Assembly: GCA_024704765.1 (NCBI GenBank)
Contig: JAKMXF010000188.1
Coordinates: forward strand, 669,715-733,714
Origin: Oopsacas minuta
Lineage: Eukaryota > Animalia > Porifera
Direction: 5' to 3'
DNA length: 64,000 nucleotides
Below the pieces are notes generated by a model. The model was not told the origin of the DNA, did not search any database, and was given only the letters and a program-made list of their open reading frames with translations. Each line of letters opens with the position of its first letter. The first letter of the stretch is position 1. Shown here one piece after another: positions 1 through 64,000 of this stretch. Made by a program: the position numbers and the translations under genes.

Positions 1-744
1 TTGTTTGATAAATTTCCCATTCAGATCAAATACCATCAAACAGCCAGCTTCTGTCTGACTAACAAATACTTTCTGATTAGTAATAGCTATACCAAGCGGA
101 GAGTTCATCTTACATTCTTCAGCTTCATCTCCGAATTTGAACAGATACTTACCATATTCATTAAATGTCTGTACTCGGTTGTTAGATTTATCAGCTACAT
201 AGATGTTATTAGTTCTGTAGTCAACTGCTACACCCCATGGACTACGAAATTGTCCTTCCTCACCACCTGATACACCTCCTACACTCACCACAGGTTCAGC
301 CTTACCCACATAATCTACAACTGGTTGACAACAGATATTTGAGTTTACCACACTAATCTTACCGATACATTTAATGCTATCCAACAATGTATTATCAAAC
401 TCAATTGAGATATTTAGTTTCGAAATATATTCTAACTCTATTTCTCTTAGTTCTTCCTCTAACAGTTTGATAGTTCTAGTTTGAGTTTTCTCTAATCTCA
501 AGGTGGTAAAATGTTCCCGATTAAATTTCAATGCTTTTTCAATTTCAGAGATAGATCGTCTTTGTTTCTCATTTTCTAGTTTGTATTTGTTGTGAATATC
601 TTCCAATTCTTTCAAGAGTTCTCTCTCCCTCTCTTTCACAAAATTTGACATCTCTAGAAAGTAAGTTTCAATCTGAGTTTTGATTTGAGCTGTTTGAAGT
701 TCAAAACTTAATTCTTCTCCTGAAGGGATATAGTTTGTTGCCAT
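1..744 (-). CDS. Coiled-coil + NHL-repeat protein (TRIM-like, no RING seen); the gene's 5' end lies inside the window and it runs off the window start
   Basis: Minus-strand ATG at 744-742 with an in-frame TAG just upstream. The reading frame is open and stop-free to position 1 (248 codons; translated manually). The N-terminus is coiled-coil-like (MATNYIPSGEELSFELQTAQIKTQIETYFLEM...). Downstream come canonical NHL repeats: FRSPWGVAVDYRTNNIYVADKSNNRVQTFNEYGKYLFKFG and SPLGIAITNQKVFVSQTEAGCLMVFDLNGKFIKQ. This ORF is not in the supplied track because it runs off the window edge. It is a paralog of the 45412-47469 gene. Confidence 0.7.
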   Translation of the reverse strand, partial: MATNYIPSGEELSFELQTAQIKTQIETYFLEMSNFVKERERELLKELEDIHNKYKLENEKQRRSISEIEKALKFNREHFTTLRLEKTQTRTIKLLEEELREIELEYISKLNISIEFDNTLLDSIKCIGKISVVNSNICCQPVVDYVGKAEPVVSVGGVSGGEEGQFRSPWGVAVDYRTNNIYVADKSNNRVQTFNEYGKYLFKFGDEAEECKMNSPLGIAITNQKVFVSQTEAGCLMVFDLNGKFIKQ

Positions 745-1740
745 GCTACTAGTGAAAACAATATCCCATTAACTAAACTCCAAAATTTGAAATGTTGAGA
801 GCAAGCCTCTACGACTGAAGATTACGTATGTGAAAATATGGATATGATTATATGGATGAGCTGAAGGATAAGATTATTTGAAAACAAGAGCGCGAGCGGA
901 AGCGCAAAACTAGAGCTCTTGGTCAACACTGTAAGAGGCCAATTCCAATTCATAGAAATTTTCAGAAACTCTAATTCAAAATATGTTACTCCAGCGTGTT
1001 AATTGAGGTCTCAGTAAAGAGATAACCACTACTATTCATCCATTAGTTAGTAATAATATTAGGTACGGGGAATTGGACCCGAAACTTTCACGCGATATTG
1101 TGAGAGGTGAAGGAATTTTTATCGAGTTAGTTACTAGCATGGCGTTACGTGTTGTATGAGTGCATTTACATACTTTATTATACTAGAGGGTGAGAATTTT
1201 TCTTCGAATTAGTGTCAATATTGATCTGCTCTTTTGCGGGGAGCTTTTTGCTACCCCTGATTGTTGGATGGTGTATTTGAAGCGATCTTCTGGCAATGGA
1301 AATAATTTTGATCGAATTAGTTAAGGTTCATGTTTACGAATTTGGGTCTAAATATTTAATTTTGGGTCTAATTCCTACATTACGTACTTTGGGGTCAAAT
1401 TCCGATATTTTCTGAGTCTAACTCCAGCGTCTCAATATATTGTGTAGTTGAATTTCATTTGATAAAATGGAGAAATCCCAATAATGACAATATATTAATA
1501 CAGCAGAGCAGGTAAACTTGATACGGGCGGTGGAGTTGGAAAAGCAAGTTCCAACTAACAGTGCCGTAATCTATATTATTAAATCTCAATTGTTGTTAGT
1601 CTGTCTGTTTGTTTGTATGTTTGTCTGTTGTCAAGGAAAGGATTTACGGTATGTAATTTTGAAATTGTCGCATAACTATGTATTTATCGTGTTTATCAAG
1701 GAAGTAAATAGAATTCAATAAAACTTCACTAAATATATCG

Positions 1741-1870
1741 AACATGCTGAATCCGAATTTCGCATTTTCAAGGTTCCCATATGTAAATTTATTGGGGGTT
1801 TTTATGAATATTAAGTAAACATATTTGCAAAATCTCAAAATTTACGTAGATACTTGCTCTTAACGGCTAC
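1741..1870. repeat. SINE-like dispersed repeat (family GAATCCGAATTTCGCATTTTCAAG...ATATGTAAAT...TTTATGAATA...)
   Basis: Three copies align by eye: 1741-1870, 29722-29850, 29886-29990. Confidence 0.45.
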
Positions 1871-4454
1871 CCAGGGGGTTGAACTTACAAAATAATTCAA
1901 TAATATATTTGCAATATATGTATATTTGTGAATTACATTGTTCTAAATATATCTATATTATAATACTCAAAGGGGTCGTCAATTAGGAGGATAATGGATA
2001 CCTCGAGGCACAATGCGCCGAGTTCATCGCGAAGCGACGAGCCAAAGGCTCGTATTTCTATAATTCTACATTTTTAGGAACAATGAACAATCATTCAGAA
2101 AAACAAAATCAACAAAAAGTATTGAGTATCAAGTTAAGTTTCTGTGATTATCAATACAATTCTCCCATTGACTAATACAACATTGTTGCCTGGACAAGCG
2201 AAAAAAATTTACAAATATAATTCATTATCATATAAATCCACTACAGCCAAGCAGGAACTTACATAATAATGAATTGTATTTCTAAATAGTGTCCACTTGT
2301 CCGGGTTAATAATGTTACGTTAGTCAAAAGGAGAATTGTAATAATAAATTCAAAAAAATTTCTACCAAATTTGTTGAAACACTGGTTAATTTTGTCTCAA
2401 TTAGATATCACAGTAACTGACGTCTCATGCAATATATATATATACAGTTAAACCTGCCTAACGGCCACCTATGTATAACGGTCACCTGCACATAACTGCC
2501 GCCTAAAACAGTCCCCTCCGATTTCCATTATAATGACCTCAGTGTAGCGGCATAAACATAGCCTCTCGGCCACCTGGTCATTGAAATTTTGGAATATGAA
2601 GCTAAAATGTAACATAATTACATAACATAAATACCTAGCAAAATTTGCTAATATTTCACTTTAAACCTCTCAAAACCCTAGGAGGAGTAATGAATAAATC
2701 GGTGAAAACGAATCTATTCTGTTAACCGAAATTTGTATATTCAGTTAGAAAGAGCACATTATGTGATTAGGGCATTAGCCCTTCTTCTAAAAATAAAGTC
2801 ATTCATTTTACTAATAACTGCACTCTCTGACATCTGATTCGTTATGTTCAAATTATCCAAGCTTACGAAATATAAAGATCGCAAATATTCATTCAATCTA
2901 TTCACCCAATTCCAATAATATTTATTCAGTGCTTCTAAATCAGTGAGACTCAGCACCGGTTCACTCACTAACTCTCAGCTCACTGCGGCTGTGGTCCGGT
3001 TGGGAACTGCTTGGTGCCTCAGAACGTGATTCAGAGGGACAATGTGTCATTGGCATATAACAAATTGAATTGATTTCATGGACTTAATTTATGACCTTCT
3101 GGTAGTTCTGGAAATGAAAATATTAAAAGTAAAGAAAAGACTGCTCCATAATTAACACCAATATTATATATATTATATGGCTAAGTCATAGGAATCCGTG
3201 GTTTTAATAAAGTAACCCTTTCCAAATGTTCATGAAATTTTCGATGAGATTAGTGTGGCGGAGTTCGAAAAAGGTTAACAAACACTGATTTAATCTATAC
3301 AAGGTTTACTATACTTCCTAACATTTATCCAATATACAAGATGCAAAATACAAAGAATTAGATCTTCATAAGATAGCATTCAAATTTCCGAGACTTGGTC
3401 GCACGCTTTTCGTATAAATGCAATTTTCCTATTAATACAAGTAGGATTGAATTTCTATTCTTTCACTTCAACTAAATCACGGTTATTAGTACAAGACGCA
3501 AACTGTGAAAACATTCGATTCGCTAATATAATGCATATCGACATTGCATTATGGAAGTACCTTTGAGCCGAGTTATTTCTAATATCAAGGCAATTTATAA
3601 ATTATGGCACCCTCTGGAGTCCTTAGGGTGCTGTCTTGTGAGCAGTCCCTGTATATATCACATGATTAATAATATTTTCACAAATTTGGGTAAAATTAAG
3701 TTCCAACGTTGATTAAGTCAGCCTAAAACAGCACCCCGGCACCCTGTACTCCAAACCCATAAAGAGTATGGTGAACATTGTCCAGGATTTTAATACACAA
3801 GTACAGGATTCTCGAGATTCTGAATAGAAGGATATACAATTATTTGATTAGAGATCAACGCCCACCCAAAGTACGATTGCTACACATCATAATTCATTTT
3901 AGCACCTGCATGCAGATAATACAACATTTGCTTTTTACCTTTCACTTTTTTAAAATATCCAGGAATTTCGTAAGCTGTCTATTAATACAAGCGGCAACCA
4001 TAATAAATGATGTTTCAAGCTATTTCTAATACAAAATTTAACATCCATTTATAGTGATATACATATAGTTGTCAAATAATATTGTGTCCAGGAAAATCAA
4101 GGACTTTTCGATAAAAAGTGATTCATTGACCAGGATAATTTGGACCAAAACAACGATTTTAACTTGCAACACATAAGAAGAAAAACAATATAAGGTAACT
4201 TCAATAAGTTATATTTATCTATAACAAACATAAACACCAATATAATATCACTAATATAATAAAGTCAGAAGCATCAACACAAACTACACATAGAAGTATA
4301 TAACTCATACAGTTTGGCCTAAACAGTCTCTTTAGTATAGAGCTACTATATATTTTTAGTGATTATTCACATTAGTAAAAATGCATACAAGTCAGGCCTA
4401 GAACAGCTACAGTACTAATTATATTGAGTATGTTTGAATTCAGACACATAGTGG

Positions 4455-7400
4455 TTATTGGGGGGGAGGCTGGTACCCGTAAGGAGGGTAATAGGCTCCG
4501 TACATTGGGTAGTAGGGCATTGGCTGAGCTCCGGGTTGTTGTGGTGGGTGTTGTCCGGGCATTACTCCTGGCTGTGGGGGACCCTGTTGAGGCTGAGCAT
4601 AGGGGTAATTAGGGGGAGGAGCTCCGTACACGGGATAGCCAGGGTAGTAGGGGGTAGGATTTGAAGGATGCGGTGTCACTATTGAGCTTGGAGCAGGCTG
4701 TTGAGGGGGAGGAGCTACAGCACGGGGAGGCATAGGCATCTGTTGAGGGGGAGGAGCAGTCGTTGCACCGGCTGGGACGTATGCAGCTGGACGACCTGGA
4801 CCAGAAGGTTTCTTAGAGCTCGACAAAACTTTATCTAAATCTTTACAGAGATCATCTTTCTCTGTCCGTCTGGCAAATGTCAGGTCCCCTACCCTCTGTT
4901 GACACTTGAGTAGCAGATTAGTCAGATCTCCGTAGAACTTAGCTCCCTCCTCTAGGTTTCCGATAAGCTCATTGAACGCTTCGTATCCACTCTGTAGATC
5001 TTTCAGAACCTTCTCTCTGGCAGCTGCACCATCTCCTTGCTGACACTCATTGACAAACTGAGCGTTGACCTGTTTGATCTGCTCAGTGAGAGCTGATCCT
5101 TTCGTCACAGACTCTTGTACTTGCTGTTGTAGCGAGGAATATGTCTCTTGTAGGTGAGTCATAGAGATAGTCTCTTCGTCTACTGAACCCTCAGTCTTGA
5201 GACACTCTAGGAATTTGTTCGCTGGACTAGGTAAGTTGTCTCTGAGAGAAGATTCGATTACCTCTCTCTCTGCCTTCAAGGTTTCAGACTATATAAGAGA
5301 TATTATGAAATATATACTAAGCATAAATACTAAAAAATAATATATTACCTGTTCATATAGCTGCTTTAAGTTTTGTACAACTTGAGCTGAAGAGCCAGAT
5401 CTGCTCGCCGCTCCGCTAGTAGGAATAGAAGCTACTACAGAAGCTTGATCTTGGCTGAGAATTCCAATAGCTTCTCGATTGGCTTGAAACTTGCTATTCA
5501 CAACCTATTACATTGTGACGTCATAAAATATTGGATAAAACATTCATGTGACGTTATGGAGGGATTTGAAATTTTTGGAACTTAAGAAATACATCCAACA
5601 GTACTCGCCGACTACTCGACATTGGAGAAATTTATAGTTGGTGCTTTCTAACGTCGCTTATCTAAACATTAACTAGCATCAAGGTGGATAACATCACAAA
5701 TATACTACTTGTAGATGCAACTCTAATAAGCTTAACCGATTACGACAGAAGTATTACGTTCGTAATGAAAAGGAACACTAAATTTTTACCACCATCTTCA
5801 TCCAATTCCAATACCAAAAACGATATTACAGCACTTTTTTTGGCGTCATAAAATCACACATTTTCCCGGCAGTATTCGGTTAATCCTAATTCAGTAAATC
5901 ACATTGAGTTAAACTTTAAGTAAAGTTAGCTAGGCACATGATATAACCATGGATGGTCCAGATCACGCGAGAATATATAGTATAATAGACAATTAATACA
6001 ATTATCTTGCCTTATCAGCTCCAGTCGCACTTGATAGAATGCCTTGATACTTAGAAATATCAGCTCTGACGTTAACTGTTAACTGAGCTGAGGGCATACG
6101 CGTCCATCTGTCTCCATACTTAGCTCTAACAATAAACAAATTAAAAGATTATGTACAGTAGTATATATCAACTCATATAATGACGTCACTGACCTACATT
6201 CCCCATCCTCTCTGTCTTCCTCGTTCAGAACTCTAACCGTCTCATCCAGGATCTCTTTGTTCCTAATCAGTAGCTCAGGTAGATTCAGTATCATTTCTTC
6301 TAACCTCACCAATCCTCCTTTGCCCCTGACCTCAGCTGATTTGTCTAGCACGGAGGGTGGGGCTCCAGTACCTGAGGTGTCCTCTAAAGCAGCTGGTAGA
6401 TTATATGACGTCAGCAGTGTAGTGAGTTCCTGTGTATTTGCACGCAGTCTTCCTATCTCAGAGTTTACAAGTCCCATCTTCCTCTGCTCATATATCAGTA
6501 GAGCTTCATTCACTTTCAATGGCATCAGCTGAGAGAATAGGTCTACGAAGTTGGATTGAGGGGCGTTGAATGGGAGAGGCTACAATAATGTTATATATCA
6601 AAATATGATATAGTCAAACTTGTCTATATCGAACAAGAAAAGGACTGACCAAAAGTGGCAATTATAGACAAATGTAGTAGTAATTTGAATATAATGGCAG
6701 TTACTATATTCCCTGCAGGATATTTAAGATAATATAGTGTGAGTAGTTAATGATGGGAACCTAACGGACTTGTCAAAGGTGGACTTAATAGAAAGTGACC
6801 GTTATAGACAGGTTTAACGCCATTTATGGACCAAAAAAATTGTGCCCACTGGCCGCGATAAAGAGGTAAATATAATGGGAGAACGGAGGGATTGCTTTTA
6901 AGTGGCCGATAAGTGCAGGTGACCGTTAAGCACGTTTGACTGTAGTAATATTAAATACTAATAAAATTATAGCCTATAAAGATACCTTAGCTAGTGCTGC
7001 CTTTCCTACTGGTTCTATTGTAGCATACTCAGGAACAGGATCACTATATATCATCTTATTATCCTTCAATTCCTTCTCTAGCTTAGTCTTAACTTTAGCC
7101 AGAACACCCTTGATATCATAGAAGCCCTCGCTTCGCTTGACAGCATCTTCTAGACAAGACACTGATTTCTTGAGTCTGGAAATGCTCTCTCCATAATTCT
7201 GATTCTCCAGTGCTACTTTAGCCTGGCTCTCTTCTGCTAGAGCAAGGAATAAACTCTGTTTTGCAGACACAATAGGAATCCATTCTTTCTCCCATTGAGC
7301 TTTGACTGAGCCCTGTTGGAAAGAGGAGAGAGTATCTGCGTAGAGATCACTGGCCTGGTGAGCTAGCTTAGCAATTATCTTCTCCTGCATCTTATCTTTA

Positions 7401-8997
7401 GTAGCCTGTAGGTATATTCAATATAATTTAGTTGTGTAAATTCACTTCCTTGGTCTCATGGTCTGGTGAATGTAAAACTAGTTCCCAAGTAACAATGGCC
7501 ATAATATCGAGATACAGCTGTGTTGGCCTACTAATGCGCCTATTAGCAAGTTCTTTCAAGGACTTATAGACCATTTTGAATAGGAAATAATTCCTCTCTG
7601 ATAGCAAGTTCGCGTATTAGCAGAGAAATTCGTGTAAATACGAATTGTTAGTAGACGAACTCCACTGTATCATTACCCGACAGATAATATACAGAGGAGG
7701 TGGAAGGTGCAAACCTATCATAAAGTATTTACCTTTAGAAAGAAAGCTTCCTGTGCTTGAGCTAACATAAGGTTACACATAGCAGTGGTAGATTCAGCAC
7801 CTAAGTCTGGAGTAGGAGCAATACTCAGGTGTTGATACACGTCATCTCTCAGACGAGTGAAAGTACCAGCTGCTCCCTGGAAGTGTTTACAGGCAGCTTT
7901 CAATCCCTCGTCAGAATCAAAGTTCTGAGCTTTAGCAATCTGGCACTGAAGAGCTCCAATATTGAATAGGAGGCAGCATCTCTCGAATGCTATGTCAACT
8001 GCTGCATGCTTCTTAGCTCCGGATAGAAACCCACCGATGTTGAAGGAATCTTGCCAAGTAAACTTTATTCGAATCTAAAAAATAGAATATAGAGAGTAAT
8101 GCATTAACATATTATAGATAAGTGTTGTTGCTCGTTTTTGAGTTAACTCAGTTAAGCTTGCCAATTAAGAATTGTTACGTAGAATTGGCTCGGCGGTATC
8201 AATCTAGCTGGGAAAATTTGGACCTATCTTCTACGTTTGGGAGTTTTTAAGAAAGACATTTGATGGATTAGCTCTATTTCTAATGAATATCTACGCCAGA
8301 GACTAGGTAGGACACGTTCTTAACCTGACCAAATCTATCCTTACATAACCAAGTTTACTACCGGATAGTTCGTTCTTCCATTCAACCGGATGTTATCAGT
8401 ATTTGACTATCCGCAGAGATGCCAACTCTCACGCCTTACCAGTGAGTCTCTCGCTTTTCAGAGGTCAAAAATGAATTTTCGCGGCATTTTATGATTCTTC
8501 ACTCCACATTTTGAAGCTAAAATGCCAAATCACACGGCTTGACGAGACGCCTGGTTGGCATCTATGTATTCGGTATTGCAGCTATTATCGGTTCGAGCGG
8601 TATAAAACATCATCCTAGCTGACCCCACATGTTGAAACTAATAATGAACAAAAAACTGTTGCATATGTCTAAAAGGACCCTCAGATATAGGTATACCTAT
8701 CCTGGTAAGTCATTAAGTATGGTCGTATATTACCTGACTCTCAGAAATTGGAAGTTTCGTATCTACCACTGTCAGTTGGTCAAAATAGCGAAGTAACACG
8801 TCTAAGCTAGCTTCGTGTTTGTCGGGTACTAGTACACAAGAAGCCTCTCGCAGCTGGTTGAACTCTTTGATCGCGTCTTTGAACTTTCCTGGCGCTTCAT
8901 CGTAGCTGTTGCGAATGAATTTGTTGAAATCTGAAGTGAAGTCAACAGAAGTAGACTTTTTCAGGATTGGAGAAAGGAACTGAAAACCTGTCGCCAT
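4455..8997 (-). CDS. PDCD6IP: ALIX / programmed cell death 6-interacting protein homolog (Bro1 domain + V domain + Pro-rich tail); 7 exons
   Basis: Exons on the minus strand: 8734-8997 (ATG at 8997; MATGFQFLSPILKKSTSVDF... matches the ALIX Bro1 N-terminus), 7733-8074, 6986-7405, 6194-6579, 6011-6125, 5349-5504, 4455-5288 (includes the stop). Exon phases all join cleanly, giving 2517 nt or 838 aa. The ordered match to ALIX is strong, for example IRIKFTWQDSF, ACKHFQGAAGTF, LMLAQAQEAFFLK|ATKDKM, AKYGDRWTRMPSAQL against ALIX AKFKERWQRTPSNEL, and a PPxY/Pro-Gln-Tyr-rich C-terminus. Introns are GT-AG except one GC-AG (AAG|GCAAGA at 6010-6009). Confidence 0.88.
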
Positions 8998-10077
8998 TCT
9001 GTAATTCGGGAAAATAAATATCTAACTGGTATCATAACATAAATATATCAAATTGTACAAATCGAAGTCTCACAAGATCTTTATTATTACATTAATTAAA
9101 GGTAAACCCCCGATATGCGGCACTTTGGGAGCAGGGCTTGTGTCAGGTTGTCGTATTTCGGAGGCGCCGCTTTTATAGGTTTACTTGTGTTGATTAATCA
9201 ACGCATTCCTTTAGAATACCGATTCCTTCTTTGGATAAATTTATTTTATTTCCAAAAAAGTTTCAGAGTTATCTTTCTTCATTTTAGATCAATATAAAGG
9301 CCGTATTTTGAAATCGGGATATGTCTGATGAGAAAATGGATCCTTAGCGCTCTTTACCCAATTTTCCAATCGTAGATCGTCATTTCACAAAGAAAATGAC
9401 AATAGGTAGTTACGAAAATTACATGACTCTTAGATTACCTATTTTTACTTATTTCTGAGAAGTGAGAATGTAATCTGAGAATAGACTAGGAAATAAAAGA
9501 ATATTCGAATAGATAATTATTACAATATATATATAAGAAATTGTGGAGTTGATGAGCTGACTATAATGATTTAGAATATTATAATAAGGGTCATATTGTG
9601 TCAATACAGTAGCTAAATTAAGTAGCTACACTGATACATTACGTTGAAAGGAAATGGCTTCATTTTCGTTACACAATTGGAAGTAGAGCCATGTGACAGA
9701 ATTGGAGTAAAGCATCTATCTATAATAGGATGTATATTTAAGGAATATGGCTGTGCTATGGGTATGATGGAAAATGAAAGTATTCTAGAACACGTAATTA
9801 AAATGGATTGAAAAAATTCTTAATAATTAATACGTAGATATAAGTTCAACATAAAAAAGAGGTGTCAGCTTGGGGCCTTTGGCAGACTCAAACAAGTAAG
9901 CAAACGAAGAGCGTTTCAGCAACTCTCTAACAACTTAATGAAAATATATATGTGAAAACCTCAAAAACATGTATAAAAATCACTCAAAATATTACACAAA
10001 AGTATCTAAATATTAATAACAAACTGTAAGTGGGCTCGTGCCCTTTGAATCTGTATACAGCTGATGATCCTCTAATA

Positions 10078-10170
10078 CATTGGTTCTCAACCCTTTTTTC
10101 CCGCGGACCCCCTGCCAATAAACATAACGAAAACATTTTAGGCACGCGGACCCCAGGTTGAGAACCACTG
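10078..10170. mobile_element. 93-bp MITE of hAT type: 15-bp TIRs CA(T/G)TGGTTCTCAACC, perfect 8-bp TSD CTCTAATA
   Basis: Left TIR cattggttctcaacc at 10078-10092. Right TIR ggttgagaaccactg at 10156-10170 (reverse complement cagtggttctcaacc). Flanking direct repeats ctctaata at 10070-10077 and 10171-10178. Related GGTTC(T/C)CAACC-headed copies lie at about 17608-17690 and 36793-36870. Confidence 0.75.
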
Positions 10171-11356
10171 CTCTAATAGCTTTGTAAATAACTTTATACG
10201 GATAAACAGGGATGTAGAATTCGATTTTGACATTTCAAAATGTCTAACAAGATTAGTAATAATACATTTTTCTTTCTTTGCTAAAATCGATATACGGATA
10301 AACAGGGACGTAATGTTTACCAAGATTAGTAGTAATACATTTTTCTTTCTTTGTTAAAATGGATATTTAGTAGAATAATTAATATTCGTAGTTTCAATAA
10401 TCCACTATAATTAATTTGGTAAATTTAAGACAGACGATAATTTGAGATTTTTACTACTTTGAATTGTCCAATTTATCTTCTATTTTTATGTTTTTAGCAA
10501 ATATGTTTGTCATGTATATTTTGAATTTTTTAATAATCTTCCCTTTCATTTAATCCTACCACTTAGTAAAACTGGAAGTTTCTAATAGTAATATTTCATT
10601 TTGATTTACCTAGTTTACTTATGTCGATTATTATTATTTCAGAAACAATCATTTGGTAAGAGTGTTCAATTTTCTACGGCTACTGTGCGAACACTTCGTA
10701 TACGCGACCCGAGCAGCGCAAGAAAGCGAAGCTTGCTTGTTTCAATAATTTCTGATTGGTCCTTAGCTGTCTCTGGCATAGCTCAGTGTATTATTTAATA
10801 GCAATTGTAACTAGTCAATCGGGTCGAGTAGAGTTTCATGTTTGACCGGTGGAAAACATTCAATATTGTGTAAGTATAGAAGCTGTTGTAAATACTCCCT
10901 GCCTCTATCATATGTATTTCCTAAGATATTTGGTGACTAAGGTAAAGTTTTGCACCTATGTATCGAGCTGACCGCCACAGTCCTATATAAATCCTTGAAA
11001 TTGTTTCATATTTTGGCGGGCTAATTCTTGGTTTCATTCATTATAAAGATTTTCAAGACTGTTAATGCATAATACAAGTGTAATTTGATGTTTGTAGCAC
11101 AATTTCCCATTCTTTTTTATTTGTAGGACTAATTGCAATCATATTTAAGACTGCCAGAAATGCTCTAATAAATTTAAGATATATATATATATGTGAAAAT
11201 ATTCAAAATACATTTGGGTACCAATCATAAATCATATTTTTGGAATATATATATTTTCACACCTCTTCATGTCAAGCAGTTCCGTTTCATAGAATAGGGA
11301 AGTATGATTTAAATCCATTACCATATTTATAATTCGTCTTAGCTTTCACACAACAA

Positions 11357-14300
11357 ATGGCTTCAGGTGATGTGTTCACGAATATGTTCGGTAACACCTT
11401 ACTACGAATTGAAGGTGGAGTAACTAAGGAGATCGAAACATCTACTCTAATCAAAGACGGAGTAATCGCACTCTACTTTTCTGCTCATTGGTGTCCCCCC
11501 TGTCGTACCTTCACTCCTACTCTAGGTGATTGGTACAAAAAACTAACTTCTGGAAGTTTGAAAGATAAACTCGAGATTGTCTTTCTCAGCTCTGATCAGA
11601 GTGAAGAAGAGTTTAAAGACTACTACTCTAGCATGCCCTGGTGTGCTCTCCCCTATTCAGACAGGGAGAAGAAGGTTGATATTTATCTGTACTGTCATTA
11701 GCTTTATTGATTGATATATCTATTTATTTCTTAGGCTGAGCTTTCTAAGAAATTCGGTATCAAAGGTATTCCTTCTCTCATATTCCTGAACGCACAGAAC
11801 GGGAAAATAATAACACGTGAGGGGAGAGAGGTTGTGAATGAGGACCCAGAGGGGGAACAGTTCCCCTGGAAGCCAAAGTCAATTTCTGAAGTCCTCTCTT
11901 GCCTGGAAGACAAACTTGTCGACAATAAGGGAGGACAGTATAAGCTCTCTGAGATACGAAAAGATAAATATCTAGCTCTTTATATTTCAGCTCATTGGGT
12001 GGGTAGCTATATGAAATATACTGGATCCCAGTTATAAGAGACAGTAGGTCTCCGTCTAGAATACATATTCCCCTCCGGGTATGAACTTTTCGATGCCCTG
12101 ACGTCATATTCATTAGGTTCTACTGCAGTGGTTTTCCAAATGTCTTGAATTTATGATGAATATATGATGTTAGGACGGGACGCTAGGGGCGTTTGAAAAA
12201 TAAATAGGCTTAGAGACGGGTTGCGATCAAAAGCTCCGGAACACTATTCTATTGTATATTGAATTTTTGATACGTAATATAATTCTACAGTGTCCTCCTT
12301 GTAAAGTATTCACTCCTAAGCTAGTGGAGGCCTACCAGAAGCATCAGGACAAAGGTTTTGAAGTAATTTTCATATCGTTTGACAGAGATGAAGAAAGTTT
12401 TAAAGATTATTTCGAAACCATGCCATGGAAATCTGCCAATTACGCTGATGCGAACAAACTCGGACCAAAGATAGCAAGGAGATTTGGAGTGAAGGGTAAA
12501 TATTCTCTAATTTGCTTGTTTGTTGATTATTATGTGTTTATCTTTATTCATATATACATAGGTATTCCTACTCTTGTGTTAATGGATAAAAATCTTGAAG
12601 TAATTAACCAGAACGCGAGATCTTTCATAGAGCATGATGAGAAGTTTGAGGTAATAATTCGTATTTATTATATGCTGAATGATTAGCATTGATACTATGC
12701 TATATGACTTTCTAATTACAATTTATCATATATAGTGGGTATTACTTATAAGAACATATCGGTTATAAGAATATATCGGTTATAAGAATATACTTTGATA
12801 TTCCCAAGGGTGTTATCATCAGCGATAACCACTAGGCCGGATCGAGAAAAGTATACATCGTCGCTTCAACTTCTACCTAAGGCAAAAGTTGCCTTTACTC
12901 TTTTCCAGGAAAATGCGAGACATAAATTTGAAAATATTTCGAGTTGACCCTTGCAGTTTTATATTTTTGCTGTGTCACTTTCGCAAACTTGACTTTAAAT
13001 TGTCCGAATTTTCTAATTCCTTTGACTTAGCCCCTATAGATATATTATTTGGTAATAGTAAGTCGCATATTTGCTTTCGAATGATGTATTAGGCTAATTT
13101 CCATGTCCAAAGGTACTCAAGTTGTCAATATATCTTTTGCATATTCTATCATACCCTAATAATATTATCCACCCCCTTTTTTTCCGAAGATTTGCAAATG
13201 CATAATTCTTACAAAAAATAGCTATATCCTCACCAAACTTAGTATAATTCTGTATCTAGATCCAAATTCATCAATAGATTACCACAAAGAAATTTTACCA
13301 ACTTTCCTTATCTCTTGCTCTTAACTTAGTTGCCATTTATCTAGCATGGAATTTATGGTCAATTATTATATCTAAATAAAAACTCACTCAAATGACTCAT
13401 ATTATAGAGTGATTATATTCCTATAATTTATGTAATTTTGAATATGGTAGGATACACGCTTAGTATTGTAGTATTTCATCCTGTTTTTGGTTATCCTGGA
13501 CCCATCCCAGAAAATCTACTCCCGATAAAACTAGATCTATACAATCATTATAGTATGCTTAGAAATGAAGATTCTAAATCAACTAGAGATGATATAGCGA
13601 AAGAATTAACTGAGGTATTAGTGCGTATCTATAATTTGGCTTCCATACCCACAAAATCAGAGCTCCAAATATATCAGTACATCATTTCTGATATTATCGA
13701 GAGAGCTAAATATTACAGAAAAGTATCCAAAACAAGCAATATCCTGACGGTATCCAGCCTATAATTCCGAATTCAATGTCTTGTTCGACGTCTCAAGTTG
13801 CAAATGCCAAATACAAGAAGAAAAAAGTTTTGCTCTCTCGATAATATCAGAAATGATGTACTGATATATTTGGAGCTCTGATTTTGTGGGTATGGAAGCC
13901 AAATTATAGATACGCACTAATACCTCAGTTAATTCTTTCGCTATATCATCTCTAGTTGATTTAGAATCTTCATTTCTAAGCATACTATAATGATTGTATA
14001 GATCTAGTTTTATCGGGAGTAGATTTTCTGGGATGGGTCCAGGATAACCAAAAACAGGATGAAATACTACAATACTAAGCGTGTATCCTACCATATTCAA
14101 AATTACATAAATTATAGGAATATAATCACTCTATAATATGAGTCATTTGAGTGAGTTTTTATTTAGATATAATAATTGACCATAAATTCCATGCTAGATA
14201 AATGGCAACTAAGTTAAGAGCAAGAGATAAGGAAAGTTGGTAAAATTTCTTTGTGGTAATCTATTGATGAATTTGGATCTAGATACAGAATTATACTAAG

Positions 14301-16326
14301 TTTGGTGAGGATATAGCTATTTTTTGTAAGAATTATGCATTTGCAAATCTTCGGAAAAAAAGGGGGTGGATAATATTATTAGGGTATGATAGAATATGCA
14401 AAAGATATATTGACAACTTGAGTACCTTTGGACATGGAAATTAGCCTAATACATCATTCGAAAGCAAATATGCGACTTACTATTACCAAATAATATATCT
14501 ATAGGGGCTAAGTCAAAGGAATTAGAAAATTCGGACAATTTAAAGTCAAGTTTGCGAAAGTGACACAGCAAAAATATAAAACTGCAAGGGTCAACTCGAA
14601 ATATTTTCAAATTTATGTCTCGCATTTTCCTGGAAAAGAGTAAAGGCAACTTTTGCCTTAGGTAGAAGTTGAAGCGACGATGTATACTTTTCTCGATCCG
14701 GCCTAATAACCACTGTATTGTCATTTCACTTCAACACTGATCATGAATGAATTAACAAATCCGGATACGTATTATACGGTATTGCTTTGAATAAGTGCCG
14801 GGGGTAGCACTACACGAAATAAGTAACCGCCAGAGCGCTTATTCAGAGCAATACGAAGGGCATTAGGATCGTACGATCACGATCGCGATACTTTTTTGAC
14901 GATCTGGCGACGATCGGCAACCATTGTTTTATTAAGGATCGGATGTAAGATCGCAATCCTTTTTTGCACAAAAATTTTCGATCATATTTTCGATCATTTT
15001 TGTACTTTGAATGCTACTATCATTAGCGTTTTGTATACTTAGGTTATTGTTCCAAATTTGTGTTCAACAATCAGTAATATTCGTTCGTAGAATGCGTTGA
15101 TTCTCCACCTAAGTTTCTTTTGGCATAAGAAATGATGTAACTATCAAAAATATATGTCTTGAATATTACACAAACGATCGGAAAAATGATCGAGATCGGG
15201 ATCGCGATCGTTTTGAGATAAGGATCTTGATCGGGATCGCGATCTTGTTTAACACGATCGACTAATGCCTTAGTAATACGTTACACTAATAACGCTATTT
15301 GTAATATACAATTGACAACAGCTATCTCGAACACAAAGAGCAGTTCAACTGTAATCCAAATATTATAAGTATAGGATGCTGATTTCTCTTTAGAGTTCGA
15401 GTTAGGGAAGTACGTATATCTGAACCCTGCATAGCAGTATTCCTTAATTTTATTTACTTATAGAATTTTCCATGGAGTGCTAATATCTGTACTACTCTCA
15501 ATTCTGAAAAGGATTTTGCTTATCTAGTTAGTCACCCAGCTGTTCTCTACACAGTATCAGGTGAGTAGTAGCAATAGACCATTTGGATCGATTCAAAAAA
15601 GGTAAAGTGTAATCTCGTTTGAGTAATTCCATCTTTCCCCAAAGGTTAACGCATGTTACCTCTATATCCCTATTGTCATGTCTACCTACCTACCTCCACC
15701 TCCTCTGCATTTAAGAATACATAATATATTCTCCAATCTTTAAAATTATAACTTTATTGAGTATTGGGCTACTGTTATTTATAGAGATTCAGCTCCACCC
15801 CCGCATCTGATTTAGCCTACTAATAATCAATATACTCAGTGTAATTCAGCTATTGGGTGTATAAGCTAGTTAAGAATACAATAGAGATGACGTCTAGAAT
15901 ATTATAATATTAAAATTGACATTTATATATTTTATGAATGAACCAATTTTCCCGTTGATTGTCACAAAATAAATAATTTTGTAATTAATCCTTCCTACCT
16001 TTCATACACATATTTATCAAACAGATGAATCGAAGTTTAACGAAGCTATGCAAATCCTGGATGCTGTCAGTAAGAAATTCATTGCTAACAAACCTCGGGA
16101 CGCAATAATCAATTTCTTCTGCTATGTCGATGACGAAAAGGCTAACAGTGCATGTAAGGAGTTCTTCCACAAGGGGTGTGGTGGTGTAGCAAATCAGGTG
16201 TTTATAATAGACCCTCAAGAGCAGATGAAGAACAAAGAACCTATCACAAAACTAGATGTGGACTCAATCTACACTCAAGCAATGTCGTACATTGAGGGAG
16301 AGCTCGATATGGTTAAAGTCGACTAA
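11357..16326 (+). CDS. NXN: Nucleoredoxin-like protein with tandem thioredoxin-fold (WCPPCR / WCPPCK) domains; at least 5 exons, one internal exon not located
   Basis: Exons 11357-11674 (MASGDV...[13 protein letters not shown]...[15 protein letters not shown]), 11735-11998 ([19 protein letters not shown]...[11 protein letters not shown]...YISAHW), 12291-12495 (CPPCKVFTP...[19 protein letters not shown]...), 12562-12650 ([16 protein letters not shown]...HDEKFE) and the terminal exon 16025-16326. The terminal exon resembles the nucleoredoxin C-terminal region: [17 protein letters not shown]...[11 protein letters not shown]. Order and spacing match vertebrate NXN. Exon 4 ends in phase 0 but the terminal exon needs phase 1, so at least one small exon is missing between 12651 and 16024. 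Confidence 0.72.
12833..14705. mobile_element. Foldback-type transposable element: two perfect 874-bp inverted arms (12833-13706, 13832-14705), a 125-bp unique spacer, and an 8-bp TSD ATAACCAC
   Basis: The arms are reverse-complement identical across all stretches checked. ORF pairs 12889-13092(+)/14446-14724(-) and 13438-13764(+)/13759-14100(-) translate identically. Arm termini are taggccggatcgag...ctcgatccggccta. The flanking direct repeat ataaccac sits at 12825-12832 and 14706-14713. Confidence 0.75.
14858..15269. mobile_element. Candidate non-autonomous DNA transposon / MITE with GATCG-rich subterminal repeats
   Basis: Imperfect TIRs ggcattag(-)gatcgt at 14858 and acgatcgactaatgcc ending at 15269. 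Both ends are packed with GATCG / CGATCGCGATC motifs. An adjacent 18-bp-stem hairpin lies at 14786-14858. No clear TSD was seen. Confidence 0.4.
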
Positions 16327-18097
16327 GTAAATTCTACCAAATATATATGTATGCGAGTGGTATTTCCTTTTAGTTAGCGGAGTGTATAGATATACTTTAT
16401 TTGAAGCTTATATTCTATCTAGTAGCTAGGCAACGTATAGTTTTTACCTAGCTTATATTTTCTGGAACTTTAATCATATATTAGACTTAGTGTTATCGTG
16501 TGTATTTAGGCCTTAATCTGTCTATTGATGAATTAGTTGAGAGTAGTTATGCATATATTTGGATATATTAGATTAAGGAAATTGTAGAAACTTCCAAATT
16601 GTATTGGAATTATAATATAAACAGTGGAAGTTATCAACTAATCATGTATTACCACCAGGGTTGCTGTGGGAATGTGATGGGAATGGGAATTGAAATTCCT
16701 TTCCCACGGCAACCCTGATTGCCACTTCTGTAGTATGTTCAAATATCATATGGTTTGTTTTCCGATAAATATATGACAAGCATTAAGTTAAACTGGATAT
16801 ACAGTGTTTTTGACTATTTCTTTACTAGCAACTCGTATTTTGATTTACGATATATTTGTGGCTTTGATTCATGTACTTTTTAGTAGTATGTATTTTTAAC
16901 AAAGTTTTTAAGCGATGCGACCTAATGTTGTGTTCAGAGGCTTAGCTAGGGTGCGACACATTAAATTACGTGTGCTCACCAAAATGAAATTGAAATGTAT
17001 TACGGATGCGGCCAGTAGCTCATATGACTGAGGTTGTTGTCAAAAATCCGGGAGGGGGCTTGTAAAATCAAAAGTGATAAATTCAGGCAAATATCCTGGA
17101 AATCGAGCATTTTCAGGGAAATTCTGGGGGAATACCCCCGGATTCCTTAGAGGGAACACTGGATGCGGAATTTCCGTACCTGCGCCACTTTGTTGCACCT
17201 ATTCCGCACTATCGTGTGGTCCTAGCTACGCCTCTGTCTCCACCTTCTGCTCCTAATTCCTAATATGTTACATAATTCTATAAATGAAAGACTCACAGCT
17301 TTATGTGGTATAGCGTGCCCTACGTAGAGCACAGATAGAGAAATTGAAGGTATAAATGATGCCACCAGTGACAATCTAGTATTAATTAGTATTGGAATAT
17401 CAATCAAACTGATAACTATTTTCTTATGAAAATATTCGAATTCAGATTCAATCGTGAGTTACTGGCTCCTAAACGTCCTTATTTACGTGTGTCTGCCTAA
17501 GTGAATTTCGGACCACAACAGTATTAAATGCTGAATTACAATTTTTACTGTACAGACTAATACAATTACATTGTATAGTGGCTCAGTTCAAAAATGGTTG
17601 ACTTAGTACAGCGGTTCCCAACCTGGGGTTCATGGACCCCTTGGTCTTTAGTGATCCACGGAAGATGCCAGGGGGTCCACAGAATGTGTTTGTTTTTACA
17701 ATTGGGCATAAATGCATAAAATTAGTTCTGGTGGAGTGTTTGTAATTTAATTAGAACTGGAATGTATTTGTATTTTCTTAGTTAAAATAGATATAGCATA
17801 ATTTCAATAATCCACTAAAATTAATTCGGTAAAATTTAAGTCGGCACCAGTCGGTGATTTTATGGTTCAAAATGATTCTTATTATTTTAGGCCAAAATCT
17901 ACCATATTTGGGTGTTTATGTGTTGGGATAACTACACTCATTATCCTTACATACAAATATCTATGTAATACTCTCCTGTGTTTGTTTATCACTTTATCAC
18001 TTGCCACTGAATTGTCACTCCACAAGTTTTGTTCAATTTATACCCAAAATTAAGATTGTTCTATCGCTCGTATATTAGCAAATTGACATTATTATCA

Positions 18098-20293
18098 ATG
18101 TCTAGTACCTCACACGCGTATCCACAGAGCTCAAGTCCAGCTGATCTGAGTGATGTTCATATTCTGCATAATGCTCAGTTATTAGTAAAAGAACCATGGA
18201 CTGCAAACAATGAAGGTATATCTCGAGGTGCTAAAATAAAATGGCTTGCTCAAATATGTCGTGGTAGAAAATTACAAAAAGATGCATTTATATTGAATCC
18301 TAATTGGCAAGAGGATATTCTCGTAGAGGTGCGTATCCTTCAAAAGCTCCAGCACACTTCTCTCTGCCACTATTTAGGTTTATTCTTCCCACCTGGTTCT
18401 ACCAGTCAGAAGATGCCTTATTTTGTATACGAGAATATTGGGTATCCGTTAAATCTGTACTTATATGAGAACGGGGCCGAACTACAGCCCCGAGTAAAAT
18501 CCGGTATTGCACTTGATATTTGCTCTGGCTTATCTTTCCTACATAGTAGGCAGGTGGTGCATCGTGGTATGTGTCCGGAAGCAGTTAACATTTATCAGAG
18601 CGGAGATTTCATGCGAGCTAAGATTACAGATCTCGGTGTAGCACGGTGTATTTCTGTGACAGCTCAACTTATTGGGAGCAAACATCAACCTTATATACCC
18701 TTAGAAGGTAAGGATCCAGACTATACACTACAACCTTCATGGGATGTGTATTCGTTTGGTATACTAGTTCTAGAATTATTAACTCAAGAAAAACCGCTAG
18801 GAGTAGAGACATTTATCGTGGATCCACAAACAAAGCATCAAGATGAAAAGTTCATTAAAGTTAGTCCGACTGAGCACATCCATATGTTACTTAGAATTGT
18901 TATGAAGGTACCAATGTATGTGCAGTATGGTTATCTAATACAAGAGTGTGTAAAATCTGATTATCAAAATAGGCCACTTACGATGTTTATTTTAGAAAAA
19001 ATACAAGAGATGCCAATTCAACAAGAAATGTTAAAAAACCAACTCAATCAAAGAGGTCCTACCAAAACAAACACTTTACCCTCCCCCTTACAGATTGATA
19101 AACAAGATAACGTTCCTAAATATGACGATCATATGCAGTATACTCTTTTGCAGTCTCCTTCTACTAACGGAACTACCAGTTTTGTGAATCCTATGACAAT
19201 AACAGATAATTTGAATTTATCAATGAACCACAAAATAGCACAAGATAACTTATTGAAACGATCTCTTTCAGAAGATGTAAGTGAATCTGTTGATAAGAGT
19301 ATTGGTCAGATTAGAAGGATGTCTGCACATTCTCAGGAGCATGATCATGTAGTTAACGAAGCAGAAGATTTCATATATTTATCACAATATCTAAGAGATA
19401 ATAGACATAGAAAATTACCGACCACGTTTGGACGTTGTATAGCATTAATCCACGACAACAAATTAGTATTATATGAGATAACTCAGGGAGAAATGTATGT
19501 CCTGGAGCCGAAAACGCAACAATGGAATGTTTTAGCCGACAAAATGCCCGTACGTCTGGGCGGGATCTGTGTGTATGGATCTAGGTTATATGTATTAGGC
19601 GGGTTTATAAAATCTAAAGGTGGATATGAAAATGCTGAGCAAAACAAACATATTTTCTGGTGTAAAATGACTGATAAAGATAATAAAGTTGTTCGATCAG
19701 ACCTTCCTGATACGTTATACTGCCATAAAGTGCCCTCTGTTGCTGTCTATAATGACTTCATACTTGTTATAGGAGGTGATACAAAGCGCAATTCTATTGA
19801 GGTCTACGACCCTAGACATGACCATTGGTACTTAAACACGTATATACCAAGCGACTCCAGAGGCAGTTTGGTTATAATGTCAGCTTGTGTTCGCGAAAAT
19901 TTATTATATCTAGCTCTGACTGATGAAAGGTCTCCTCCTACGTATATGTACAGTAGTTGTCTAGACACACTGTCTCAAGTTAAGAATAACACTCTAACAT
20001 GGAACAGATTCAATTCGCGAATACCTACTTGTAGTCCTAGACTAATTAGTTCAAAGAGTAAGATGTATGCTGTGGGAGGTGGTGGAGATTTCTCACGAAC
20101 TTCCTATGCTAAAGATGTGTATGGTTGGGATGAAGATGAGGATACCTGGGTGAAGACGACCTCTCTGAAGCAGGAGAGGAAATGCTGTGGAGTGTGCACT
20201 TTATTTGATGGGTCTATCTATGTTGCAGGGGGGAATTCGTACATGGAAACTCCTGATTACTTAGATATACAAGAGCTAGCGTTAATTCATTAA
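18098..20293 (+). CDS. Intronless protein-kinase-like (probable pseudokinase) + C-terminal Kelch beta-propeller protein
   Basis: Single ORF; the first in-frame ATG is at 18098. A kinase-like domain shows a subdomain IX motif DVYSFGILVLELLT and a DFG-like DLGVAR. However, HRD is replaced by HRG (VVHRGMCPEAVNIY) and no clear GxGxxG or VAIK lysine is present. The C-terminal half has repeated Kelch signatures (YVLGG, VIGGD, YAVGGGG, YVAGG, plus W/Y spacing). Confidence 0.65.
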   Translation: MSSTSHAYPQSSSPADLSDVHILHNAQLLVKEPWTANNEGISRGAKIKWLAQICRGRKLQKDAFILNPNWQEDILVEVRILQKLQHTSLCHYLGLFFPPGSTSQKMPYFVYENIGYPLNLYLYENGAELQPRVKSGIALDICSGLSFLHSRQVVHRGMCPEAVNIYQSGDFMRAKITDLGVARCISVTAQLIGSKHQPYIPLEGKDPDYTLQPSWDVYSFGILVLELLTQEKPLGVETFIVDPQTKHQDEKFIKVSPTEHIHMLLRIVMKVPMYVQYGYLIQECVKSDYQNRPLTMFILEKIQEMPIQQEMLKNQLNQRGPTKTNTLPSPLQIDKQDNVPKYDDHMQYTLLQSPSTNGTTSFVNPMTITDNLNLSMNHKIAQDNLLKRSLSEDVSESVDKSIGQIRRMSAHSQEHDHVVNEAEDFIYLSQYLRDNRHRKLPTTFGRCIALIHDNKLVLYEITQGEMYVLEPKTQQWNVLADKMPVRLGGICVYGSRLYVLGGFIKSKGGYENAEQNKHIFWCKMTDKDNKVVRSDLPDTLYCHKVPSVAVYNDFILVIGGDTKRNSIEVYDPRHDHWYLNTYIPSDSRGSLVIMSACVRENLLYLALTDERSPPTYMYSSCLDTLSQVKNNTLTWNRFNSRIPTCSPRLISSKSKMYAVGGGGDFSRTSYAKDVYGWDEDEDTWVKTTSLKQERKCCGVCTLFDGSIYVAGGNSYMETPDYLDIQELALIH

Positions 20294-22407
20294 AAAGTTA
20301 AAGAATGAAGGAAAATTTCATTTGAATAGCTTTCATAAAATATATTAAATGGGAGGAATTTATTCTAGTAATTAATAAAGTAACAATGTATCATATCTAC
20401 ACCAAAACTCAACTCTCGATAAATATTAATCTCTACTACAATCCTATCTCTAAGTGGTGCTATATGTCAGATAGCTACTACTTGTGAACCCTAATGCATT
20501 GATATATACAGTTGTGTGTTTGTGCGTTTTGGGTAATGTTTGTAGTGATTTTATTTATTTTAGAACCATATATTGTTCGTATGTTTGTACGATTCATATT
20601 AAACACTCCCATTACTTGATTCCTGGGATGAGGATATATGTTATACCTTATCATGATTCCTAAAAAAATCAGTTTACCTTGACTAGCTGTTTGTGTTTAT
20701 GGACTTATTTACAACAAAACAAGTTTCGCATTCCGTTTTTTTTGGCGGGACGTGCCGATTTTCGAACTTGTATTGAGGGCCAATGAGGCTAATGTCCCGC
20801 TAAAACTTACAAAAGCCTAATTGTCTAGCTTTTTTGTAGTCCAGCCTCATACCCCTATATGCTACGTCTTACGATATCCCCCTATATTAGTAGTACACAA
20901 TGCGTCTCACTTTTTTCTTTATTCAGGCTGGCAAGTATGCACCCGATAACTTAGGGGAAATCCAATTTGTTCGAGATAACGAATGTACGAGTTAACGGGC
21001 ATTTGAGTTACCGGATGTTGACTGTATTAATCATCTCACATTTGTTTTCAAAATCAAACGAAATATCTCTGTGCCAACTTGGGTCCATTGCGTTTTCTTG
21101 ATATCTCCTAATCCGCTAAAGTTAAGACTACGAAAATGTATTAGTGTTTGATGGGAAGTTACATGTTGAGAGTCGATTGATCATACTGCCTTATCCAAAA
21201 TATTTGCGGAATGTGAATTATGTGGTTTTCACACCTTTCCACATTTATGTTGATTGTGTCGTAATATCTCTTCTAATTTGAGCGCTAGACATCATAAATG
21301 TGTAATTAGACAATGGAGATCCATAGGTAACGACTCCTTCAGTCAGATTTCCATATCTCAAAGCAAGGCCTGAATTTTGGACTAGGGATGTTGTTGTCGA
21401 CCGAGGTATTTATTTGATGTTTCTATATTGTAGAAACGGCGTTTGTTTGCCCGAATAAATGTATTGCACATTTGTAGTACAACAAATTATCAACCATTAT
21501 ATGCTAAAAAATCTCTGGAATGTGCCAAAATATTTGTCTAGTAATCATTTATTTGGTAATTATGTTATTGTTTAATAGCTTGTAATGGCCCGTATAAAGT
21601 TAAATATTGCATCTTTCATTTCGAATTGACTTATGAAAAGATCTTATAAACTATTATACAATATATGGAAAGGTTGTTATCATTGGTTCGTTATTGAGTT
21701 ATAGTAGGGATCGTTGATGATACACTCTCAGTCTCAGTATCCTCTAAATAAGGTTTCGACCCAATAAAATACTGATGCATTTCGCGATAACCTTATGTAA
21801 AGTGAAAAATACAAATTGACAAAATCCTTTATTGAGATTTCACCCACAACAATCATGGCTGATAATTTGAAATATGTGGCAGCTCAAATAAAACAAAAGA
21901 TTTCAGAATTTGTTAACATTATTACAAACTTCGTAGCAGATACAATGAATATTTGAGTTTGCGAAAACCAAACATTGGCACTGCCTCTTTCGTTAAATGT
22001 ACACAGATGTAAATCAAGAATCAAAGAGCTTATTAATATAAATACAATCTTTTTATCAGATTGTATTTTGGCAGTTTTGTATTTTACCTTGAAATGAATG
22101 ATAACATATTTAACATTATCCACAGCTGCAAAGTATCAAAGAAGGTGCTAATTACCAACTAAATTCTTTCTCTACGAAAATGGGCATATTCCTGTCATGT
22201 TTAATATGGACCAAAATTGTTCTACAAATATTTAATGGCATAATACACTGTTTCCGCAATATAGAAGCCACTAATAAAATACTTTCATCTTCCACTCCAC
22301 CCTTACTGAATTCCACTCGTTACTCTGAGGCCTTATATGTTTTGAATTAGTCCTTATTAATTGAATCCTGTATTTCATACACATTTAGTTATAGCCATTA
22401 AACAAGC

Positions 22408-23664
22408 ATGTTTGGTTCTACTACACAAACGATCTATTTTGATACTTCCAAGAAAGAACAATTTTCTCTGACTAATGGTTTGAAGATTCTATCTCAGAAA
22501 CTGAAATCTAAATGGAGACTTCTCTCTTGGAAAGATGATATCTCTATGCTCAGCTTAACCCCTGGACAGGTGTATATAATCCCTGGTCCGTGTGAGAAGT
22601 TCTCAGCTGGAGAGATCAAAGCAATCGCTCAGTTTTTAGAATCTGGAGGTAACCTGATAGTACTCCTGGGGGAGGGAGGGGAGAACAAGTATGACACCAA
22701 TATTAACTTCCTGCTGGAGGAGTATGGTATTATGGTAAATTCAGACTCTGTAATTCGTACTTCTTATTTCAAATATTTTCATCCTAAAGAAGTGTTGATA
22801 ACTGGTGGCCTGCTTAACCGCGAGATAACAAAGGCATCCCTATCACTTCACCATAGTAATGATGGTAACGAGCTCACAATGAATCTGCTATATCCGTTTG
22901 GTTCAACAGTGAGTATTAGAAAACCTGCTATACCTATAGTATCCACTGGAAACGCTTCTTACCCTCTCAACAGACCTGTGTGTGCATTTGCTAAGGCTGG
23001 TAAAGGAAAGATAGCAGTGCTAGGCTCAGTTGCATTTATTAGTGACAATTATATAGAGAAGGAAGATAACTTTCTTTTGCTAGAGATTATACTGGAATGG
23101 CTTACAGGGAATAGTATCAACATTAATCAGATTGATGCAGATGATCCTGATGTATCTGACTACTACTATCTCCCTTACACTTGTAAGCTAGCTAACAGAG
23201 TATACTTCTCATTGCAAGAGTGTGATGAGGTACCACGTGACTTCACTCGTCTCTACAATCACTCTCTATACACATTAGACTCTAGTGTCCTGCCGAATGT
23301 TTTAGAAGCTTACAAAGAGTTCCAAATCAAGCATGAGCCTCTCCAGCTCATCTCTCCTCAATTCGAAGCTCCCCTACCCTCTCTAAACGCAGCTGTATTC
23401 CTCCCTGAGCTGAATGAGAGTGCTCCTCCCCTGTTGGAGCTATACGACCTAGATGATCACTTCTCCTCTCCAAGGATACGATTAGCTCAGCTGACTAACA
23501 AATGTACTGATACAGACCTGGATTACTTTATCCATGAGGCTGCTAAGATATTGGGCGTGGACGATAAGGTATCCTCACAAGAACGGACTTCTAAGCTATA
23601 TCTGGAGTTAATTCTATCTCAGTTGATGGAGTTTAAGTTATCTTCTATTGATGAGCAGTATTAG
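22408..23664 (+). CDS. IFT52: Intraflagellar transport protein 52 (IFT-B complex), intronless
   Basis: 418-aa ORF. It is near-collinear with IFT52 along its length: GNLIVLLGEGGENKYDTNINFLLEEYGIMVNSDSVIRTSYFKYFHPKEVLITGGLLNREI, ...AVLGS..FISDNYIEKEDN..., LTGNSININQIDADDPDVSDYYYLPYT, HEPLQLISPQFEAPLPSLNAAVF, RLAQLTNKCTDTDLDYFIHEAAKILGV. Confidence 0.9.
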   Translation: MFGSTTQTIYFDTSKKEQFSLTNGLKILSQKLKSKWRLLSWKDDISMLSLTPGQVYIIPGPCEKFSAGEIKAIAQFLESGGNLIVLLGEGGENKYDTNINFLLEEYGIMVNSDSVIRTSYFKYFHPKEVLITGGLLNREITKASLSLHHSNDGNELTMNLLYPFGSTVSIRKPAIPIVSTGNASYPLNRPVCAFAKAGKGKIAVLGSVAFISDNYIEKEDNFLLLEIILEWLTGNSININQIDADDPDVSDYYYLPYTCKLANRVYFSLQECDEVPRDFTRLYNHSLYTLDSSVLPNVLEAYKEFQIKHEPLQLISPQFEAPLPSLNAAVFLPELNESAPPLLELYDLDDHFSSPRIRLAQLTNKCTDTDLDYFIHEAAKILGVDDKVSSQERTSKLYLELILSQLMEFKLSSIDEQY

Positions 23665-24235
23665 TACGAATTATATATTATGAGCATAAGCATTATCTGT
23701 ATGTAAGTCTTGTCCTAATCATGCTATTTGTGTTGTATATTTGATAACGGGATGATTCTTATGTAAGCCAGGTTGTCCCAAACTAATAGATCTAATTTCT
23801 CATCTAAATATATTTAGAGAACATCCCACTACTTAGATAGCTACAGTCTTTTAGCCTCGAATTTACTTATTTTGCCCTTATTTGAAAAGGTGTAACTGTA
23901 AATTTATTGTTTGTAGTTCTTGTTGTTGAATTCTTATTCTCTTAGATTTATTCGTCAAGTATTGTTTGAATACATAGTTTTAATCTAACGTCACTCACAG
24001 AGTTTCAGAATAAGAATAAATTATAGCTAGGAATAAGCTAGGGGATTAATAGATTGAGCTAAAGTAACGTATTTCCTCAATGATAGCCGATTAAAGAGGA
24101 ATTAATTATTGCTCGAGCAACCAGTTTAGTGAATACAATATTTGTCAGCGGCGAAGTTGAGAATATTCAAGATTAAAATTTCAAACGCATTATTCTCAAT
24201 TTCATCTTCTTCTCGGTCTTGGGGTGAGCCTTTCT

Positions 24236-24716
24236 GTTACAGTCATCAGTGGCGGCAAAGGGCTGAGTTATCTTTATGGAGCGGACAATATTCAATACCT
24301 GAGTGGGCTTCGCTTACTCGCGCTATGTGGCTTGCGAACATTAAGTGTCCGGGTATGCTCGGCACTTAGCACCTCGAATTGAGTAAATTATATCTATCAT
24401 TAAAATCCAAAAAATTTACATAGTATCAAACTTGGAATGCGATATATGGAATCAGCCTACTGTGTTACCACTGTGTTGTGATTAGAGCAAGTCTATATCT
24501 ATATTATGAGATTTATATGATTTGTTTATTTTATCTTCTTTAAAACAACAAATTTACACATGATTACCTTAATTATTATTATTGATTAATAATTCGTAAA
24601 TTTCATATTGTTATTGTGCGGTCCTAATTAGATACAAGTCCTATACCCACTCTTAACTGATGGGGCGCTAGCCCAATCTAGCCCCATCTAGCCCCATGCT
24701 TGCGCCGCCACTGACA
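24236..24716. mobile_element. Candidate MITE with CAGTGGCGGC termini (member of a CAGTGGCR...GGGGG...CAAG family)
   Basis: Left end gtcatcagtggcggcaaag. Right end gcgccgccactgacag (reverse complement ctgtcagtggcggcgcaag). Related fragments or hairpins lie at 42175-42230, 42381-42428 and 63866-63912. Confidence 0.35.
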
Positions 24717-25727
24717 GTCACCAATATGCTTTAATAATTCTTGTTGGATAACCAAATTTAACGTATATAACCTACACGCATGGTTTGTGTACAACCTTTT
24801 TGTATAATTTACATACGATTGTTAGCTATAGCTATAGAACGATCATGGCTTTATTAATATTTAGATAATATGAGGATGTAATGTATCAATACAGTGATTA
24901 TACACCTCATTCAATGCAGATGTATATATGTTATGCTAGTTGATCGTGTCATTTAATGGTATTAGAATTCCTATATTAACTCTATCAGCAAATTAATACA
25001 GATTCTTACTCAGTATAATAGTCAATGTATAGAATATTAAATTGTATGATAAAACACTCACATTGGCGTATTTCTAGACATGAGATATCTATAATCATTG
25101 TTGTGTTAGAACTTCGTATCGTTATCTAATTTCTCGTGACAACATTGTTACGATTTTATCTCAGATTGAGTAATCTAACCTCATTCACCTTTGCTACTTC
25201 TTACCACCTATAAATATGGATGAATTATATCCAATATTCCATAATTAGTTAAGCTTAGTACCTGGGGTAGTAATATAAAAAATTACGATTTTGTGAATAC
25301 AGATTTCCCATGCTGTTCTAACTGAAATTTATTATAATATTACAAGAGAATAATTGTCTGTCTGTCTGTCACGTCATTTTCGGGTATACCAGTTCTCGTA
25401 GAAGTTAAGGTTCATACGAAACTAAGCGTAATGGTCTAAAACCTTGGGAAACAGAATTACAATCATTCCATCTCTTTGAGATTTAGTGACAAATGTCTAT
25501 GCAAATCAGATCAACATTAGTAAGCTATACTAAGTTGAATATTTCTTGTCTGAGAGCGTTCTTAGGATTGAAATTCTGTAGTGGGAGTTTACTTTGAGTT
25601 TAGGAAACTTTTTGAAACAATTATACTGCCTGTATATATTTGTTTTGAATAAATAAGCATTTTGTGCTTGTGTGTGTGTCTTATCTGAGTACGTATATTT
25701 TATAATTTCCTTCACTAGATAGCTAAA

Positions 25728-28700
25728 ATGCAACTCTACTATCGCTTCCTGTTGATATCATGTCTACTGGGTACAACCTTTGGCATGCAGTTGTTGGGAG
25801 CTAACCGCTGCACCTGGGGTCCCAGCTGGTGGTGTATTAACGAAACTACTGCTAATGACTGCGGCGCAACACAACATTGTATTGATAATGTATGGCAGAT
25901 TCCAGCAACTAAGAAACAACAATCCAAGGCAATGGAAAACTTCCTTAAAAATCCTTTAGGTTTGCTACCAATCGGAATCATACCACAGCCCGAACATAGC
26001 GTAAGGTTAACTCAGGACGCGTGTGACACCTGTTTGAATCGAGTACTAGAAATTAAAATTCTTATCAAGGATAATGCTACTAGTGAGGGATTCGAGAAAC
26101 TTCTTATAAATGAATGCATTAAATGGTTTAACAACGAGGACTCTTGTTACGAAATAATATCACATTCCAGTGAAGCTATATTCAGCATTATCAAACGCTC
26201 ATCTCCTGAACAGGTGTGTGACTTGGTATTACAATGTGGCAACACATGTAGTGAATGTAAGAGCGGCGTAGTTGTTGTTGAGAAGGCTCTTAGTCAGAAT
26301 TTAACTGATCAGGAAATAGTATACTTATTTATTGAGTTTTGTGCTAAGCTAGGTCCATACTCAGGTGAGTGTAAAGCCGCGGTTACTTCACGAATGGATC
26401 TTGTTATTGACGATTTGATTGACTTCCTGCAAAATGATCCTTGTGGTAGCCTAGGTGCTTGTGACTCATCTCTTCAACTAGTTTCTTCTGATGTTGAATG
26501 TACACTTTGTCTGTTTATTTGGGAATATGTTGTACACGAAGTTTCTCTGAACTCAACTGAAGAAGAGATCAAGAATGCATTGAAAGAGATATGCCAATAT
26601 CTAGGCAAGTTGAAGGATATCTGCAGTAACTTTGTCGATACTAACGTAGGTGATATAATTGTTGACATATTGAATAATGAATCACCACACAAATTCTGCA
26701 CACAAATTAAAGCTTGTAATAGCTCCAGTACTTTCGCATTATCTCCTCTACCTAAGCAAACTACATCAGCTCTACTCTGCAGTGCTCTAGCTAGCATATT
26801 CCAATCATTATTCAGCACAGATCTAATTGTACGATCTTTAGTTCAGGTGTTCTATATGACATGTAACATGCTGCCTGATGACACAGCTGTGGAGAATTGT
26901 CAGTCCTTCGTTATGCTCTACGTAGCTGGTATCTTACAGATAATCAATGCTGCTCTCCCCGTATCATATCTATGTATTGCCTTCCTGGGGAATAACCCTA
27001 ACGCTATTTCCAATATATATGATAATTCCATAGAATTCAGCCCAGCAGTTCACGGAGAAATAGAATGCGCTATTTGTGAGCTAGTACTAGAAATAGTGAG
27101 AATGGATATAGATACTAACAAATCTGTTAAGGACATACAAAATGACGTCAACATGACATGTCAGTTGCTTCCTGAAGGGACAATCAGAAAGGATTGTGAA
27201 TCAGGTGTTCTATTAGTCCCAGTTGTGTTAGATCTGCTAGCTCATAATTGTGTTCCGCATGAAATTTGCTATGTCCTTACTGCATGTCCAAATAACTCCT
27301 CTATAGAGACAACAACACTTGCTAAGCATGCCACACAGGTTGAGAGTTTTGATGTAACTTGTTTCGCCTGTAAAACGGGTGTTCAGCTGACGTTCTCATT
27401 CCTCGCCAGCAACCACACTGTGCAAGAAATGATATATATTATAAACGGTCTCTGTACTATAGTTAGTCCTAATTATGGATGTGAGGGGTTTCTCCAGGAT
27501 CTACTACCTCCACTATTGAATTATCTGCAGCAACAGTTCTCTCCTGAAGAGGTGTGTATAGGTATTGGGATGTGTCAGAATGATGAGGTAGGAGGCTACA
27601 CCGTGGATAAGAATGCTCCTATTGAAGAGAGTGAAGATATAGGATGTCTTGTATGTAGTGCATTAGCTACTTTACTTGATGATTACACTGGGTCTTATAG
27701 TGAAAATACAATAATTAGCGTTGCTAGTGCTTTGTGTAATCAGTTCGGTGAGTTTAGTGATGAGTGTAAAACTATCGTAGCGAATAACTTACCTAATATT
27801 ATCGAAAAACTGAGAGCTGGAGAATCTCCACAACAACTATGTGCTGAGGTTAAACTATGTCAGGCTGTTACATCTCGTGTCTCTGCCTCGCTAATGAAGG
27901 TTATAGCTGATAAAGATGAGGATCAGTGTGACACGTGTTTGGATGGTATTGACAGTATAAAGAGCATGTTAGCTAATAAGGGAGAAGATTATACTAAAGA
28001 CTATCTAATACAACAATGTATTGCTGCGTATTCTAAGATTATCTGTAATGAAGCTATTTCTCATTTGATTAAGATTATTCAGACCGGAGAGGATCCTTCT
28101 GATATCTGCTCTCAGCTAAATTTATGCAGTCTTGAGCCTGGATTGGAAAGTTATATTGATTGTGATACTTGTTTGAAATACGGGAAAGAATTAGAAAACA
28201 GAATAACTGATGAGACTTCTCAAGACGATTTTGATGATATTTTGTTCAATGTTTGCAGGCAGAATGCGAGTAAAACGATTTGTAAAATAGTTGTTAAACG
28301 GTTCTCTCAAGAACTCTTCAAACTAATGGTTACTCAGGGACAGAGCTACGAGCAAATATGTAAAGAAATGGCTGATTGTTCTGTTAGCTCTCCCTCTTTT
28401 GAAGTGAGTAGTAATACTATGTACTGTGCCGAATGCAAGTTTATTATAATGATAACTAAGCAAGCTATTTCTAAAACCAGTGAAGAAGATATTGAAAAGT
28501 ATTTAGATACCCTTTGTAATATGCTTGGAGAAAATCAGTATGAACAATGTAAGTATTTACTCGACTCTTTTATCAGCAAACTTTACGAAATTCTCAATGG
28601 TGATATGAGTGTTACTGAATTATGTGAAGAAATCAATGCTTGTTCCTCGCAACAGGTTACTTTACAGAAAACCTACTTACAACTCTGGGAGGAGTTGCAG

Positions 28701-28976
28701 CAGTCTCCCAGCACTGATTGTATCCTCTGCACTTGGATTAGTCAGTCTATACATCCACAGCTAATTGATATGTATTCGCATGAATCTTTGAAGTACAAAC
28801 TAGCTTCCAAATGCGCTAAACTACCTTTACATAATCAAGCTAGTTGCGAGGAGTTTGTTGAGAACAATTATTTCATTTCTGCTCTTAAGTCCAACTCCAA
28901 TTCTCCTATCTGTCAAGCTATTAATATCTGTCAGGGCAAGTCTAGAACTCCGGCTGGGTTTTCTCTTTTCATTTAA
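25728..28976 (+). CDS. Prosaposin-like secreted protein: signal peptide, N-terminal saposin-A-type domain and about 10 saposin-B-type domains; intronless
   Basis: 1082-aa ORF starting MQLYYRFLLISCLLGTTFG (signal-peptide-like). A SapA-like CTWGPSWWCINETTANDCGATQHC follows. Ten repeats each open with CxxC and carry the six-Cys saposin-B spacing (CDTCL, CSECK, CTLCL, CAICE, CFACK, CLVCS, CDTCL, CDTCL, CAECK, CILCT), each followed by ...C...C...C...C. Confidence 0.82.
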   Translation: MQLYYRFLLISCLLGTTFGMQLLGANRCTWGPSWWCINETTANDCGATQHCIDNVWQIPATKKQQSKAMENFLKNPLGLLPIGIIPQPEHSVRLTQDACDTCLNRVLEIKILIKDNATSEGFEKLLINECIKWFNNEDSCYEIISHSSEAIFSIIKRSSPEQVCDLVLQCGNTCSECKSGVVVVEKALSQNLTDQEIVYLFIEFCAKLGPYSGECKAAVTSRMDLVIDDLIDFLQNDPCGSLGACDSSLQLVSSDVECTLCLFIWEYVVHEVSLNSTEEEIKNALKEICQYLGKLKDICSNFVDTNVGDIIVDILNNESPHKFCTQIKACNSSSTFALSPLPKQTTSALLCSALASIFQSLFSTDLIVRSLVQVFYMTCNMLPDDTAVENCQSFVMLYVAGILQIINAALPVSYLCIAFLGNNPNAISNIYDNSIEFSPAVHGEIECAICELVLEIVRMDIDTNKSVKDIQNDVNMTCQLLPEGTIRKDCESGVLLVPVVLDLLAHNCVPHEICYVLTACPNNSSIETTTLAKHATQVESFDVTCFACKTGVQLTFSFLASNHTVQEMIYIINGLCTIVSPNYGCEGFLQDLLPPLLNYLQQQFSPEEVCIGIGMCQNDEVGGYTVDKNAPIEESEDIGCLVCSALATLLDDYTGSYSENTIISVASALCNQFGEFSDECKTIVANNLPNIIEKLRAGESPQQLCAEVKLCQAVTSRVSASLMKVIADKDEDQCDTCLDGIDSIKSMLANKGEDYTKDYLIQQCIAAYSKIICNEAISHLIKIIQTGEDPSDICSQLNLCSLEPGLESYIDCDTCLKYGKELENRITDETSQDDFDDILFNVCRQNASKTICKIVVKRFSQELFKLMVTQGQSYEQICKEMADCSVSSPSFEVSSNTMYCAECKFIIMITKQAISKTSEEDIEKYLDTLCNMLGENQYEQCKYLLDSFISKLYEILNGDMSVTELCEEINACSSQQVTLQKTYLQLWEELQQSPSTDCILCTWISQSIHPQLIDMYSHESLKYKLASKCAKLPLHNQASCEEFVENNYFISALKSNSNSPICQAINICQGKSRTPAGFSLFI

Positions 28977-29289
28977 CAGCACTATTTGCCTACCTTTATT
29001 GTATTTATAGATTTGATTCTGCATGTCAACCCCTTGTTATTTACCTTTGTATTTTAGCGGCAGTATATTGTACTATTCACTGTTTGTAAGTATTTACTGC
29101 ACATTATTGTATGTACTAAAAAGATATACGATTTAGGACTTCTTTGTACTGTATTATCTTCTTTTTAATAAAATCATTTATTCTTTCTTTAATTAATTAT
29201 AGATTTGTGAATTTATTCGACGTAATGATATGAGGGTATTGTATCTAGCTGTAAATATGTAAAATGAAATTGTTTTCATATTTCGGTAC

Positions 29290-29504
29290 CGTAATATGGG
29301 GCTACTTTTGTCCAAATATTGAAGTTTTCTTAAAATATCGATATTATCTGGAAATAAACTTCAAAATGATAATGTATATTTTAACATTTCCTTAAATTTG
29401 TCTAGTCATTTTCAGGTTTACCACAGAATCATCTCGACATTTCTTAAAAGTTCAATATTTTGGGGTAAAATAAACCTAGTGGGCCAAAGTAGCCCCATTT
29501 TACG
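29290..29504. mobile_element. Candidate MITE (215 bp) with TIR CGTAA(T/A)ATGGGGCTACTTTG
   Basis: Left cgtaatatggggctacttttgtcca at 29290. Right tgggccaaagtagccccattttacg ending at 29504. No clear TSD. Confidence 0.45.
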
Positions 29505-30186
29505 TTATACACGTTATTAATTTATGTACTGTTTCAGCAAATATATTGCAACGTCATAAAGTGCTCGACAATATCAAAATTTGTTGATTATTAGCCAACA
29601 TCTTCGATTTCGATTCCTGAAACAGAGGCATAGCCTCTATAAAGAAGGTAATGTTTAGGTGGCTTACTAAGTCATTAGGCTTGGGATTTGGTTACCACTG
29701 AGCCACCTAATTTGTCGAGAACTGCAAATTGAATCAGAATTTCGCATTTTCCAGTTTCTCATATGTAAATTTATTTTTGCTTTAATGAATACAAGTAAGC
29801 AAATATTTGAAATCTTGAAATAATCATATAGACTTGCTTAACGCTTATACATAGGTAATCAAGTACGCTCACTACCGCCTCACTAAGCTGAATCCAAATT
29901 TTGCATTTTCAAGTTTCTTATATGTAAATAGTTGTTGTTCTTATAGTTGTTGTTTTTATGAATGTAAAGTGAACAAATGTCTAAATTGCCACAACAACTC
30001 CGTGTTCAATGGTTATCCTAGTGTAAGGGGTACGCAGTTTTCAATTACGATGATTGATTGTCAACAACGTCTTGTGAATATTAGTGTATCTATTATTTCT
30101 AGATGCCTACTTCTAGTGCAACTGGAGAAGTTGAATTTGAGCTTCAAATCAGACAATTAATACATAAAATTGAAATTCAGTTTTGT

Positions 30187-30757
30187 GAAACAAACGTAAT
30201 CCAATATACTGTAAACAAACGTAATCCAATATACTGTAAACAAACGTAATCCAATATACTGTAAACAAACGTAATCCAATATACTGTAAACAAACGTAAT
30301 CCAATATACTGTAAACAAACGTAATCCAATATACTGTAAACAAACGTAATCCAATATACTGTATACAAACGTAATCCAATATACTGTAAACAAACGTAAT
30401 CCAATATACTGTAAACAAACGTAATCCAATATACTGTAAACAAACGTAATCCAATATACTGTAAACAAACGTAATCCAATATACTGTATACAAACGTAAT
30501 CCAATATACTGTAAACAAACGTAATCCAATATACTGTAAACAAACGTAATCCAATATACTGTAAACAAACGTAATCCAATATACTGTAAACAAACGTAAT
30601 CCAATATACTGTAAACAAACGTAATCCAATATACTGTAAACAAACGTAATCCAATATACTGTAAACAAACGTAATCCAATATACTGTAAACAAACGTAAT
30701 CCAATATACTGTAAACAAACGTAATCCAATATACTGTATACAAACGTAATCCAATAT
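30187..30757. repeat. Minisatellite: 25-bp unit AAACAAACGTAATCCAATATACTGT in about 23 tandem copies
   Basis: Direct reading of the sequence. Copies are near-identical, with a recurring A-to-T variant (tgtatacaaacg) at copies spaced 5 and 10 units apart (30361, 30486, 30736). The three overlapping minus-strand ORFs here are frame artefacts. Confidence 0.95.
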
Positions 30758-31066
30758 GAAATATAGTAACTGAAGTCAACGTTAGTTGAGGAGAATTATA
30801 TAAAATGGTGAATTCTTTTGGATTGATATAAAATAAGGGTGCCCGTATCTTGGAGGTCCGGATCTCGGAGGTTCGACTGTATTACATTTATCTTAGAATA
30901 ACTTGAATAACTTGACATTAACCTCCTTCTCACAGGGTCCCATTGAACTGGCTCATGTGTCTACTCATCTTCTATATATTTCAATCTACACATTTTCCAT
31001 CAAATGTCTCAATATAATTATACTTAATGTCTTTTATTCTATCCTAATAAGCTCCATCTACACAGC

Positions 31067-31863
31067 ATGGTATCTGTTGGTGCTGATCCACTTTCTGTTT
31101 TTCTTCGCATACGGCCATTCTCAGCTAAAGAGAGTTCTGATGATGGAAATAATATATCTTGTATCAAAGTTCTAAATAATTCAGAGTTGATAACCATCCC
31201 TCCTCTGTGCTCTCACGCACACAAGGGCCTCCAGAAGGTAACTGTTGACAAGGAGATATGAATATACTCTTATACCATTTTGTTTAATTTACAAGCTGTT
31301 TTTCTTATTAATTAGGGAGTGAGTGATATTCAAACTTTGTTCAGCTTCACTAGAATATTCGATGATAATACTGGACAGAAAGATTTTTATGATTCAGCTA
31401 TTCTGGATTATATTCAGGACTTTCTGAAAGGTAAACTTTCTTATTATTCAATTAGGTAATTATTAGGATGTAGTATACTCCGCTTATAGGGTTACACACT
31501 CTATTTGCATGGTTCTGTCTCTGACCAGGTTACCCTATTATTCTGGACTCAAAGCTTCACCAGTGACTCTACAAATAGAGTCTATTGTATGGAGAATTTG
31601 TTAAAACTTTGGTAGAGGAGTCTTAATATAAGTTTGTTAAGTATTCTGGTACTACACATTTTGTCAAAACAACACAATACGGATTATATCATATCCATAA
31701 AGCCTCGTACCACTTAAATTTTCTTTTCCACATCTTTGAATAACCCCAAAGTGGAGTATTGGAATCTCAGAATTCAGAGCCATACAACACCTCTACTACT
31801 TTACAGCTGAGCGAACACAATTGCACAATACTACTATATTTGTGTTGTGTTATGTTGCTTTTG

Positions 31864-31896
<33 letters not shown>

Positions 31897-34800
31897 GCTC
31901 TTTTAGGTCACAATGTATTAATATTCGCTTACGGTGTAACTAATGCTGGTAAGACCTACACTATGGCTGGTACTCGATCTAATCCAGGAGTTCTTCCACG
32001 AGCTCTCGACAGTATCTTCCAAGCAATAGAGCACCAACAACCTACTAACATATTTTACAAACCTAGAGGTGAGGCTATACATACTTATTTATTATTATAC
32101 GAGCCGCTTCGCTTATTTGCGGTTTGCGAACATTTTGTGTCCACATGGGACTCGGCAATTCATGCCTCGAAGTTAGCAAAGTAGTAAATTGCAAAATTGA
32201 ATTGATGAATTAATATTCCTATTTGTTTTACTTTATATTCATAAAAACAACCAAAAATTTACATATGATTAATTCAAAAGTGTTAAAATCAGATTCAGCA
32301 CTTTCGATATATTTTTGCCAAGTTTTATTCAATTTTGTATACTTTCTTGGTATACAGCCATAGTTGGGCGACATCTCAGTATTGAGAAATCAGAATTCAA
32401 TACAATATTGCATAAATCCTTTCCTTGACAACAGACAAATAGACAAACAAACAAGCAAATATGGCAATTTAATAATATACAGGGTACCTCAAAAGTTCTG
32501 CAACAAATTTTTACACCAATTTTTTATATCAAACCATAATTCAACTGCTGTTAAATTCATACTTATGGACAAAGGCTATATAATATATTCAATAAACTGT
32601 GATAGTTCAATTCTGGTCTTTTGTTATGTCAGGTATATCTGAACTACAGAAGAGGTCTCCTATTATTCATTTATTTCTAAATGGTAAGAAGCAGAATCAA
32701 ATTCTAAAAGCCCTTGGTTCACCGAAATTTTCACCATCGTTGATATCCCACACGATAAAACGATATATTGAGACAGGCGATATCGTAGATAAGCAACGAT
32801 CAGGTCGGCCAAGAACAATTAGGACTCCTGCTAACAAGAAAAAGGTTCGTCAGATTTTAACTCGTCGGCCCACGATGTCGGAATAGATAAGGAATCTGCT
32901 CGACGAATAATCAAGAAAGACTTAGGTATGAAATGTTTCAAACGAAGTAGAGTAGAGTCTCTTAATGGCCAGGGAATTAATAAGAGAATCCAAAGATGTC
33001 GTAGACTGCTGGATCGACTCAAAAATGTCAACAGTGATTCAATTGTATTTTCGGATGAGAAGATCTTCTGTATTGAGGAGAAGTGGAACTCTCAAAAATT
33101 CGCGGGTTTATTCCTTAACACGTAATGACATCCCAGAAAACTTAAGAAGTGTCCAGAAATTACAACACCCAAAAGTATTATGGTGGGCGGGAATTTCAGT
33201 TTTTGGGAAAACTCCGTTAGTATTCATACCCAAAGGTACAAAAATTAATGCTCAGGTATACAAAGATATTATACTGGAGAAACATGTCTTAGCAATTGGT
33301 TTGACCTTCATGAAAAACAAGGCATGGCTATTTCAACAGGATGGTGCACCGGCTCATACCGCTAAAATATCTCAAGATTGGTTGTCAAGTAAGATCCCAG
33401 CGTGTTTGAACCGTGACGAATGGCCCCCTTCAAGTCCTGACCTAAACCCTTGTGATTATTATTTGTGGGGAAGACTAGAGACACTAGTAAACAATAGATC
33501 CCACAACAGTATTCCAGCACTAAAACGAGCGTTAGAGAAAGCTTGATGCGAATTAGATCAGGATGAGGTCGCTCGGGCATGCAAATTATTTCTATCCAGA
33601 CTTAAAGATTGTCTGAAGGCCGGAGGGAATAGATTTGAAAACAAGTAGAGCCAAATATTTTCGTATATGATAGTTAGACATAATAGCATTTTCTTAACAA
33701 AATATTAGTCTGGTTATATGCTTTACATGTATAAGAATTACATTTAAATTTTGTTGCAAAACTTTTGAGACCCCCTGTAGATTATTGATTATGCTTTAAT
33801 CGTTGCGAATCTTACGATATTGCCCCACTCTGTTATCCCTGGCCTTCTAAAAGTAAACCTGTGAACTATGCTTCAATTCAGAGAAATTAATATAATATAC
33901 GGTGTACCTGCATAAACCGATACTCGTTTGGGACATGAAAATTTTGTCGGATTATGCAGGTGAATTTGTATTGTCGAATGCTGTTTCAGATCCGAAACTC
34001 TGTGTCGGATTATAAGGTGTTCTGGATTATAAGGTGTTCTGGATTATAAAGGTGTCGGTTTATGCAGGTTCCACTGTAGTCATAATATATAGGGGCTCAT
34101 AGATTTGCATCGCTAAAATAATCGATTTTGATGCTTCCTGAAATAACGAATTGTAGATTTGGCTAATCATATCAAATAGTTCGATTTTTTAGAGTAAAAT
34201 ATATACATTAACTCTGCCCGCTACTGATATAACATTACCTTATATTAAACATAAAGCAGCTGTGTTGCATGTGTTTTAGAAGTCACAATATGAACTATTT
34301 CTGTAGCTTTAATGCTTTATATACATACATGCATTATTATCCCTAATTCATACTTTTCCGTGATTTTTGATATTTAATGGCTCTCTTACAATTATATAGG
34401 GTTCGCTAATACAGTACGACTAGATAGAGAGAGTGCAGATCATGAAGCAGTTAAAAAGCGCAAGTTCTTGTCCAGAAAACTAACTAGACATAATCTTATT
34501 TCTGATCTAAGCAAGCTGTCAGATGGCACTGATTCTCAGACCTCCACTATATTCTCTACTCACCCTAGTGACCAGGAAATGGGAGAATCCTTAAAAAGCT
34601 CTAGAATTAATCCAGATCCCTTAGACTGTAGGTAGGTATATCTCTTAATATAAATTGCTGTAATTCGGCATAACATTCCATAATTAATTGGATTCATTAT
34701 ATATTGTAGTGCTCTGGAGATGGAGCACAATGAAGCTAGCTATTCAATATGGGTATCCTTTGTGGAGATACATAACGAATCGATATACGACCTGCTAGAT

Positions 34801-37800
34801 GGTGTTAATACTCACAAGACAGGATCTATCAGTAAAGTACCTCTGAAGCTGGCAGATGATCAGGATGGAAATGTGTACATTAAGGATATAATTGAGGTTA
34901 TTATTCATGTGAAGTTTTATAATTCTATCCCTTCCCCTTTCTTTAGCATTACGCAGGGGCGTTGGAATCTGGGGGTCATTGTGAGTATATCATGAAAAGT
35001 GTAGCGAATTAGCATCCTTCTCGCCATAAGACTAGCATTGTTTATGTACAAAGTGGCCAGGCCACGCTTCCAACACCACTGTTACTACTTCGATGTTATA
35101 CAATGCACAGTAATTCTATAAAACATTAGATTAGTTGCGCTCCTTCGTGTCTGCTTCACCAAAATGGAGCACGCTCCTCCTATCCACTCTTGATTCATAA
35201 ATTGAGCTGCGTTCCAGGTTTCGCTCCTCATAATTGGAGTTTTAACCTGGAGCGCTGCTCTTGAAGCGCGATCCTTTAATGCTCTGATAATATGAAATTT
35301 AAAAATATTTGGAAGTAATTTGTGAATTGATGATAATTGAAAAGGTATTGCAACTTGTAATATTATTTCCGCTTATCCTACACTTTCCTATCTTTCTTGA
35401 TTATTTAATTAAAGAAGATTTTTTCAAATTTTGAACTACGACACACTTATTTGATTCAATAGTTCATGTACACCTGTCATAAATATTTTAAGGAATAATT
35501 ACGATTTGTTAGTGCCAGTGAAAATTTAGTGTTAAATTAACACCGTCATAAGGTACCCAAAAGTGCAACGGCACATGGTTGAGAACCTTGAATAAGGTAT
35601 ACGTAGGTCATATTATCTTTATTACAATTCAGATAGGATGTAATACAGCTATGGAAGCACTACACTTATTCCTGCTAGGAGAACAGCAGAGAAGAGTTGG
35701 AGAAACTAAGTTGAATCTTAATTCTTCTCGCAGTCATATCATCTTCTCTCTCAGATGTATAAGGATAGATGAGAGTGGAACTCCTACTCGTGTTAATACA
35801 CTCAGTCTTGTAGACTTAGCTGGATCTGAGAGACAGGTTCATATTATTAATCATGTTACTTTGTGTTATGCCATAGGCTATGGTTATACATATTTCCGCT
35901 ACTTGTAAGTCACTACGTCACAAATTTCCCATATTCTCATCGTAATGATTAGATTTTTAGGAAATTGGAAACTTATTTAGGTTCTATGTATCTACAAAAT
36001 ATAATCCCGAAAATCCGAACATTTTTGAAATAATTTCAGGTCATTAATTATGAATTATCGTGTATGTTAGGCTTTACAGTTTTCATCCAGGGCAGGGACA
36101 GATAAAACCTTCATAATTCATATCATAAATTTCAGAAATTTAGTCTTCTCCTCACTCATATTTAGTAGCCAATACGGTAATTGACCCCTTAGATTTTCAA
36201 CTTGCATATTAAGCAGCTACTATTGTAATTATAATTATTAGTTTATTCTGTGATTGTTGTATCAGACCTCTCGATTATTTCACTCCCTCGCTATTTACCT
36301 ATATCACCCCTGATTTATACTTGGCTACGACCTTTCCCAGACTATTGTATATCATATCTCTTCTATTCATTTAGATTGGAACAAAGGCTGAGGGAGAGCG
36401 TCTGAAGGAAGCTGGTAATATAAATAAATCCCTCCTTACTCTTGGGAGATGTATAGAGATTATGAGATATAATCAGAACAAGACTACTAGTCTGAAAATT
36501 GTTCCTTTTAGGGAAACAAAACTCACTCGTCTATTTCAATCATATCTAGTTGGTAGGAGTGAGCTAGGCTATGAGGGAAAGCTTACAATGATTGTAAATA
36601 TCTCACAGGTAATCTTATAATATTTCTCCAAATGTAGAAGGGGATATAATTTATTTTTCACAATTACTTACTTGGGTGGGTGATGCACGAAATATACTAT
36701 TGTATGCATACGTATTTGCAGGGATAAATGAGAAGATGAAGTTACATAGTTTTTACAAGTATTAGCTAATTAATGGGATTGTTGTCTAGGATTTAGTGCA
36801 TGGTTCTCAACCTGTGATCATCGAATGATCAAACATGACCAAATAGGTTGGGCCCAGGGTGTCGCCATGATATACATTTTCAAAAAAATTGTGTTCATAA
36901 CCCATGAGAGTTTGAGATACCCTGACCTAGGGTGAGGGTACCAATTTGGGTAATATGAGATTTCCTGTTTTTCTCTCTTATAAATCAAAACTCTCAATAA
37001 TTTTACTGTTTCCCTGACACAATATCTTCCATAAGTAATTCTACGTTATATATTAACTAGCATAAGCAAATTTATATTATTTAGACTGCTAATACATTCG
37101 ATGAGACTTGTCACGCTCTTAAATTTTCCGCGGTTGCTCGTGAGGTAATCCCAGTAACAATTGAGGTTCCTAGACCCACATTCCAATCAGCCAGTGAAAC
37201 TACTGGGTTTACTAGCATGTTAGAAAAGACATTGAATGAGTACAGTAATAATACTACAAAGGATATAGAAGAGATGAATGGAGATGAGATTAAGAATTAT
37301 TGTGGTGACCTTGAGAAGCAGAATAATAATCTTATTGAGTTGGTTAGTTTGTTGTATTATATTGAGCTACTTTCGTTTTGATGTGAAATTTAACAGACTA
37401 TAATCTGTATATACTGACCGCTGTTGCTTCGTAAACAATCAGAACATTATCACAATGTGTCAAATATACATACATTTATGCTAATTTTATAATATACTAA
37501 CAAGAATCATTCACAATTAACTAACGAACTACGGGTAACTAGCAAACAAACTAAACAACATTTATTATTGAAAGGATATTCCTGTCTATGTATTATATAG
37601 ATATAGACAATATGATTATTATCTATACAAATGTATAGGTGCTTAAATCGAAGGAAGAGTGTCTAGAAATTGAAAATAGATTAAGAAAAGAATTGTGTTT
37701 ACAATTCGCGAATGAACTCAATGCAATAAAGCAAAGAGAAGCTAACAAGCAATTGAAAGCAAAGGAAAATCTCAACCTTTATCACGAGGCTAGAATGGAT

Positions 37801-40800
37801 ATTGTTCAGCGTTCTATTCAGAAGGACAGAAGGCTTAGGATGAGACGTTCCCATTCCGTAGACTCTATTGAACCAATTAAAACCTGTATTAACTATAGCG
37901 ATGCAATGGATACTACTATCACTGGATCTGTCAGGTAAGTATTTAACTTTTATATCTAATCATACAGTTAACTGAATTCTAGAATATTCTATGTTTCTTG
38001 TTCAGCGAATATGTGGATACGTTTAGTTCTACTCTACATACAATGAAAAAACTTGATTTTGATGACACAGACCTGAGACTTAAATATGAAGAAAATGTTA
38101 AGGAGCTAGCTCGTCTTCAGAGGGAGAAATCTAAAATCAGTCAAGATTTCGAATCTGCACAAGATCTTCTCGAGGATATGCAGCGTGATATGCGAGTAAT
38201 GAGATCAGAGTATGAGAACAAGTTAATGGATTCAATGCAATCTGCTGAAGATAAGGTATTTGTATGTATATTGTATGTAGAAGTATTTACAATGGTGTTT
38301 GGCTTTAACAAATCGTATTTTCCGCAATATTGTTGATAAATATTTTTCGATAATTTGGTAGAGATTGAATACCATACTTATGTATTACATTGACAACACC
38401 GTATATTTATTCACTGTATTCTTCCTACTAGGTTGAGGTCAGGAGAGAGATTGCTCGTTTGTCAGGAGAGCTTAAGATGACTCTTGCACAAAAAGAGGAG
38501 CTTTACACATTTGTGAGTATCCACTATATAAATCTAATATTACACAGTGATGTGAAGGGATAATGGCTTATATTCCACCATCGAAATTCAACATATAATT
38601 TGATTAATTCTATTTTCCATACATATTTGGTTGTTTAATTCGAAACAGTGAAATCTTCCTGTTTCTTATATAATTCTTATGAATGTCTTCTTCAGGTGAA
38701 AGAATTAGAAAAACAGTTAGCAGATTTACAGGAACAGTTATTGATAAAAAATTCTAGCAAAGAAGATGGAGATCAAGAGAGAATACAGAAGATGAATAAT
38801 TTAAATTTTGCTGACTCTGCGGAAAACTCTAACATGATAGTTAGATTGAAGGAATTAGAGTCAGAAAACTCTCGTTAGTAGCATCGCCTGCTAATATATG
38901 TATTGTTATACCTTATACGGTATGCCGTGTATAAGAACATTATAAGACATTCCCGAAGTTGTTCTTATAACCGGCATCCGCTGTAATTTATTTGTTCTGT
39001 TCTATCCGTCTGTCTGTCTGAAGCAATTCTGTATTAACCAGCGTTCATAGATATTTGTCCCACTTCTATATCTATACCACTAAATATACTATGTTCCTAT
39101 TTCATTGGATAGGTCCACTAAAGCGGTGAAATGTTGGAACATTTGATGTCATATTGGATTTTGTAGTTAGCAAATTACAACTGATACACAAGTCAGATAT
39201 ACTGAATACTCACTAATTAGCACATAGTACTAAAATGTAGGCATCTGGATTTGGATATTTGTAGTTCTCATCTTTTTGGCTCAATTTTACATGATTCTAT
39301 GTAGAGTATACAGTGGGTGGTACTTCCTTAAGGGCCGCCAATTTTCAATAGAAATCGACCACTATATAGCGTCCACCTGTACATAACGGCCACTTTTGGC
39401 CAGTCCCTTAGGTGGCCTTAATTTAGTCTTTAATTCTTAGAAATTTTTTTTCTAGGAATGAAAGACCAAATTAAGGATTATTCTATACAAATCTCTGAGA
39501 AATGCACTGAACTAGTCAGTATGCAGACAAAACTTTTGGAACTAGAGGAAAGTAAGCTTTTGACAATTGAATCTTATCAGACTGATATCAAGAGACTTGG
39601 TGAAGAAACCCGATCGCTTAACGATAATTTAGAATCAACTCAGAAACAGAATGATACATTTGTAACTAAAAACACCAAATTGACTAATCAATTAAATAAG
39701 TTGAAAGATAAAAATATACAAAATGAAGAATTAAAGGATACGAAAATTTCTGAGCTAGAAAATAAGATCACAGAACACAAGGTCACAATATCTGACCTTA
39801 AAGAACAGGCTTCAAGGTTGTTTATATGTGTACCTTCAATTAATTTGTAATATAATAAATATATTTTGTAAACATGAACGTAATATTTGGTACTTTAGTG
39901 CAGAAGAGAGACTAACTGAACTACAGGCTGAACAGGCAGCGCGGGACGGAGAAGCTGTTTACTATCAATCTAAAATACGACAGTTAGAGGAGAAATACAG
40001 TCCATATGAAAAACAGGAGGATCACATCAATCAGCTTAAGTCTGAGCTTATTCATACTAAGAAACAATTGTTTGAAGATAGGATTAGTTATGAGAAGAAA
40101 ATTGGACAATTGGAAGGAGAAGTCAAACATTTGAGGTTTATTCCTGCAAGCATGCGATCTAATGATTTACCGAATTATGAAAGTATTGCTCCGAAATCAA
40201 CTCGTTCTTCTGACCGCACATACATCTCAATGAAGGACAGTGACTCCCCGCATTATGAAAGCATACACTCTTCTATGTTACAAGTATGTTTCATTTTAAC
40301 TATGAATATCTTAAGCATATCAATAGAACTTCGTTAGTATTAACACTACGTATTTGGCATTAGTCCAGTTAGTGAGTATAGTTTATATTCGCTATTACAC
40401 ATAAATGTATTACCGTGTTAAGCAATGCTACTGGCAAGACCATGACGTTACCAGGATCTGGCATATGCTTTAATCTTGTAGGACGTATCACATGTAACTG
40501 TGTTAGCTCCTGTTACTGCACAAGTTCCTGATGTGGAAGATACCGTTCGCTTATCTGAGCATAAATTGAATCAAAATCTCTCTCCTACTAATTCAGTTAA
40601 ACATACACCTAATCGTACTACTGTATCAGGAAGAGATGATTCATTCGACAGCTATGCTTCTTGGCTACCAGGTTTGCTAAATATTATTTTGTATTTAATA
40701 TTCGAGTGATAAACCCAACCAGATGCTTATTACAAATTGTAAATCCATTTTTCAATTATTCTACTCCTGAATATTAATTTGTCTTAATCAATATTCAATA

Positions 40801-41779
40801 CTTCTATACAGTAGTATCTGTCTTTGACGACCCCTACCACCAGCGATCACCTACCTTTACGATCGCTTTCCCCAACAACACGAATAGATTAGATACCTAC
40901 TAATTGACCTGCGGTGAGCCATCACCTGCCTTTTACAACCGCATATTTCGGAGCAGCTGGTGGCCGCAAATTCCAAGTTTACTGTATCTGTATTTATAAT
41001 ATTATATTCTTGTTAAGCCAGCTACTTTTCTAATGAAATTGGTACGTAACCAATAGAGTGTTTAACCAGTGGTTTAGCAATTCCCATGGGTGTACATTCT
41101 AACCTCTAACAACAGACCTCAATGATCCGTTCATGATATATTGAATCTGTTTAAATGTTTTAGGCGTTGTCTTACGGAAGAGTACTAGTACTTAAGTCCT
41201 CTTAAATTTTTATTTTCCTTATTTCTAGCTATCTCATCTGAACCTATTTATGAAAATTTCGGTAGCCTGCAAGACAATTCCCCAGATTTAGTAGATCCCA
41301 GTTTCTCCACAGATGACAGAGTTACTCACATTGTAAATATCATACAACCTTCATGCAAAGGTAAGAGAAAATCTTTACAAGACGATACATCCAACCCTCC
41401 GTCTAAAAAACGTAGTAAGACTGGTAAATTAATGAAGAGTAGTATAACTAAGAAACGAACCTCTGCGAGAAATGCTAAGAAAGAAATTAAACAAGAAGCA
41501 TCTACACAAGTTAAACTATCTCCTATTCCCGAAGGGGATACACCTAGAAAAGGGTTTCAGTTCTTCGGTACTCCTTCTTTCAAGAAATCGAAAAAGGGAA
41601 GTACTCCTGAAGAGCGAACGACAGCTACTACCCCACTATCTATATTCTCGAGAGATAAATCCAAGCTTAAATCCAAAAAGAAGTTGCCTAAGAAATCAGA
41701 AATATCTGCTCCCATCGAATTATTACAACCTGCCTTACCTGCAGAAAATCCCCTCAGAAGATTGCGTCCTAGAAAATAA
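31067..41779 (+). CDS. Kinesin-6 family motor protein (KIF20/MKLP2-like): N-terminal motor domain with a long loop-6 insertion, coiled-coil stalk, basic Lys-rich tail; 16 exons
   Basis: Exons: 31067-31237, 31316-31430, 31907-32068, 34400-34631, 34710-34896, 35633-35836, 36375-36608, 37085-37342, 37639-37934, 38006-38255, 38432-38512, 38696-38873, 39456-39816, 39899-40283, 40482-40671, 41229-41779. They total 3855 nt, or 1284 aa plus a stop, and all phases are consistent. Kinesin motifs: [11 protein letters not shown]; P-loop [18 protein letters not shown]; switch [10 protein letters not shown]; switch [11 protein letters not shown]; neck [23 protein letters not shown]...[13 protein letters not shown]. 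The 5' end is uncertain, since the first Met may be internal to an unseen upstream exon. Confidence 0.85.
31864..31897. repeat. (ATT)n microsatellite, about 11 units, in kinesin intron 2
   Basis: attattatt... read directly. It explains the poly-Ile stretch in spurious ORF 31759-32184. Confidence 0.95.
32480..33777 (+). mobile_element. Tc1/mariner-superfamily DNA transposon (about 1.3 kb), degenerate copy, inserted in kinesin intron 3 with a TA target-site duplication
   Basis: 28-bp TIRs: cagggtacctcaaaagttctgcaacaaa at 32480- and ttgttgcaaaacttttgagaccccctg ending at 33777. Flanking TA sits at 32478-32479 and 33778-33779. Internal transposase ORF fragments (32599-32886, 32928-33125, 32965-33546) have an HTH-like N-terminus and a DDE region containing [11 protein letters not shown] ... 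[17 protein letters not shown]. Confidence 0.88.
32599..33546 (+). pseudogene. Frameshifted Tc1/mariner transposase remnant
   Basis: The transposase is split over three overlapping ORFs in different frames, so at least two frameshifts. The catalytic region [12 protein letters not shown]...[22 protein letters not shown] is recognisable. Confidence 0.8.
33900..34076. mobile_element. Tc1-like MITE (177 bp) with TA TSD, termini TA|C(A/G)GTG, GTCGGATTAT subterminal repeats
   Basis: Left end cggtgtacctgcataaaccgatac. Right end gtgtcggtttatgcaggttccactg (reverse complement cagtggaacctgcataaaccgacac). TA on both flanks (33898-99, 34077-78). A related truncated copy ends at 61681 (...ggaggttccactg|ta). 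Confidence 0.55.
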
Positions 41780-43321
41780 TCTCTCACTAAATACAGAATT
41801 TAGAATTTTGACTAGAACTCATTTCTTTTCTCTATAGTGATTCTTATGCACAAAGTACAAGTACATGTAGTAATCAGTGTACATCTTTGTATTCTGTTGA
41901 ACGAATGAATTCAAATAAGGTTATTCTGTGATATTAATATAGTGGAACCTCCAAAAGCGGGGTAAGTAAACTTCAACTAACATCAATTTTTATCCAAATG
42001 GACTTCTGAACAAGGAAGCAGGGAAAGATATTTGGTACCCAATCAGGCTATCTACAGTACCCGCTTCGGAAGGTCCCACTGTATTTATTTTTATCGGTTA
42101 ATTCATGAAATGATGTACGTACACACTTTGGAGTTCCATAACTTAAATCATGTACCCTGCTAGTGGTAATAGGCCCAGAGCAGTGGCGGATACTTTTGAA
42201 TTATTGGGGGTGCTCAACAAATTAACCAAAATTGATTTCCTATGAGAGCACTAAATTGTATTTATCGAGAATACCTATAGCTATCTTTTCAACTTGATCA
42301 CAAATGTATACTTTGTGCACAATTATCAAACTTAAATAAAACTTTTCTTCGCCCACACTTTCACCGAAAATATTGGCCAGTGGCACTAGGGGGTGGTCAA
42401 GCACCCCCTAGTGCCACTGGCCATGACGTAGGAAATTAAACGGGTATTTTGGTCACATGTTTGTTCTTGGTTTGTGTCAGTGTTACTATACAACCATCAG
42501 TGCATCTTGCTACTCAACCATAAGAGTAGCAGACATTATGTATTATTATATCCCTTTTAAACATCCTTTTCCAAACAATTTTTGCTTACATGCGATAATT
42601 GCTTCTTGAGGGATGGAAATGTGCAGTTAATCGCTTTTGATCACTAAATTCTGGTGATTATTTTGGACATTACTGCAATATTCATTCATATCTATCAATC
42701 AATGTATTGTCAATTCATACATTCAGTAATTAGTTATGGGATTACTTATATGTCGGCTAGTTGACAAATAAGTAATTATGGCCGACTTATAAGGATTTAG
42801 CCGCATATAAGTAATCCCATTAGTTATTAGTTTTCTTCTTTTGAAACATGCTGAGTGGAGCTGACTTAACAACAGAAGAACACCTTGTCTTTCATTTGCT
42901 CCTGGTAAGCCAGATCCTGGACCTCTCCTGCTCTTAGCTCGGCGAGATTAAAATACACATATAAGTACAGTACTCCCGTCTGACTATTTATCCTCAATTC
43001 TTGAGGTTTTGTGCATGATGAAGTGTTGCATTTATGGGAATTTAGTATTAACTGTTTCCATGCAACATGCTTTGTTGAGAAGCACCCAAACCTTTTATAA
43101 CAATACCTATTAACTTTTGATGTAACAAAGCAACTAAATGATCGAAAGTGACCAGTTTAACCTTCCACGCTTAGTTGTATAAATTAGTTGATTAAATTAT
43201 CTAAGATAAGTAAGATTGCTTTGTGAATTTGTGAAAGCATCAAGTTACCATAAGGGATGATACCAAGGGATTGTGAATAAACTGATTGTACCTTATTTGT
43301 TTGTAGTATTTGTGTTTTAAA

Positions 43322-44623
43322 ATGGTCCCAGACAACTCAAATGATTTTTTGTATATCAAGAAAGTTAAAGAAACCCAAGATCTGTATTATGGGTACAATA
43401 GGGAATATTTAGCTCAGAACTTAACAGAAATGGAAGAAGAATTTATTGTTTGTAAGAAGTGTACAGGAATAATGCGAGAAGCTTCTATTTGTAGAGGAGA
43501 TATAACTTGTTTGATTTGTAGTGAAACTCCCGACAAACTCAATCCAGTTAAAGCTGTGCAAAGTTCTATCTCAAAATTAGTGATAAAATGTCCTCTCCTC
43601 AGAGACTGTCATTGGAAGGGACAACTGTCTGAAGCTGAAGAACATATGGAAAATTGTATACATATATTAATTCAATGTAAATATTGTAAAGAAATATTTG
43701 CCAGAAAAGAGAGTGACGAGCATAACGTTAACATATGTCCAATGCGGTTAATCAATTGTCGAAACTGCAATAAAAGGGGCAAAGCTGAGCACCTGGAGGA
43801 ACATTATGAAGTTTGCTTACATTTGTCAATTTCTTGTCCTAATAATTGTGGAGGAAAGCTCCTCAGAAGTGAATTATCTATACACAAAAGGAAATGTGAA
43901 TTAGAAACGATTAGCTGTCCCTATACAGAGTATGGCTGTGAAACAGGCTTAATGATGAGAAAAGATCTCATAGCTCACAAGAAGCAGTATATGGTGGAAC
44001 ATACCGACATGAGTTTATTGAAGATTGAAAAACTTAGCTCTCAAGTGGATAAACTCCAAATTGAAAACACGGATTTACAGAGAGAAAAGAAAGAGATGGA
44101 ATGGGCAGGAAAGGCAATGAAGCAACTTGATGGAGTTGAGTGGAAAATAGAGAATTTGGATGAATTAACTGAGAAACAGACATTTATAGAAGGACCAACA
44201 TTTTATGTCAACAATTACAGACTGAGAATATATTGTAAATATATTGTTGGTGGATTTGGTGAGAAAATCTTACAATTCTATCTCAAGAGGATTGAAGGAG
44301 AATTTGATGACGATTTAGGACAAGCTTGTATATGCCATTACAGAGTGATTATTGTGAATACACAAAATTACACTAAATCACATTATAAAGAAGGAAGAAT
44401 GAATTTTCAGCTCACCTTTAAAATGAAGAGTTCTAACATATTTACTGCATCACCTCTGTCGCACAATAGCTATCTTATAGCTAATAATTCTTTGCTTCTA
44501 CGATTCTACTTTGACATCAACACTACTGAACCTTTGACAAGTTTGACACCTAAAAAGTCTGCAAATTCACAGGATTATGCTACAAAGGTACATCCTACTG
44601 AGAAGAAGGATCCTTTTCTTTAA
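43322..44623 (+). CDS. TRAF-family protein (Cys/His TRAF-type zinc fingers, coiled coil, C-terminal MATH/TRAF-C domain), intronless
   Basis: Single ORF; first ATG at 43322. Repeated C-x-C/H-x-C zinc-finger spacing appears (CKKCTG...CLIC..., CPLLRDCHW...H..NC, CKYCKEIF...H..NIC, CRNCNKRG..H..H...C, CPNNCGG...H...C, CPYTEYGC). A coiled coil follows (LLKIEKLSSQVDKLQIENTDLQREKKEME). The MATH-domain start WKIENLDELTEKQTFIEGPTFYVNNYRLRIYCKY is present. Confidence 0.78.
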   Translation: MVPDNSNDFLYIKKVKETQDLYYGYNREYLAQNLTEMEEEFIVCKKCTGIMREASICRGDITCLICSETPDKLNPVKAVQSSISKLVIKCPLLRDCHWKGQLSEAEEHMENCIHILIQCKYCKEIFARKESDEHNVNICPMRLINCRNCNKRGKAEHLEEHYEVCLHLSISCPNNCGGKLLRSELSIHKRKCELETISCPYTEYGCETGLMMRKDLIAHKKQYMVEHTDMSLLKIEKLSSQVDKLQIENTDLQREKKEMEWAGKAMKQLDGVEWKIENLDELTEKQTFIEGPTFYVNNYRLRIYCKYIVGGFGEKILQFYLKRIEGEFDDDLGQACICHYRVIIVNTQNYTKSHYKEGRMNFQLTFKMKSSNIFTASPLSHNSYLIANNSLLLRFYFDINTTEPLTSLTPKKSANSQDYATKVHPTEKKDPFL

Positions 44624-44785
44624 CTAATTGGACTTGATTATTTTGTAATTAAGTTTTTTACTATGCAGACTAAACTATACCCAGTATAGTGGCTCAGTAC
44701 TAAAAGGTTGACTTTTCTTAGCATATATGTGTGTGTTCACTCTCCACTTCACACCTTTTGAGATTAACACACAAAATTGGCATGT

Positions 44786-45054
44786 ACAGTACACCCTCGC
44801 TAATCCGAACACCACTGTTACGATTGCAAAATAATACGTCGGATTAACAAATGCATTGAAAAATACTATAGAATCTGGGAGGACTTTTTTCGAAAGTGTA
44901 CAAACGATGGAATGGGGCCTAACATGCGTAATATCGTATTAGATATTGATTTGTTGTAGAATTGGATATATATCGGCTATGTTTTTACGTTTGAAACAAT
45001 TTTCAAAAAGATTGTATAAGCTTAGGCCCTTTTCAGATTAGCGAGGGTCTGCTG
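44786..45054. mobile_element. Tc1-like MITE (about 270 bp) with TA TSD; TIR CAG(T/C)A(C/G)ACCCTCGCTAATC
   Basis: Left cagtacaccctcgctaatccgaa at 44786. Right ...ttcagattagcgagggtctgctg ending at 45054. TA on both flanks. A solo left-end copy lies at 48057-48090. Confidence 0.5.
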
Positions 45055-45411
45055 TATATTCGTAGTGACATCTAATAGAGCATCTGACATTTGAAATTTT
45101 TGTAATATGTAGATATTTTCACAACTTTTAGGTGATTAATCATATTTTCATACATGTCTCGCTAAATTTGTACCTTCCAGCGTTTTCCTTCACTCAGGTT
45201 GGCAAGTATACAAATGTCAAAATAGTATAAGTGTGAATATAATTATATATTGCCAAAACGCATCAGATCTATTTTAATTCCGAATACAATTTGACAATGA
45301 TACTCAAAATTATTTACTGTCAATCAAAGTATAAACACCGTCATCAGTAATTACTATAATTGGGTAATAACCACCATTAGAATACAAAAGATAAATAATG
45401 AGATAGAGAAT

Positions 45412-47469
45412 TTAGAATATTTGTAGACAGTTGTCGACCTTCATGTCACCATATGTGATAATGCCAGTTTTTTCTATGAATATGCAAGAGGGACGGAATG
45501 TTTGACACAGCCCATGTCCTGTCTCACAAACTGTTTCTATGAATTTCCCATCCAAGTCGAAAACTTTGATGGAATTGTCCCAGAAATCACATATGTAGAT
45601 TCTCACTTCATCTGTGTTAGGATTTTGGAACAGGTTGAAGTTATATGCTCCTGCTATCTGATCCTCCGTGAGTATGGACTTTATGAGTTTTCCTTGTAGA
45701 GAGAACATTTGGAGAGGAGAGGGAGATCCTGTGAAGAGACATATGACGTAATCATTAGTAGTCTTCATGTCCTGTAGCCATGGATACCTGTTCGTTATCT
45801 TTGTATGCAGGATTGGTTTTAGTGGATATTCTTGATCTTTACCGAGAGGATCTAGTTGCATTCGTATTAGACTCGGCTTGAGAGTCCCCACATACAAATG
45901 CTTACTGTTAGAGGTTGTGCAACAAGCCTGTGGTATTTGGAAAGTATGTTCAAGTTTCATGTCAGATATAAGCTGACTATCTTTCCATGTGAAGCTGAAT
46001 CGTGATAGCGAACTACTTGTAGAATAGCACACGAATACAAACTGATTGAAGTTGGCCAATGAGGCTGGAGTAACCAGTGAATGAGGATGATGATACCATT
46101 CTGTAGCTGCAAGATCAATTGCTCTGTAGCGTGAGACTGTATCCCCGTATCTATCCCCTACTATTACGTTTTCTTTAATAACGATTACACTAGTGGGCGT
46201 GTCTAATTGGTGACCCTCAACTCCACCTCTATCAACACCAGATGCTACAGGAATGTTTCTCTCTGCTTTGGGTGGAGCTACTTGCATGGGCTTGTTATCA
46301 GTGTCGATCACAATTGAAGGAATGTTTATCCTGTTGGTGTAATAGTGACGGATCTTTCTAAGTACTATATCATATATTTGCTTTAATTCCTTATCGTCTT
46401 CATTCTTCCTGACAAGATATTCTAGCGACCTAGCGTCTCTGTACAGGAAAGAAAGTTCCTTGAATGTGAAAATCACATCCTTTTCAATTCTTTCCTGTAC
46501 AGTCTCTATCACTCTGCATTTCCTTTCTATATCATCTGCATTCCTAGTTTCCAATTCGTCTCTAGCTATCGCATACTCCATCTTAAGTCTGTTAAGCCTC
46601 AGGTCATACTCCTGACGTGTGATACCCCCGGGAAGTAGGTCTCTCTTGGACGGTTTTATAGGTTTCATGTCTTTCTCTATTTCAGGATCTACATAGAAAA
46701 TGAATTCACCCTCTATTACGTGTGTCAATCCCTCTTTCATAACTTTTGAACACCAATGCTCTGGAATGGGATAATTTCTCATCTTTAAGATCTCTTTCTT
46801 CAGTCTCAGTCTTAAAGATTCGTATCTGTTTACAATTATACTCTCGATTTGTTTGGGAAGTTCAATGCTTAGTTGGTTCTGAATTTTATAAATCTTTTTC
46901 TCAGCTGTCACCTTCCACATAATGAGACCGTTTAGGGAGTACAGAGAAGGTTCTGCTAGAGTTCTCTCTATATAGAAGAGGCTCTCTTTGTATTCGATAG
47001 GGAGCCAATTATTGATAACTAGTAGAGTTATTTTCTTTAAATGATGGTTGTATCGCTCCGTGAGGGAATTTCTGGATGGGACAGGGACTATTTTACTTTT
47101 TATTTTAGTATCAAATTCATTGTAAAAATGTGGTAGCTTGTTTAGAATCTTTTCGCCTAACTTTTGGTTGAATGGGACTATCATCCGTTCCATCTTCATG
47201 ACAACAGTTGATATCCATTCAATCATTTTGTACTCCTTGATTATGACGCAGAAGCGATCCTTTACAGAGTCACGCATTTCTGTGGACAGTATTGAAGCCT
47301 CTTTGGAGTATAGCGTTTCCATTTCCAACTCAAATCCTTTAATCAATTTTCGAATTTCGCTAACTTCGATTGCTTCCAAGTCAATGGACCTAATTTCCTT
47401 CAACCTATCCTCATACCTTTTGAACATCTCAGAATTTGATGGTGTTACCTGGTTCAGGTTTGTTGCCAT
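45412..47469 (-). CDS. Coiled-coil protein with degenerate NHL-like C-terminal repeats; a paralog of the gene at 1-744; intronless
   Basis: 685-aa ORF. It shares the MATN... start and the motif PV(A/V)SG(V)..GGVEG with the gene at 1-744. The C-terminus has an NHL-like YICDFWDNSIKVFDLDGKFIETV (compare YVADKSNNRVQTFNEYGKYLFKF). The long N-terminus is coiled-coil-like. Confidence 0.6.
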   Translation of the reverse strand: MATNLNQVTPSNSEMFKRYEDRLKEIRSIDLEAIEVSEIRKLIKGFELEMETLYSKEASILSTEMRDSVKDRFCVIIKEYKMIEWISTVVMKMERMIVPFNQKLGEKILNKLPHFYNEFDTKIKSKIVPVPSRNSLTERYNHHLKKITLLVINNWLPIEYKESLFYIERTLAEPSLYSLNGLIMWKVTAEKKIYKIQNQLSIELPKQIESIIVNRYESLRLRLKKEILKMRNYPIPEHWCSKVMKEGLTHVIEGEFIFYVDPEIEKDMKPIKPSKRDLLPGGITRQEYDLRLNRLKMEYAIARDELETRNADDIERKCRVIETVQERIEKDVIFTFKELSFLYRDARSLEYLVRKNEDDKELKQIYDIVLRKIRHYYTNRINIPSIVIDTDNKPMQVAPPKAERNIPVASGVDRGGVEGHQLDTPTSVIVIKENVIVGDRYGDTVSRYRAIDLAATEWYHHPHSLVTPASLANFNQFVFVCYSTSSSLSRFSFTWKDSQLISDMKLEHTFQIPQACCTTSNSKHLYVGTLKPSLIRMQLDPLGKDQEYPLKPILHTKITNRYPWLQDMKTTNDYVICLFTGSPSPLQMFSLQGKLIKSILTEDQIAGAYNFNLFQNPNTDEVRIYICDFWDNSIKVFDLDGKFIETVCETGHGLCQTFRPSCIFIEKTGIITYGDMKVDNCLQIF

Positions 47470-49082
47470 TTCAAATATACTTTTAAGTCAGTTTAGATTT
47501 TCGTTAATAGAAATATTGTAGCAATTCTTTTTATAGAAATATTTCTTCTTCATAATTTGAAGATAAATTAAGTTATACTTTTAATGTGAAGTAATGTGTT
47601 TCAGAATGTGGCTTACTCGAAACAATTGATTACACAATTGTTTATTCTGAAAATCATACATTTCTGAAACTGAAATGATTAGAAATGTTGTTTGTAAGAA
47701 TTTATTCATTTCCGAGATCACTTCATGTACGTACATACATACATTAACCAGAAACGTAAAGTTTAGGGCATAGAGAATAAATACCTGTAACTCCAAAACT
47801 GATGGAGTTATACTATGTTAGGCCGGTTTTAATTTGGATGGTGGACAAATGTTCACTGTCGACCAACTTTGAACCGTTAAAACCTTAAAATCCATCAGTT
47901 TGGTAAGTATAGGTTCATGTTCAGATTCTATCAAATACCCTGCCGAATTTTTGCTGTGACCTCCGATTAGTTTTCCAATTAAGCGAAGTGGAATATAATG
48001 TTCGTATAAAAATGCGAAATGCCATATATTTATTTCTACGAAAGTCAAATTCAATACAGAACACCCTCGCTAATCCGAACAACACTATTCCAGTTACAAA
48101 ATAAATCTTTCGAATTAGTGAATTGCATTGAGTCCAGCGGCGTTGGAAGCGAATTTCAAGTGAGGGGGGCCGATTTCTGAATTCAAATAAGTGTTAATAA
48201 ACAATGTATTTATGTAAAGAAAATACATTTTTTGGGTCTCCTGAGATAAGAGACGCTATTTGGTAATTACATTAAAAATATTGTCTAGGTCAAGGCTTTT
48301 GATATGGCGGATCAACCCCATTTTTGACACACCGGACATTTGCCAATACACCCGTGCAACTGTTCCAGCTTTGCAATCCACTACAAGTGGCGCTCCTACC
48401 TAACTAACAAGTAACAACACCGGTCTATGTTATGTGATTCTCTATCTTTGATAGAAATCTGATGATATTGTATTAGCATTTTATAATTAGATGCAAAGAT
48501 ATTTCAAGTACTGTGTCTATTCCCGTTGTCAGGGTAACATTTGATTATCGATTCTCTCTCAAAATTATAATTTTAGTTACAGGTATAATAGAATTCATCA
48601 ATTTGTAATGCAATCTAAATTTAGATTCTTTGGAAAAGTGATAGGTATCAGGTTCTGGTAGCAGTAGGTATTCTGTTTCACTAGCTGGAGTATCTCTTAT
48701 TATTATAAATCACTTTTACAAGAGAATGCCTTTTTATTTATCTTTGTTATCTGTCTTACCTCCCATCTCTATTCATTCTATTCTGCACTCAACCAACATC
48801 AGAAAAATATTGACAGTAGTCCTGATTCTAGATTTCTAATATTAGCATACCTCTTCTAATAATTTTTTGGGATCTTCGAAAAATCCCCTGAAATTATTAT
48901 CCAATCCAGGGATCCCGAGTGGGTTATCAAGTATGTTTAGGTATAAATTTCTACTGTCTAGCTGTCCCTTGATATTCTAATCCAGAGTCTACTATACTCA
49001 CTGGTATTGAAGACAATAATCTCTGTATACAATTAGTAGGGCTTATTTAGTTTGTATTCAGTTTATTGATTTAGTGTGTAGA

Positions 49083-52000
49083 ATGCAGAAGGTTGGTGAT
49101 AAGGTTATAGGGATACGTCCTCTACACTATGTCCACATACTCAACAGAAACAATAATGTAACATCTCTTGACCTTGGTCCAAAGAACTTAGTCCTGAAGG
49201 AACACGAGTCTCTGATCAAAGGACCCTTCGCTCACGTTATTCTACACCCAGGACAGTATTGTGTGATATCTGACCCTGTTATTAGGGAAGCGGAGGATAG
49301 AACTGTTGAAGGTATTCCCTATGCTCAGAGGTTCGGAGAGCATGAAGTCAAACTTTATGGTGAACCATTTCCTCTGTACCCTGGAGAGACAATGAAAGTA
49401 GCACCAAAGTCTCTTCCTATAGTACTAGCTAATCACGCTATCAAGCTAGAGGCCAAGAAGGATTTTATCGTGAGTCTTAGCTTATTAGAATACTATAATA
49501 TTAATCATCTTTATTATATTTAAAACCCGTTAAATTCACACTGCATTAATTCCTACTTTCCTTGCGCCGTGTAAGAATATTTGTCTATAGAATATATTAC
49601 TACCTGGCGGGGAACATATCCTGATTAGTGCTTTCAATTACGTACCATTATTGTACATGATAACTTAAATATAGAAAATATCAGATCAGAAGTTTCCTTC
49701 ATAACCGTCCTGTACAGTCAACTCGTATTGACTCTATACCAAGTTAGGCCAGTGTGTTATAGTTCATACCTCGAGAACCTTTAGTTCTTTTGGTATTAAT
49801 TAAATGTATTATTATTATTGGATAGGAAGTCATGTTTGTGGTTTGTGAGTTTTTTCGGATTCACACCTTGAGTCATAATAAACATAGGATATTTATTAGT
49901 AGCGACAATATTAAATAATACCCTTTTTTGGATGGAATAAATATGGTATTGATATTTAGCAATACACATAATCTATCTCTGCAAACTATTCCATGTCGAA
50001 ATGACGTAATCTGATTACTTACTTAGCAGATTTGTCAACAAATGCTCTTATTAATTGATTATTTATTGAGTTTAAAACCTCAGCCGAAGTGACAATTAAT
50101 ACATTTACGATGGCATAATTCATTCAATAGGATCTAAGGCTATTTTCATGCAAAATTTCAAAATTTTATTTGATAATGTTTGCACATTCCAGAGTTATAG
50201 ATGCAACCATGGATGCCACATTTTTGCTGATATTCATCTATAACTCAACAACCTTCAATGTTATGCCAAGCTAAATTATCTTACTTACATACACCCTGAT
50301 TATACATTTTGAAATGACATCTCTGATGATTATGATGTAATCTTGAAAATGACCATATACGATATTATTCATGACTGCACTATATTCTGAAACTCTTACT
50401 ACGAATATCACAATAACCACCTTTACAACATGTGCACGTTTAAGATTACCTCATCAATTTATAAATACTTCATAAATTCACAATTCTAATATATTATTAC
50501 CTAAGTTGGATATTGTGTGATTTGTGTCCTACACACAACGCTTAGTTCTCACCCTATAGTTATGCAAATGCACGGCTAAACACATATAATTGCTAGTGTA
50601 ATATTACCAGCGAGTAGGCTGTGTAGACTAATTAATCTTACTTGGCATGAAATGCAAATATTTGTAATATTCTAATTTGACTGTTAATAAGTAATGAAAT
50701 ATTTAATCTTAATAATCATTAGAATTCTTAAATATAATTAGTATTACACTTTGAAATTGCTGGGTGTATTTTACCGTCTTTTACTTTTACAAATGCCTTA
50801 ACTTGTTCTGTTTAGGATGGAGAGATAGAACGAAAAGCTGGAGACATCTGGCAACTGAAAGGTCCTCTTACCTACACTCCTCAGCCTGAAGTAGATATAA
50901 AGGGTAATGTATCCCCTATCGTGATAAAACCAGACCATGGACTAAAGGTAGTCGCTACAAGGGACTTCGTCGATGAAGAAGGAGTAGATCGTCTGACTGG
51001 ACATATGTGGATGGTCACGAAGACTGGGGCTTATCTGCTGGGTGTGTTTGAGAATTTGGTTGAGCGGATTGAACCTCACACAATTACAGAGAATAATTGT
51101 CTGCATATGAAGTAAGTATGTGTAAATTTAGTATTAATTTACCTGAATTAGGTGGATATTGAAATATCAGTTCGATATCTATAAAGTTAGAATTTAGTGT
51201 TGTTTGCCAGTAAAGACATCGGCTATGCAGCTTTACACATTTGCAATTGTCGATTTCAACTTTTAGCTTATTCTACAACGAATAAGTTATTGTAACTAAT
51301 TTCTAGAGCTATAGTGAGATTCACAGATGTGTTTGGGAGAGATCACGCTGCTGGAGAAGAGTGGCTAGTGACGCTAGAACAAACTGAGACATATCTCCCT
51401 TGTGTGGAGGAGGAACTGGTACAAGTAGTAGATAAGACAATACTGGGCCCTCACCAGTTTTGTGTCATCTTAAACCCAATTGGGGAAGACGGACACAACA
51501 AGCTAGGGAGGCGACTGGTAGTGAAGGGACGTATCAGTTTCTTTTTAAGACCAGGAGAGAGACTAGAGAATGGGATACAGCAGGATTATCTATTGGAAGC
51601 TGATCAGTCTCTGCTGGTACAGGCAACAGAAGAGTTCACTGAGGAAGGTTATTATCTTATTGACTATACAGTCAACTCCCCGTTATATCGAACACAGATA
51701 TATCGAAGTAATTATCGCGGTCACTTGAGCCTCGATATAACAGGAGTTGACTGTAGATTAATATGAATACCAACAGACCGTAGGAATTTATACTCTTTCT
51801 CTGGAGTATTATTAACAGAAGTTGATTTTCAGCAATTTTGGGTGAGGGAACTTTGAAGAGAACAATTTGCCAGTTGGTGTAACGAGTATATTATGTGGAC
51901 AGCTCATTTACGTTGAAATCTTATAGGAGAGGAGAGACGTGTACGTCAATCAGGAGAGAAATGGCTTATCCTTGGTCCCTGTGAATACATACCTGATCAG

Positions 52001-55000
52001 TCTACTAGCGTTATTGCTAAGAGGAAAGCTCTCTCTCTCAATCAGAATGAAGGAGTTTATGTCAGAAATGTAACAGACGGTAAGATACGTTCTGTGCTAG
52101 GCCCACAGTGTTACATTTTAAAGGCAGATGAAGAACTCTACGAGAAGCCCCTCTCTCCAGAATGTGAGAAGATCCTGAAACAAGGTGGATACTCCTCAAC
52201 ATCTGATGATGTCAGGAAGATAGCTTATTTTGAGAATTCTATCGATCCTATTCTTAGCTCAGGGAAGAGAGATAGAACTAAGGTTATCACGTACAGGTGA
52301 GGGATATTTTGAAAGTTATAATGTTTTGATAATATAATTTATCTTAAAATATATATCAAATGAGACTCGCTGAAATATCAGATAACAGGTTTCTTATACT
52401 AGTTATATCTTCAATTACGGTGTTTGATTCTACCGACGATATATTAACCGTTAGAAATTTCGCTAGAATTATTCTCCATTGATATAATTTCTTTCATAAG
52501 AGCGTTTAAATCGTCAATCTTAATATACTCTATCTCTATCTATGTCATAGAAACCTCTGATTGTAGTTTAGTTTATGTCTGTCTTACTTTATCTCTTCCG
52601 CTTTTATGTTTGTTATTGTTATTAATACGCGGAAATAACGTTATTAATAGCAATGTTTCTACTCAAGTACTATCGCTATATTACAATTATTCATGTATGG
52701 TTACTGTATTGAAATATGAGAAGTACTTATCAGTTGTAATAAATTCCATTTATTCGGTACATATCTACTCCTAATGTTATTGCTTTATTTACTAGTACAA
52801 GCAGTGGCTACCTGCACAAGCAGGTAAGCTGTGTGTTATTCAAATATAGATGTTAGCACAAATTATCTTCGGTGTTACACAGATTAATATATGGCCACAG
52901 TTTGTACGTTAATGCACATTCTTTAAGTAGTTTGTAGACGTGAGGAAGTTCGCGGTTTTGCTCACTGGCACGGCAAAATGTATATTTTATGTGCTTAAGT
53001 GCGGGTTATTTAATTACATGCATGCTGAATACTTTAGTTTTACCTAGACCTGTCGGTACTACTTTATTAACCTGATTTGTTCCAGCTCCCTTAATTTCAT
53101 GAGGCTACTGGATCGATAGGATATCTATCATTTAGATTAGGAGCTTATTATGGGAGGAATTCATAGTCAATGAAATTGATAATCTTCATGATGGGACAGA
53201 TGGGTTTTAGAAAAATATATATTTTCTAATATTTACTCGTGATAAATTACGTAATTAAATCTTTGTGCTCCAAATCGCGTTAATAAGAGCATATCATATA
53301 ACTTCCGAGAAATAGCGAGATTAAGAGTTGTATTTTCCTCTGTGTTTTAGACGGGACGTGACATAATATTCAAAGCTATAACCTGAATAATTCCGCATTT
53401 TGGCATTTTTTTAAATTAAAAATCCTTCTAATCAGTAGTATATTTAGTCTATTTCTCCAAATATAATTACTCCAGGTAATGAAACTGATGATAAAGTACT
53501 TATAAAATTGCGACTGTCCGGTGTTAGTGCTAGTGAGTATATCATAATTATAATTAGGTATAATAATCTTAATATATTATCTATCTGATAATATACACTT
53601 GCAAAACTGCAATTAGGCAATATTATCTGACATTCAATTATAAATCCATTAGTTATATTGTTGTTTATAGCATCCCTGCGTCTGCTGCACCTTACTTCTT
53701 CCTTATTATAGCTATTATCTTCTTATTTATGTAAATCTGATCAATATTCACTTTTTAAACTACATAATTAAACAGTTTACCTACATTTTGTAGATAAGTT
53801 TGTTAGTAGTTGAGTCTACTGCTAGTTAATATGATATATATTATTCCATAACTTGCAAACGAATAGTTCAATATTCGGTTCAATCAACTCCGGTTATAAC
53901 TAATGCTCAGAACCATTATTTCATTTCAACTCAACTACTTGCAAGCAATGTATATGTTTATTATATTATAATGCCCGTGATACATGGCTATTATATATAT
54001 ATGGAAGTTTGTAAGGCATTCTAAACCATTGTCATCAGCAAGGAGTATAAAGTATTATATGATATTCTATTAAATCTGCAGGTAGCGTAGTGTGTCAGTT
54101 GTGTTTGTAATAGTATTACTTTTATGCCATTAAAATGACTAGTTTTGTATATATTCTGTCCAATCTCTGTACAACTAGTCTACTAGCTTATTTCTAGAGA
54201 ATAGATGTTACTATTTTCCACCCTTATCATGACTTGTATATAAATTCCCAAAAGCCAGAATAAATCGGGTTATTACCAGGTTTAGCCATCAATTGAGAGT
54301 TAGAGATCTCACCTATAAACACAGCTGTTATCTCGAGTAGTAGTCAAGAGACAATACTAAGGTGTTGCTGAATAACATTCTAGAATTAACTATATATTGC
54401 CATAGTAATTCATAAATTTTGCTATCTTCTTAACATCTCTCCTAGATATTCCATGTTTGGTTAATACATTTGAAATATATTGATATTAGTATACTTGACG
54501 ATCCCATGAAATATTTCTTTCAGGTGTTCACAATTCATATTTGTAGCTATGAGATCATACCGAGATTAGTGTTAATTGTAAGTGCAAATTTGGAAAGAAT
54601 GTGTATAAGTTAATATCATTATTCTTGACTAAGTTTATTCCTATTACAGAGCGTCTTCAACTTGGTAATCTTGCTTGTAGCATTTGTTATGTTAGCATGT
54701 TTGTTGACGTGAGAATGCCAATTACGTTTCTTAGTCACCACAAATTCGTTTTGTGTAAGCTACAAAGATACAAAACATGAAATAGATAACAGAAATCTTG
54801 ATTCTGTATGCGTGTATATGGGCATATGCACGTGTAATTTTCGTGGGTACTGGAGACACTTAATAATGTATGCGATACTGTAAAACATTATTGCATTTGG
54901 TGTGCGGTTACGTTCCTCAATACTTGGAAGTCATACCGATTTCTTCCACCATTCTGTTTTTTTGCATTGAATATTTTCAACTAAATTCCGAGAATACTAT

Positions 55001-56767
55001 ACACATACAGTCAACTCCCGATATGTATCAAAACTCAAGGGACGGGGCGGCGATAATTATAATCAATATCCAACATCCAGTAACGCGATCCCTCAGGGGA
55101 ATTAAAAATCCGTTCGAAATAGCGAATGTTTGAGTTAACTGTTTACAAAAGTACTAAAGTTACAACCAAGGGAAAAATATTGTTTCGAGTTAAAGAATGT
55201 TAACTGTACTTCGATATTAGCAGAGTTCGATATAACCGATGAAACATGGTATTTGGACGGTTTGGGACCATATTTGTACAATTTTAGACTTGGATATATC
55301 AGTGTTCGATATAGCGGGAGTTGACAATATGTGTACATATCTTAAATGCATTGATAAACACTGATACTGCTTATTTCATTATACGTGGTACGCTTATGAT
55401 TGTGTTGCACTAATCAGCTGTGCAATTACTATTTACATTGGACTCTCGTTAAATATCATGGATTGTTAAAAACCGTACTCCTTATACAGAGTAGTAACAA
55501 CCAAATTAATATTCATTGTAAAAGCATTGATAAACTTGAGAATGTAAGTATTACCCATCTAATATTTACAAGAGTTCAATGTAATTGGCTTACTTTCTGT
55601 CAGTATTATCATCTGGTATTATCATGTAGATGTCCACACAACACAGCAATACAAGTGTATGACTATGTGAACAAGACATCTCGCGTGTTATTCGGGCCTG
55701 ATCTGGTAATGCTACAACCACACGAGAACTTCAACGTACTCAGTCTAAGTGCAGGTAAACCTAAGATGGAAGGTGCTCTCAAGTCTCTCTGTCTAATGCT
55801 AGGACCTGATTACATTACTGATAGTATTATCGTAGAGACATCTGATCACGCTAGACTATCTATATTCTACTCAGTTAATAATCACTTCGAGTACGATAGG
55901 AATAACCCAGAACAAGTCGAGAGTCTGTTTGCACTGCCAGACTTCATTGGATTTGCAGCTAGACACATTGCATCTAGGGTACGAGCGTCTGTGTCTCAAA
56001 TTAATTTTGATAACTTCCACAAACACTCAGCTGCAATTGTGAGTCGTTCTGTGTTTGGAGTAGACGCAGAAGGAAATATCGGACAGTATTACAAGTTCCC
56101 AGCTAATAACTTGGTTATAACAAACATTGATATTCGTAATATTGAGCCAGAGGACAAACACATGAGAGACAGTTTATTCAAATCTGTTACCATGGCTATT
56201 GAAATAGCGATTAACTCTACAGAAGCAGCTGCTCAACATGACGCAGAGCGACTGGAGCAGAAAGCAAGAGGTTTGTTAGAGAGGCAGAAACTAACGAATG
56301 AGCAGGAGAAGGAGAAGGCACGTAAACAGCTGTTACTGTTACAAGCAGAATGTGCTGCTATTGAATCATCAGGGATGGCTAAGGCTGAAGCACAAGCTCT
56401 GGCCGAGAAGATGCTTATTGAGTGCAAGAGCGAGATCGAGGTTAGTAAGCTCAAAGCTGAAGCTAATGAGATAGAGCTAGATTCTAAAATTAGCTTTATC
56501 AAGAAGAGTCAAGCTGCTGAGATTAAATACCAGACTGAGTTATTTGTCCTAGACCGTGATAAGACTAAATCTATGGCTGAGATAGAAATTAACAAATTTG
56601 GCTGTATGGTGGATTCGTTAGGCTCTGGTACTTTAAGGGCTATTGGACAGGCAGGCCCCACTACTCAGAAAATGCTCGAAAACACTCTTGGTTACAAGAA
56701 ACTACTCTCTAGTGGTACTACAAACCCTCTTACTTTGTTCTCTGAAGGGAAAGCTGCCTTTTCGTAA
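49083..56767 (+). CDS. MVP: Major vault protein; 5 exons
   Basis: Exons 49083-49469, 50816-51111, 51307-51647, 51927-52296, 55630-56767. Total 2532 nt, or 843 aa, with consistent phases. The match to MVP is collinear: IRPLHYVHILNRNNNVTSLDLGPK; AGDIWQLKGPLTYTPQPEV; GEEWLVT...LGPHQFCVILNPIGEDGHNKLGRRLVVKG; GEKWLILGPCEYIP; CPHNTAIQVYDY...VLFGPDL..VLSLSAGKPK; the shoulder and cap-helix region QHDAERLEQKARGLLERQKL; and the C-terminal coiled coil. Start codon taken as the first ATG, though an upstream exon is not excluded. Confidence 0.88.
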
Positions 56768-57541
56768 CGTTGCTACCCTCTCTGCATGAAAATTACCCTT
56801 TACGTGTGTATGTGTGTGTGTGGTTCTATAGTTTTTATCTTAGTAACTAGCTAACTAATTAACGGTTGTGAATATACTTTTAGATATATTCGAATTTTGT
56901 TAGATTTAGATCTACCATTCTGCCTGTTTGAAATCTTAGTTTTGTTTGAGACGAAGTGTTATTTTGTAGATATTATGTTACTATATTTATGTATTATATT
57001 AAATCAAATGTTATTTATATCTACGTGTAATGTCAGTACATTTTACAGACTGATCTCATGATATGGAACAGTTCAAAATGATTAAAATAGGCTCAAATTT
57101 ATTGAACTTTCCAAGGAAACATTATTGTAATAAGTAAATTGAAATATTAGCTCTGTTATGAACTGAGACTGTCACGAAAATTGGTCGGGACCAGTTTTGG
57201 CAGACAAAATGGGCCTGCATAGATTTTTTTGAGCTAATCCATTGAATATATTTGTCAATCCAAAACGCGGAAAGAGACGCTGTCACAACATATTGAGCCT
57301 AGCTTTCTAGGCTAATCTATTAAAAGCTAGACACTGGATGAGAATCATAGAATTTTGTTTCTAGACAGGTCCAAAAATTTATACCTGGACGAATTTTATC
57401 GGTCATGATTGGTCCGCCAGAGCCAAATTTAGCCTAACAAAAATTGGTCAGAGGATAAATTGTTAAAACTGGTCCCGGATTTTAATTTGGATCATGGTAA
57501 CCAAAATTGGGAGCTAAAGTCATACTTAACACCCTTATAAC

Positions 57542-57990
57542 CAGGGGTGTAGTGTAGGGGGAGCGGCGCTCCCCTAAGACAAATTCAAGAGGGAGAGACG
57601 CTCCCTCACTTTAACTTTATTATTGTTATTATATTATAATAAAGGTAGAATAAGTTTTCCGGAGTTGTCCTTCTTTCGTACTCTAGCCAACTCCTCTTAA
57701 TGGGGTAACATTAGCTCCAGGCCATTTCCAAACAATTAAGTGGATTAAACGTGTTGGCTCGGTCTCCGGAAGTATTTAACATCGCACTGCACTGTTTGGC
57801 CAAGTGATCCTATCAACATTGTGGCAATTTTGCATATTCTTGACCATTATAACAATGGTGCAATTGGTTTATATTACTTGTAGATTACAAAATGTTTTGT
57901 TGATTGAAAAATAACTTTGCTTTACCAATTTTGCGTAATATATTCTTGTATAAGCGCTCCCCCACTAGAAATTTGAGCACTACACCCCTG
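57542..57990. mobile_element. Non-autonomous hAT-like element (about 450 bp): 13-bp TIR CAGGGGTGTAGTG, 8-bp TSD CTTATAA(C/T)
   Basis: Left caggggtgtagtg at 57542-57554. Right cactacacccctg at 57978-57990. Flanks cttataac (57534-41) and cttataat (57991-98). A subterminal palindrome gggggagcggcgctcccc is present. Confidence 0.6.
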
Positions 57991-58633
57991 CTTATAATTG
58001 TTTCCCTGGCTATTTTTCTCCAAATCCCTGGATTTCTAATTATATATACAAATAATATGAATTTTCCCTCTATTATGAGAAAAAATCCAGGAATATTCAA
58101 TTTTTTCCTTCGATCATAAATGATAACTCAAATCCTTGGATAAGTCAGGGTACTCTGGATAGTTGGCAAGTATGTAAAGTTGTTCCGGCCAGACCAATGT
58201 GACAGGACATTATCCGATGCTATTATCTTATTAGAGAATGCTATACAACTACAATGTTCATATGGAACAGTAACCTGTAAGTTTAGTCCTATTAGATTAA
58301 CTAATTTGTTAGAAGCTTGTAAGTGAAGCTGCCATATTTTTATCTCATCAAACGAATAATGTACAAATTACCAGCTCTTTCTTGTATTCGGGAACATTCG
58401 TTACTTCAATTCTCAATTCTACCTTGGTTATACACGATTGAAGTCCCATCAATACTTCTAGGACTTGTTACGTATATTACATATAATTCTATTATAAGGT
58501 TGCGAATTAATTTGACTTACACTCGATATGCTATTTATTCAAACCTAGTATTCACAAACTTGATGCGAACACTTAATATAACTACCTCTCTAACTGTGAC
58601 AGCTACCCTATACTCCAAACACTCGTAAACTAA

Positions 58634-60442
58634 ATGGACACCCCAAGAATGAGCAGTCTCCTGGCATGGTTATGCACATTCCCACACTGTAACAATATTA
58701 CCAAATTTGAATCTCTAACTGATGGGAGAATTCTAGCATTAAGTTTGCATAGAATAGATCCTGCATTTTTCACTAAAGAATGGTTGGTTCAAATTGCTGA
58801 GGTAGGTGAAAGTAACACTCAATTGAAACAGAGAAACATCGGAAAGATTGTGAAATCAGTGGTTGATTATAATCGTGAAGTGTTACAGGTATCTAACACA
58901 TCTATTGGGAACTTGAATGTAGTTGAAATCGTGAATGGTAGCAATCATCAGGATCTCTGCCAGCTTATTCTGGCTCTGCTTAACATAGCTGTAAACTGTG
59001 AGAAGAAGGAAGAACACGTGAGTAGAATAATGCAGCTAGACAGTGCTGTACAGAAGGACATTATGGAGATCTTACAGGAGGGAATGGAGGTACAGGAAAT
59101 CGTGCGTGAGGCGAATAATCATGTAGATATACACTGGGATCTGGAGATGGTGACGAAGGAGAGAGATATCCTATTTCAGGAATCTACTCATAAGGAAACT
59201 GCATTGAAATCTATGGAGGAGGAGAAAGATGCTTTGCAATGTGAACTGGACCGCTTCAGAGAGCAGGTGAGCTCTCTGGAGGAGAAATCTCACAGATGTG
59301 TAGAGTTAGAAATACAGGTGGAACAGCTGCAGGATGATCTGACAAGTTTACACCGTAGTAGGGTAGAGCTAGAAACTTCTGTTGAAGAATTGAAAATAAA
59401 GAACGAGAACTTAGAACATGATTTAGGTATCAGTCAAGATAAGAACATCGATTATCATAACAAGCAATCGGAAATGGAACACATGCGAGATAAGCTGGAT
59501 GAAATGCCTCAGTTGGAGCTAAAACTTGCCAATTACGAGAAAAAATTATTGAGACTAGAAAATGACAATAGGAATGTTCTACTTCTGAAGGAAAACTTGG
59601 TTTTTCTCCAAAATAAGAACAAAAAATTAATTCAAGAAAAGTTGAATATGGAAAAGGGTATGAAAGAGCTTGAGGAGAAGAGATTTCATTCTCTGCAACA
59701 AAACGAACAGCTACAGTTAATGCAATCTGAGATTAACGAATATAAAACTAGTTTAACACAAGCCGAGAGGCAACTGATCAACTCAGAAGAACAAGCATCT
59801 TCTCTACAGAATGACCTTAGGAAAATAACTGAGGAGAGAGATAACTTGTTATGTGCTTTAACAAGCACACCTGAAGATCCTAACTTACTATCTCTAGAAG
59901 CTTCTCTCCTGCCTGGTGACAGACTAGACTCAATTACAGAAGTATTCACGCCTGAGATGAAAGAACGACTGGCTAGATTGGAATCAGATAACTCAGAATT
60001 GAGAAGGAAAATACAGCTCACTAGCTCAAGTAGTAAAGTTGAAGGAGGAGATGAAATAGAAGCGGAAAGATCACTCTCTCCTGGAAATATTGAAGTGTTT
60101 GAGAAAGAACTTCAAATTGACGAACTCAAAAACGAGTTAAGTTCTCGTAACAAAGAAGTTAGCAAACTTAAGAACTATCTCGTAAAGATGAAGAAAATAA
60201 AGATAAAACCTGAAAAAGATGAAGTGATGCCACCTCGTATGGATCATGAAGATAGACTAGTTATGGCTTCATGGTATAGAATGGGTCTGGAGGTACACAA
60301 TAGAGCAGATCTATATAAGGCACCTGCAGCTGGTAATAATACGCGAGTCGGTCAGGATGTAGCTAATATGAAATATGATTCTACCCCAAAGAAAGATATT
60401 GAACTACCCCCACTTAAACCACAGGAACCTAATGACCAATAA
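58634..60442 (+). CDS. HOOK: Hook-family microtubule-tethering/dynein adaptor protein, intronless
   Basis: 602-aa ORF. The N-terminal Hook domain LLAWLCTF...ILALSLHRIDPAFFTKEWL...LILALLNIAVNCEKKEEHVSRIM matches the Hook consensus (LLTWIQTF...IDPAYF...LQLILGCAVNCE). A long coiled coil follows, with the conserved C-terminal LVMASWYRMGL (compare SAWYNMGM). Confidence 0.82.
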   Translation: MDTPRMSSLLAWLCTFPHCNNITKFESLTDGRILALSLHRIDPAFFTKEWLVQIAEVGESNTQLKQRNIGKIVKSVVDYNREVLQVSNTSIGNLNVVEIVNGSNHQDLCQLILALLNIAVNCEKKEEHVSRIMQLDSAVQKDIMEILQEGMEVQEIVREANNHVDIHWDLEMVTKERDILFQESTHKETALKSMEEEKDALQCELDRFREQVSSLEEKSHRCVELEIQVEQLQDDLTSLHRSRVELETSVEELKIKNENLEHDLGISQDKNIDYHNKQSEMEHMRDKLDEMPQLELKLANYEKKLLRLENDNRNVLLLKENLVFLQNKNKKLIQEKLNMEKGMKELEEKRFHSLQQNEQLQLMQSEINEYKTSLTQAERQLINSEEQASSLQNDLRKITEERDNLLCALTSTPEDPNLLSLEASLLPGDRLDSITEVFTPEMKERLARLESDNSELRRKIQLTSSSSKVEGGDEIEAERSLSPGNIEVFEKELQIDELKNELSSRNKEVSKLKNYLVKMKKIKIKPEKDEVMPPRMDHEDRLVMASWYRMGLEVHNRADLYKAPAAGNNTRVGQDVANMKYDSTPKKDIELPPLKPQEPNDQ

Positions 60443-61105
60443 TATTCATTTTAGCAAATTCTTAAAGAGTAAAATCTGTCTAATCATAATATATTGTGGT
60501 CTAACACATACTAGACTGACAATTGATACAATAAAATTTCTATAACATTTTGTAAATGCTTTGAATTACTGTGCATTATTAACTTATTTATCCTCTTAAG
60601 AATGATATATTACATCTCATTATCGAGATGTTTAGGATTATTCTTTGTAAGATAGCATCTTTAATACACTACATATACACGATAGCCTTCTTTAAAGTTA
60701 TATACAGTGGGCATTGCTTATAAGATCAGCGTTTATTAATAATATCGGTTATAAGTATATGTTCTAATAAGCGATAATAACTTATCTGGTTTTATTTATA
60801 GGGAAGTAGGGAGCACAAAATTATTGCTGCTATAGGATATTATTCTGAATTTCTTAAGAGGTACTTTCGGTTAGTACGTACTAATTATTGTTCCCAAAGG
60901 GTACGGTACGTCTTATCCGAGTTGGAGAGCTCTACAGTATAATAAATATTCTGCAAATGAGCAAAATTAATTTCGTGATGTCATAACTTGTAAGTTGTAA
61001 TGTATATTATAGCAGGCGTAGAAAACATCACGATTCATAGAGGAAACAAATAATTAATGTGTTCCTTGAACTTATCTGTAATCTATGTGTGCTTTCCAAT
61101 TATGT

Positions 61106-62318
61106 TCGGATTAGTTAATTAATCTAATTAATTAAGTGAGGTTTTTAGGTTATGAAATAAACAGGGGGCTAACGAATCAGCTGGTAATTCCTATCTTGGA
61201 TTGTAGGTAGCATCCTTTATAGGTTTGTTTACTATTGACAATTATTGTAGTTTTCTAGTTCTGTGGAATACTTTATCATATTCTCGTTTATGAAGGAAAT
61301 TATCGAACTCATTAATTCCCAATTAATAAATATAATTATACATATACTACTTTCCCGTTAAGTCTTTTGATAAGGTAGAAAGAATTGTCACATCAGCGAG
61401 TATAAAGTAATGCCAGTAAAATGTTAACCTTATTTCACATATGAGTGTGAGGTTTATTACAGACATAGATTAAGAGAATAATCTGATATTTTTCTAACAA
61501 CGATCGAGTTACACAGGTCTAATTTACATTACTCGACTATCTTTAAATTGTCGGATTTTGAAATAGCAAGGTTCCGGATTAATGAGGTTGTTTTCTGTAC
61601 AAAAACGATCCGTGAACAGAAATAATGTCGGTTTAGGGAAATTCCGGATTACACAGGTGTCGGATTACGGAGGTTCCACTGTATCTATAATATCATTTTC
61701 GCAGGTAAATTCCGCAGGCACGCTATAAGTAGCTGCAGGCCCAGCCTGGGGGGGATGAGCTGGCGCTGGCAAAGCCATTTGATAGGATTATATCTTCTAA
61801 ATTTCCACGGGAAATAAGTGTGTTGATTACTGCTACAAAGTTAAACTCATAATGATCCAGAATAATATCTGATAGATGAGTTTACTGATAATTAATACAT
61901 TAGAAAGCCAGAAATATGTTGAATATAAAAGATCAAATTTAATCTATGTCTGTAATAAACCTCACACTCATATGTGAAATAAGGTTAACATTTTACTGGC
62001 ATTACTTTATACTCGCTGATGTGACAATTCTTTCTACCTTATCAAAAGACTTAACGGGAAAGTAGTATATGTATAATCACATAATTAGAATTTATAATTA
62101 CTCTAATATGTATAATTATATTTATTAATTGGGAATTAATGAGTTCGATAATTTCCTTCATAAACGAGAATATGATAAAGTATTCCACAAAACTAGAAAA
62201 CTACAATAATTGCCAATAGTAAACAAACCTATAAAGGATGATACCTACAATCCAAGATAGGAATTACCAGCTGATTCGTTAGCCCCCTGTTAGTTTCATA
62301 ACCTAAAATCTCACTTAA
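61106..62318. repeat. Large imperfect palindrome (arms about 61106-61480 and 61940-62318, roughly 95% identical with indels) around a roughly 460-bp core
   Basis: The reverse complement of 61940-62290 reads ...ttaagtgagattttaggttatgaaactaacagggggctaacgaatcagctggtaattcctatcttggattgtaggtatcatcc.... This matches 61130-61215 and continues through ...tgtgaggtttattacagacatagattaa. The core holds a truncated Tc1-like MITE end (61545-61681) and a GC-rich segment. Confidence 0.7.
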
Positions 62319-64000
62319 TCCGAATTATAGTTTACTAGTATGTTGAAAATTTTGTTTACTTACAAGTGTGTTGAATCTAGTACACTGCTAGTATAATATT
62401 ACACAACCATAAGGCTTGCATTAACTTTTAACAACTTTTTCGTTTTCTAATAATGTTGAATTATTGAGCTTCCGACGGGCAAGGGCCTGTGCCTGCCAGG
62501 ACTTGCTGGCAGGCACAGTTAAATTTTCCGCAGGCCCGGTATGACCTGCGGATTGTTAGACTTTGTGCCAAAAATTAATTAATTAATTGATACTCCAGCA
62601 TATTACTATGCATACCTTCTCCGTATTTGAGAAATAAGAATGTACTTAGATTGTGAATACAGTGGATCCTGATCCTATCAAAATATGGTCAAGTGACCCA
62701 TCAAATTGCTGGAATTTTCATGTTGAGTATGAATATGGTTGTTAAAATTGGTGTTTACATTGATTCGATGCGATTTGAAGAATTTACAGCCTGGGAGATG
62801 TTCCGGCGATTAGCTGACCGCCCGCCCAGAAAAATAAATAATTCGCGATACCTCCATACAATACCCATATATTTTTACAATATATTTAGCTATCTCTGTG
62901 TCATTTTCATACTAGTTACTTGTATCAAATGAACAATTTTATTGCTATGCTGCCCAACTATATATGGTATATGTAGAGGAACATAATATTTACCAGTATA
63001 ATGCAATCTGTAATATACATCTGGATCAATAATTATGATATACGTACTATGCACTATTGTACATCCATTAGAATACTTATCTCTTAGGCTCTATCTCCCT
63101 CCATACATGGAAAAGTTTAGATAAATGAGAGAAGATTGAAATTCAATAATATATAACTACTGTCTTCTCAGAGTAAGCCGCGAGATCTCGTCTGTACAAT
63201 AATAAGCACCCAAGTGCTGTTCAGGGACTTTTTGTATAGGCATAGGCATCACCTCACGCTTTATCTGGCCTCGACATAACTGGTTCTGAGATATATTGGT
63301 TAAAACTCCTAAAATACCACTGGAGTAACAAGAAGGTTACATACTATAGTCTAGTTAATACACTGACTCTATGAGTCAGGGATAGAGCCATCGATGGGCC
63401 GGAAGGAACAACTGAAGAGGACCATTTATAGGGTACAGTTTCACTTAATTTTGCTATACACCTCGCTCGAGCGAAGTTATGCATATTCATTGACCTTCCT
63501 TTAATAGTATATTATAAATATTGTAATCGATAGTATCACATATTTAATTCGTAGTAAAGAATCTGATTAACAATTATTATCTGACTTCGAGGTAAAATCT
63601 GCTGAGTCCATCCACTTCTTCTGTACTTTGCACCAAGTGTTTTGTGAGCACGATGGCTAATTACAATATCATTTCGACTGGTTTCTATGGAACTAATTTT
63701 GTCCTTTAGTAATGTATTTATTCTCCTGTATTTGCAACGCTTATTTTAGCTGAATTATTCATTTACTTCACTTCTGTAAAGGATTAAATCACCCAATAAA
63801 CACTTAACAGTCTAGCTCTAACTCCTCGATTACATTACATATACGCCAATTCGTAATTTGATCAGTGGCGTAGCCACGGGGGGGCAAGGGGGGGCACTTG
63901 CCCCCCCTTCCTATTGTGAACTAACGTTTTTGTCCGGCCTTTAGTAGTGTTCCTATTTCAACCAAGTACTGGGAACTGGAATAAATTATGATTTACCATT

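Follow-up and report, generated by a model that had tools for sequence, protein, structure and literature searches.

A spaced inverted repeat in a Hook3-like/BTB intergenic spacer of the hexactinellid sponge Oopsacas minuta, probably a foldback-type repeat

An intergenic inverted repeat of about 1.2 kb overall, adjoined by GC-rich mini-hairpins, lies in the genome of the sponge Oopsacas minuta and raises two questions: how did it arise, and does it do anything? We addressed both within the 64,000-nucleotide stretch of DNA that contains it (hereafter the window). The window is nuclear hexactinellid DNA of about 35% GC, whose long ORFs correspond to vault-protein, saposin-like, NHL/TRAF-like, and Hook genes. 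One ORF (22408-23664) matches a GenBank protein of O. minuta exactly, and another (58634-60442) shows 100% identity to the NCBI entry 'Hook-like protein 3-like [Oopsacas minuta]'. The inverted repeat starts 660 bp past the Hook stop codon, with this Hook3-like gene on one side and, outside the window and past its end, a BTB gene on the other. The O. minuta genome has been reported to consist of 34% interspersed repeats, with 15.4% DNA transposons and 18% unclassified (PMC10280926), and the 3.5 kb surrounding the locus are rich in transposon pieces, namely a MITE end in the loop of the inverted repeat, a solo TIR at 62658, and a CAGTGGCG element at 63863. Taken together, this is nothing unusual for an intergenic spacer rich in repeats, and the inverted repeat itself is probably a foldback-type repeat.

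Anatomy and conservation of the inverted repeat

A repeat search of the window returned two collinear inverted blocks, 61143-61345/62106-62308 (203 nt, 98% identity) and 61330-61473/61939-62082 (144 nt, 99%), which were merged by MAFFT and global alignment into a left arm at 61105-61473 (369 bp, plus strand) and a right arm at 61939-62324 (386 bp, minus strand). The two arms are identical at 341/348 aligned positions (98.0%, 7 substitutions) and differ by three indels of 21, 1, and 39 nt. Between them lies a spacer, or loop, of 465 bp (61474-61938), which is single in the window except for the MITE portion described below. The large spaced palindrome reported in the preliminary description was borne out by the inverted symmetry of this self-alignment, and the arm limits given there (61106-61480 and 61940-62318) fall within 1-7 nt of the measured ones. 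The same description took the repeat to be older than the 12.8-kb foldback in the same window, and arm identities of 98.0% versus 100% fit this greater age, provided that the arms have not been reset by gene conversion.

The outer end of the left arm is TTCGGATTA, and a 21-nt ATTA-type simple-sequence insertion occupies 61114-61134. The right arm carries 39 extra nucleotides at 62078-62116, bounded by copies of an 11-nt direct repeat, ATATGTATAAT (62067-62077 and 62106-62116), a pattern typical of slippage deletions, here one in the left arm. No similarity was detected between the outer flanks beyond the arms (32/300 shuffles score equally well), and an extension of the palindrome into the flanks was dropped as not significant. 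The substitutions are unevenly placed: all 7 fall within the outer 156 nt of the arms, and the inner 212 nt are identical, the 39-nt indel aside. In a post-hoc test, the probability of this outer clustering under uniform change was about 0.003-0.006. That the differences crowd into the outer arms suggests that the loop-proximal arms may have been homogenised by intramolecular gene conversion from arm to arm, which would hold whether the repeat came from a transposon or from a duplication.

The longest reading frame in the arms has 49 codons, and a six-frame pseudo-protein of the right arm found no relatives at E<=1 among 5.8 billion predicted proteins. Neither a second copy nor a solo arm turned up in the remaining 62 kb of the window or in the 87 kb searched from related sponges, and a 21-mer from the arm had no match in the JGI metagenomes. 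Rfam gave no match at gathering score in the window, and no tRNA genes were found there. An Rfam candidate of the mir-302_2 family at 62331-62395 was rejected, as its 24.9 bits are well below the gathering score (70) and it folded no better than shuffles.

For conservation, we used syntenic regions of related hexactinellids from ENA assemblies, in which Hook is 68-77% identical (contigs L001-L004). Gene order is kept in these relatives (vault protein, Hook, a spacer of about 4-5 kb, and the BTB gene), and within the Hook-BTB spacer the species align only over the ~150 bp that directly follow the stop codon of Hook. The arms, the spacer between them, and the hairpins have no counterpart in the syntenic Hook-BTB spacers of the four hexactinellid contigs, which for arms and spacer argues against a conserved function. 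The spacers of the relatives carry inverted repeats of their own, unrelated in sequence, plus perfect 30-35-bp palindromes; palindromic debris therefore seems to be general at this position, rather than a conserved element. The perfect palindromes have arms of 30-35 bp and loops of 6-7 nt and lie at 14611-14676 and 15148-15224 of L001 and at 14609-14674 of L003, these two contigs being ~99% identical haplotypes of one sample. We rejected TTCGCAGGT as the TIR of an inverted-repeat element in L001 because the match rests on an allele-specific SNP (CGCCGG in L003). In a related sponge, the pol region of an LTR retrotransposon (RT, RNase H, and integrase) was seen within the vault-protein gene region (L004 659-4536).

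Loop content, GC islands, and downstream hairpins

The loop contains the right-end portion of a Tc1/mariner-type MITE at 61553-61693 (plus strand), in which the motif (T)CGGATTA recurs and whose terminus, ...GGAGGTTCCACTG, is flanked by TA. The stretch 61624-61693 is securely homologous, and the CGGATTA run reaches back to about 61553. This piece is 79% identical to positions 1885-1961 of L002 and 83% identical to 34037-34088 of the window; its right end reads ...GGTTCCACTG directly followed by TA, and both related copies are also TA-flanked. The short elements to which these copies belong (33898-34082 of the window and 1784-1949 of L002) have the terminus CAGTGGAACCTGCATAATCCGACAC preceded by TA, TA duplications, and repeated CGGATTA. 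Going by the TA duplication and CAGT terminus, we infer that this would be a Tc1/mariner-type MITE family common to glass sponges. The reverse complement of the right TIR was unmatched above shuffles in 61441-61600, so the copy in the loop, with its left TIR undetectable, is truncated or decayed. A complete MITE in the loop, as a MAFFT alignment had hinted, was ruled out by a shuffle test. Outside the inverted repeat, a putative solo TIR-like remnant at 62658-62671 (plus strand), reading CAGTGGATCCTG after TA, matches the terminus of the MITE family consensus at 13/14 positions.

Other Tc1/mariner-type and tandem sequences were seen elsewhere in the window. A mariner-like element occupies 32479-33790, with termini TACAGGGTACCTCAAAAGTTCTGC... 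next to TA and a broken DDE transposase ORF at 32965-33546, and is directly followed by a 185-bp MITE of the CAGTGGAACC family at 33898-34082. A third Tc1-like family (TA followed by CAGTACACCCTCGCTAATCCGAAC) is represented by two left-end fragments in direct orientation, at 44785-44846 and 48055-48104, which flank an NHL-repeat ORF at 45412-47469. A tandem array at 30063-30887 comprises about 33 copies of a 25-bp unit, mostly 99% identical.

The GC islands noted against the AT-rich background were confirmed: 61700-61779 has 61% GC and 62460-62539 has 59%, versus ~30% around them. The first island (61698-61779, plus strand, 61% GC) holds TTCGCAGGTA, TTCCGCAGGC, and GCTGCAGGCCCAGCCTGGGGGGG and has no stable fold of its own (z = +1.5). 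The core had been described as carrying repeated TTCCGCAGGC motifs. There is one exact copy in the core (61710), beside the degenerate TTCGCAGGTA at 61698, and another outside the inverted repeat at 62526, and two matches at <=1 mismatch are within what chance alone gives (23/100 shuffles). What stands of the claim is the degenerate neighbour and the location of the motif in a direct repeat of 25-27 nt, with copies at 61702-61726 (CAGGTAAATTCCGCAGGCACGCTAT, plus strand) and 62516-62542 (CAGTTAAATTTTCCGCAGGCCCGGTAT, plus strand, just 3' of the first hairpin), a repeat that is locally significant (0/300 shuffles) and near chance over the whole 3.5-kb spacer.

Two GC-rich hairpins lie downstream of the right arm, as the preliminary description had it, at coordinates 7-13 nt away from those given there (62494-62527 and 62539-62565). 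Hairpin 1 (62487-62518) is perfect, with a 13-bp stem and a 6-nt loop (CTGTGCCTGCCAG-gacttg-CTGGCAGGCACAG), and is followed by TTAAATTTT; hairpin 2 (62527-62552) has an 8-bp stem and a 10-nt loop (TCCGCAGG-cccggtatga-CCTGCGGA). Folded as DNA, the pair reaches -26.3 kcal/mol (z = -4.6), with 0/200 shuffles as good. GC-rich perfect hairpins with a stem of at least 10 bp number three in the window versus none in 20 block shuffles. The other two are palindromes at 42374-42423 (22-bp stem, 6-nt loop) and 63878-63907 (11-bp stem, 8-nt loop), with CAGTGGC-type ends. Hairpin 1 together with TTAAATTTT (62487-62527) is built like the intrinsic terminators of bacteria. A scan of the JGI metagenomes with the hairpin-1 stem pattern gave a single match, a terminator-like hairpin on a presumably bacterial contig of ~60% GC (L005), which we judged to be a chance match.

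A resemblance of the hairpins and GC islands to the CAGTGGCG family had also been proposed, and here the comparison failed. Against the four CAGTGGCG-type ends (24247, 24713, 42181, and 63863) and the CAGTGGC palindrome at 42374, the best of 36 local-alignment tests gave p = 0.013, which, allowing for their number, is at shuffle level, and nhmmer found nothing at E<10 between the hairpins or GC islands and the CAGTGGCG elements; only a general GC-rich hairpin look is common to them. An 8-bp target-site duplication is absent at hairpin 1, the flanks being GCAAGGGC and TTAAATTT. Judged by these alignments, the hairpins are not members of the CAGTGGCG (hAT-like) MITE family. An element bounded by CTGCAGGCCCAG and CTGTGCCTGCCAG was likewise rejected (A-B inverted p = 0.19, not significant). 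The hairpins and islands are separate small relics, their source probably being GC-rich transposon ends, and not part of the palindrome. A 467-bp MITE with termini CAGTGGCGGC... is present at 24239-24721, with an 8-bp flanking duplication, ACAGTCAT/ACAGTCAC (24239-24246 and 24714-24721; 7/8 positions), which suggests a hAT-type origin of the CAGTGGCG family.

Origin and possible function of the inverted repeat

The reading that we prefer, and hold tentatively, is that the inverted repeat may be a decayed non-autonomous long-TIR ("foldback-type") DNA transposon. The architecture agrees with it, with long inverted arms and a short loop, all without coding capacity. We also counted in its favour the lack of ORFs and protein relatives, the repeat-rich genome, and the transposon-littered surroundings. 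That long-TIR elements exist in the O. minuta genome follows from the intact 12.8-kb element in the same window, which has perfect inverted arms of 878 bp (12833-13710 and 13828-14705), a 117-bp loop, and the 8-bp duplication ATAACCAC on both sides. The region 12825-14713 is a bona fide transposon insertion in its own right; its arms begin TAGGCCGGATCGAG..., and the length of its duplication is hAT-like. At the inverted repeat, the octamer TAATCCGA is found at both outer ends. It occurs 8 times in the window versus 1.8 expected (0/100 shuffles), and the other six occurrences are all in ends of Tc1/mariner-type elements. The flanks at the exact repeat limits, TTATG and TTATA, agree at 4/5 positions and lend weak support.

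A convincing target-site duplication was not found, the best 8-mers (7/8) being at chance level over 2,025 boundary pairs, and the termini of the inverted repeat match no known superfamily consensus and are unlike those of the 12.8-kb element. We counted the missing duplication against a transposon, because a duplication of 8 bp ought still to be legible around arms that have kept 98% identity, unless homogenisation of the arms came long after the insertion. A derivation of the arm ends from decayed MITE ends was rejected, as the similarity did not reach significance once multiple testing was taken into account, and TTAA beside GTGAGG does not serve as a piggyBac-type duplication, the inverted homology running on outward to TTCGGATTA.

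If the repeat is a transposon, its history could be read as follows. An element with arms of ~370 bp and a 465-bp loop would have inserted by cut-and-paste. The loop would have gained, or already had, a Tc1/mariner-type MITE, now recognisable in its right-end portion. The termini would then have decayed through simple-sequence expansion and point changes, and one arm would have lost 39 bp by slippage between the 11-nt direct repeats. Intramolecular gene conversion between the arms may finally have kept their spacer-proximal two thirds identical.

A local inverted duplication not due to a transposon appears nearly as likely as a transposon remnant, although doubtful when taken by itself. In such an event, an intergenic stretch of ~370 bp would have been copied in reverse 465 bp away, by template switching or break repair, around an old MITE fragment, with the indels arising later. 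This would agree with an arm sequence that is single-copy in everything searched (the window, the related loci, the JGI metagenomes, and the proteins) and that has neither a target-site duplication nor canonical termini. The arms are young (98%) and the MITE in the loop has no recognisable left TIR, which is most simply explained by a duplication formed around old sequence. The truncation of the MITE falls within some 40-80 bp of the arm/spacer junction. On the other hand, we read the junctions at 61473/61474, 61938/61939, and 62324/62325 directly and saw no microhomology or other junction signature, and an intact long-TIR transposon is present in the same window. Small spaced inverted duplications are also rarer than transposon-derived repeats in a genome of which one third is repeats (PMC10280926).

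It is improbable that the arms are two independent head-to-head insertions of one interspersed repeat of ~370-390 bp, comparable to an inverted Alu pair. The outer and inner limits are common to both arms, as for full-length copies of a family, but the individual arms lack flanking duplications, terminal inverted repeats, a tail of poly-A or simple repeats, and a tRNA-like head, the window holds no other copies, and the confinement of all 7 substitutions to the outer 156 nt is not expected of independent copies.

With regard to function, a hairpin-RNA locus, whose transcript would form ~350 bp of double-stranded RNA to be diced into endogenous siRNAs, seems very unlikely. If transcribed, the repeat is predicted to fold into a near-perfect long hairpin of -679 kcal/mol, a stability that is trivial for such a repeat, and the identity of the inner arms has been maintained. 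Against this reading, no sequence or equivalent structure is conserved at this position in the four hexactinellid contigs, Rfam gives no match, and no target can be named, as the arms match nothing else in the window. We give even less credence to the more specific proposal of a candidate hairpin-RNA gene in which the inner 212 bp would be held identical, by selection or conversion, through an siRNA role, and in which the hairpin and T-run at 62487-62527 would mark the transcript end. The inverted repeat looks like selectively neutral repeat debris in the Hook3-like/BTB spacer, with no evidence of function found.

In chimeras caused by missed adapters, the arms are perfect and the loop is either absent or the size of an adapter; the present arms differ by 7 substitutions and by indels of 21, 1, and 39 nt, and their loop measures 465 bp. 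An assembly artefact, whether a chimeric PacBio read or mis-joined haplotypes, is highly improbable: the assembly is a PacBio CLR and Illumina hybrid made with SPAdes, SSPACE, Pilon, and GapFiller (PMC10280926), and the ~2% divergence of the arms is comparable in magnitude to the ~1% seen between haplotypes of a relative (L001 versus L003), but the arms differ by 21- and 39-nt indels, the 465 bp between them are unique sequence with a genuine MITE portion, and unique sequence carries on at both sides.

The locus matters little in itself, as one more example of inverted-repeat and MITE debris, of the kind filling the intergenic spacers of a compact sponge genome in which most repeats are unclassified. 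Palindromes of this spaced size can be recombinogenic and can yield double-stranded RNA if transcribed. The restriction of arm differences to the outer arms gives a slight indication of gene conversion between arms in a hexactinellid.

Comparison with known systems

Hairpin-RNA genes are known in animals, for example, the hpRNAs of Drosophila. The inverted repeat is like these in geometry, being a long near-perfect inverted repeat with a loop; neither conservation nor a target was found for it. Template-switch, or fold-back, inverted duplications are replication-based rearrangements. They likewise consist of an original and an inverted copy of single-copy sequence around a short native spacer, whereas the present repeat has no junction microhomology and no ancestral unduplicated allele for comparison. 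Its loop piece shares the right terminus, the TA flank, and the CGGATTA repeats with the Tc1/mariner-type MITE family whose terminus is CAGTGGAACCTSCRTAATCCGACAC preceded by TA, but differs in its undetectable left TIR and is a member by its right end alone.

The 12.8-kb element (12833-14705) has the same architecture as the inverted repeat at 61105-62324, but no sequence similarity to it. Foldback and long-TIR elements are known from other genomes, for example, the FB elements of Drosophila and long-TIR MITEs. Compared with these, the present repeat is without a readable target-site duplication, a terminal motif, subrepeats in the arms, or a demonstrated second copy; it is like them in its long arms, which fill most of the element, its short non-coding loop, and its intergenic site.
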